A stretch of DNA of 59,526 nucleotides, the filler included, from Sluysia triapertura (Eukaryota), in assembly GCA_046118255.1 (NCBI GenBank). It is 4 parts of 4 records of this genome, joined end to end, with 100 filler letters (N's around TTAATTAATTAA, not from the genome) between each part and the next. Parts side by side here need not be neighbours in the genome. Positions count along the whole stretch, not along the records: positions 30,695 to 42,532 come from JBJNIA010165147.1; 3 more parts are not named here. One strand, given 5' to 3'. How positions within the stretch are numbered: position 1 is the stretch's first letter; each line of letters opens with the position of its first letter. The notes beneath the pieces are model-generated. The model was given only the letters and a program-made list of their open reading frames with translations, searched no databases and was not told the DNA's origin. The position numbers and the translations under genes were made by a program. This document shows, one piece after another, positions 1 to 59,526 of this stretch.

Positions 1-71
<71 letters not shown>
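1..71. repeat. (TTA)n microsatellite at window start
   Basis: Perfect TTA run, about 23 units. Confidence 0.95.
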
Positions 72-75
<4 letters not shown>

Positions 76-1599
76 GGGAGTGATGTCCTCAAATGTCAAC
101 ATCGCATCACCTTTCTGTTTGAGAAAATTTGTTCTGAAATTAAAAATTTATATTACGATTTTAATAAAACGATAAAAAGAAAAGAATATAAATAAAAATT
201 AAAGTGATCAAAAAAAATAAAAATTTATGTCTGGAGATACCAAAAGATTATCATATGAATTTGAATGAATAATACATTCAATATCTGAGAATATCTTACA
301 ATAGGGTGGATACTCTTTGCTATAAGTGTCGTCTGCTGAATTATTTTCGTGATATTGGTAGACGGTGTTGATGAATTATTGTAAATTAATGATAGTTTAT
401 TTGAGAGTAAATTTGGGAATTTATTGGAGAAGTAATCAAATAGAGTGGCTGGGATAAAACAAAGTTCCACTGCAGCATTATTAGTTTTTTGGTCCTAATC
501 AAATCAAATAAAGATGTCATATTAAAGAGAAACTGAAAATGGATAGAGGCTGCTTTGTTCTGACAGATAGATGAAAGAAACCAAGTTTTAGATCAAGTTA
601 GCGATTCCTCTCAATCAATCAATGTCAACCATATAATAATTTATGAATATAAAGTTAAGAGAATTCTTCCAGAAGCCACGTATATCATTTATGTCCTTAC
701 CATTTACATGTCTATTTTCGTTTAAATCATGAATGTTTTCCAAGAATTTCTTATTCCTTAATAAAGTAATCACTCACATCAAAGATTGGGGAATGTTGAA
801 ATAAAGTAAAGTTTCTGATATCTCTATGATGCAAAGAACTTAACAAAGACTTCATGATAGAAGGAATAAGAAATATAACTTATCGTACTAATGTGACAAG
901 TAAACTCGTTTGATAATTATATTTTTGTTCTAACTTTCTTTTCTTTAAAATATAATATAATTCCGACAATATAAATGACCAAACTAATTTTCAAAAAATC
1001 GCTCGATTTCTTTCGTAACTGAAAAAAATATCAGTGTTAAATTAGATTATCGGTACTTCACTGATTCACTTACAGTAAGTTTTATACAACGTTTTCTTTT
1101 TAAGGATTATAATTTTTCTCTATGTATAACACAAAATCCTTTCGTAAAATTATAACTTAATAAAATTCTTAATATTCCCTTTTAAGAGCTGATTACTTCA
1201 ATTGTATTAGTTTGTTCAACTTTTTCTTAGTTATGAAAAATTATAAAATTTACGAGTTCGCCAATGATGCACGGTTTATATTACATGAAAGACTTGCTCG
1301 CAGGATTTTTTGATTAAGAGTGCTGCACAAAAGAGTTCCTGATTACTTGAATGCAATCCCTTAATTGTTAATATTCTTACTACTTTATTAACTTTGACAA
1401 ATCCTAATGCAATGATACTTGTAATTATTCAGTTAAAGTCTACAATTTATCTATGAAATTATTTACTTAAAGAAATTAATTAACTAAAGAAAAACTTCTG
1501 AAACAAATATATATATTCTTTAAAAGTAAAAATATAAATTATACGACAGTTATAAAATATAGTTTATAAACATAAATATTCCGGATTTCTCTTGGATAA

Positions 1600-2450
1600 A
1601 ACAAGCTTTGTATTTTGAGTAGGATTTTGACTCAGGCGAATGCTTGATTTTTTGAAATAAATTAATGATTTTAAGTTGATTTTAAAGCATGTTATCTGTG
1701 CCAAGACCTTAACATACTTATTCATGGAAACGAGTAGTCTTGGTCAATTAGTAATTTCTGAATATCTTTGTTGACAATTAGTTTTTTTGTTTCAATGAAG
1801 AATTTTCCAATATCTACAAACGAGTTTGTATCCACGTAACTATTGTTGATTATTATTAATTTGTTCAGATTTTATCTAAAAACTTTTTCTGACAATTATG
1901 AAATTACGTTAAAAACGGGTCCGCCTATAATCCAAGTTTTATATCTCACGGAAGACTTAGGATTATAATATGTCAAGATTGCGAAAGATTCCTTACTATC
2001 TAACAATGGAGGGTCTTTGTATGTTTTTCATTACTATTTAGTTATGCTTTTTATAGTCGATTCAACTTTTTTATACTTCTTTAATTATATCACAATTTAA
2101 GCTTTAACTAAAAATCAAAACAAGAAAATATAATACTCGGCGTATTCTATGAAAATTTATTATATTAAATATAGGTATTTATAAGGTAGTTCAAAAATGA
2201 TACTCAAAAAGGTGAAATTTACAATAAATAATAAATAATTTATCAAATTTTAGGATTTCTCCTAATTAGGTTATAAAATGTGATTTTGAAGTGATTTTGA
2301 CCCAGGTGAATACTTTGGTATAAAATTAATTTTGATTTTGAGTGGATTTTTATACAATATATTTTTGTAAGAACCTATAATAAATAGCTTACGATTATCA
2401 ATCAGGGTTTTGTTCCAAATTATTATTCTCCAGTAACGGTATGTAAACTA
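1600..2450 (+). repeat. Interspersed repeat family A (unclassified, decayed, gene-like), with an internal duplicated segment
   Basis: 1921-2016 (cgcctataatccaag...atatctcacggaagacttag...aatggagggtct) matches 45033-45150. The gattttgacccaggtgaa motif occurs at ~1623, ~2293 and ~45374. Confidence 0.7.
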
Positions 2451-2532
2451 GTTTAAAGCTTTCCACAAAAATCGAATAATCGAATTAATAAAATAAATGG
2501 TTGAGGCACTAAGTTCCAACAGAATTGTATAG

Positions 2533-2593
2533 GTGACCAAAGAATTCCAATACGTGACCAAAGAATTCCAATACGTGACCGAAGAATTCCAAC
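2533..2593 (+). repeat. 21-bp tandem repeat x3 (gtgaccaaagaattccaatac)
   Basis: Two perfect adjacent units and one near-perfect unit, no spacers. Confidence 0.9.
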
Positions 2594-4770
2594 AGATTTA
2601 CAAAAGTCAAAACTTTTAAAAAATTACTACTGTGTTATTGTGAAAGATTGCTACAATCATAAGCTATTTATATTCTAATTTCTTTTTGTTACGTGTTAAA
2701 GAGATAAATAATTATTTTAATATTTTAAACTTTTAACATACAGATAAGAATAAATTTTAGATCTTAAAATGTAGATAATTAATTTTGAAATATTTAGTTC
2801 TTTTAAATTTTAATGATAATTTAAATAATTGTTAATTTTCTAATTTTGAACTTTATATTATTCTACTTTAAAGATAATTTTAATTATTGGTATAATCATT
2901 TAATTAATTCGAAATTATCTATAATCAATTCGGACAAAGGTTGTTTTAATAATTCATTTAATTATCTACAGGATATTATTTCTATATTAAATTCTTTTTA
3001 CTACTAATGTGATTTAGCTTGATTAGTAAGCATTAAAATCGTTCCTAAATATTAGTTAATTTAGAGTTACCTGTATAATTTATCTAAAGCTAATTTTAAA
3101 AAATTTTATTATTTTAATATTGTGAGTTATACTGCCGCTAGATATATTTGATCCTTAATCTATCATAGACCTGCGTAATTCTAAGAATTTGTTTTATTAG
3201 AATGGTCAATTTTAAAAATTTCAAAAATATTATAAACAAAAAATCTTTATGATATTATCGCTTATACATAAAGTATTTATTTTAAATTTTATTTTACGTA
3301 TGTTAAAAATAAGAAAAAACCATATCACGAGTATAATTATTGTATATAATGTAAAAATTCTTCACAGCATTTACAATAACTTTGTTTGAAGCATTTAATT
3401 AAACATTTAAATCAAAAAGTAACAATTTTGAGTTATGATCAAACATTTTTATAGGTTTTTCGTTATATTCGTACTTGTTTAAAGTATTTTCCATGAAACA
3501 TAGTTTAAAGTACCTTTTCTGATTTTGTAAAGGTCCTAAATCAATCTATACTTAATCATTTCATCTGTAATGTCTTTTCATAGGCTTCTTACGTAATGCT
3601 GTGGTTTTTCTAACACTTAACCTACGGCAAAATATTTTTGAGCAGGGTTCGGTTACGGAAGCACTTCTGTAACTAATAAGTAAAAAGATCACTTAAAAAT
3701 AACATCTCTGTCTAATAAATTAACTGAAGAGGGTCTTACAACTACTAAATTTAATTTTTAATTTAATAATTAAATAATGAAAAAAACACTAATTCGTTTA
3801 CTAAAAACTATACAAAAACTCCAAAAAGCTTAGAATAGTAAATTATGGGGGTTTAATCTGATTCTAATAAAGTTTAAGTAGAGTTTACCCCTCAGTATGT
3901 CGGGGACTTAAAAACTTTATAAATTAATGTGAAATTTAAGTTGATTTTATGATTTTAACTTCAAAAGTTAAATTCTAACTTAATAAATATATAATTTACT
4001 AAAATCTGATGGAAATTCCAAAATTTGATCGCTGAATAACTGATAATTGCTTACTAATTTCACAATTATCTTGAATGAAATCACCAAATAACTGTAAATA
4101 TCAAGATGGAGACGATAAAATGGCTATCATCATCGTCATCATCCAATGAAAATCGATGGAATGTTCTAAAATATTCTAGAACATTCTAGAAGATTCTAAT
4201 CTATTTTAGAAGCTTATTTTATATTTTAGAAATTTTATTTTCTTTTTTGGAAAATAATTGTATTTAAGTAATTTTAAAAATTAATAATTGATTTTAAGAT
4301 GTTTTTTTATATGCTTTTAATTAATTTTAAGGTGTTATTTTGATATTTTAAAATTATTTTATAGGGTTGTGATGACAACCTAACAATAATCTTTAACTCT
4401 ATCTCATTGGAAATTTAAAATACGTTCTTAAATTAAACTGGCAATAACCACAATACTAAAATAAATTGAATAATTTTGTTATTGTCATTTATTTATTTAC
4501 TTCAGAAAAGAAATATTTTCTTTTTTTATTTTATTTTAATTTTAGGAGAAACATACAAGTTTGTGGTATTTATAAGAAATAGGCAAACCGAAAAGCTAAA
4601 AGGTAACCATTTTAAAATGATTGATGTCAAAAGAAGACTAACTGCATCAATAATCAAAAGTAGAAGATTAGTTAAAATCTTTTTCATTTTTAAATCAAGA
4701 TTTTTAAAAATTATTTTAAATTTAATACTTTTAAGTAAACAAGATTTTAGAATTAAGTTTAACAAATTCA

Positions 4771-4838
<68 letters not shown>
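4771..4838. repeat. (AAT)n microsatellite
   Basis: Perfect AAT run. Similar runs at ~6791-6851, 10217-10277, 24503-24548, 27836-27890, 27961-28013 and 33002-33057. Confidence 0.95.
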
Positions 4839-4840
<2 letters not shown>

Positions 4841-6819
4841 CTGTGGTTTTAATCTAAAAATAACCTAACTAACAAATTAGAAGCGTTTAATTAGAAACGT
4901 TAATTAGAAGCGTTTTATATCTGAAAGAAGACGTTCTCATTAGATTTTTACAAGGAAAAGAAGTTATAAGCGAAACAGTTATATTTAACTTTCTGGGTGC
5001 TTATCTATACGAATATAAACTCTTTGTAGCTGTTATTATATGCAAAACAGTTATCCTAACAAATAACAACTCTTAGAAGTCAAGTTTAAAATTCATATAC
5101 GCGAAGTCAAAATCAAAATAAGTTAAGCCAGCCTTTTTACGGTCTGGCGAATTTGTGTTTAGATTTTAGAACGGTCTGATTTAAATAAAATATAGCTTAA
5201 ATTATAATAAACGGAAACCTTTATTAAACAATACTTTTATTATACAAAGTAAAAATTGAATTTACAATATAAAAAATAATATAACAATAAGCAATTTGAT
5301 ACCTTAAATTTAGAGTTTAGGTATGAAATATATGAATTTTAAAGAAGATTTTTACCTATCCAGTTACGGTGTAGGATATGATAATTGTATTTTACCTTGA
5401 TTTTAATTATTCTATCGTTAAGATTATGAATATGAAACTTACTCATAAATTTACCTTTGCATGGAAACTTATACGTGCTCTGTTTATACAAAGAATCCAA
5501 TTCCAAGAATATATGAATGAACCAAGAGTTGCATCCAAGATTGTTTTCCAAATTATTGTATTGATTTTTTCTCCAGGTTATTCTGTTGTAATTTTTCTAA
5601 AAATTTTGTACTTATTTATACTATTTCTTACTTCCTTACTTTCTGTTTTGATTTTTGTTTATATTTTAATCCATTAAAACAAATTTTGATTTTTAATTCT
5701 TTGAAACAAAAAGTTTTTTAAATTTTTATTTATAATTTAATGTTTAAAACTACTTTTTTAAATTAAATAATAATAATAATTATTATTATATTATTTATAA
5801 AATTATCAAAAGTCATATTTATAAAATAAAAGTCAAATAAAATTGAATATTCAAATTAAGCCAAAAATAAAAGTCAAATTAAAATAAATAAAATATTAAA
5901 TTAAATGTACTATTATTATTATCATTATTATTATCAATAATAATTAATATCATGGCTGACTGAATGGCTGAATGGTCCGTGCTTCCTTGCTCCCAACAAA
6001 TACTAAAGCCTTTCTAATTGTTTTTTCAATTATTATTTATCTTGATTTTTCGACCGAGTAAAATCGGCGACCTTACTTTGTAGAATAAGAAATTGTTAAA
6101 ATAAACAAAAATATATGAGTAATAACAATAAATTTTTTTAACAATATTTTTTAACAATATATAGGTAATTATAAAAATTTACTTAGATTAATATATAATC
6201 TGCAATTTTCGATTTTATTTAACAATTATCACTTCTATTAAAAAGGGATACAAAAATTTCTTAAGTAAGTTAAGTGTAAAAATTACCAACTAATTAAAAT
6301 AGCTGGTCTTATAACAATCAAACTAATGATGTTAAAAATGGAAAGAATTCGCCGGTGCTCTTGAAGATCATCAATTGAAAACTTCTCCAAGATATATTAG
6401 CTTATCCGAAGATTTGAAGAATAAATTGTAAAGAATTTACAAGCAACTTGTGCGTGTTAGATTTGAAAACAACTTGTGTGAATTTTGCAAAAATTTGACT
6501 TTATTTGTGTTTCTTAATAACCCTGACTTATAAAAATTTAGTATTTTAAAGAAAAGAAAAGTTTTTTTTAATTAGAATTTATTTTTACTTTATTCCTTTT
6601 AAAAATAACAATAATACTTTTTAATAATAATAATAATAATAATACAAAAATTAAAATTTATTAATTCATTTTATTTTTAGAAATTATTAGTAAAATTTAC
6701 ATAAAATTATTGATTTTAAACAAACTATTTTTATTGTTTACATAAATCGCATGAAACTATTTTTAGAATTTTAGAATCTGTGGTTGACAATAATAATAAT
6801 AGTAATAATAATAATAATG

Positions 6820-6851
<32 letters not shown>

Positions 6852-9631
6852 TCTGAGGATTTAATTATATGATTTAAGATTACTTCTGTAATTGTTTATC
6901 TATAGTTTTTAAATCTTGGCGCTATTATTTTTTTGATTTCAAAAATTTTCAATATTAAATTAAAACTGAATTAAGGCCAGGAAAAACCTAGTTGCTGGAT
7001 TTTAATGGGTTAATTGACCAAAATACAATACAATATCAATTTTATAACAAAAAGAATATTAATTAATCTAACAATTTTCAGGTAGTTTTTCTTGCAATTA
7101 TTTTTCCGAAATCTATTGTTTGACCTTCAATACAATCATTTAGTTCATCTTGACGATATTTGATTTAAGAAAACTTAATGCAATCTATCTATATTGAGAT
7201 TTTGTTGATTCCAGTCGTCTTAAAACAATAATAAAACTTTGAAATATTTCATTCCATATTTAATAAGTCCAACTCAAGTTTTCTCGATAATACTTCATAG
7301 TTTTTACATATCTGTTCTAATGCAGTTTTAGACTCGAAATCTAATAAAGTGCGGCATAAATACAGTGGTCTTTCTATTTGATATAATGTAAATAACATGA
7401 CTGACATATTAAATGACCATTAAATATTCTTTCATAGACATTTTTGAAGTTTTACAAGCATTTCAAAGAACAAAATTTTCATTTGAATTAAGTACTTCAT
7501 TCAAATATTAATTGTTTATAGAAAGATGATCATGTTCTAAAAGATTAATTTTATTACGATCATTTGCTTCTTCGAGTAAATTTGGTAAAAATCATTTTCA
7601 AATCAGATATATCATCAGTAAATAATAATTAATAATTGTTGTAAAAGAAAAAGCAACATTTGTAAAATTTGTAAATTTTTAATTCCTGCAAATATTTTAA
7701 TATTTGTGTAATTTAATAAAATATAATATACATTATTTCAGTTTTTACATTTTAATTTTATTTTAGTTTTTAAATCTAAAAATTAAATCTTAAAAAAGTG
7801 TTTTAAGAAATACTTTATGATATGTTTTATGGTATTTTTATTTTCATTTTATCTATAATTTATGATATCTTTACGATCCTACATCATGGAAAAAAATGTT
7901 TTTATGGCTTTATATCAAAAAAATAAAATATTTATGTACAAACGTAAAAACATATAAGTAGAACGCATACGACACATTACACAAGATGCAGTTCTTGATA
8001 CACAATACGTTACAATAGACTGCACGCGAATTATCTTTGGAAAGATTTTCGATTATAATTATTGGTACTGGCAAAATATAATTTGAATTTAGAATTGGAT
8101 AATCAATTATAATATTATATTTCAAGGAAATTCAGTGGCAGGATTATCTTATACCAAACAATTTTTCCAAGATATACATGAAGTCGTAAGTTATTTTTGT
8201 TAAGGTTTTAACTATGATATTTTGGTTTAAAAATCTTACGTAAATCTTTAATAATTTTGAAGTCAGGAATCAATCCTGACTTAATATCATTTTTAAAATT
8301 ATTTAATCTAAAGTTTCTTTTCAGAAGTAATTTGTTATTTTATTTATATATACTAAATATAAAGATTTGTGTTGATTATTTAATAAAAAGTAGTTCATAT
8401 TTTTTTGTTGATGTTGCAAAGTTGAATAATAAAATTAGAAGATTTGTTAAGGTATTAAACTAAGGGCTAGAGTGATAATCAAACCATATTGAATTAACAA
8501 AAGTAAATTACAGATTTCAAACGTTAAAGTAACAATTTACAATTAATATATTTGATATTGAATAAGTTATACTTTGCTTCGTGTAAGGACCCTCTTTAGG
8601 TAGTATACTGATATTTACCTTACCGTGTCTTCCATAGGGATATCAATCACACTACATAAGTGAAAATGCCCTTATACCAGTCCTTCTCTCACTATTGCCA
8701 TCATTATTATAATAAATGTCATTATTACCATTAATATTATCAATAATCACATTTTTAACTATTATTGTTATTATTATTACTATTATTAATTTTATTCATA
8801 TTATTTATTTAATATTAGATCAGAACTTGACAGATGATTTCAACTAACCTGAAAAGTATCTTAAAATTTCAAATATTTTATGCTTTTATTTAAGCATTTA
8901 AGAAAAATTTTTTAAATTATTGACCTTGAAAAACATAATTAACTTAATTAAGTAATCAGTTTCCATCGGTATTTGGTTCCGATAATGTTATTTCAATATG
9001 GTTATCAGTTTCTTTCATTTTTGGTATATAATTATTCCTGGAACCCTAACAATGTTGATATCGGCTTTCGATAAACAAAAGTTCAGAATAAAAGAAAATA
9101 TTTTACTACCGCATTACTGTTGCGATTCATCGAATTACATTAGTGGTACTAACAATGTTACACTAGCTAGAGTACCGGTGATTTATTCAGATGCAATTAG
9201 ATCCAATTCTTTGAAAGAGATGAATTATTCAGCCCCACTAAGATCAAAATTATCAAGTTTATCAAAACGGGAGTAGTCCAAATAAGCCTAAACATTTAAC
9301 AAATGTTCAACAGTCTTCTGAAGAATTTAAATGCGAATAAATTCAAGATTATGATTTAAAATGGATATTGGCTCTAAATGAAAAATCAAATACAATTGAA
9401 ATTGATGAAACTGTGAACAATAAAGGAAATAAAAATTAAAAATTTCAGTGTCATTCTCGAAGTAAAAGTAGAAAATGATAAACTTAAAACAGAGCTCATT
9501 AATAATAATAATTTTATTTCATATGAATCAAGCCAATATGACTGACAATTAGATTATAGATTAATCTAATCGTAATCAAAGTAGATTTTAATTGGCTATC
9601 CCGAATCCAATTCACATTTTTTGGCCATTCA

Positions 9632-9900
9632 TGTTATGTATTAGTGATGATTGTGTGTATGTGGAAGAATGAAAGGCCAGTACACGTCCATGTATTACGT
9701 ATTAGTTAAAAGGTACAAAATTAAAAAAGCGATAATTAGACTCGCTAGATTAATAAATTTATTGGCGATAACAATAAATTTATCATAGCAATAAAAAGCT
9801 ACAGAGAGTATAAGTATTAGCATGAGTGCACGTATTATTTATTAAAGCCAATAAAAATTATATTACGCACAAATAAAAAGAGAAACAACTTGGTGGACAG
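9632..9900 (+). mobile_element. Possible LTR followed by a primer-binding-site-like TGG
   Basis: TGTT at 9632 and AACA ending 9887, internal AATAAA, then TGGTGG at 9891. No second LTR or gag/pol seen. Confidence 0.3.
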
Positions 9901-10215
9901 AAAATAAACTAAACTAAAAGAAAAAAAATTTGATAAAAACCAGCTAAAAAATTCAAAACGAGAAAATTGAACAAACTCAGCAATGAGGGCTATGCAAATG
10001 CTACTCAGTCAACGCATATACACCTGACAAATCCAAGTTCAGTGATGTTTATAACGATGAACTAGAAAGAATCAGTCCAGAAATGACTATAGATATAAAG
10101 TAAAACTTATTGTTTACTATGTGCTCTCGTTTATTCTCTTATTTGTTATGCAAATAAAATATTTGTTTTACTTATTGTCTTTTTCTTAAAAGGAAATTCA
10201 TCCTTTAAACTTCCT

Positions 10216-10278
<63 letters not shown>

Positions 10279-10479
10279 TAATATTAATAATAATAGTAAT
10301 AATGACAGTTATAATAATAACTAACATGTAATAACGAACTTATAGTAAAAGTCAAAATAATAGCCATAAAACGTCCAAACCAAAGAAAGGGAAAATACAC
10401 ATCTGTAATAAAATATCAAATAAACAATAGCAACAGTCAACAAAATTTAATTTATTATAATCAGAAATATAAAACAAAT

Positions 10480-11250
10480 TTTGAGTCTCTGATCATCTTT
10501 TATTTCCCCTGGGAAAATACGTATTTCTTGATGATGGGGAAATGCTAGAGGTTTTTGTAAAAAATTATTTTCCTTCAATAAAAATATAAACCAAGTATCA
10601 ATTATTTTTTATTCACCGAGAATGTCAGATTCCGTTCCTTCTGATTCCGTTACAGATGTAGGAACAATTTCATTCTGAACCAGAATTAAAAACTTGGATC
10701 CAACTTTCGGGTCCTTTCCAAAGTTTAGCTCCTCGAAAGCACCGACTGCGAATCTGGCAATGATTCACATAGGTTGGATAGTATTTTGTTCGCAGAAAGT
10801 GGAACATTTTAAACTAACTTTTTGCATTTCTGATCTTAGCTTTATAAAATGGTCTCCCGTTGATAAATCGCTTATATTTTGCACGAAATCGTGGTTAGCA
10901 TCCATAATAATAATAATAATCCCAAGAAACGCGTTGAATTCGACATAATCCAGTGTTTGTATATCTCCGTTCATATGTCGGTTAGTGCAGCAAACAATAT
11001 TTTTAACCATTGACACTCTCATAAATTTGCCAAATGATTCAATAATTGACTCGCATCTTCCTTCTCATGGCATTTTGTCTATATCTTCTGCAGTATTGTC
11101 AGTCTGATTTCGCTATTACCAGATCGCTTACCATTTTATCCTTATTGTTTATCTTCATCATTGTCTGTCTGAATTCATATCAATTTCATTTTCTTTGTTT
11201 ATATCGTCTTAACTGTAGCCAATTATATCCTCATCCATATTGTGGAATAA
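10480..11250 (-). mobile_element. Degraded piggyBac-family transposase
   Basis: Minus-strand fragments ESFGKFMRVSMVKNIVCCTN, EFNAFLGIIIIM, DSQSV-FRG (cf. DEQLVPFRG), PKVGSKF (cf. PAKYGIKF) and SYICNG lie in piggyBac order, with frameshifts and deletions. Confidence 0.75.
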
Positions 11251-11579
11251 AGTAGATTCATTTATATTTTTTGAATAAAATAATTCTGATGTAGAAGGTT
11301 TAAAGTAAAAGGCAAGATCACTAATTACAATATGTAAAAGTATTACTTTTATCTCGTTCCATGAATTTGAGGCTAATTCTAATTTATTGGTCTTTTTTGA
11401 GGTTTAAAAATCCAACAAAACTTGTGAACAATAAAAAAACAAACAAGGAACCCTTATATGTTATTATAAAATAAAATAAATGAAATAAAAATCAAAATAT
11501 TTTACCACGAAGAGGCACCTTCAACCGCTGGCAATCTATTTTTTTTTAAATTATGTATTGAATTGCAAAATTTTTCGAC

Positions 11580-12400
11580 AATTCCTTTTATACTTTCTCT
11601 TAGACAGACCATTGGAACCTCCTTTGAGGATTAAACCAACAATAGCAACTTTGACAATTATGTGGCGTATCAGACTTTATTAGGTACATACATAAAAATT
11701 CGCTATTTTATTTTAACCAGTATATCAATAAAATAAGGAATTAATGAAATACATGGATCTTCAAAGTATTATTACAAGATTACTCACCACAAATTCCAAG
11801 AAACACGGACTTGAAAATAGTTGTAAATTGTAAACATAAAACTTGTGCAGTAAATTATGAACTATTTCCTTTTTCTTATTATCCAATCACTCTTTGGCTT
11901 TAAAATCAAGCAATACAAATCATTTGAACCTCCTTTGAGGATTAGACCAACAATAACAACTTTGACAATTATGTGGCGTATCAGACTCTCAATCCTATTT
12001 CTTCTTCTTTATGTTAATTATTAATGTGTCAAATTTATCTTTAAAATTAATTACAATGATTTTATTTCACAAATATTTTAAAAACTTCAAATACTTTACA
12101 AGGTTACTCAAAGTCTTAAACGCTTCTCAAGCTTTTGAAAGATCTTTAAATGTTTATAAGATCTTAAATGCTCTAAAGATACACAAGTTCAAGGATATCT
12201 TAATGTTCCAAAACCAAGCTTCCTCAACTTTTTCATGGTTCTTTGGACGTCTTCAATTCTCATCTTCATCATTCTCACTCCAACAATGTTTTCTTTTGTA
12301 TCATTTTGTATCCATTTTTCCTGCATTTTTCAATTCCACTTCTTTTCTATTCGTTTCATTGGATAGTCCCAAAAAATAACTTCTCCATACGTTAAATGTT
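11580..12400 (-). repeat. Repeat family B copy 1, including a 67-bp direct duplication (11610-11676 and 11921-11987)
   Basis: Homologous to 13190-13700 (inverted), 30330-30594 and 47780-48980. Shared core atgattttatttctcaaatattttaaa. Confidence 0.85.
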
Positions 12401-13189
12401 CCATTTGCTCTATCAGGTATTGATATTGATAGAATATATAATTTTAGAATTTTATCCACCAACACCTGTGATGAGACAACACTGTCAAGTTTAATAAAAT
12501 AATTACTTACTCTTCTCAAAAATCATTCCATTTTATTTTTATTTCAATTTTATTCGAATTCTTTTATTCGAAAATTTAATGTTTTAATTATTATTATTAC
12601 CAATGTTTATAATACTATTTTATTTGTTTATGTAAGAGTAGCTTTGTTTGTCTTTTTAATTTAAATTTTTCGTAGAAAATAACAAATGAATTAAAATGTC
12701 AAGATTGTCAAATATCAATGGAAATTGTGAAGATTTAAAAAATGTATGTTAAACGCTTCTTAGATCTTTTGCCAAAGTATTTGACTCAAAAAAAATTGAT
12801 CGTGCCAAGAAAAACTAGAATTATATTCAGATTTGAAATTACAAGAATCTGAAAAAAGCTTATCTTTCCAGCCAATTTTACAAAGGTAAAACCTTGTAAT
12901 TAAAGGTAGGCAAGTATGTAGTCAAGCAGAAGAATCAGATGCTTTTATTTAAAATTAGAAATTAATTTCAAATTGAAATCTATTCAAAATCATGCTTGAC
13001 CGATCGTTTTCATCTTTTCGGAAATCGAAAGAAATGAGAGATTTAAATTAGTTACATTTATCTACTGCTCGATTAACCAATCAAACTAATGAGTTAATAA
13101 ATTATGTACAATCAAATGAAATAAAAGTTTTATTAAATCATAATAATTTTGTTGAGATTACCGAACTGTCCAAGAAGAAATAAGTGAGA

Positions 13190-13700
13190 AAGATTCAGAA
13201 GTTAAGAATGCAGGAAAATGATTAACAAAACATGATAAAACATTGTTGGAATGAGAATGATGAAGATGAGAATTTTGAGAATTTAAGAATGCCTTGAAGT
13301 TTGAGAAGGCTTCGAAAAACTTTTTGGAGCATTAAAATACCCTTGAACTTGTGAACCTTGACACTATGTGAAACCTTATTAACCTTTAAGAATCTTCGAA
13401 ACCTTGATAAGCATTTAAAATATTTGAGAAATAAAATCATTGTTATTAATACTAAAGATACATCCAGAACTCCATGAGTGCCTTATAAAGTATTAAAATT
13501 TAGAACCTCAATAAATTAATTAATTAAAATCTTAATTAACTTAATCAAGAAAAAGTATATTTTTATGAATAATGTTTACCTCGGAAAACTATGTCAAAAG
13601 TTGTAATTGTGTATGCCTTTGTTTTAAAAAGATCTTTTGATGAAGATATATTTTGACCGAGTTCATGCGAGTTAAGCCTTAATATTGGGCAAAATCAAAA
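13190..13700 (+). repeat. Repeat family B copy 2 (opposite orientation to copy 1)
   Basis: aaacattgttggaatgagaatgatgaagatgagaatt and tttaaaatatttgagaaataaaatcattg match the reverse complement of copies 1 and 4. Confidence 0.85.
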
Positions 13701-14839
13701 TCAAATTTCAATTGAATTATTTAATCCCCAACATGTTAATATCACATGAAAATGATTCTAAATCCGTTGGAAGCACCCCGCTTATTAAAAATAATATAGA
13801 TTCTGTGTAATAACGAGTTCTGATGATGAAAATGCAAAGATGTTATTTCTTTATAGAAGCTTTGAATTAAAAAAGTTAATTTAACAAGTTAAAAAAGGAA
13901 CACAATTCAAGTGTTATTATAAAACTGGTAGTAGAGCCTTTTAATACGTTATTTTAACGAAATTTCTATATAAAAAGGAACTATATGCGTAGCTGTTGAA
14001 AATAAATATTTTGCTAATTTAATTATTAATATGTTTAAATATGAGCTTATAAAACCAAAGGCTAAAGTATGTAAAAAAATCTATTTCTTCAGTACTACTA
14101 ACTAAGGAAGATATAATAACCAACAAGCATTGTATTTTTCTGCACAAAATTATGTTTTCTTTTGGTGTTTTCTTTTAGTGCAAAATCTTTCTTTGAACCG
14201 TTACTTTGTCTTTTTCTGATAACTTTGTTATTGATTCTTCATATATTTTGCCGTAACTGCTAAAAGATATATTATGATTTCAAAATTTGTGCTATTTTCT
14301 AATCATTCCTTCGAATACTTTGTGTTACATCCGTCAAGATTGTTCTAAATCTTACATAACGAATTTTGTTGGTATCACGTGCATTGACTTATTGCATTCA
14401 GCTAATTGGGAACGAATTAAGACGTTTGTTGCTTAGTGACAAGTTAAGTCATTATAAAGTCAGGCATAATTCGAATACGAACAATATGTATTAAAATTAT
14501 AGTACAAATAAAATGTACTAAACAATTAAATTATAAATTCAGATAAATGTGATTTCAGTGTATTAAATATAACATGTAGAGCTCTATACTATATAAGAGA
14601 GCATGTATGCATATAAGGTTTGAAATCAAAATTAATTTTTGCATAATATAAGCTGAAACAAGGATTTTCATTCGTCTGTAAAACTACTGTAATAACAATA
14701 GTAATATAATAATAATTATAATTAAAATTAAAATTATAATTATAATTATAATGCAATTACAATTTTTTAACCAATAATGCATGGGTAAGCTCCATAATGT
14801 TACAACATCTAAAATAGACCTAGGTAATTCAATACGTAA

Positions 14840-14939
14840 NNNNNNNNNNNNNNNNNNNNNNNNNNNNNNNNNNNNNNNNNNNNTTAATTAATTAANNNNN
14901 NNNNNNNNNNNNNNNNNNNNNNNNNNNNNNNNNNNNNNN
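14840..14939. other. Artificial scaffold-joining spacer (44 N + TTAATTAATTAA + 44 N)
   Basis: 100-bp spacer with a six-frame-stop linker, identical at three sites. Confidence 0.97.
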
Positions 14940-15153
14940 TATATATATATATAGAAAAGTTACGAGTGATCGATGTTGACGGTTTTATTTATGTCCAACC
15001 GGTCACCTAACTTTACAAAATATTGTTAATATCTTACATATTGTTTACCATGTACATAAATTAGGATCATAACGTAGTACTTTAAATAATTAATTAACTA
15101 ACCAGCCTTAAAATATTATTATTTTATAATATTTTTATTTTCTTTTCCAGTTA

Positions 15154-15503
15154 ATGTATTTTTATCTATGCTCAATTTGTCAACGCTCCATTCATAAACA
15201 CTTCATAAAAACATATCCTTGCATTCATAAATTTCATTTCAAATGTATTATTAATCTATTTCACTATACTATCACAAAATATATGAACTGTCCTTTGTGC
15301 AGAACACCAGTAAAGGAAATTGATACTTTAATAAAGGAAAACAGCAATTTACATATACGTTAGAAAAGATTTCACAATATCTTCATGATCAACTTATAGA
15401 AGTTCAAGAGGTAGTAATTAATCACCCAGAGCATTTTAAGAAAAATAACAAACATTCATTAGTGATACCGCTTCCTAATTTTCCTTCTGGGTTGTCAATG
15501 TGA
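15154..15503 (+). CDS. RING-H2 zinc-finger protein exon or gene, possibly frameshifted or a pseudogene
   Basis: CSIC...CIHKFHFKC...CPLCR RING-H2 motif. Strong acceptor ttttcttttccag ends at 15150. TAG at 15361, but the -1 frame stays open for 47 more codons to TGA at 15501-15503. Confidence 0.65.
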
Positions 15504-17211
15504 CTAATTTATCAGTGTGTGTCTGATTTATCAATGTGTAAACACTTTATTAATATTGTGTGTTTGTTAATATTGTTGACAATGTGACTAATTTATAGAC
15601 ACTTTATTAATATTACATGTGATTTGGATTAATCAATTTTTTAATTTTATTGGAATTACAAAATATTGTAAAGGATTAATTTTATAATGTAAGAATTTTT
15701 TATTTATTTTCAATAAATTTTTATTAACTTATTAAAATTTTATTAAAACTGTATTAATTTATTTTTAAGAAAATTAACGTCACTAATTTAATTGTTAAAA
15801 TTTTGTTTAAGTATTTTAATTTAATATTTTTGTTTTAGTCTGAAAAAAAATCATAGTACAAGAAACTTTCAGTTACGTTCGGTGGTTATAAAGAAGACTG
15901 ACAATTTTTCTGATAAAGTGACGTTAGTTTAATATTGTTAAGGTAGATATCATTAGTAAAATCAACTTAAACTTTATTAATAACACTTTAGATCATATAA
16001 TGATCTTAGGTAAAATCCTTTTATAAAATATATTTGACTATAACTAACTAGAAAGTAGTTAGTCTACGTAAATTTTATTATTATTATTATTATTATTATC
16101 AATAATATTTGTTTATTGTATAATCTGTTGCGAAATAAAATATTTTTACTTTATAATTTTTCATTCCTAACTTACATAGTTTTAAAATCTATTAAAGTTA
16201 TACCTTTTAATAGTTTTCAAAAAACTAGAATTTAATTCTAGTAAGTAAAATCTTATTTACGATTCCGTATAAAGGAATCTTACGTAACATCTGCAACTAA
16301 ATTTGATTTATTTAAATTTTTTGAATTTTCAATTTAAATTAGAAGTTTTTAACGTAGCATTACCTCCAGACAGCAGAACCTTTTTAGCACATTCTTCTAA
16401 ATTTATCTTATAAAAATCCAACGGCTGGCCCTATCAGGTAAGTCCAGTACGTTGGTGAACTCACATATCTAACTCGTTTTATTCTATTAGCATACTTTTC
16501 TTACACACTTAACTTAATCTAAACACGTATTTTTAATGTCGTAAATACTCGTCTCCGTTGTTCGAGATGGATGTGATTAATAATTTATTCTTCGAAATAT
16601 TATTTATTTAAATTTCTGTCTTTATACTTTAAAATTTTACTTTAGATTATAAAGACTCTCCTAGGTTACTTTATTTTATAATACTTATTGTTTCATTTAC
16701 CCTTAACACATTTAAGCAACTCTACTTTCAACCCTTCAAAAAACAACAAATAAAATTAAAAACCACAGTAAATTTCATTTACAAAGTTTACAAATACAAG
16801 AATAACAATAAGTATAGAGCTTAATATTAGTATTTTTATTTTTTATTAGCAAAATTTAATTTTCTTTATCACTTACAACTTGGGTTATCAATCTAATGTA
16901 AATAAATAGTTCAAGAATCGCCAGTTGAGATTTTCTGTGTTCAGAAGTCAAATGGTTAACCAATAATAAATTCAACAATACATTGTTCAAAATGAAATTG
17001 TTAACCAACATTGACTTAATATACCAACTAAAGACTTTTACAAAATTTTATATACAGTGTGGTTTTGCAGAATAATATTAAATTATAAAAGTAGATAACT
17101 TTCAGTCTGAATATAATACAATAGATTTTATTCAAAATTATACAATATAATTTATTGATATAATTATACACAATTATTAAATTTATTTCCACTATAGTTT
17201 TTGTCTGAAAT

Positions 17212-17688
17212 TATTGGTGCATAAATTCGTGCGATTTTATTTGTTGCAAAGAAAACACACCAACTTCTGTTTTAACTTATTCGAGTTATATTCAATCAGC
17301 AGAATTATCTATTTAAATCATTGTAGACTAACTTTCACTTTCACTACCCTCATTAAAATAGAGTGTGTCAGGTTGATAAAGATGAACATCTCCGGCATCC
17401 ACAGATTTTCATATTTTCCGCTCCAATGACAAACCATCTTTCTGGTCTCACATTTGAAAACGAAGAAACAATAACGACGTGATGGATTGAAGAATCATCA
17501 AAATTCTTCTAACGCAGGATTGACAAACTGCCAAAACGTTGGAATTAAGTGTGATCGATCGTTTTTTCTATTGATTTAATAAATTCTTTATTTTGTTATC
17601 TGGAATTTCTTGCATGGTTTTTATTCTTGATCAATATTCATTTTTCATAATTATAAAAAACCGCACGAAGTTATGCACCCACCCAATA
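17212..17688 (+). mobile_element. Internally deleted mariner element with TIRs and TA target duplication
   Basis: TA-TTGGTGCATAAATTCGTGCGATTTT ... AAAACCGCACGAAGTTATGCACCCACCCAA-TA. Internal remnants STDFHIFRS, NHLSGLTFENEE and IDKLPKRWN match the mariner C-terminus. Confidence 0.9.
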
Positions 17689-17964
17689 TATCAATGATTA
17701 TTTATTTGTAATATCAATAATCATTTATGCAATATAATTATACATAATATAAACTGGAACTTTTTAGTCTGAATTAGTGATTATTAAAATGTGATTTCTT
17801 ACTATTTCAACTTTAATCACAATTTAAAATGATTTTAATCGATCACAATGCTTTTAAATTTAATATCATATTACTTCCATCTATTCCATCTAATCTTTAA
17901 TATTTAAATTGATTTTGATCGAATTTAATATTATTTTATTTATTTAATTAGTAAGGTTTATTGT

Positions 17965-18125
17965 CTCTATACAATCTCAATTTAAAATAATTATTCTGTA
18001 CAATTTCAATTTAAAATGATTGTTATTTGTTACTAAATTTTGATTTTATGTTAGCTCTATATAATCTCAGTTTAAAATAGTTACTCTATAGAAACATTAT
18101 GATCTCAATAGTTAAAATGATTTTA
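17965..18125. repeat. Degenerate ~28-bp tandem repeat (ctctatacaatctcaatttaaaat-like)
   Basis: Several imperfect units visible. Confidence 0.55.
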
Positions 18126-18209
18126 AAACGATTATGATTAAAATGAGCATTACATTTAAATACTTTATTTTCAACAATAATAATAACAATAACAATATGT
18201 GAAAAGAAC

Positions 18210-19443
18210 TAGACAAACTATACTAATGTATAAAGAAGTCAAAAACCGTCGAGAAATTTCAGATCTTATTTATTCATTTAATTTTGTTTCTGCCAAAGAA
18301 ATAATATTTCTTAATCAACAATTTAGATATCAACCTACTATTTTCCGAAAGTTTAGTAGACACAGATTGGTTTAGATCAGCAATTTTGGACAATCATAGA
18401 AGATATAACTCTCAAAGATATCTGGGATTTCCTGCACGATGATAGTAATCCAATTACAAATATTGTTTACAGTACAATCTGTATTTGGCACGTCATTCAT
18501 AAATCAACATTAAATTGTTATGTTGAATCCTTATAACCTGATATGAAAATTTTGAATTGTCTTTATCCTAAAAATTCACTGCCAATATATCGTGTAATGT
18601 TTGAAACTTTTGGTAAATTACTAAAATCAACTAAGAATGTGCATTTTAAACTGATTACAGCATCACTTTTAATAAATTATCACTTTTGATAATTCAGATG
18701 TGTTAAAATTATCTGGCTTAGATATAGTACCAAATAATTTAATTCACCTCAACGTAGATGTGAGTAAAATCTATGTTAGACCATTTGAAGACCTTAGTGA
18801 TGATGAGTATAGTTTATCTCTAAGTACACAGATTCTTGTCAACACTATGGCAGATGTAAATGATTATATTTCGGAATTTAAGTCTGTATCACAGAATTAT
18901 GATACATCAGAGAGTAAAGTGAATAACGAGAATCTTTCTCACAGTCCTTACTATAAATTATGCGAAAATAACACGCAATTAGAAAGTAATTCTCCTAGTG
19001 AATTGTGCCTTTATCATAATACAATTAAAAGTGTACCAACTTCTAATCGGCGTGTCGGAATGGCATTATGTCCATATGGAAGCGACTTTAATGGTACTTA
19101 TGCAAGATCTTCAAGCAGTTGTCCACATTCATATTTACATCATGCTAACTTGGATCATCTATCCAGACTCACAGATTTAATGCTATCGCTTAACATTCCT
19201 ATCCAACCGAACAATATCAACTTTTGTGACAATTCAAACGTAAATTTTATTTATTTTTATTATAATGATAATTTAACTATTGATTTTGGTTTAGGTAAGG
19301 AAATAAGGACGACTGACAACAAAGAAGACATTAGTTATACATGTTATATTGATAATTTAGTGATTTTTATGTTCAAAACTTTTAATTTTTTTAGATTTCA
19401 CATCATTAAATCAAAATTTGTTAATAAAGTATATACATTTTGA
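18210..19443 (+). pseudogene. Unclassified intronless gene-like fossil: 247-codon open frame (18700-19443) preceded by disrupted frames
   Basis: An ORF this long is unlikely by chance at this AT content. Upstream fragments (WTIIEDITLKDIWDFLHDD..., IITFDNSDVLKLSG) run into it across stops and frameshifts. No family recognised. Confidence 0.5.
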
Positions 19444-21587
19444 AGTTAAAGTAAATGTTTTTAAAGCCACAATTAAAAAATACATTATAAAATTTTTGTT
19501 GAATATAATAATTTTAAATACCATAAAAATCGCACAACAACAGACTAAATAAAAAACGAGAGTTTAAGTAAAAATTTAAATAAAACTTATAAGAATAAAT
19601 TGTTGATTAAACACTTCTATCCAGAACAACTGAGACGAGTATAGGATTCACGACATTAAAAGTAAATATTTAAATTAAACATTTAAACAAGTTAAGCGAA
19701 TTAATCGTGACACAAATTTACCATATTATATACATATAAACCACGTTTACCTAATTTTCACATTATAATGAAATTATTAACTGATAACCTTTATAACGAT
19801 TAATAAAAATGTGTTCTTAAGCTCGAAAATAAGTATTACGAAAGTTACAATTGTTGAAAATAAATTCTCGCACGATTCACATACACTTACAAAAAAATTC
19901 TACGTATTAAAACGAAAATCTTACTTTAAGATATATCAAAAGTATTTTCTAGGAATAAAAAACACTCATTTACTTCATAATTTACGGTGATATTAACTTT
20001 TTTGCGAAAACATAGGCTGGATTCTTTCAATTTCAATAAAACCACACAATTTCTCTACAATATGTTTACTAGAATTATCTAGAGAAGTAAATGACTATAG
20101 AAAAATTATTATAGACTAAACTATTGGCTAAAGTATAATAGCAGAAAAAATTGCTACATCAGACAATTTTACTGTAAAAGCACACAACAAATAAGCATTA
20201 TTTCAATTGTTTGAAGAACACTTAATAGCATCGAATAAAATCCGGGGTAATCATGTTACACCAGTTCACACATATTCATATCACCTTGTATTTTTTTGAT
20301 ACATCAAATAACATTAGTTTACATCTTTCCTACTTTAAAAAGAACATCATTATCATCTTATTTTATTAGTAATTCATAAAGGTACCTTATTACAAGATCA
20401 CTATCCTTGACACAAACAATACGAATAAGAATCAACTTCATGCCAACCAGATTATAAATCAAAACTTAATTGTTCAAACATAATGTAAAACAACTACATC
20501 TTTGGGAATACTTTACAATTTCTCATTATGTACCAAAGTACGTTACAAATCAAATCTTTTTCAGGCTATTGATGTTTTTCACTTACTACGCATAGTTTAT
20601 ACGATCTAGCCATGGCTTCTTCATCTCATTCGGACATCAATAAACGTTATCAATCCATTTCGATTGATGTCTATTTACGAATGTATTACCAATTTTAATA
20701 TAACAGTCTTAATGTTTTATAAATTAAAAGACTTATTTATTTATGCAGTAATACCATCAAGTCGTCATCTTAATCATCATTGGCATAATTAATCATCATC
20801 ATCATCATCATTCTTCACTATCTAAATCACTTCTGTGTCATCAATAACAATAGCACTTTATTGTGTTAAATGTTTAGTATATTCAGATCTTGTAAAAATA
20901 AAGTGATTGTTCAACTATTATTGCCAAACACTTTTCATTTTGAATATCAAATGTATAGTCAGAAAACTCATCAAGAAATTAAAATATTTTTTCATTTTAA
21001 AAATGAATTTGTTCGCGTTATGAGAATTTAACTTATTTTATAAATTGAGCATCAATCAAGTTTTGATCTATGTTATCTTAGTTTATTAGATATAATGTCA
21101 ATTATCCAGGTTCTGCAGAGTAACTGATATTGTTGCAAGTTATACTTGAAGAACCTTTATTTCATCTATAAAACTTGGTAATTTTGTTTAAAGTTTAAAT
21201 TTCAGGTGCCTCGCTATGATCGAATCATTGGTTCACATTAATTTAAAATTCGAAATAGCTTTAAAGCACAATATAAATAGAATATAATAAATATAATAAA
21301 TGGAATAAAATCTCTCTAAAAATCTCTATTATTATTATTGTTGTTGTTGTTATATTATGTAAATTCAAAGTTCAATACATTTAACAAGCTATTTATTTAT
21401 TAGTTATTATTCATTATTCTTTATATTGGACTTGATTTATTATTATTGTGATTTTGTATTATTACTATTACTATTATTATTATCGTTATTATTATTATAT
21501 AAATTCAAATTTCAATACATTTAACAAGCTACTCAACCGATTTAGGTATTAATCATATTAAAAAATATCGTTCATACAGGTCACGAA

Positions 21588-21986
21588 ATGGAACAGATCA
21601 AATTATACTCAGAGGGTCTAGTTTTGGAGCTACCTGGCAAAGAATTCTGTGGAACCCAGTTATATGAAACGGTACATGTGGTAAAAATTTTTGTTTGTGA
21701 CTCATATTCATCATCATCCATTTATTGTTTAGAACTTTTTAATCTTACTGAAATTGCGATCTTCTATGTTTTAAAATCCTTTTTCGAATATACTAATAAG
21801 AATTGTTTTTACTTTCAATTTTTTGTTAAAGAAATTAAGACGAATTATTTTAATGTTTATACAGACCTTAAGTCTGATTTTACTAGTAGCAATATTATAA
21901 TCTCTAATTTTAAATCCTTAAAATGTAATTTTAAATTAAACGCATGTGTATCCCGGCCATTACAGTTTATTTATAACGAGTTATAA
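21588..21986 (+). CDS. Orphan 132-aa ORF of unknown function
   Basis: ATG-to-TAA open frame preceded by the acceptor-like ttcatacag (ends 21579). A ~36-bp direct repeat pair lies upstream (~21356-21391 and ~21496-21531). Confidence 0.35.
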   Translation: MEQIKLYSEGLVLELPGKEFCGTQLYETVHVVKIFVCDSYSSSSIYCLELFNLTEIAIFYVLKSFFEYTNKNCFYFQFFVKEIKTNYFNVYTDLKSDFTSSNIIISNFKSLKCNFKLNACVSRPLQFIYNEL

Positions 21987-22287
21987 AAATCTATAACGGA
22001 GATTACTAAACAAAAAAGCATTGCAAAAATAAATAACCAAATACGAAAAGCGTAAAAAGTATGGACCAAATCAGAAAAAAATTAAAATGAGATAAAACAT
22101 TTATTAATATTTAGGAAATTGAAGTAACTGGCAAAATATACAAGGCCACTTTAGCACGTTATATGCTACGCTAATTGTACATGTCTTGCCCATCTGGCCA
22201 AAATGAATTTCTCAGTATGCGTTGCATATTTTGATGAAATATTATTTACAAAAGAGAAATTAATTTTTGTAAACATTCGTGACGCTT

Positions 22288-22424
22288 TTAATTCACTGAG
22301 GTGATAGGTGACCCCCGCGGCGCTGAAAGGCAGTGTTATTTTATTTTAAGATTGGCTTCGCCGGCCGCGCTATGAACAAACTCAGTGCTGGTCACCGGTG
22401 ACCCCATGGTATTCAACGTGTTAA
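22288..22424. mobile_element. Short TTAA-flanked GC-rich MITE-like element (piggyBac-type)
   Basis: TTAA at both ends, palindromic GGTCACCGGTGACC(CC) near the right end and a degenerate copy near the left. TIR match is weak. Confidence 0.45.
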
Positions 22425-22751
22425 AATGCATTGTCAAAAAAATCAACAATAATTACGAGTATATTTTACGCACATACCTAACAAAAATGCAACTCTTATT
22501 TCACAAAGATATTCAATTATTTGTCATTGATACACACGTCTGGTTTCTCGTAAACACCCTATTGTATTTTATGCATACATAATTCATGAGCTAGAAACTG
22601 AAACAGTGTTATAAATTGAATATGCAATATTAATTTATTAGACTGAAAAAACAATAAATTTGTCTCACTAAATAATAAATTAATTAAACTCATTATTTGT
22701 AAATAAATAAATAAATAAATAATTTAATAAACCTAAATTAGATTATGTTTC

Positions 22752-23076
22752 ATTTTAACTAGGACTGTTTCCTGCACAGGTTTTTGATTTAGGACAACCT
22801 GATTTTATCTTATGAACATGATCAATAAAAAAATGACAGTATAATGGTTGTTCGTAGGTGTTTCATTATACACTATATAATATACATATACAGTATAATG
22901 TATACATCTGGTTCAACCTTTATTTTATTAAAAATCCATCGAAATTCATAACGTTACGTTATAATTTCATTCTTGTTTTTATTGTATTATATTTAACTGA
23001 ATAATATACATTATTGTGGCTGTTCCCGGTGCACTGGTGCAGGAAAATCCTTCAAAATCCCAGCCCTAATTTAAAC
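22752..23076. mobile_element. hAT-type MITE
   Basis: Termini TAGGACTG (22760) and CAGCCCTA (23068). Flanks ATTTTAAC and ATTTAAAC match at 7 of 8 bp (TSD). Inverted subterminal tttcctgcac / gtgcaggaaa. Confidence 0.7.
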
Positions 23077-23388
23077 TGAATATGTTTTCTCGACAACAAT
23101 TCAATATAATGCCATCAAATGCCATTAACAAATTAATATGCAAAAGGTTTACAAAATAATTTCTGGACTAATTAAAGAAATATTTAAAACAAATATTATT
23201 TAACTAGAAAATAAAAATAAAAGCTCAATGAAGATAATTCATATTTTAATAGTAATAATGTTGCTTTAATTTATAATATAATTAGTTATAATATAATTAT
23301 AATCCAATTAGTCTTTCTAAATTGCAGATATTAGTTCAAATTGCAAATTTTGAGTTAATATAATTTACCGTTTCAATTCATTAAGATC

Positions 23389-23660
23389 TTGGGATTCAGG
23401 CCTACAATAATCTAAAATTGTTAGAGGGGCCCAGGTTCGATGCCTGATCAGTCCGCATATCGAATACTCTTCTGATGTTGAATTAAATGATTTATAAGAT
23501 ATTTGAGGTCAAACATAATTGAATTGGGTGAGATATGTTGGGATACAGGCCTAAAATGCCATTTAGTATAATAATTGACTAATCTAAACTTATTAGACTG
23601 GGCTGACAGAGTATCGAACTGCGCAGCGAGGGGGCTCGAGTTCGATTCCCGGTCAGACTA
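23389..23660 (+). mobile_element. Two tandem copies of a short SINE-like repeat with a Pol III B-box
   Basis: ttgggat.caggccta... followed by GGTTCGATGCC and AGTTCGATTCCC. A third copy is on the minus strand at 47413-47525. Confidence 0.6.
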
Positions 23661-24499
23661 ACAAAGATATATTTTTCAAAATACGAAAATATTCTTAAAA
23701 TATGTTTTGTTTTAATTTATGTAGATATTGTACTTAATAAATTGTCTTATTTTTTGAGATGTGAATAATTCTTAATTCATCTCATCGAACATATGCTGAC
23801 AATATATCTGCACAACCCGACAAGACGCAGCCGAAACTGTTAGTAATGTTGTAATAGTTTTTAGAATACATTAACGATTCTTGCAATCAATCTTAGTAAT
23901 AATGGTCTTATGATTTGCACATCGAAAAGTCGGATTCAATAAATATTCTTCTGTTGATTTAACGAAATGTCGCACAGTTATTAAATTAACATACATTTCA
24001 ACAAGTGCAGTAAAGTTTATTTATAGATAATTTTATGAACTTCGAAGAATGAGTAATATCAACCATTTGAACTTTTATGTTATAGTTTGCCCGATAACAA
24101 TAGGATAATAAAATACATAATAATAAATAGAATAGTAATATAATAAAGAAAGAATAATAAAACCTATAAAGAATATACGAGTGCAGATATCGGAGAAACA
24201 AAGAGAAACAGAAATAAAAAATTAATCTATTTTTTAAGATTAAATATGATAAATTTATAATAGTTATTAAATCAATACCGCACCTAAAAGAAATACTCAA
24301 TTTCTAAAAATATCACGGTATTTGAATATTCTTAATTTTAACGTTACGCATCATTTATAAGTGATACTTATATTACTCTTCCGAAATAATACTACTAAAT
24401 GAAACTTGATTTAACATAAAACCTTAATTCTTCAAATGCAACAATTTCTGCTGAATCGTTCAAATTCTAAGAATATCATTTATCATAATAAATAAATTA

Positions 24500-24554
<55 letters not shown>

Positions 24555-25135
24555 GAATATACTATTTAATACTCTAAAATCCTATGTAAGCCGCGGCTTA
24601 TCTAAGAAAAAATCTTTACTGCGACTTAAACAGCACAAGAAAAAGTGAAAAGTGAAGTTTAACATATTTTTTAAATAAAGATTTAATAGGGGGTGACCTT
24701 TATAAAGTTAAAAAGAATCATAATTAAACGGACACATTTATAAATGATGCTAAAAAATTCAAATATTCAGTGTACATTACATTGCATTTAAATTTTCAAA
24801 CATAAATAATCATTCAATTAGAGAGTATTCAGATTCAAATATTACATTATATTCCTATTGCTGTTGCATTCAAACATTCGATATTATTACATTAGAATAA
24901 TTACATTCGATTATAGTTTAACATTTTGATTTTTCAAACATTCGAGCACAAATTTAAGAGTATTATATCTTCTTTAAATCATTTATTATTTGAATAACAC
25001 TTCGATTATTATAAACAAACATTTCATTAGAGCATAACAAAGCATCACATTTTTTAATTTATTTTTAAATATTTTAATTAAAGTATTGAATATTACTTTG
25101 AGTATTATATATCGTGGTTATTTATCAGAAGGAAT

Positions 25136-25213
25136 ATTTATCTACTTGATTTATCTACTTGATTTATCTACTTGATTTATCTACTTGATTTATCTACTTG
25201 ATTTATCTACTTG
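25136..25213 (+). repeat. 13-bp minisatellite x6 (atttatctacttg)
   Basis: Six perfect adjacent units. Confidence 0.95.
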
Positions 25214-27243
25214 ATAATCGAGTTCCATTAAATTGATTATATAATTAAAAATTTATTCATAATATAATAAACATGAAGCATGGTTATATATTTGTACCAA
25301 AGAGAACGAAGGTACAGTGAGCTTTGTAACTAAAAAGAATTTTTGAAATTCCAAATGAAACTTTTTATATTTAAAATTCAGTCTTAAAAAATACTACAAA
25401 ACCTTTTGAGAATCCTCACAGGATTATACCATTTTACGTGCAGATTCTTAAGGCTTATAACACAAAACATCCTCATCCTCGATCGCCTTTGCAACGAAAT
25501 TCGTCTCAGAAACAAACACGCTCTATATAACATATCAGAATAAATCAAATACTTAAAAGAAAAACGTTCATACACGTCTTACGAAACTCCCTTGTTCTTC
25601 TACGAATGAATAATTTTAATATTATTCTATTTTATTATTATTATCATTTTTACAATAATGATAATAACTATAATAATCATAAAGATGATACAAAATATGT
25701 TTCCGTAATAAAGTTATTAATAAAAATAATTATTATACATCCAATGAAACTGAAAATTAGGTTACATTTTTAGTAATGAAAAATATTGTGTAATACTATT
25801 TCAAACTTGTATTTGTATTTATCTTTAGAACGAAAGCCCCCTGGAAACTTCCGACGTTAATCACAAAATTAAATTTAAATCTAAAATGTTTGTGCCTCAT
25901 TTTAAATGTCCCAAACACAAAACCAAACAAAACTAAATTTCTTGTATCTTTGTCTTGAATTTTTTAGAACGCCATTATCTAGTGAACAAAGCTAGATAAA
26001 ATATGATTATTTGACAAGTCTATTGAACTTATGAAGAAACTGCGAAATAATAATTCGAATGTTATATACTTATTGCGTGATTTACGAATAAGTGTCCAAA
26101 TTTTTATCAACTTATAAAAATATTTTTATGCAGATTCTGTCCAAATTAAGAATGATGACTCATCGAAAAAAATTTTTCAATACGTATTTAATTGCGGCGC
26201 GCGAAAAACTTCAAATTTTGAAAAATGGTTCGGACTATCAAGGAGCTTGGCCAACCCTGGAAAATATAGTACTCGGCTAAAAAATATTGCTACGTGTGGT
26301 GTCACATTACATATAAACTATTTCTTTTTTGTTTTGATTTTTGCGGGGACAATACGCTCTTTAAAGAGTTAACTGAAAGTATAAATGATAAGTTAAGAAT
26401 ACTTTTGAAGATTTAGAGTTAGAATAACACGTATTTATTTAGACTTTCTCTTTAATATGGCCAATAGTTACACACATGTTTACTATTGAATTTTTATACT
26501 ATTTCTCACTGAATCGTTGCTGCCCTGAAATTCGACACGATACCAAATACAATTTAGGTACACAATATTATGTTTAAAAAATATTATTTGTTGCTTATAT
26601 TTGTCTAATTCTTATAACTTCAGATCCCTAAAGTTTTATCACTGGCGCCTTTTTATTAAAGTTAAAAGTTTATTGATTGTATGCAAATCTCTTCAGCGTT
26701 TTTGTACTTTGTTGTTGTTAATTTTAAACTCTGTTAAGCTAGATTAATTTTAGTTTACTTGTCGCTTGATTTAATATACTTGTGCTGAAGGTTTCGAGTC
26801 TTTGCTCGTCCCTGGTGTTCGAAATGGAAGTGCGATTAATGTGTATTCAAAGATCACATTTTTTCTTCTCCCAATATTTCACAAAAATAACTCGACTAAA
26901 AAATACAAATTTATTAACTCAATTAAATAGAATAGTCAAAGTACCACACGTAATATTATATTAAATTTTTTTGCATAGTAATAGTGATCAGTACCTGTCT
27001 TTTATCAATACTTGACGTTAATGTTTGCTTCAATTGATTTTGTTTCACTGTTTCAATAATTTGTTAATCCAATTCAATCAATACATTACATATAGTATTT
27101 TTAATACGGTCTTCGTTAAATTAATTTACTTCAATGTATTTTTTAATTTATTGATAGTAATAAATTTTATTGCTTGAATTTATTTATTAACTGTACGAAT
27201 TTTTTGAAATATATAGTTATTAATTTATCAACAACATATGTTA

Positions 27244-27424
27244 TTAATCCCTTGCGTTCCGCTGTCGGAGCAGCTCTAACATTGCAATTTTCACGTTTCC
27301 CGAAAATGGTCCCAGAAGAAAATGTTTACATTTCTTATTTTTATTTTTGTTTAATTGCGAAAATTTTGTTTTTGTAGACTTGTAGAGGATTCAATGGAAT
27401 TAAAGTAGGACCGCAAAGGGTTAA
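27244..27424. mobile_element. piggyBac-type MITE
   Basis: TTAA-TCCCTTGCGTTCC ... GGACCGCAAAGGG-TTAA (13-bp TIR, 3 mismatches). A related terminus is at 43319-43355. Confidence 0.8.
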
Positions 27425-27834
27425 ATTCTCTATAATTAGCAACGACATGCATATTTACAGAGCACATATAACAATATGAAAAAATTCCTTAAGCATATTG
27501 GTGAATTTCTCATGAAACATTTTAAAGGCTTAAAAGTCTGACGTTAACATTTTAATAGGCCTTATACTTTGATACTTCAAAAATTGTTTCCCATTTTCAT
27601 TTATTATGGCCAGTTTTTTGTTTTATTTTGTATAATTTTCATTTTTATATTAACTTAATGTTCTTATTGACCTCGGTTTGTGCCTATTTCTACATTTTCT
27701 TTATTTCATGTTTTCATTATATATTGTTAAATATCTGATTTTGTGTTTTCTAATTTCTAATTTCTTTTCGTTTCCTATATTTTACTTCCCTTTTCAATTT
27801 TTGGACTTTTTTCCTTATGTTATATTTTAATTGA

Positions 27835-27884
<50 letters not shown>

Positions 27885-27959
27885 TATTATTTCATTGATT
27901 TATTTTATTTGTCTTAATTTTACTTTTAAATTTAATTATTAATTCTTCGTTAGCGATAT

Positions 27960-28017
<58 letters not shown>

Positions 28018-29283
28018 TTAACTACTTATTTTACTTGTGATTAATGGGTGAAAAACTTAGTTTCCGAATTAAAAATTACAACTGACTAAAATAATTGATT
28101 TAAATTCAGATCTGAGTGAAAACCCAATCAAAAAACGATTTAAATTTCCATATAAGTAAATATCATTTGAAAAATATTCATTTTGCAAGAAAATTCCAAA
28201 AAATAAGAACGAATGTAAAATTTTCATAGAGAAAAAATTCGAAAAGCTTCCTTTATTGTTTTAATTTTTATAATTATTTAACTTGAGATTTTGATAAATA
28301 CTGATTCAAAACCAAAGGTTTCGAAACTTATGATAAATTTATCAATAAAAAAGGCACGATTAATAAAGAAATTTCAATTTTAATACACAAATTGATCTTA
28401 AGCTAAAATTATTTGTTTCGCCAATAGCAGAATAACAAATTCAGTTACCTATGCTCCCACACCAATAATCATCACAATTATACAATCAGAGCAACGATAA
28501 AACGGAAAATGTTCAAAATTTCTTTAAGGTTTAATTCTAGAATTATTAAAGATTTCATACGAGAGAAATAGAAAAATGTGCTTACATTTATATATTATTA
28601 TACCTATTTTGCACTTTCATTTTTTATTCGAAAATGTAAAAATATAAATATAAATAAAAAGGTTATAAATAAGGTTTTAGAAACTTATTTTATTTATATA
28701 ATATACTTCTAGAAAAATTCATTCATTTAGAATAAAGAATGCTTGTTAACTAACACAAGATATGTTTATTATATTGTAATAATTCAACAAAATCCAGGAT
28801 ACCTATTTTCGTTTTTCTGAACATGGAAATGAATAAGAATAAAATGTAAGCAGGGATATATAAAAAAACCTAAATTTTTCTTATCAAAGCGTAGAACATG
28901 AATTTATAATGAAACCCATCAAATAAAAGTTCATTAAAAATAATCAAATTATTCCTATGAACCTAAATATAAGGAGTTGTCGATATATACGAAACAGTAA
29001 CAATTCTATAATCAAATCTACAAACCAGTGATTATCTCGTACAAAGCAAAAACGTAAAACAGCATACAAAATAAGTCTTCAAAAAGTTAGTTCTAATCAT
29101 ATAAAAAACCAAATCAAAAATTTTAATTCAAAAAATGTTGATTATTAATCAGAAATAAGAATCTAAATTAATTCTATTAAATAAAAAATCCGATTCTGAT
29201 ATAGGCAATAAATAATTATTTATTTATATTGTAAACGCATAATTAAAAATAAGATGTAAAATATTCTATATTAAATAAGTAAC

Positions 29284-29616
29284 CTCTTAGTGTTTTCATG
29301 TGAGTAACTGCCATTCTTAAAATAGTTAATTTATCTGGTTTTCTTGCTAAAGAACTACATGTCGGTACCATGTCGCATAATTCACTAATATAAGCCGTCA
29401 TTTTATTGCGTCTTCGGCGTTCAATTTCACAATGACTTTCTCGGGCATATCGTTCTTTATCTATTTGTTCTTGGTCTTTGTCATTCACATTTCCATCTGG
29501 ACTGATATCATCACTGTTGATTTAATTATTAAAATCATTAAAATAAATTGAAATTACTCCGGTTCACTCAATAGATCTGTTTCGCGCATGTAATCTGACC
29601 TTGAATGATGATCCAT
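29284..29616 (-). CDS. ARNT: ARNT/tango bHLH-PAS transcription factor, exons 1-2 (29616-29558 and 29513-29284), partial
   Basis: [60 protein letters not shown] is near-identical to the ARNT/tango bHLH. A 44-nt GT-AG intron (29514-29557) joins it in frame to [15 protein letters not shown] exons not found in this scaffold. Confidence 0.95.
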
Positions 29617-30329
29617 AATTCCATTAAATTAATTCCATTTATTTCAAAATTAATTCAAAATTGATAACTCTGTAAAATTATGTCCACTTTTCTTATACTA
29701 AAAATGGAATAACGTTTTAAGGGAAAATAATCCAATTAAATAATTAAAATTTAAAAACAAATTTAAAATTAGGGTTGAAAATAATTAAAAGATTAATTAA
29801 AACAATATGAATAAAATCCATAAAGGTAACTATATATTTAAATTTATAAATTGTACCTTATTATTTAAATAGTTTAATATCATAATTTATTAAAATTTTA
29901 CTATATTTTGTTGATGAATACTACTCAGAAGTTAATTAATGATGTTTACCTTTAAATATTTGTTTTAAAAATATTTATAATTTTATTTTATAAAAAATTA
30001 AAATAATAATATTAGTTCATATTATATAAAAAAATTAATAATTAAGTAAAGAATAAGTAAAAATAAATTATTTTTGGCTTAAATCTGCCCATGAGTACTC
30101 CCTTAATTTTCATAATAATTTAGCAATATCCGTTTTGAATGTACGATTTGAAAGCATAAATATGCATTGATTTTTATTTAAAACTTTATTTAATAGTTTA
30201 TTTAAATTTTAACAATAAGATTTGAACTAATAAGTACAAGCATAGTTGTTGGACTGCCCAACTATCAGATATGAAATGTAAATTAAGTATCAAGCTTAAA
30301 CAATTACAATAGAATCAATATCTTAATCA

Positions 30330-30594
30330 ATTTCTTAATTAAGTTAATTAAGATTTTTAATTAATCTATTTTTAGGCGTAATCTTATTTTATGTTTAAGG
30401 GTTTTATTAGGTTTTAAAGTTGCTTGGTAATTTATAAGGTATTCAGGAAGCTCTAGATGTTTTCACCGTCACCTCTCTGATTCCTTTTTCTACTTCTTCA
30501 TGTTAATTATTACTACGATGAACTTATCTTTATTATTTTGAACGAAGATTTTATTTCTCAACCATTTTAAAGATTTTATACACTTTACGATATT
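30330..30594 (-). repeat. Repeat family B copy 3, truncated by the scaffold end
   Basis: taatcttatttt...tttataagg...ctagat.tttcacc...atgttaat...aacttatcttt matches 48380-48620. Confidence 0.8.
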
Positions 30595-30694
30595 NNNNNN
30601 NNNNNNNNNNNNNNNNNNNNNNNNNNNNNNNNNNNNNNTTAATTAATTAANNNNNNNNNNNNNNNNNNNNNNNNNNNNNNNNNNNNNNNNNNNN
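30595..30694. other. Artificial scaffold-joining spacer
   Basis: 44 N + TTAATTAATTAA + 44 N. Confidence 0.97.
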
Positions 30695-30978
30695 TGTGAC
30701 TTGTTTGATGGAGTGTTTGATGAGTGAATGTTGTTTTATGAGTTGATTATGTAGTGTTTATGGTTAAAAAATGTGGTTGTTTAAATAAGGTTTATTTTAA
30801 TCTTACGTTATAGGGTTGACCACTACATAAGTAATAACGGTTTGTTACTTTGAAACAACTTTATGAGACAAAATGTGCTTTATCTAATACAATACCTTCT
30901 CGTAAGACTTAAACAGTTCCTGTTTGAAAAATAAATATAATTTTAAAATTCGAACACCAAACATTGTTTAAAACGAAC

Positions 30979-32375
30979 CTACATCCTTTAAAAGCTTTAA
31001 CATTATTATCTTTGTTTGTACTAAATTTAACATCGTCATCTCCATAGAAACCATTACCACCAATGCCACTTAATCCACCGTAATCACTATTATCATTATC
31101 ATTCTTATGGTCACCAACTTCATTACCGGCATCAACGATATGGTCATTTTTATCCGTATTATCTTTGCTTTTTGCAAATTTCATTTCTTGTAAATTTGAT
31201 ATATCTACACGACCTGTTTGAATAACTTCTCGTAACAAAGCAAGCCAATAATATAATTCTTGTTCACCTCGTGATTGAAGTATACATAGTAACTAAATAC
31301 ACAACACATTTATTATTAACAAAACATACTGTATCTTCAAGATCATTTCGTAATCTAGCATCTTGTTCTAGATCCAATAATTGAAATAGACAACCAATTA
31401 AACCATGACTGAGAAAAGCCGCTCGTAAAACCGCTGCATTGGTTTTATTGATAGACGAAGAATCAACAAATTTCGTGGTTGTCATTACTGTACTAGTACC
31501 AGCTGACGATGTAGGTTGTATGGCATTGTTTGATTCAGAAAAACCTTCTTCATTCAATGAAGTTGTTAAAATTTGAGTCATTTCTTCATAACTTTCTTTT
31601 TGAGCCAATTGACGAAGACAGGACACAACTGCTCGACGTTGTAAAAGGTGACAACTGCTAAGACCATAATAAAGTTGACAAACTAACGATGAAAGATTGA
31701 TTTGTCTGAAATTAATAAAAAAATAAAGTTAAACTAGCACAGCTGAACGGTTAGACGATGCATTTATAATGTATTTTAAAGATTAAAAAATAGTCTAAAA
31801 AATTCTCATTAAAACATATAGAAAATGTTAAAAATTTATGAAGATGAGTAGAGAATAGTAGACATTGCAGATAATATTAAAATAATTAAACAGATGACAA
31901 AGTAGAGAGACAGTAATATGCATTACTATGCACAAAAATCGATAGTTTACAATTCATTTATATTAAGAAACATTTGTAAAGAAAAACATGACGAAAAACT
32001 AAACATACTTCGCTGCAAACATATGCATTTGTTGTAAGCACGAAATAGCTTCGGCTTGTACTAAAGGATCCGGATTTTCTTGCAATAAAGCACAACTGAC
32101 CACACAAACAGCGCCCATTTCTTGTAACTGAGTATCGTTTGTAGTAGTTGCGATAGTAACAGCTAGTTCTGGTCCTAAGGTGGTTACTAATGCACCTAAA
32201 AGTCGACCAAGACATCGATGAATTGCAGCTCCACGTGCTGGAGATGTTTGTAGAAGAAGTTTTAATACAAGACCTAAAGTTAATTCCAAATAATCTCGTC
32301 GAAATGTCGGTCCTCCGGAATCAGCCACAAGAGCCAAAGCGTGTAAAGCCCACACCTGTACAGCATCAGATTCTT
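30979..32375 (-). CDS. HEATR5B: HEAT repeat-containing protein 5 (HEATR5A/B, Laa1-like), three internal exons (32375-32009, 31705-31330, 31292-30979)
   Basis: VQVWALHALALVADSGGP, CLGRLLGALVTTLGPEL, LVQAEAISCLQQMHMFA, INLSSLV and HLLQRRAVVSCLRQLAQKE match HEATR5. GT-AG introns of 303 and 37 nt preserve frame. Confidence 0.92.
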
Positions 32376-32973
32376 CTGTGTTTTATGAAAAATAAATTAA
32401 TAAAACAATTTTTTATTTGAAAATTTCAATTTTTGAATCACATTTTTTATAAAATAAATATTTTCTAAATTCATTTGTAGATCTACAAAAACATTACGAT
32501 TGTAAATAAATGTTTACATTTTATTTTTCTCGGATCCCTCTTTTCAAAGGACACTGAAAACATATCATAGACTAATTCAACATTGATGTTTGGTGCCAAC
32601 AACAACAACAACAACATTTAATAATCTGAAAAATCAAAAGCAAAATCAAATCTAGATGACAAATAAACTTAATCTACATTTGAAATTTCCGTTTTCCTTT
32701 TTAAAGTCTGTGCGGTTTAGCAATAAAATATTTCAAAGGCAAAATTTCCTTCTGAAGAATATTTGTAGTTATTTTTCGTATTTTTACGTTTACTGATAAA
32801 TAGTGATGCATAAACATCAAGCATTTTCTGACACACAAAAATTAACTATTAACACATTTACGGACACACTAATTGTTTGATTGATTAATATCGGTTTTAC
32901 TTTAGTAATGCTAAATATAATATTTTTAGTATTTGAATGTAATTATCTGTACTAATTATATATATATGTGAAC

Positions 32974-33058
<85 letters not shown>

Positions 33059-33067
33059 CTAAATTAT

Positions 33068-33720
33068 GTGGATGACAACACTGATATTAGAGGAGCAAGA
33101 GGTAATAGAAATTCCTCAGAGGGTAATAATTCTAATAATAACAATGGTAATAACTTTCGAGGAAACAATAGAAGGAATACAAATAATTTTTCAGTAAGAA
33201 ATAATACAGGTAGAAGCATGAGAGGATTTGTAAGAGAACAAATGAATAATCAAATGTTTTTTGCCAAATCCATTAAAATGTCACTTAAAGTCCAATACTG
33301 TGCCAAATCCAACACAAACATTAAATTTTTTGCTTAATATATTAATACCTGATTCTGTTCGATTGGTTATCTTATTACTTCCTTTATTGTAAAAACAAAA
33401 TTTTTGAAAACAAAATGTTTGAAAAATGGTTCATTTGAGAATAAGAACCTTAAAACATTTTTCATTAGAAAATTGGGCGTGAAAAATAGAAAATTAATTA
33501 AATAATGGAAAGCGAAATTAAATTCATTATTTTTATGTATGTTAACAGTATTGCTGATTGTTATTTTAATGTGAGAAATAATGTAAGTAAAAATAGACTG
33601 AGTAGAGTAAAAGGAAATGATAGTTTTGTACCTAATAAAGTTTGACAGACCGTACCATGTAATTGTCAAAGTTGTTATTGTCGGTTTGATTCTCAAAAAG
33701 GTTAGGATGATTTGTGTGAG
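33068..33720 (+). mobile_element. Possible gag-like relic (R/G/N-rich ORF followed by Cys-containing fragments)
   Basis: RG/N-rich low-complexity frame and a downstream SIADCYFN resembling the end of a zinc knuckle. Weak. Confidence 0.25.
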
Positions 33721-34458
33721 CGTTTGGCTGCGAGATTGCAAATTGATTGGATAATGAGAGTATAAAATAATGATTTCTAAATTTTTAACACAAATGAATA
33801 ACATTAATACAGTCATACGTTATTTTTATTATTTATATATATTATATATTATTTTTAAAAACGATTAGCTCTCATTCTGTCATTCATCATTGCCTTACTT
33901 TCATCCGTATACTCTCATACTTCATACATTTTCACTCTCTTATACTTATACCCCACTATTAACCAGACTATATTATATGTAAAGAAAACTGTACGCACAA
34001 AATCCTCGTATTCAAGGAATTTTCTCATCCCGTTACATTTTGTTAAATCTCTTTCATTAGAAACTGAAATTTATTTTAAAAGTATCTAAATAAAGTCAAA
34101 ACATTTAAAAAATAAATAAATGATTTAATAAATAATAGATTCTCAAGTAAGCATCTGTTACTATGTACAATATACAATAACTCTTATTTTATTAACGTTT
34201 TTTTCTATTGTTATAAAGTCAGAAATATTTAAAAACACCAGGATACAAATCTGTCATATTTATCACATCAGACAATCCCCAGTATCAATCTGGAAATATT
34301 TACTTTTTAATTAATTGATTGATAATAACTTTTATGATACTAAAATAACTTCCGTATTTAACATGCATTACTTTTCTAACTTGCTTGTGAAACCAAATGA
34401 TTTTGACGTATTCTAAATGTAGTAGTGAAAAAAACAGCGCGAGAGATAAATACATAAA

Positions 34459-35469
34459 TTAAATTGCCGTGATGGTGTAACTGTGTTTATTATTATACAA
34501 AGTAAAACATGAGAACAAATAATATAAAATTCGTTGAATCCGTTTTCTCCAATGTCGTTCAAGAATATTTCTTTCAACATATGAGTCAAATGTGAATGAT
34601 TCCAATGAAGATCTGATTTTAGCGTTTGGATATAATTTTAATAATAATTGATCTAGTTTTAAGTGACATTTAGAACTACAGAGATAACCTCGTAAATGAA
34701 CGCATTTACAGTTTTTTAATCTTGTGAATCGAATTTCCAAGTTTTGATGTGGTTGGCATGAAGTTAAACATACCGTACATTTATTTTGATCACTATTCAC
34801 AATAAATTCAAAATATTTTATCAAAGATTTAACGGGAAATTCGGTATAAAACGACGTCTCTAGAAGATAATTTATCAAGTAACATCTGGCTGCTAACAGC
34901 GTCAATAATTCTGGATTATTTAAATTGTTTGTAGGACTAGAATTTTGTGAATGCAAACTATATGCTGGATGCAGTATCCCATGAGAATTCTTCGGATATT
35001 GTTTACATTGATTACAAATTGGTCTTACACGGCGAAGAAACATCAATTGTATCGTTGGCATAAGAGCAAGAAATATAGGAAAATTGATAATACTATTACA
35101 ATCGAAATGAAATGTTTCCAAATTATGTAAAAATCTGATTGATAATGGTACATGAGTCAAAGAATTACACTGAATAATACTAAGAACACATAATTTATCA
35201 ATTTTCATAATATTTGGTGGAAGATGAGCTAAATTAGGTAAATTATGGAGAAATAATTGTTTTAATTTCATTGAATCACAAATTAAAAATAAATCTTCTT
35301 CTGTGAAAGTAAAGATATCCGCTATCCGTAATAATTGAATTGTTTGGAAGCAACAACGGTCATTTCTAATATTAGAATGCCATTCACAAAGTTGAGTGCC
35401 AAAAAAGTTATTCAACTCCCAAAAATTGTTTTCATCGTTTTCATTGTTTGACATTTTTTTATTAAGCAT
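34459..35469 (-). CDS. Intronless LRR protein with BC-box-like motif and Cys-rich C-terminus (LRRC58/LRRC28-like putative Cullin-RING substrate receptor)
   Basis: 336-aa intact ORF with LRRs (LKQLFLHNLPNLAHLPPNI, LTHVPLSIRFLHNLETF), PELLTLLAARC (cf. PSLLELAAR) and CTVC...VHLRGYLCSSKC (cf. LRRC58 LPLMHYLCSPEC). Confidence 0.8.
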   Translation of the reverse strand: MLNKKMSNNENDENNFWELNNFFGTQLCEWHSNIRNDRCCFQTIQLLRIADIFTFTEEDLFLICDSMKLKQLFLHNLPNLAHLPPNIMKIDKLCVLSIIQCNSLTHVPLSIRFLHNLETFHFDCNSIINFPIFLALMPTIQLMFLRRVRPICNQCKQYPKNSHGILHPAYSLHSQNSSPTNNLNNPELLTLLAARCYLINYLLETSFYTEFPVKSLIKYFEFIVNSDQNKCTVCLTSCQPHQNLEIRFTRLKNCKCVHLRGYLCSSKCHLKLDQLLLKLYPNAKIRSSLESFTFDSYVERNILERHWRKRIQRILYYLFSCFTLYNNKHSYTITAI

Positions 35470-36283
35470 TTAATTGTATTTTCAAATACAGAATCATTGA
35501 TTTATAAAACTCTCTGTAGTTACTGTGTGTATTTTCTATTATAGACACACATGGTTTTACAGTCATTCGCTTAATAGAAAATTATTTTTATCGATTTAGT
35601 ACTGTTATGCTAGTTTTTAAATTTAAATTAATTTTTTATATCTATTATATAGATTAATCTCTTTATCAGTAATAAATCAATGTGAAAATAAAAATTATTT
35701 ATACTTGTTTTAATAAGCACGTAAAATTAGTAATTATAAATTTTATACTGGGATACAATCATTTTAAATAAAATTAATAAAATTAGTATGTAGATAATTT
35801 GAATTTTCGCTTATTTAAATATATTTGTCAGTATTAAGTATTATATTATCTTAAAATTACATTTCATTGAATTATTTGAATAAATGAGTTATTGGAACTC
35901 TTTTACATTAAAAATAATTCAACGACTATTTTATCTTACTATGCCTCTTAGAATTAATTTTTATAATTAACTTTTGTTTTAATCATCCAAATTGTAATAA
36001 AACTTAACAATTTCCATGCACCAGAAAAAATTTACCAATATAAAAATATTTTAATTAAAAGTTTAATTAATAATATAATTTACAAACAAGATTATTTTTT
36101 ATTTTAAATAATTTTACGAAGTTTTTTTTATGATTGAAAGATATTTAATGTTATATATTATTCAATTTATATATTTTACTTTTAGCAGCATTAACATTAT
36201 TTTTAAATTTTGAGTTTCTGACATTTATGAGAGTAATTCTTTGTGTTTATCATTAACGAGTAGCAATTTTAGATCATATATGA
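35470..36283. promoter_or_regulatory. Candidate bidirectional promoter between the divergent LRR gene and SNAPIN
   Basis: 814-bp AT-rich interval between head-to-head start codons, no recognisable TE. Position-based inference only. Confidence 0.4.
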
Positions 36284-36881
36284 ATGTCTGAAACCATTTT
36301 AGAAATTAATACAAACGAACTTGACATCAAACAGCACATTTCATCAAGCATATTACAATTATTAAAACCAAGTATAATCAAAACTGATCAAAAAGTAGAA
36401 GAAGTAAGAAATAGTCAAATTGAATTGCGAAAAGAAGTTGAATTATTAGCAAAAAGTTTAATTTTATTTAAATGAGATTATGCATTATAGATTTAGTAGA
36501 CATTAACGAAAATCTTGCAGTTCCTATTAATATTGACCCATATTTAAAGAAATTAAATAATTGTAAACGGAGACTAACTTTAATTAATAATATTTTACAT
36601 AATTCACAGGTTTGTTAATAAACATTACTTGAGAGAAATTTATTGAAAATTTTACAATTTAGTAGCATTATGCACATTATAATAGTTTTTGTTTATTTGT
36701 GCTTTTATATATCGTGCAAATTATTTAATTGAATAATAAATAATAGATTTATAAAATATGTGCTGTCAAATATATTTTTGAGTACGTATTTATTATTAAG
36801 GAACGTTTAACGAAACTTCGTGCCAATATTTCAAAAGAATCTAAAAGACGCATTTTAAGTGAAGAAAATCAAACAATATAA
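36284..36881 (+). CDS. SNAPIN: SNAPIN (BLOC-1/BORC subunit), complete, three exons (36284-36455, 36491-36609, 36801-36881), 123 aa
   Basis: Spliced product ...VRNSQIELRKEVELLAKNLVDINENLAVPINIDPYLKKLNNCKRRLTLINNILHNSQERLTKLRANISKESKRR... aligns with human SNAPIN (VRESQVELREQI...LDPYVKKLLNARRRVVLVNNILQNAQERLRRL). GT-AG introns of 35 and 191 nt. Confidence 0.93.
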
Positions 36882-37225
36882 TGAGCAGTGTAATTCAATT
36901 TTTAATCGGGATAGATTTGTCTCATTTATCATTATCTGATGCTGAAATTCCTTTCGAATTAATGAAACGCTTAGATTGGTTAAAGTTAACTAATGCAGGT
37001 TTAACTGAAATACCGAAGAATTTGTGCCAGTTGAATAAATTACAGAAATTAATAATGACTAAAAATTCGATTAATTCATTGACAGGAAATTGGTTTGACG
37101 CTTTGACAGAGTTGCGTTATTTGAATTTGCGAGATAATTGTCTTGTTAGTTCAATGATTCCCAATCAATTATTCATGAACGATACTTTACAAATTTTGGA
37201 TTTGAGTTGCAATCAATTAACAGAG
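36881..37225 (+). CDS. FLII: Flightless-I (LRR-gelsolin protein) first coding exon, 115 codons
   Basis: MSSVIQFLIGIDLS...LDWLKLTNAGLTEIP...LQILDLSCNQLTE aligns from the first residues with the FLII N-terminus (GVLPFVRGVDLS...LRWLKLNRTGL...LSVLDLSHNQLTE). Donor GT at 37226. Later exons not seen. Confidence 0.82.
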
Positions 37226-37496
37226 GTTTGTTTCTATTTTATCTAAATTAATTATGTTTTTATATCGTGTTTTTGCTGTTTTTATATGCTTAAATTTATA
37301 GTAGTTCTATTTTTTCGATGAAATTAATACTTCAGTATAATGAAAAATAAAGTTTCTAAATGAAGAATTTATTTTGAGTATGAATAGTAAAAGTAAAATC
37401 TACACTTATTGTTCAAACTGATTGATTATTGGTAATCCTTCGTTTTACGCTAAAAATAAACTAAACCCGGAAAAATTTTTACCAAAATTAAATACT

Positions 37497-38900
37497 TTAT
37501 GATAATTCATTGAAAAAGTAAATGCCTAATCCAGCGCAGTAAGTTAAAAATGCGCTTAAAAAGTGATAAAACAAATTATCCGAAAATTCAATGCTTTGAC
37601 TTAATGTTAGTCCAACAAAAGGATCATTAGAATCAAGAAAACTAATTAAATTGACTGGAGTTTCAATAATTACTTTTATTTCTTGTTCACAATAATTGAG
37701 ATGCGAATGTCGACACTTTTTGACTATACCGATTAGTGCCACGTTTCACCACTCCAAGTATTATGTGGCTATCACGGTATTGACTCGGTTATATTTTCGA
37801 TATGAGAAAATAATGTTAAACCATTTAAAAATAATTTCCAATAAAATTAAATCAAACTGAAGGTCTGCCATTTTCGTTTGCTTCAAAAATAAATCGTAAG
37901 AAGTCTGAAATCAATAGATAAATATTTGCTAAAATTTATTTAAGAATAAAACAAAAATAAATGGTTGAAAATAGGGAATGGGACTTACACTTGATTAGCA
38001 AATATAGTAGACTGCATATTAAATGGAATGAAAAACATGTTCTTAGCAAGCATAAACAAATCCAAACTAACACACAGCCACTAAATGAAAGTATATGAAT
38101 ATACAAAAACGACCAAACCAATATTTTAGAAGTTGGCCCTATGAAAAATCATTAGCTACATAATTAAAATTAACTGTAGAAAAGTTATAACATGGAATTC
38201 AATAATTTATTGGTCAAAATATAATGTCAGTGGAAAATATTGTTAAAAGTGGGTTTTCTACTGGTATTTACACAAAAATTATACTTAAAAAAATATTTTT
38301 AAACGAAGAAACAGTGTTATTTTATGAAGAAATCAAATTTGTTAAAGATATCTGCGAAATAATTGAAAGATAATATCAACTTAATTTTTTGACTTTGTGG
38401 AAATTTGGGAATATCACTTTTACTCGATCGGGGAAATTATTTTACTAGGATGGTACTTTAAATAAATACAAATTAATTAATAAAATAAAAGCAATAAAGT
38501 TATTGCAATCTAAACCATTATAAATTTAAAGTAATAAATGAAATAATAAATTATTATACATATATAAACCTTGATTCGTCATTTTCGACAACTACTGACC
38601 CACTTATCTGAATAGGGTAATTAATTTACAAGAAAGATCACACAAATAATTATACCAGTTTGCTAGGCGACTCAGGAAATTTCACGTTTTTCATTATCAC
38701 GCTTATTTGACAGATGCACTACCAATATATCTATTATGAGCAACAACCCCAAGTCTTGTCTCGCAGCAGTCTTGACTATTTTGAAGCAGTCCGAAATGAA
38801 GTCGAGAAGTATAATTTTGCAGATGAATGTTTGATGAAATAAATAGTTTAATTTAGAGATGTTCCAGGTGTGACCATTTCTTATAAATTTTATTTTTTAC
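37497..38900 (-). mobile_element. Degraded Merlin (IS1016/ISXO2-like) transposase split by a ~760-bp insertion
   Basis: NWYNYLCD and QISGSVVVENDESRF (~38565-38665), then RKYNR, ILGVVKRGT and VN..SFLDSNDP...SQSIE (~37590-37800). These follow the Merlin order VEIDESKF-KRKYNRG-WVFGGIERGT-TQSIE. Confidence 0.7.
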
Positions 38901-39129
38901 GACCGCAAGACGAATAATCGCCTCATCATTGATAAGTTTTTGTTGGTAAATTGATTATTTGGCAATTTTATTCTTTATGAAACTATTGCACATGGTCATA
39001 AAAATTCTTTAGCAAAATTTGTAAAATTTGAAATAATTTTAAAATTAGAAATTTTTAATACTAAATACTTGAATCAATTTCTGTCTACTACTACCAATAA
39101 TAAGTAAACAGTAATTTATTTAAAATATA

Positions 39130-39335
39130 ACATTTTCCCATATTCCAATTGATTATTCTGAAGCGAACCAATTACAAAACAAATATTTAATAGTATCGAA
39201 AAAGTTGAAATCTTCTGAAAGGCTATATAAATGGTAACATGTTGGAGCAATATCTGGTGAATACGGCAATTGATTTAACCGGAAACCGTTTGGCTGTTTC
39301 TGAGAAAAACATTGCTACATCTTTAGGGCGGGCTT
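39130..39335 (-). mobile_element. Mariner transposase fragment
   Basis: PYSPDIAPTCYHL (cf. YSPDLAPSDYHLF) at ~39228-39266. Confidence 0.8.
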
Positions 39336-51900: not shown

Positions 51901-54900
51901 GTGATAAAGTAGTTAATTTTCTTTTTAAAACGTTTGATTAAGTTTTATTTTGAGAGAAGTACATCTGGGAGTACATAAAGTTAGCTGCGCCTTTATATTA
52001 AATACTACACTAAAAGTCAATTAAAGTCTTTACGTGATTGTATTTATAGTAAGCATTTTAACAAAAGGTTTAAAAAAATGAGCAATATTATGTATTGTTT
52101 AAATGTTAAAGATAACGAATATTGTAATGTTCAAAAACGCATAATAATGAATTAGTTGAAGTTTCGAAAGTGTATGATATTAGACAGAAAAATGTTATAC
52201 TAAAAATGTTGTAAAATCCGATTTTAAACTAAAAATAAATTTTTTATTTCATCGTAATCGTATTTGACACTTTACTTCAGAATGTTATGTCTTAACTAAT
52301 ATACAATTACATATATGATTACGATATTATCGGCAATGCGATACCTTTCTGCATTACTTTTTGTTCTTCCGAATACCACTTACTATTTCGATTCTTGTTA
52401 TATTAATGTTAAACTAAGCTCAAACATTAAGCTTTCTTGTGTCGGTTACAGGAATGTCAAACCTATTATAAATGATGTCAGAAGTGGAGCCATCATACAC
52501 ATTATGAAAATATTTGATTTTACCACTTAATAATACTCAAATTGAAAGTGAAAATTGCACTTATGCTTCAAAATCAATAACAAAAGTATTCTAAATTATA
52601 TTAAAGATACTGAATTTATAATATTATGTGCTCGTGGATATGATTCTATTACAGTGCTAGAATGCAGTTGATTGGAAATCATGATAATTTGCTATGTACA
52701 GCTCAATGGTTATTTCCTTGAAATTATAAAGAAATAAATCAGGTTTTTCTTTGTGTCTAATAAAGTAAATTATTATGTAGTAGTTTGGATAGATTTAAAA
52801 TTGTACGACTTAAGGTTGAACAATCATTTTTGTGAGGTTGCAGATGTTGTAGAATCTGAAATTATAAATCTGATAATAATGGTAATTAAAAATAATAATA
52901 ATAATTAAATATTAATAATGATAACAACTCACTTTTTGATTGCTAAATTAAAAAATAAATAAATTGGTTAAAATAAAGTAAACAAAAGTCACTTACTGTA
53001 TTTGCTTTACTATCTGCAACCTGAAATAAAAATTAATTTACAATAATTTTAATAATTGAAAAATAAATAAACATTACTTATTGTACCTAAATAAAATAAA
53101 TAAAAATAAATTAGATTTAATAACATCTGAATTTTGAGTCGATATAAAAGAGCACTCACAGTAATCTTGACACAAGTCGGTTGAACGATTTCGCGATTTG
53201 ATAAGTTTAATAATTTGTAATTTTATAATTTGGTACGTAATTTGTAATTCCATAATTTAATACTTGGTAATCGGAGATATTTGATATATGGCAAAGTAAT
53301 TGGGAATATTTGGTAATTAATTTGTTACTTGTCAAGAGACCCCGTGAGTTTACTGGATTCATCAATTAAATTAATAAAAGTAATACAGATTTTTTAAAGT
53401 TTTTGTTGTAAGATTTTATCTTAATTGCTAAGATACAAAATTTTAATTTAATTTATTTAAAAAGTAATCTCTAATTTTAGGTTAGAGACAATTTGTCTAC
53501 TATAAAATCAAGTTACAATTATTAGAAAGTTAAATCTAATAATAATAATTTATTGTTTACATATTTATATTATTTGTTTTAGCTATTTTTTAATTTCATT
53601 TTATCTAATAAAAATTCAAACGACTTTAAATAGAGTTCTGTTTTTTCCTGCTTTTTGAAAGTAAAGTTATTACTAAAAAACAAAAAATCATTTAGATAAA
53701 GCAAAAGTTATTTTTTATTCAAAAAGAAAATGAACATAAAAAAAGAAATATTGTCAAAAAACGATTTTGTATTTTAAAGAAGCGAATTTTTGAATGATTT
53801 CTTTTGAAGATATAAATTAGATAAAAATTAATTTTAGGTGATTATAGATTTTAAATTGAAGATTTTAAATTAAAACCTTTTAAAAGATTAATTAAAAGAG
53901 AATTCTACTTAAAGTTAAAATTTAACAATTATTTAAGCTTAATTGGGTATATTTTGATCATATCTTTGGTAATGGTTAATTGGAAAAAATTAAACTACCT
54001 ACAAAAAATAGATATCGTGAGAATTTGACACATTTACGTGAAATTCCGAGAAGTTATACATTAATTGTTAAGGAAGAAATAAAGTAGTTTTTTAAAACTA
54101 CTATTCAGAATATTCGTAAAGAATAATAGCAACTTTAATATTAAAATAAGATGTTTAGTTGCCATCAATTCGTTCTAAGTAAATTCTAAGTTTAAGACTT
54201 TCTGAAGTTGTAAGAACCTTACGGAGACATTGCGTAAGCTTAAAAAGTTAATGATAGGCGAATTTAATAAGTAAAATTTAATCTGTTAGTTGTTAAGTTT
54301 AAGAAAAACCAGCAGTTTTGTTTGGTCCTCAATAAGGCCTACAAAAATCAAATTCCATTTATCAAATTCTTAGGATAAAACATTCAATATATTGGAATTA
54401 TACTAAAAGATTCATTCAAAATTTTCACACCAAAAGGTTTTAGAATAATAAAGGTTTTAATGAATGCTAAAAATATTGTATTTTGTAAATTAATTTTATA
54501 TAGTACAGCCATCAAGAAATATGATATGAAGGATATGAAAATGTTTTAACAAAAAGTTATAAACTCTATCATTTTAATTTGTTTAGTCTCCATACATTAA
54601 CCGATACTTTTCTGTGAATTAGATTTTCTACAAAAATTAAAATATATTATAAATAATTTATGTATGAATTATCAAAATATATATCAGAATTTTATAATTG
54701 ACTACGTACTTTTTTAATTATTGAAATCCTAAGACTTAAGTGGATTTAAATTTAAAATGTTTCAAAGATTACAGACACACCAGCTGAATGTTACAAACCT
54801 TAGATTTAAGCCGAAACTGTAAAATAAAAAATATATTGATGTTTAGTTTTGTTAATTTTAAAAATAAACTTAGCATTGTAATTTTAAATTGAACATTTCT

Positions 54901-55515
54901 CCTTAATCGTTATGCACTGTTTAAAATGCATTTAACTTTCTCAAATATTTCATAAACAGAACCAACTGCGGAATTTGCAATTTATAACTTCACAATAATA
55001 TGATTTTCAAAATCATATTTTTAAGTTCTAAATCCATTATGATTCATTCATTATCCAGAGAATGTCACTGGTGAAAATTATTTCGAAATACCTACTTTAC
55101 GTAAGACTAATATGTCGAAATATAGTATCAAACATCTTACCAACAAAATGAGAAAAAGCATTAAATTTCATTAATTATTATGTAAAAATTCTTTTGTTTT
55201 TATAGAAATTAAAATTCAAAATGCAGTAGTATACTACTTATATAATCTATATAAGTTTAAATTTTTTTGTCGTCATTTCAATATATTAACATATTGATCA
55301 TAAAAGGAATAAAATAAAAAAATAAAAATATAACCATGACAATTATAAATATTGTTTAGTTACCGATTTATTACTAAAATCTTAAATGTCCACGTACTTT
55401 TTTTAATTTGAGTGTAAGTTAAAATCTGATGTGAAATATAAATGATTTATGGATATTTATATTAGACGATTATAATGTGTTATGTAAAAATCTGTATTTA
55501 TGAAAATAAAGATAC

Positions 55516-55646
55516 NNNNNNNNNNNNNNNNNNNNNNNNNNNNNNNNNNNNNNNNNNNNNNNNNNNNNNNNNNNNNNNNNNNNNNNNNNNNNNNNNNNNN
55601 NNNNNNNNNNNNNNNNNNNNNNNNNNNNNNNNNNNNNNNNNNNNNN
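55516..55646. other. Intra-scaffold assembly gap (131 N, no linker)
   Basis: Plain N run. Confidence 0.95.
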
Positions 55647-56199
55647 ATTTAAACTTGGTTTCCATAAAATTATTAAAATAAAAGCAATATGAAATTATGA
55701 AAATTAATTTAATGGAAAATAATTAATTTTTCGAGAAGATAGATTAATAATTTTAAATTTTGAAAAATAAGAAATACAGAAAATTTTTTCAAAATTAAAT
55801 TTTAAGAATTTAGTTTTAATTTAAAATAATATAACTCTAATACTAATAAATCATGTAATAAGATAATATGTAGTTAACCTATCTTTTGACACCTACTTTG
55901 CATAAATGAGAAATAAAACTACAGTAACACCCCAATTTATGCTGTAATTATATTATTTAGCTTTACTTAATAAATATTTTGCTGCATACTAACTTGATAT
56001 TTTTCAAATTTCAAAATATTTCGACATTTTATCGTAAATTTATAGCACTTTATCTTAAATTATTAGAATAAATTATTATTTTACACGATATAAATTTTCT
56101 GTTTGAATCTTTCTTCCTTCATCAATTTGGTAACTTTAAAAATTGTTGCTTGTGAATATCATTTAAACAATCATAAAAATGAATGTCGGCCCAGATTAA

Positions 56200-57260
56200 A
56201 TGACAATAAGATTTTTAGGTTGCATTTATATATAATAATTTTATTTATATTTTGCTTCAATTATTAATAGAAAAGTTATTTTATGCATGGATAAAGTTTT
56301 TCTTGTTGATAAATGTCCACCTAGTTGGCTATAATGAACGTGATTCAACAAGACAGTTTTAGTATTTTTAGAAACTATTGTTTTCCATTCACCTATTGAA
56401 TTTTGAGTCAAAGAATTTTGTCAGTCACACAATTTCTTTGGTTTTCATTTAATAGACCTTTTGAGATATCAAAGGAGATTTCTTCGTCTTTTCTTTAGTG
56501 ACTAATAATGTTTTTTTGGGATTATTTCATTTTCCTGGAAGATTCATAATTTTTATTAGGTTTATATTTTCTTCATCTGTACTTATCTATTTCGACTTGC
56601 AATCCGCGCATTATTTAACTTTCATGTTTATATATAATTTCAAATCGAATTCAGCCAGTTTTTTATATTATCTATTGGGACGACTAACTTATTCAAATAA
56701 GTCAAAGGTTTATTATCAGTATACAAGTACACTTTTTGTCTTCATAAGTAATGTCTAAATAATTCCGATGCATATAATTAATTTCTACTTTATTTCTTCA
56801 TAATTTTCTTCATGATGTCTCTTTGCAGCTTGATATTGTTACTTTAGGTTTGTTTGATAGTATAGTAATATGTGATTCAATTTTGCAATTAATTACTTTT
56901 CATAATTTAGTTCTTTTATATAACCGTTTATTAATCTAATCGATACTTTTATATCATAAATGTTGTTAAATGAGTTTGTTACCCTATTTCTAATTTTTTT
57001 TATTAATTTCTGAAGCTAAGAACATTATTGGATCTGTTAGTAAACTGTTTGTTTTTCCTGGGATTAAGTAGCCAAAATGGTTCTCATAAAATTACATCGT
57101 TAACGCCTATAATTCTATTAGTATAACTGTCCATTAGCTTTGCTTTATAGAAATCCAAAATGACACATCATATCTTCTGGGTATTTTATCGTTACTCTTA
57201 GTTTTGCATCAAATTCATTTTTTTATAGTTGACACAAATATTGATAAACATTTCCGACAT
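56200..57260 (-). mobile_element. Degraded Ty3/gypsy pol (RNase H and integrase zinc finger)
   Basis: Minus strand FRHYL, LYTDNKPLTYL, KLAEFD and ADC (cf. FRHYL..YTDHKPL..LAEFDF..ADALSR), then HYSQLGGHLSTRKTL (integrase HHCC region). Confidence 0.8.
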
Positions 57261-58316
57261 GTCAGAATTTTTCTTTATTCACTTTTAAAATAACGCTTAA
57301 ACAAATAAATGAGTTTCCTTTGAAATATGTTTTCATATTACTAAAACAAATAAATTTATGTAAGTCGTAAAGAAATAAAAGTAACATGATAAAATAGAAA
57401 GACAATGATAATGATATAAAAGAATGGAAGTGGTAAAAATAGGAGGATAGAAAGATAGTAATAATAACAGAATAGCAATAATACGAAAACAATAATTTAA
57501 TAATAATGTTAATAACAATGACACAATAATAATATTGAATTTTAGTTTATATCTATGCATAATTGTTGAAATGAGTATTGTTACCATTATTATAATTGTT
57601 ATTGTGTCGCGTGAAGACTGCTTCTGTTTTATGTATGTTACTTGTTGATTTGATATTTTGTGTTAGATTTTGTTGAATTTGTATATGATTGTGTTTAAGA
57701 TAAATGTGTTTTGGTTTTGAACTCACAACAATGATGACAAAATCCGCTCATTATACCGTAGTTTTACTTTTATAAAATAAGTTAATTTAATATATCTAAA
57801 TACCTAATTTATATTTATTATCATAGTATACTTTATGTTTAGTTAGTAAATCATCATCAATTATGCGTTTCTTCGCCGAACCATAAAATTTTTACTCATA
57901 GCCATTCCTTGCTTTCATTTACCATGTGTCTTTACTCTGTTTGACTCGCCGCCGTCACATTTTCCTTCCTGTCCTACATGTAGGATCACAAGAAGTGTGA
58001 CATTTTAAGGAAAAACTTATCGCATGTGTTCACAATTAAATATTTAAGTAAATCGTATTCATCTCCTAGTCCAATCGATAACAACCTAGAAGAAACTTTT
58101 GGCATTGACTTTTTCCTCTTAATTTAAGCCTTAATGGATATTAGAGACCTATGCTCAAATTTTCGTCGAATCTCATGAAATCTCAAAAGCGAATCCGTTG
58201 CCGACGGCAGCTTAAACATTTTACAAACTATACAAATCGATTAAAATGAATACAGAAATATATAAATAGGTTTTTCCTAAATTTAATCAATAATCTTGAT
58301 TCAAAATTATTTTGAT

Positions 58317-59243
58317 ATGAATTATTTTGCAGCAACCACAAGTGAAGATTCTTAATCAGCTTAAAACTTTATGCCCATAGGTAAATTTTATACTGAAACT
58401 ATCGTGCTCGCTTTCTTCTCTGATTCTTCATCTACGACATATAAATGTCAACCTCGCCAAAATTATTTTTCACTAACCACGGAGAAACCAAGAATATCAC
58501 TAGATGGACTCTCTAACACTTCAGATACCTTTGATTCCTTCTATGTTGCAGTATCCAAGGAGAAGGTTAAAGGAACGCCTGTCGCAGATGGAACACCTCT
58601 TTTTCTTTGCATGATTAGTTTCTTAACTCTTCATATTACCTCCTTTTCAAAAAGTCGTGGTGTTTGAATGGAGTTGCAGGAGACCTCGACTTTTGTCACT
58701 CTTATCTTTCCACGTTTTCTCCGAGGATCTCTGTCATTCCTTCCACATTTTTATGATTATGATGATCAGAACAGGATCTTCTTTACCCATGAACCGCTTC
58801 TATCAGCCTATGATGAAGTTAGCCTGGTTTTTGTGGCTTTTAATTATGCCTTGTACTATTCAACTGGTCTGCACTTTTATAATAAACAATATCATTCGGA
58901 TGTTAACATTCGCTTACACCTTCGAATAATAATTTCTTTGCGAGATATAAGTGGTTTGAAATAATAAGACCTTAATGAAGGTAAGGATGTAGATGAAATT
59001 CGCTATTTTTTTCTGGGTCACTTGCACAATAAGATTTTAGTTTCCTAATACTCTCATCTCACCATCGAGGGTTATTAATCTCGCAAATCATAACCTACAT
59101 CCTTCGCTACTATAACTGACGATAATACTTCAACACATCATAAGTGTCCTACAACTCATGATTCAGTTTCAATCCCATCCCAACATTCATTTAATCACTG
59201 ATACGAGAAGCACGTTTATGCTCAACAGTAACAACGACATTAA
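58317..59243 (+). pseudogene. Unclassified gene-like fossil: one reading frame of ~300 codons interrupted only by stops
   Basis: ORFs 58371-58667 and 58668-58964 are the same frame separated by a single TGA. The frame continues as DLNEGKDVDEIRYFFLGHLHNKILV after TAA TAA. GC is higher than in the flanks. Confidence 0.5.
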
Positions 59244-59448
59244 TAATATAACGTACATCAGTCAACCTAGACAATTTCACAGATTCTAACTTTGCGTTTT
59301 AATATCATATTGGCTATATTTTTACTACTTTTTACAGTATAATTTTTATGTGATCATTTGGTTATTGTCTTTCATATTTGAAGACAAATCTTTCCAATGG
59401 AAAACGTATTTGTTAGGTGGTCAAAGCTTTTAATTTTTTATCACATTT

Positions 59449-59462
59449 ATAATAATAATAGA

Positions 59463-59526
<64 letters not shown>
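59449..59526. repeat. (AAT)n microsatellite at window end
   Basis: Near-perfect AAT run. Confidence 0.95.

Follow-up and report, generated by a model that had tools for sequence, protein, structure and literature searches.

The Snapin gene of Drosophila shares a dicistronic mRNA with HemK2/CG9960, of which it is the first cistron (10.1101/2024.01.29.576963; PMC2276209; PMC12444909); the Snapin–CG9960 locus is classed as all-dicistronic, with 18 nt from stop to start (PMC4528330). The fly Snapin and stoned loci are described as AUG-poor, with weak Kozak contexts, and as dependent on leaky scanning (PMC11892635, citing Wall 2005), and weak first starts and AUG depletion have also been described for green-algal bicistrons (PMC11892635). 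FlyBase holds 159 dicistronic pairs; in those loci that are all-polycistronic, the second start lies −34 to 319 nt from the first stop (PMC4528330).

Here we describe a locus of Sluysia triapertura (assembly GCA_046118255.1) at which a SNAPIN gene model is followed, with a one-base overlap, by a first exon of Flightless-I (FLII). The window analysed is a stretch of 59,526 nt, four parts of four records joined with filler, and the locus lies on the contig JBJNIA010165147.1 (30695–42532, flanked by N gaps). As in the Drosophila Snapin–HemK2 pair, SNAPIN is a small, AUG-poor putative first cistron with a weak start, and an unrelated second gene follows right after its stop. However, the partner is FLII, a protein of about 1250 aa whose gene is expected to have many introns, and not a methyltransferase, the spacing is −1 instead of +18 nt, and the host is a probable flatworm, a member of a group with spliced-leader (SL) trans-splicing. 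The weak start of the first open reading frame (ORF), the stronger start of the second and the AUG depletion before it are shared with the green-algal bicistrons and Drosophila stoned A/B; those were demonstrated by mutation and long-read sequencing, and a short spacer separates their ORFs, whereas the ORFs here overlap and their joint translation is a proposal. An earlier, sequence-only reading of this DNA held that such stop–start coupling is not expected between unrelated animal genes. This was overstated: 159 Drosophila pairs are on record, Snapin among them, so that overlapping genes of unrelated kinds, though not common, do have precedents in animals. The general mechanism considered below is already known from Drosophila Snapin–HemK2, and what would be new is the phylum, the partner gene and the one-base overlap. 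Our literature search found no report of a SNAPIN–FLII pair, nor any of flatworm dicistrons read by leaky scanning; its scope did not extend to the operon tables of PMC12582326, which may bear on this. The word "Snapin" was absent from the searched supplements of PMC5832876 and PMC7653826, the files of the latter having been searched in part.

Gene models on either side of the junction

The three-exon SNAPIN model, with GT–AG introns, encodes 123 aa and terminates at the TAA at 36879–36881 (Table 1). Exon 1 matches the Pfam Snapin profile at positions 3–40 (E = 4.4e-7; 30.7 bits, cut-off 29.6) and exon 2 at positions 46–82 of 89 (E = 1.1e-6; 29.4–29.8 bits), so that the two exons jointly cover positions 3–82 of the 89 of PF14712 (Snapin/Pallidin domain). 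Exon 3 alone (26 aa) had no match in Pfam or the PDB. It is a prediction, based on its open frame, on splice sites that are both in phase 0 and on the seven profile positions still missing after exon 2, and we presume that it resembles the last helix of the family. Acceptor sites at 36746, 36782 and 36800 all lead to the same TAA; three later acceptors would cut SNAPIN to 97–103 aa, and a site at 36864 would enter a different frame. A search with exon 1 for SNAPIN homologues returned none among 19 candidates, and PDB searches with each of the three exons gave no SNAPIN match. The earlier reading had both proteins aligning with their families up to the junction. FLII does so from near its N-terminus and SNAPIN, in Pfam, over exons 1 and 2, with exon 3 as a predicted C-terminus.

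The LRR-coding stretch downstream was scored against a profile built from 39 FLII-type proteins, which it matched at positions 4–119 (E = 2.5e-30 among the 3299 six-frame ORFs of the window); the next-best ORF of the window, belonging to the neighbouring LRR gene, reached only E = 0.015. In a HMMER scan, a 337-aa protein, P0170, was matched over residues 3 to 118 with 48% identity, and a search with P0170 led in turn to named Flightless-1 proteins. When 346 proteins were ranked by single-segment score, the best 70 consisted of P0170 and 69 gelsolin-bearing FLII-type proteins, all matched at the N-terminus, the FLII-type comparison rows having been gathered by the search with P0170. The exon is intact from its ATG to the GT donor and keeps 14 invariant columns over 18 aligned rows. 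Direct searches with the exon were less specific: a word search gave 79 generic LRR matches, none of them named FLII, and PDB and Atlas searches gave generic LRR matches and generic LRR clusters only. A metagenome scan with the exon produced one unrelated LRR match (L001, 36%). On the strength of the profile and HMMER matches, 36881–37225 is a Flightless-I exon that matches FLII from the N-terminus. No other FLII exon, be it for the remaining FLII LRRs or for gelsolin domains, was found among the 3299 six-frame ORFs of the window. The contig stops at 42532, and nearby genes, too, are represented by some of their exons only, so that a long first intron is the simplest reading of the missing exons.

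The FLII exon also bears on the host. In a tree of FLII-type rows, it grouped with P0170 (97/93), sister to trematode and cestode FLII (99/97); this tree used 38 of 41 aligned rows, after removal of a duplicate and of two rows truncated at the N-terminus. In a reduced tree without 14 rows, including P0170, two long sponge branches and near-duplicates, the exon still grouped with neodermatan FLII (99/95), and a nematode origin was rejected (p-AU 0.002). The host is probably a flatworm, a claim that we keep at "probable" because the branch of the exon is long (1.09–1.18) and the alignment short (about 115 columns of one gene, in trees made of FLII-type rows only).

At the junction itself, a single A is common to the predicted SNAPIN stop and the FLII start at 36881–36883, and the FLII frame is closed by the TGA at 36860–36862; therefore, 36881 is the earliest possible FLII start unless an upstream exon is spliced in. 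On all these coordinates, and on the presence of an AG ending at 36859 and of AATAAA at 37034–37039, the sequence-only reading was accurate. It had also named misassembly as something that would count against it. None of the 15-mers or 21-mers that start in 36840–36899 recurs within the window, no repeat family of the window spans the junction, and all 103 sampled 31-mers of 36200–37300, introns included, are present in a run, X1, which may be the source sample and so not independent. A repeat-driven misjoin was rejected on the first two grounds, and with the 31-mers all present in X1 a misassembly at the junction is unlikely. An Rfam scan of the window gave no match.

Table 1. Features of the SNAPIN–FLII locus (positions in the window)
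Feature	Position	Strand	Remarks
TTTTAG acceptor-like site	36267..36272	+	11 nt upstream of the SNAPIN start; putative SL site at the head of the message
Upstream ORF (uORF), 3 codons	36280..36291	+	Out of frame across the SNAPIN start; weak context (−3 T)
SNAPIN coding exon 1	36284..36455	+	Pfam PF14712 match; weak start context (−3 T, +4 T); no internal ATG
SNAPIN intron 1	36456..36490	+	35 nt, GT–AG; 2 ATGs, spliced out
SNAPIN coding exon 2	36491..36609	+	Pfam PF14712 positions 46–82; no ATG
SNAPIN intron 2	36610..36800	+	191 nt, GT–AG; 2 ATGs; acceptor a candidate SL site, or intron a promoter region, in rival models
SNAPIN coding exon 3, predicted	36801..36881	+	26 aa + TAA; directly 5′ of the FLII start
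AG ending at 36859, then TGA	36851..36862	+	Inside SNAPIN exon 3; TGA (36860–36862) closes the FLII frame
TAATG, SNAPIN stop/FLII start	36879..36883	+	One-base overlap; FLII start −3 A
FLII first coding exon	36881..37225	+	115 aa, N-terminal leucine-rich repeats; 48% to P0170; FLII profile 4–119
AATAAA inside the FLII exon	37034..37039	+	Chance level, not counted as a signal
FLII intron 1	37226..42532	+	GT donor at 37226 to contig end; exon 2 not found in window

ATG depletion and start contexts

In the predicted spliced RNA, no ATG occurs in any frame over the 368 nt that separate the start of SNAPIN from that of FLII, where about 6–9 would be expected, and the first ATG after that of SNAPIN is the FLII start. 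Seven other coding stretches of the window, used as controls, hold 79 ATGs in 3144 nt, and nowhere in them does a run free of ATG exceed 148 nt. The probability of drawing no ATG was 0.0001 at the control density and 0.0008 from two low-GC controls, and by shuffling it was 0.0012 (bases), 0.0036 (dinucleotides) and 0.014 (codon order), all statistics having been made after the depletion was first spotted by eye. Under synonymous recoding with the protein fixed, it was 0.04, and only two sites could form an ATG. Among the triplets absent from this stretch, ATG has the highest expectation (5.7), the seven others each having less than 2. Exons 1 and 2 alone (288 nt) are also ATG-free (P 0.0007–0.018).

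Codon choice was examined at the sites where an ATG could arise. Only 2 of the 14 Asn codons precede a G, and these are the only two AAC codons (Fisher P = 0.011), while Asn usage in the control exons is 54 AAT to 13 AAC; over all 21 NAY codons, the test gave P = 0.071. Each of the two introns contains two ATGs and the exons contain none, and the depletion is therefore a feature of the spliced RNA. Against this evidence stand the ATG-free segments of 368 nt elsewhere, which make up 1.5% and 1.9% of the two strands of the window (168/11452 and 214/11451), with counts of 4/5560 and 143/5531 among G-matched segments. SNAPIN may, in addition, be Met-poor as a family, which would count against it too.

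The two starts differ in context. The SNAPIN start, with T at −3 and at +4, is weak and is overlapped by an upstream ATG, that of the 3-codon uORF, whereas the FLII start has A at −3 and is stronger, by a rule that is general to eukaryotes, may not match the consensus of the host and was controlled by one other start of the window (−3 A).

A proposed scanned message and its alternatives

We favour, with moderate confidence, translation of SNAPIN and FLII from one spliced dicistronic mRNA by leaky scanning. The features by which leaky scanning is recognised in sequence are an AUG-free first ORF and a weak first start followed by a stronger second one, and both were found. One promoter upstream of SNAPIN, perhaps common to the LRR gene that lies head to head with it, would give one mRNA spliced across both genes. 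Part of the ribosomes would initiate at SNAPIN, and those that miss its weak start would cross the ATG-free coding sequence and initiate at the FLII ATG. An additional share of FLII may come from ribosomes that translate the 3-codon uORF, bypass the SNAPIN start and resume scanning. The TAATG would then be a by-product, as scanning needs no spacer and the free tail of SNAPIN could extend up to the FLII start. In such AT-rich DNA, TA or TG precedes 21% of ATGs; the motif is therefore only modestly unlikely and need not have been selected. A spliced leader may also be placed at the 5′ end of the message, as its cap, leaving the two genes together; scanning and SL addition are compatible and both could occur. 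The ATG-free state of exons 1 and 2 favours scanning, as models in which the FLII mRNA runs from exon 3 onward do not need it. Against a dicistronic mRNA counts that nonsense-mediated decay could act on it, since FLII introns would lie 3′ of the SNAPIN stop. The view of the sequence-only reading that a geometry without a spacer forces an unusual mechanism is borne out by the overlap; of the first mechanism it listed, a dicistronic mRNA with reinitiation, the single mRNA survives as the best reading, while leaky scanning is preferred to reinitiation, as SNAPIN is ATG-free with a weak start and no restart motif or structure was found.

The most serious competitor, which we consider possible but unlikely, is an operon resolved by SL trans-splicing, also listed earlier. 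Each pre-mRNA would yield one of two mutually exclusive products: a SNAPIN mRNA with a 3′ UTR that extends into FLII, or an mRNA for FLII that receives its cap at 36801, after the intron 2 acceptor, or at 36860, and for which SNAPIN exon 3 serves as 5′ UTR. The phylogenetic placement speaks for it, with and without P0170 (99/97 and 99/95 for the grouping with neodermatan flatworms), as do the SL operons of flatworms and their frequent trans-splicing at cis acceptors (PMC12582326; PMC5832876; PMC8629364). In S. mansoni, flightless-I (Smp_165930) is listed as a downstream cistron 15 bp after a Dbl RhoGEF gene (Smp_165920); its SL counts are 36.5, those of the upstream model 14396.5 (PMC5832876, Table S3). 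In H. microstoma, the orthogroup of the FLII model is one of DH-domain proteins, which is what a fused model would give (PMC7653826). FLII has therefore stood behind another gene before, though a different one, and its spliced leader in Schistosoma favours SL resolution by descent, against scanning. The schistosome pair resembles the present one in that FLII nearly touches its upstream neighbour, but that neighbour is a different gene, too large to scan through, and the version-5 gene models may be imprecise. Moreover, the end of intron 2 is U-rich (55% T), and a distance of −1 falls within the limit of ≤300 bp between same-strand genes by which SL operons are called (PMC12582326).

Other observations weigh against SL resolution. 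It leaves the ATG-free exons 1 and 2 unexplained. The flatworm spliced leader ends in AUG (PMC9851317), and its addition at 36801 would create a uORF of 27 codons terminating on the start of FLII, while addition at 36860 would give an AUG followed directly by a stop; none of the nine AGs in 36741–36894 would place the SL AUG into the open FLII frame. The sequence upstream of the 36859 site is only 30% T. In flatworm SL operons the cistrons are separated by SL addition and a spacer is kept: all 45 S. mansoni pairs analysed have at least 5 bp between cistrons (PMC12582326), which is impossible here, where the overlap of the coding sequences puts any acceptor upstream of the SNAPIN stop and leaves no spacer. 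The SL1-type operons of C. elegans and the zero-spacer operons of Ciona (PMC12582326) likewise have no intercistronic DNA; however, their poly(A) site abuts the SL acceptor, whereas here the coding sequences overlap and the UTRs of separate mRNAs must fall in each other's coding DNA. The sequence-only reading had suggested that the AATAAA within the FLII exon could end the SNAPIN mRNA. We discount this argument and rejected the hexamer as a poly(A) signal, because this strand has one AATAAA per 244 nt and one is thus expected in a 345-nt exon.

A promoter of FLII inside SNAPIN intron 2 or exon 3, giving two overlapping mRNAs, is very unlikely in our view. In its favour, intron 2 is far longer than intron 1, and both S. 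mansoni and Drosophila provide examples of intronic promoters and of alternative transcripts that are monocistronic (PMC5832876; PMC4528330). Nevertheless, this arrangement, which the sequence-only reading had proposed for intron 2, again fails to explain why exons 1 and 2 are ATG-free, and intron 2, as the promoter region, itself holds two ATGs.

Termination–reinitiation, with ribosomes stopping at the UAA of SNAPIN and restarting on the overlapping AUG, seems hardly likely despite the fact that the same five-base UAAUG overlap is named for influenza B M1/BM2, the TURBS of caliciviruses, the hypovirus CHV1 and the SART1 retrotransposon (PMC10275272). A stop and start within about 20 nt is the distance given for reinitiation (PMC10275272), which the one-base overlap falls well inside, and few competing AUGs near the stop would help reinitiation too (PMC11892635). 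However, the viral systems require a structured element that pairs with rRNA (PMC10275272), and both ORFs of the present pair are conserved cellular genes in which no TURBS-like motif or structure was found. The stretch 36801–36920, from SNAPIN exon 3 into the FLII exon, folds at −8.9 kcal/mol (z = +1.91), less stably than 199 of 200 shuffles. The core of TURBS that pairs with 18S rRNA is UGGGA, and TGGGA, GGGA and TGGG are all absent from spliced SNAPIN; on this absence and the lack of a stable structure at 36801–36920, TURBS was rejected. In addition, the ATG depletion extends 370 nt upstream, beyond what reinitiation needs, a weak SNAPIN start would lower FLII under reinitiation and not raise it, and the 21% of ATGs preceded by TA or TG offer chance as the source of the motif.

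Just as improbable is a reading of the LRR exon as an orphaned or decaying piece of FLII, or as brought in by a contig misjoin, with SNAPIN an ordinary gene whose 3′ UTR runs over it. The long branch, the failure to find a second FLII exon within 22 kb downstream, and the direct searches with the exon (no FLII name among the 79 matches, generic LRR clusters in the Atlas) are in keeping with such a fragment. Against these stand its intact state from ATG to GT donor with the 14 invariant columns over 18 aligned rows, the partial representation of other genes in the window on a contig that ends 5.3 kb on, and, as to a misjoin, a junction that is unique in the window and present in X1; nor would an orphan exon explain an ATG-free SNAPIN. 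Finally, a SNAPIN–FLII fusion protein made by −1 frameshifting or by splicing can practically be dismissed. The FLII frame is −1 relative to SNAPIN and has no stop in the 18 nt that precede its ATG, and splicing from SNAPIN exon 2 to any of five AGs within the FLII exon would keep the frame. However, the last 90 nt of SNAPIN contain no slippery heptamer of the form X XXY YYZ (which disposes of the −1 fusion in the sequence-only reading), the junction has no stable structure, and the in-frame splices would remove conserved FLII residues.

Implications for closely spaced flatworm genes

Close gene pairs of flatworms are treated as operons cut by SL trans-splicing, and the SNAPIN–FLII locus suggests a second route, in which one mRNA is scanned twice. 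The combination of an ATG-free first ORF and a weak start would serve as a sequence test for this route in any flatworm genome. In practice, gene finders would omit or fuse SNAPIN at such a locus, and RNAi aimed at one gene would also silence the other, a point already made for the Snapin–HemK2 pair of flies.

SNAPIN would here head a two-gene message in a second phylum and with a new partner, which may be convergent or may reflect an old leader cistron that swaps partners. A bolder version, which we offer as quite improbable, would make SNAPIN a portable ATG-free leader cistron joined to unrelated partners across phyla, HemK2 in flies and FLII here; FLII would have moved from an SL-resolved site behind a RhoGEF gene to a translationally resolved site behind SNAPIN, and UAAUG would be a selected coupling that allows restart without TURBS. 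If that reading of the UAAUG were true, the locus would be a case of viral-type stop–start coupling between two conserved cellular animal genes.

Gene neighbours of the SNAPIN–FLII pair

An intronless LRR gene lies head-to-head with the predicted SNAPIN gene, their start codons 830 nt apart on opposite strands, and the interval between the two starts is a candidate bidirectional promoter. Further out, on the LRR strand, are the internal exons of a HEAT-repeat gene, which we take to be HEATR5-like; these exons returned no HEAT match in the PDB, and no upstream exons of the gene were seen in the contig that carries the locus (30695-42532). If this contig is correctly assembled, a single intron of the HEAT-repeat gene would contain both the LRR gene and the antisense head of the SNAPIN–FLII (Flightless-I) pair.

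Coding features around the locus and elsewhere in the window
Feature	Position	Strand	Evidence
Open frame, 255 aa	18676-19443	+	Without Pfam match
ARNT bHLH exon	29285-29518	-	PDB match, E 1.6e-29
HEAT-repeat gene, internal exons	30990-32373	-	Weak Pfam HEAT match
LRR gene, 331 aa, intronless	34462-35454	-	Atlas neighbours LRRC28/58/69-like

Composition of the window

Contigs of ~12-16 kb are strung together in the window, and the gene order across its gaps is therefore unsure. Three gaps of 100 nt (14840-14939, 30595-30694, and 42533-42632) each have a 12-nt core with stops in all six frames, and a further gap of 131 nt lies at 55516-55646. The 255-aa open frame served solely as a coding control. 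A transposase-like fragment at 10768-11061 (-) matched DDE_Tnp_1_7 below the cut-off (E 1.8e-4).

Possible leader addition at SNAPIN and FLII

With a spliced leader (SL) ending in AUG joined after 36272, the message would have three AUGs, in three frames, lying before or including the SNAPIN start (36273-36302); the two short ORFs, of 10 and 3 codons, would both terminate within SNAPIN exon 1. For the parasitic flatworms, PMC5832876 places S. mansoni FLII (Smp_165930) 15 bp behind a Dbl RhoGEF gene (Smp_165920), and PMC7653826 gives an H. microstoma gene model, HmN_003029520, in which FLII appears to be fused to a DH-domain gene. SL counts in PMC5832876 are 400-fold higher for the upstream model Smp_165920 than for Smp_165930; thus, the upstream gene may have been credited with the main S. 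mansoni FLII leader site, or else the resolution of FLII may be poor.
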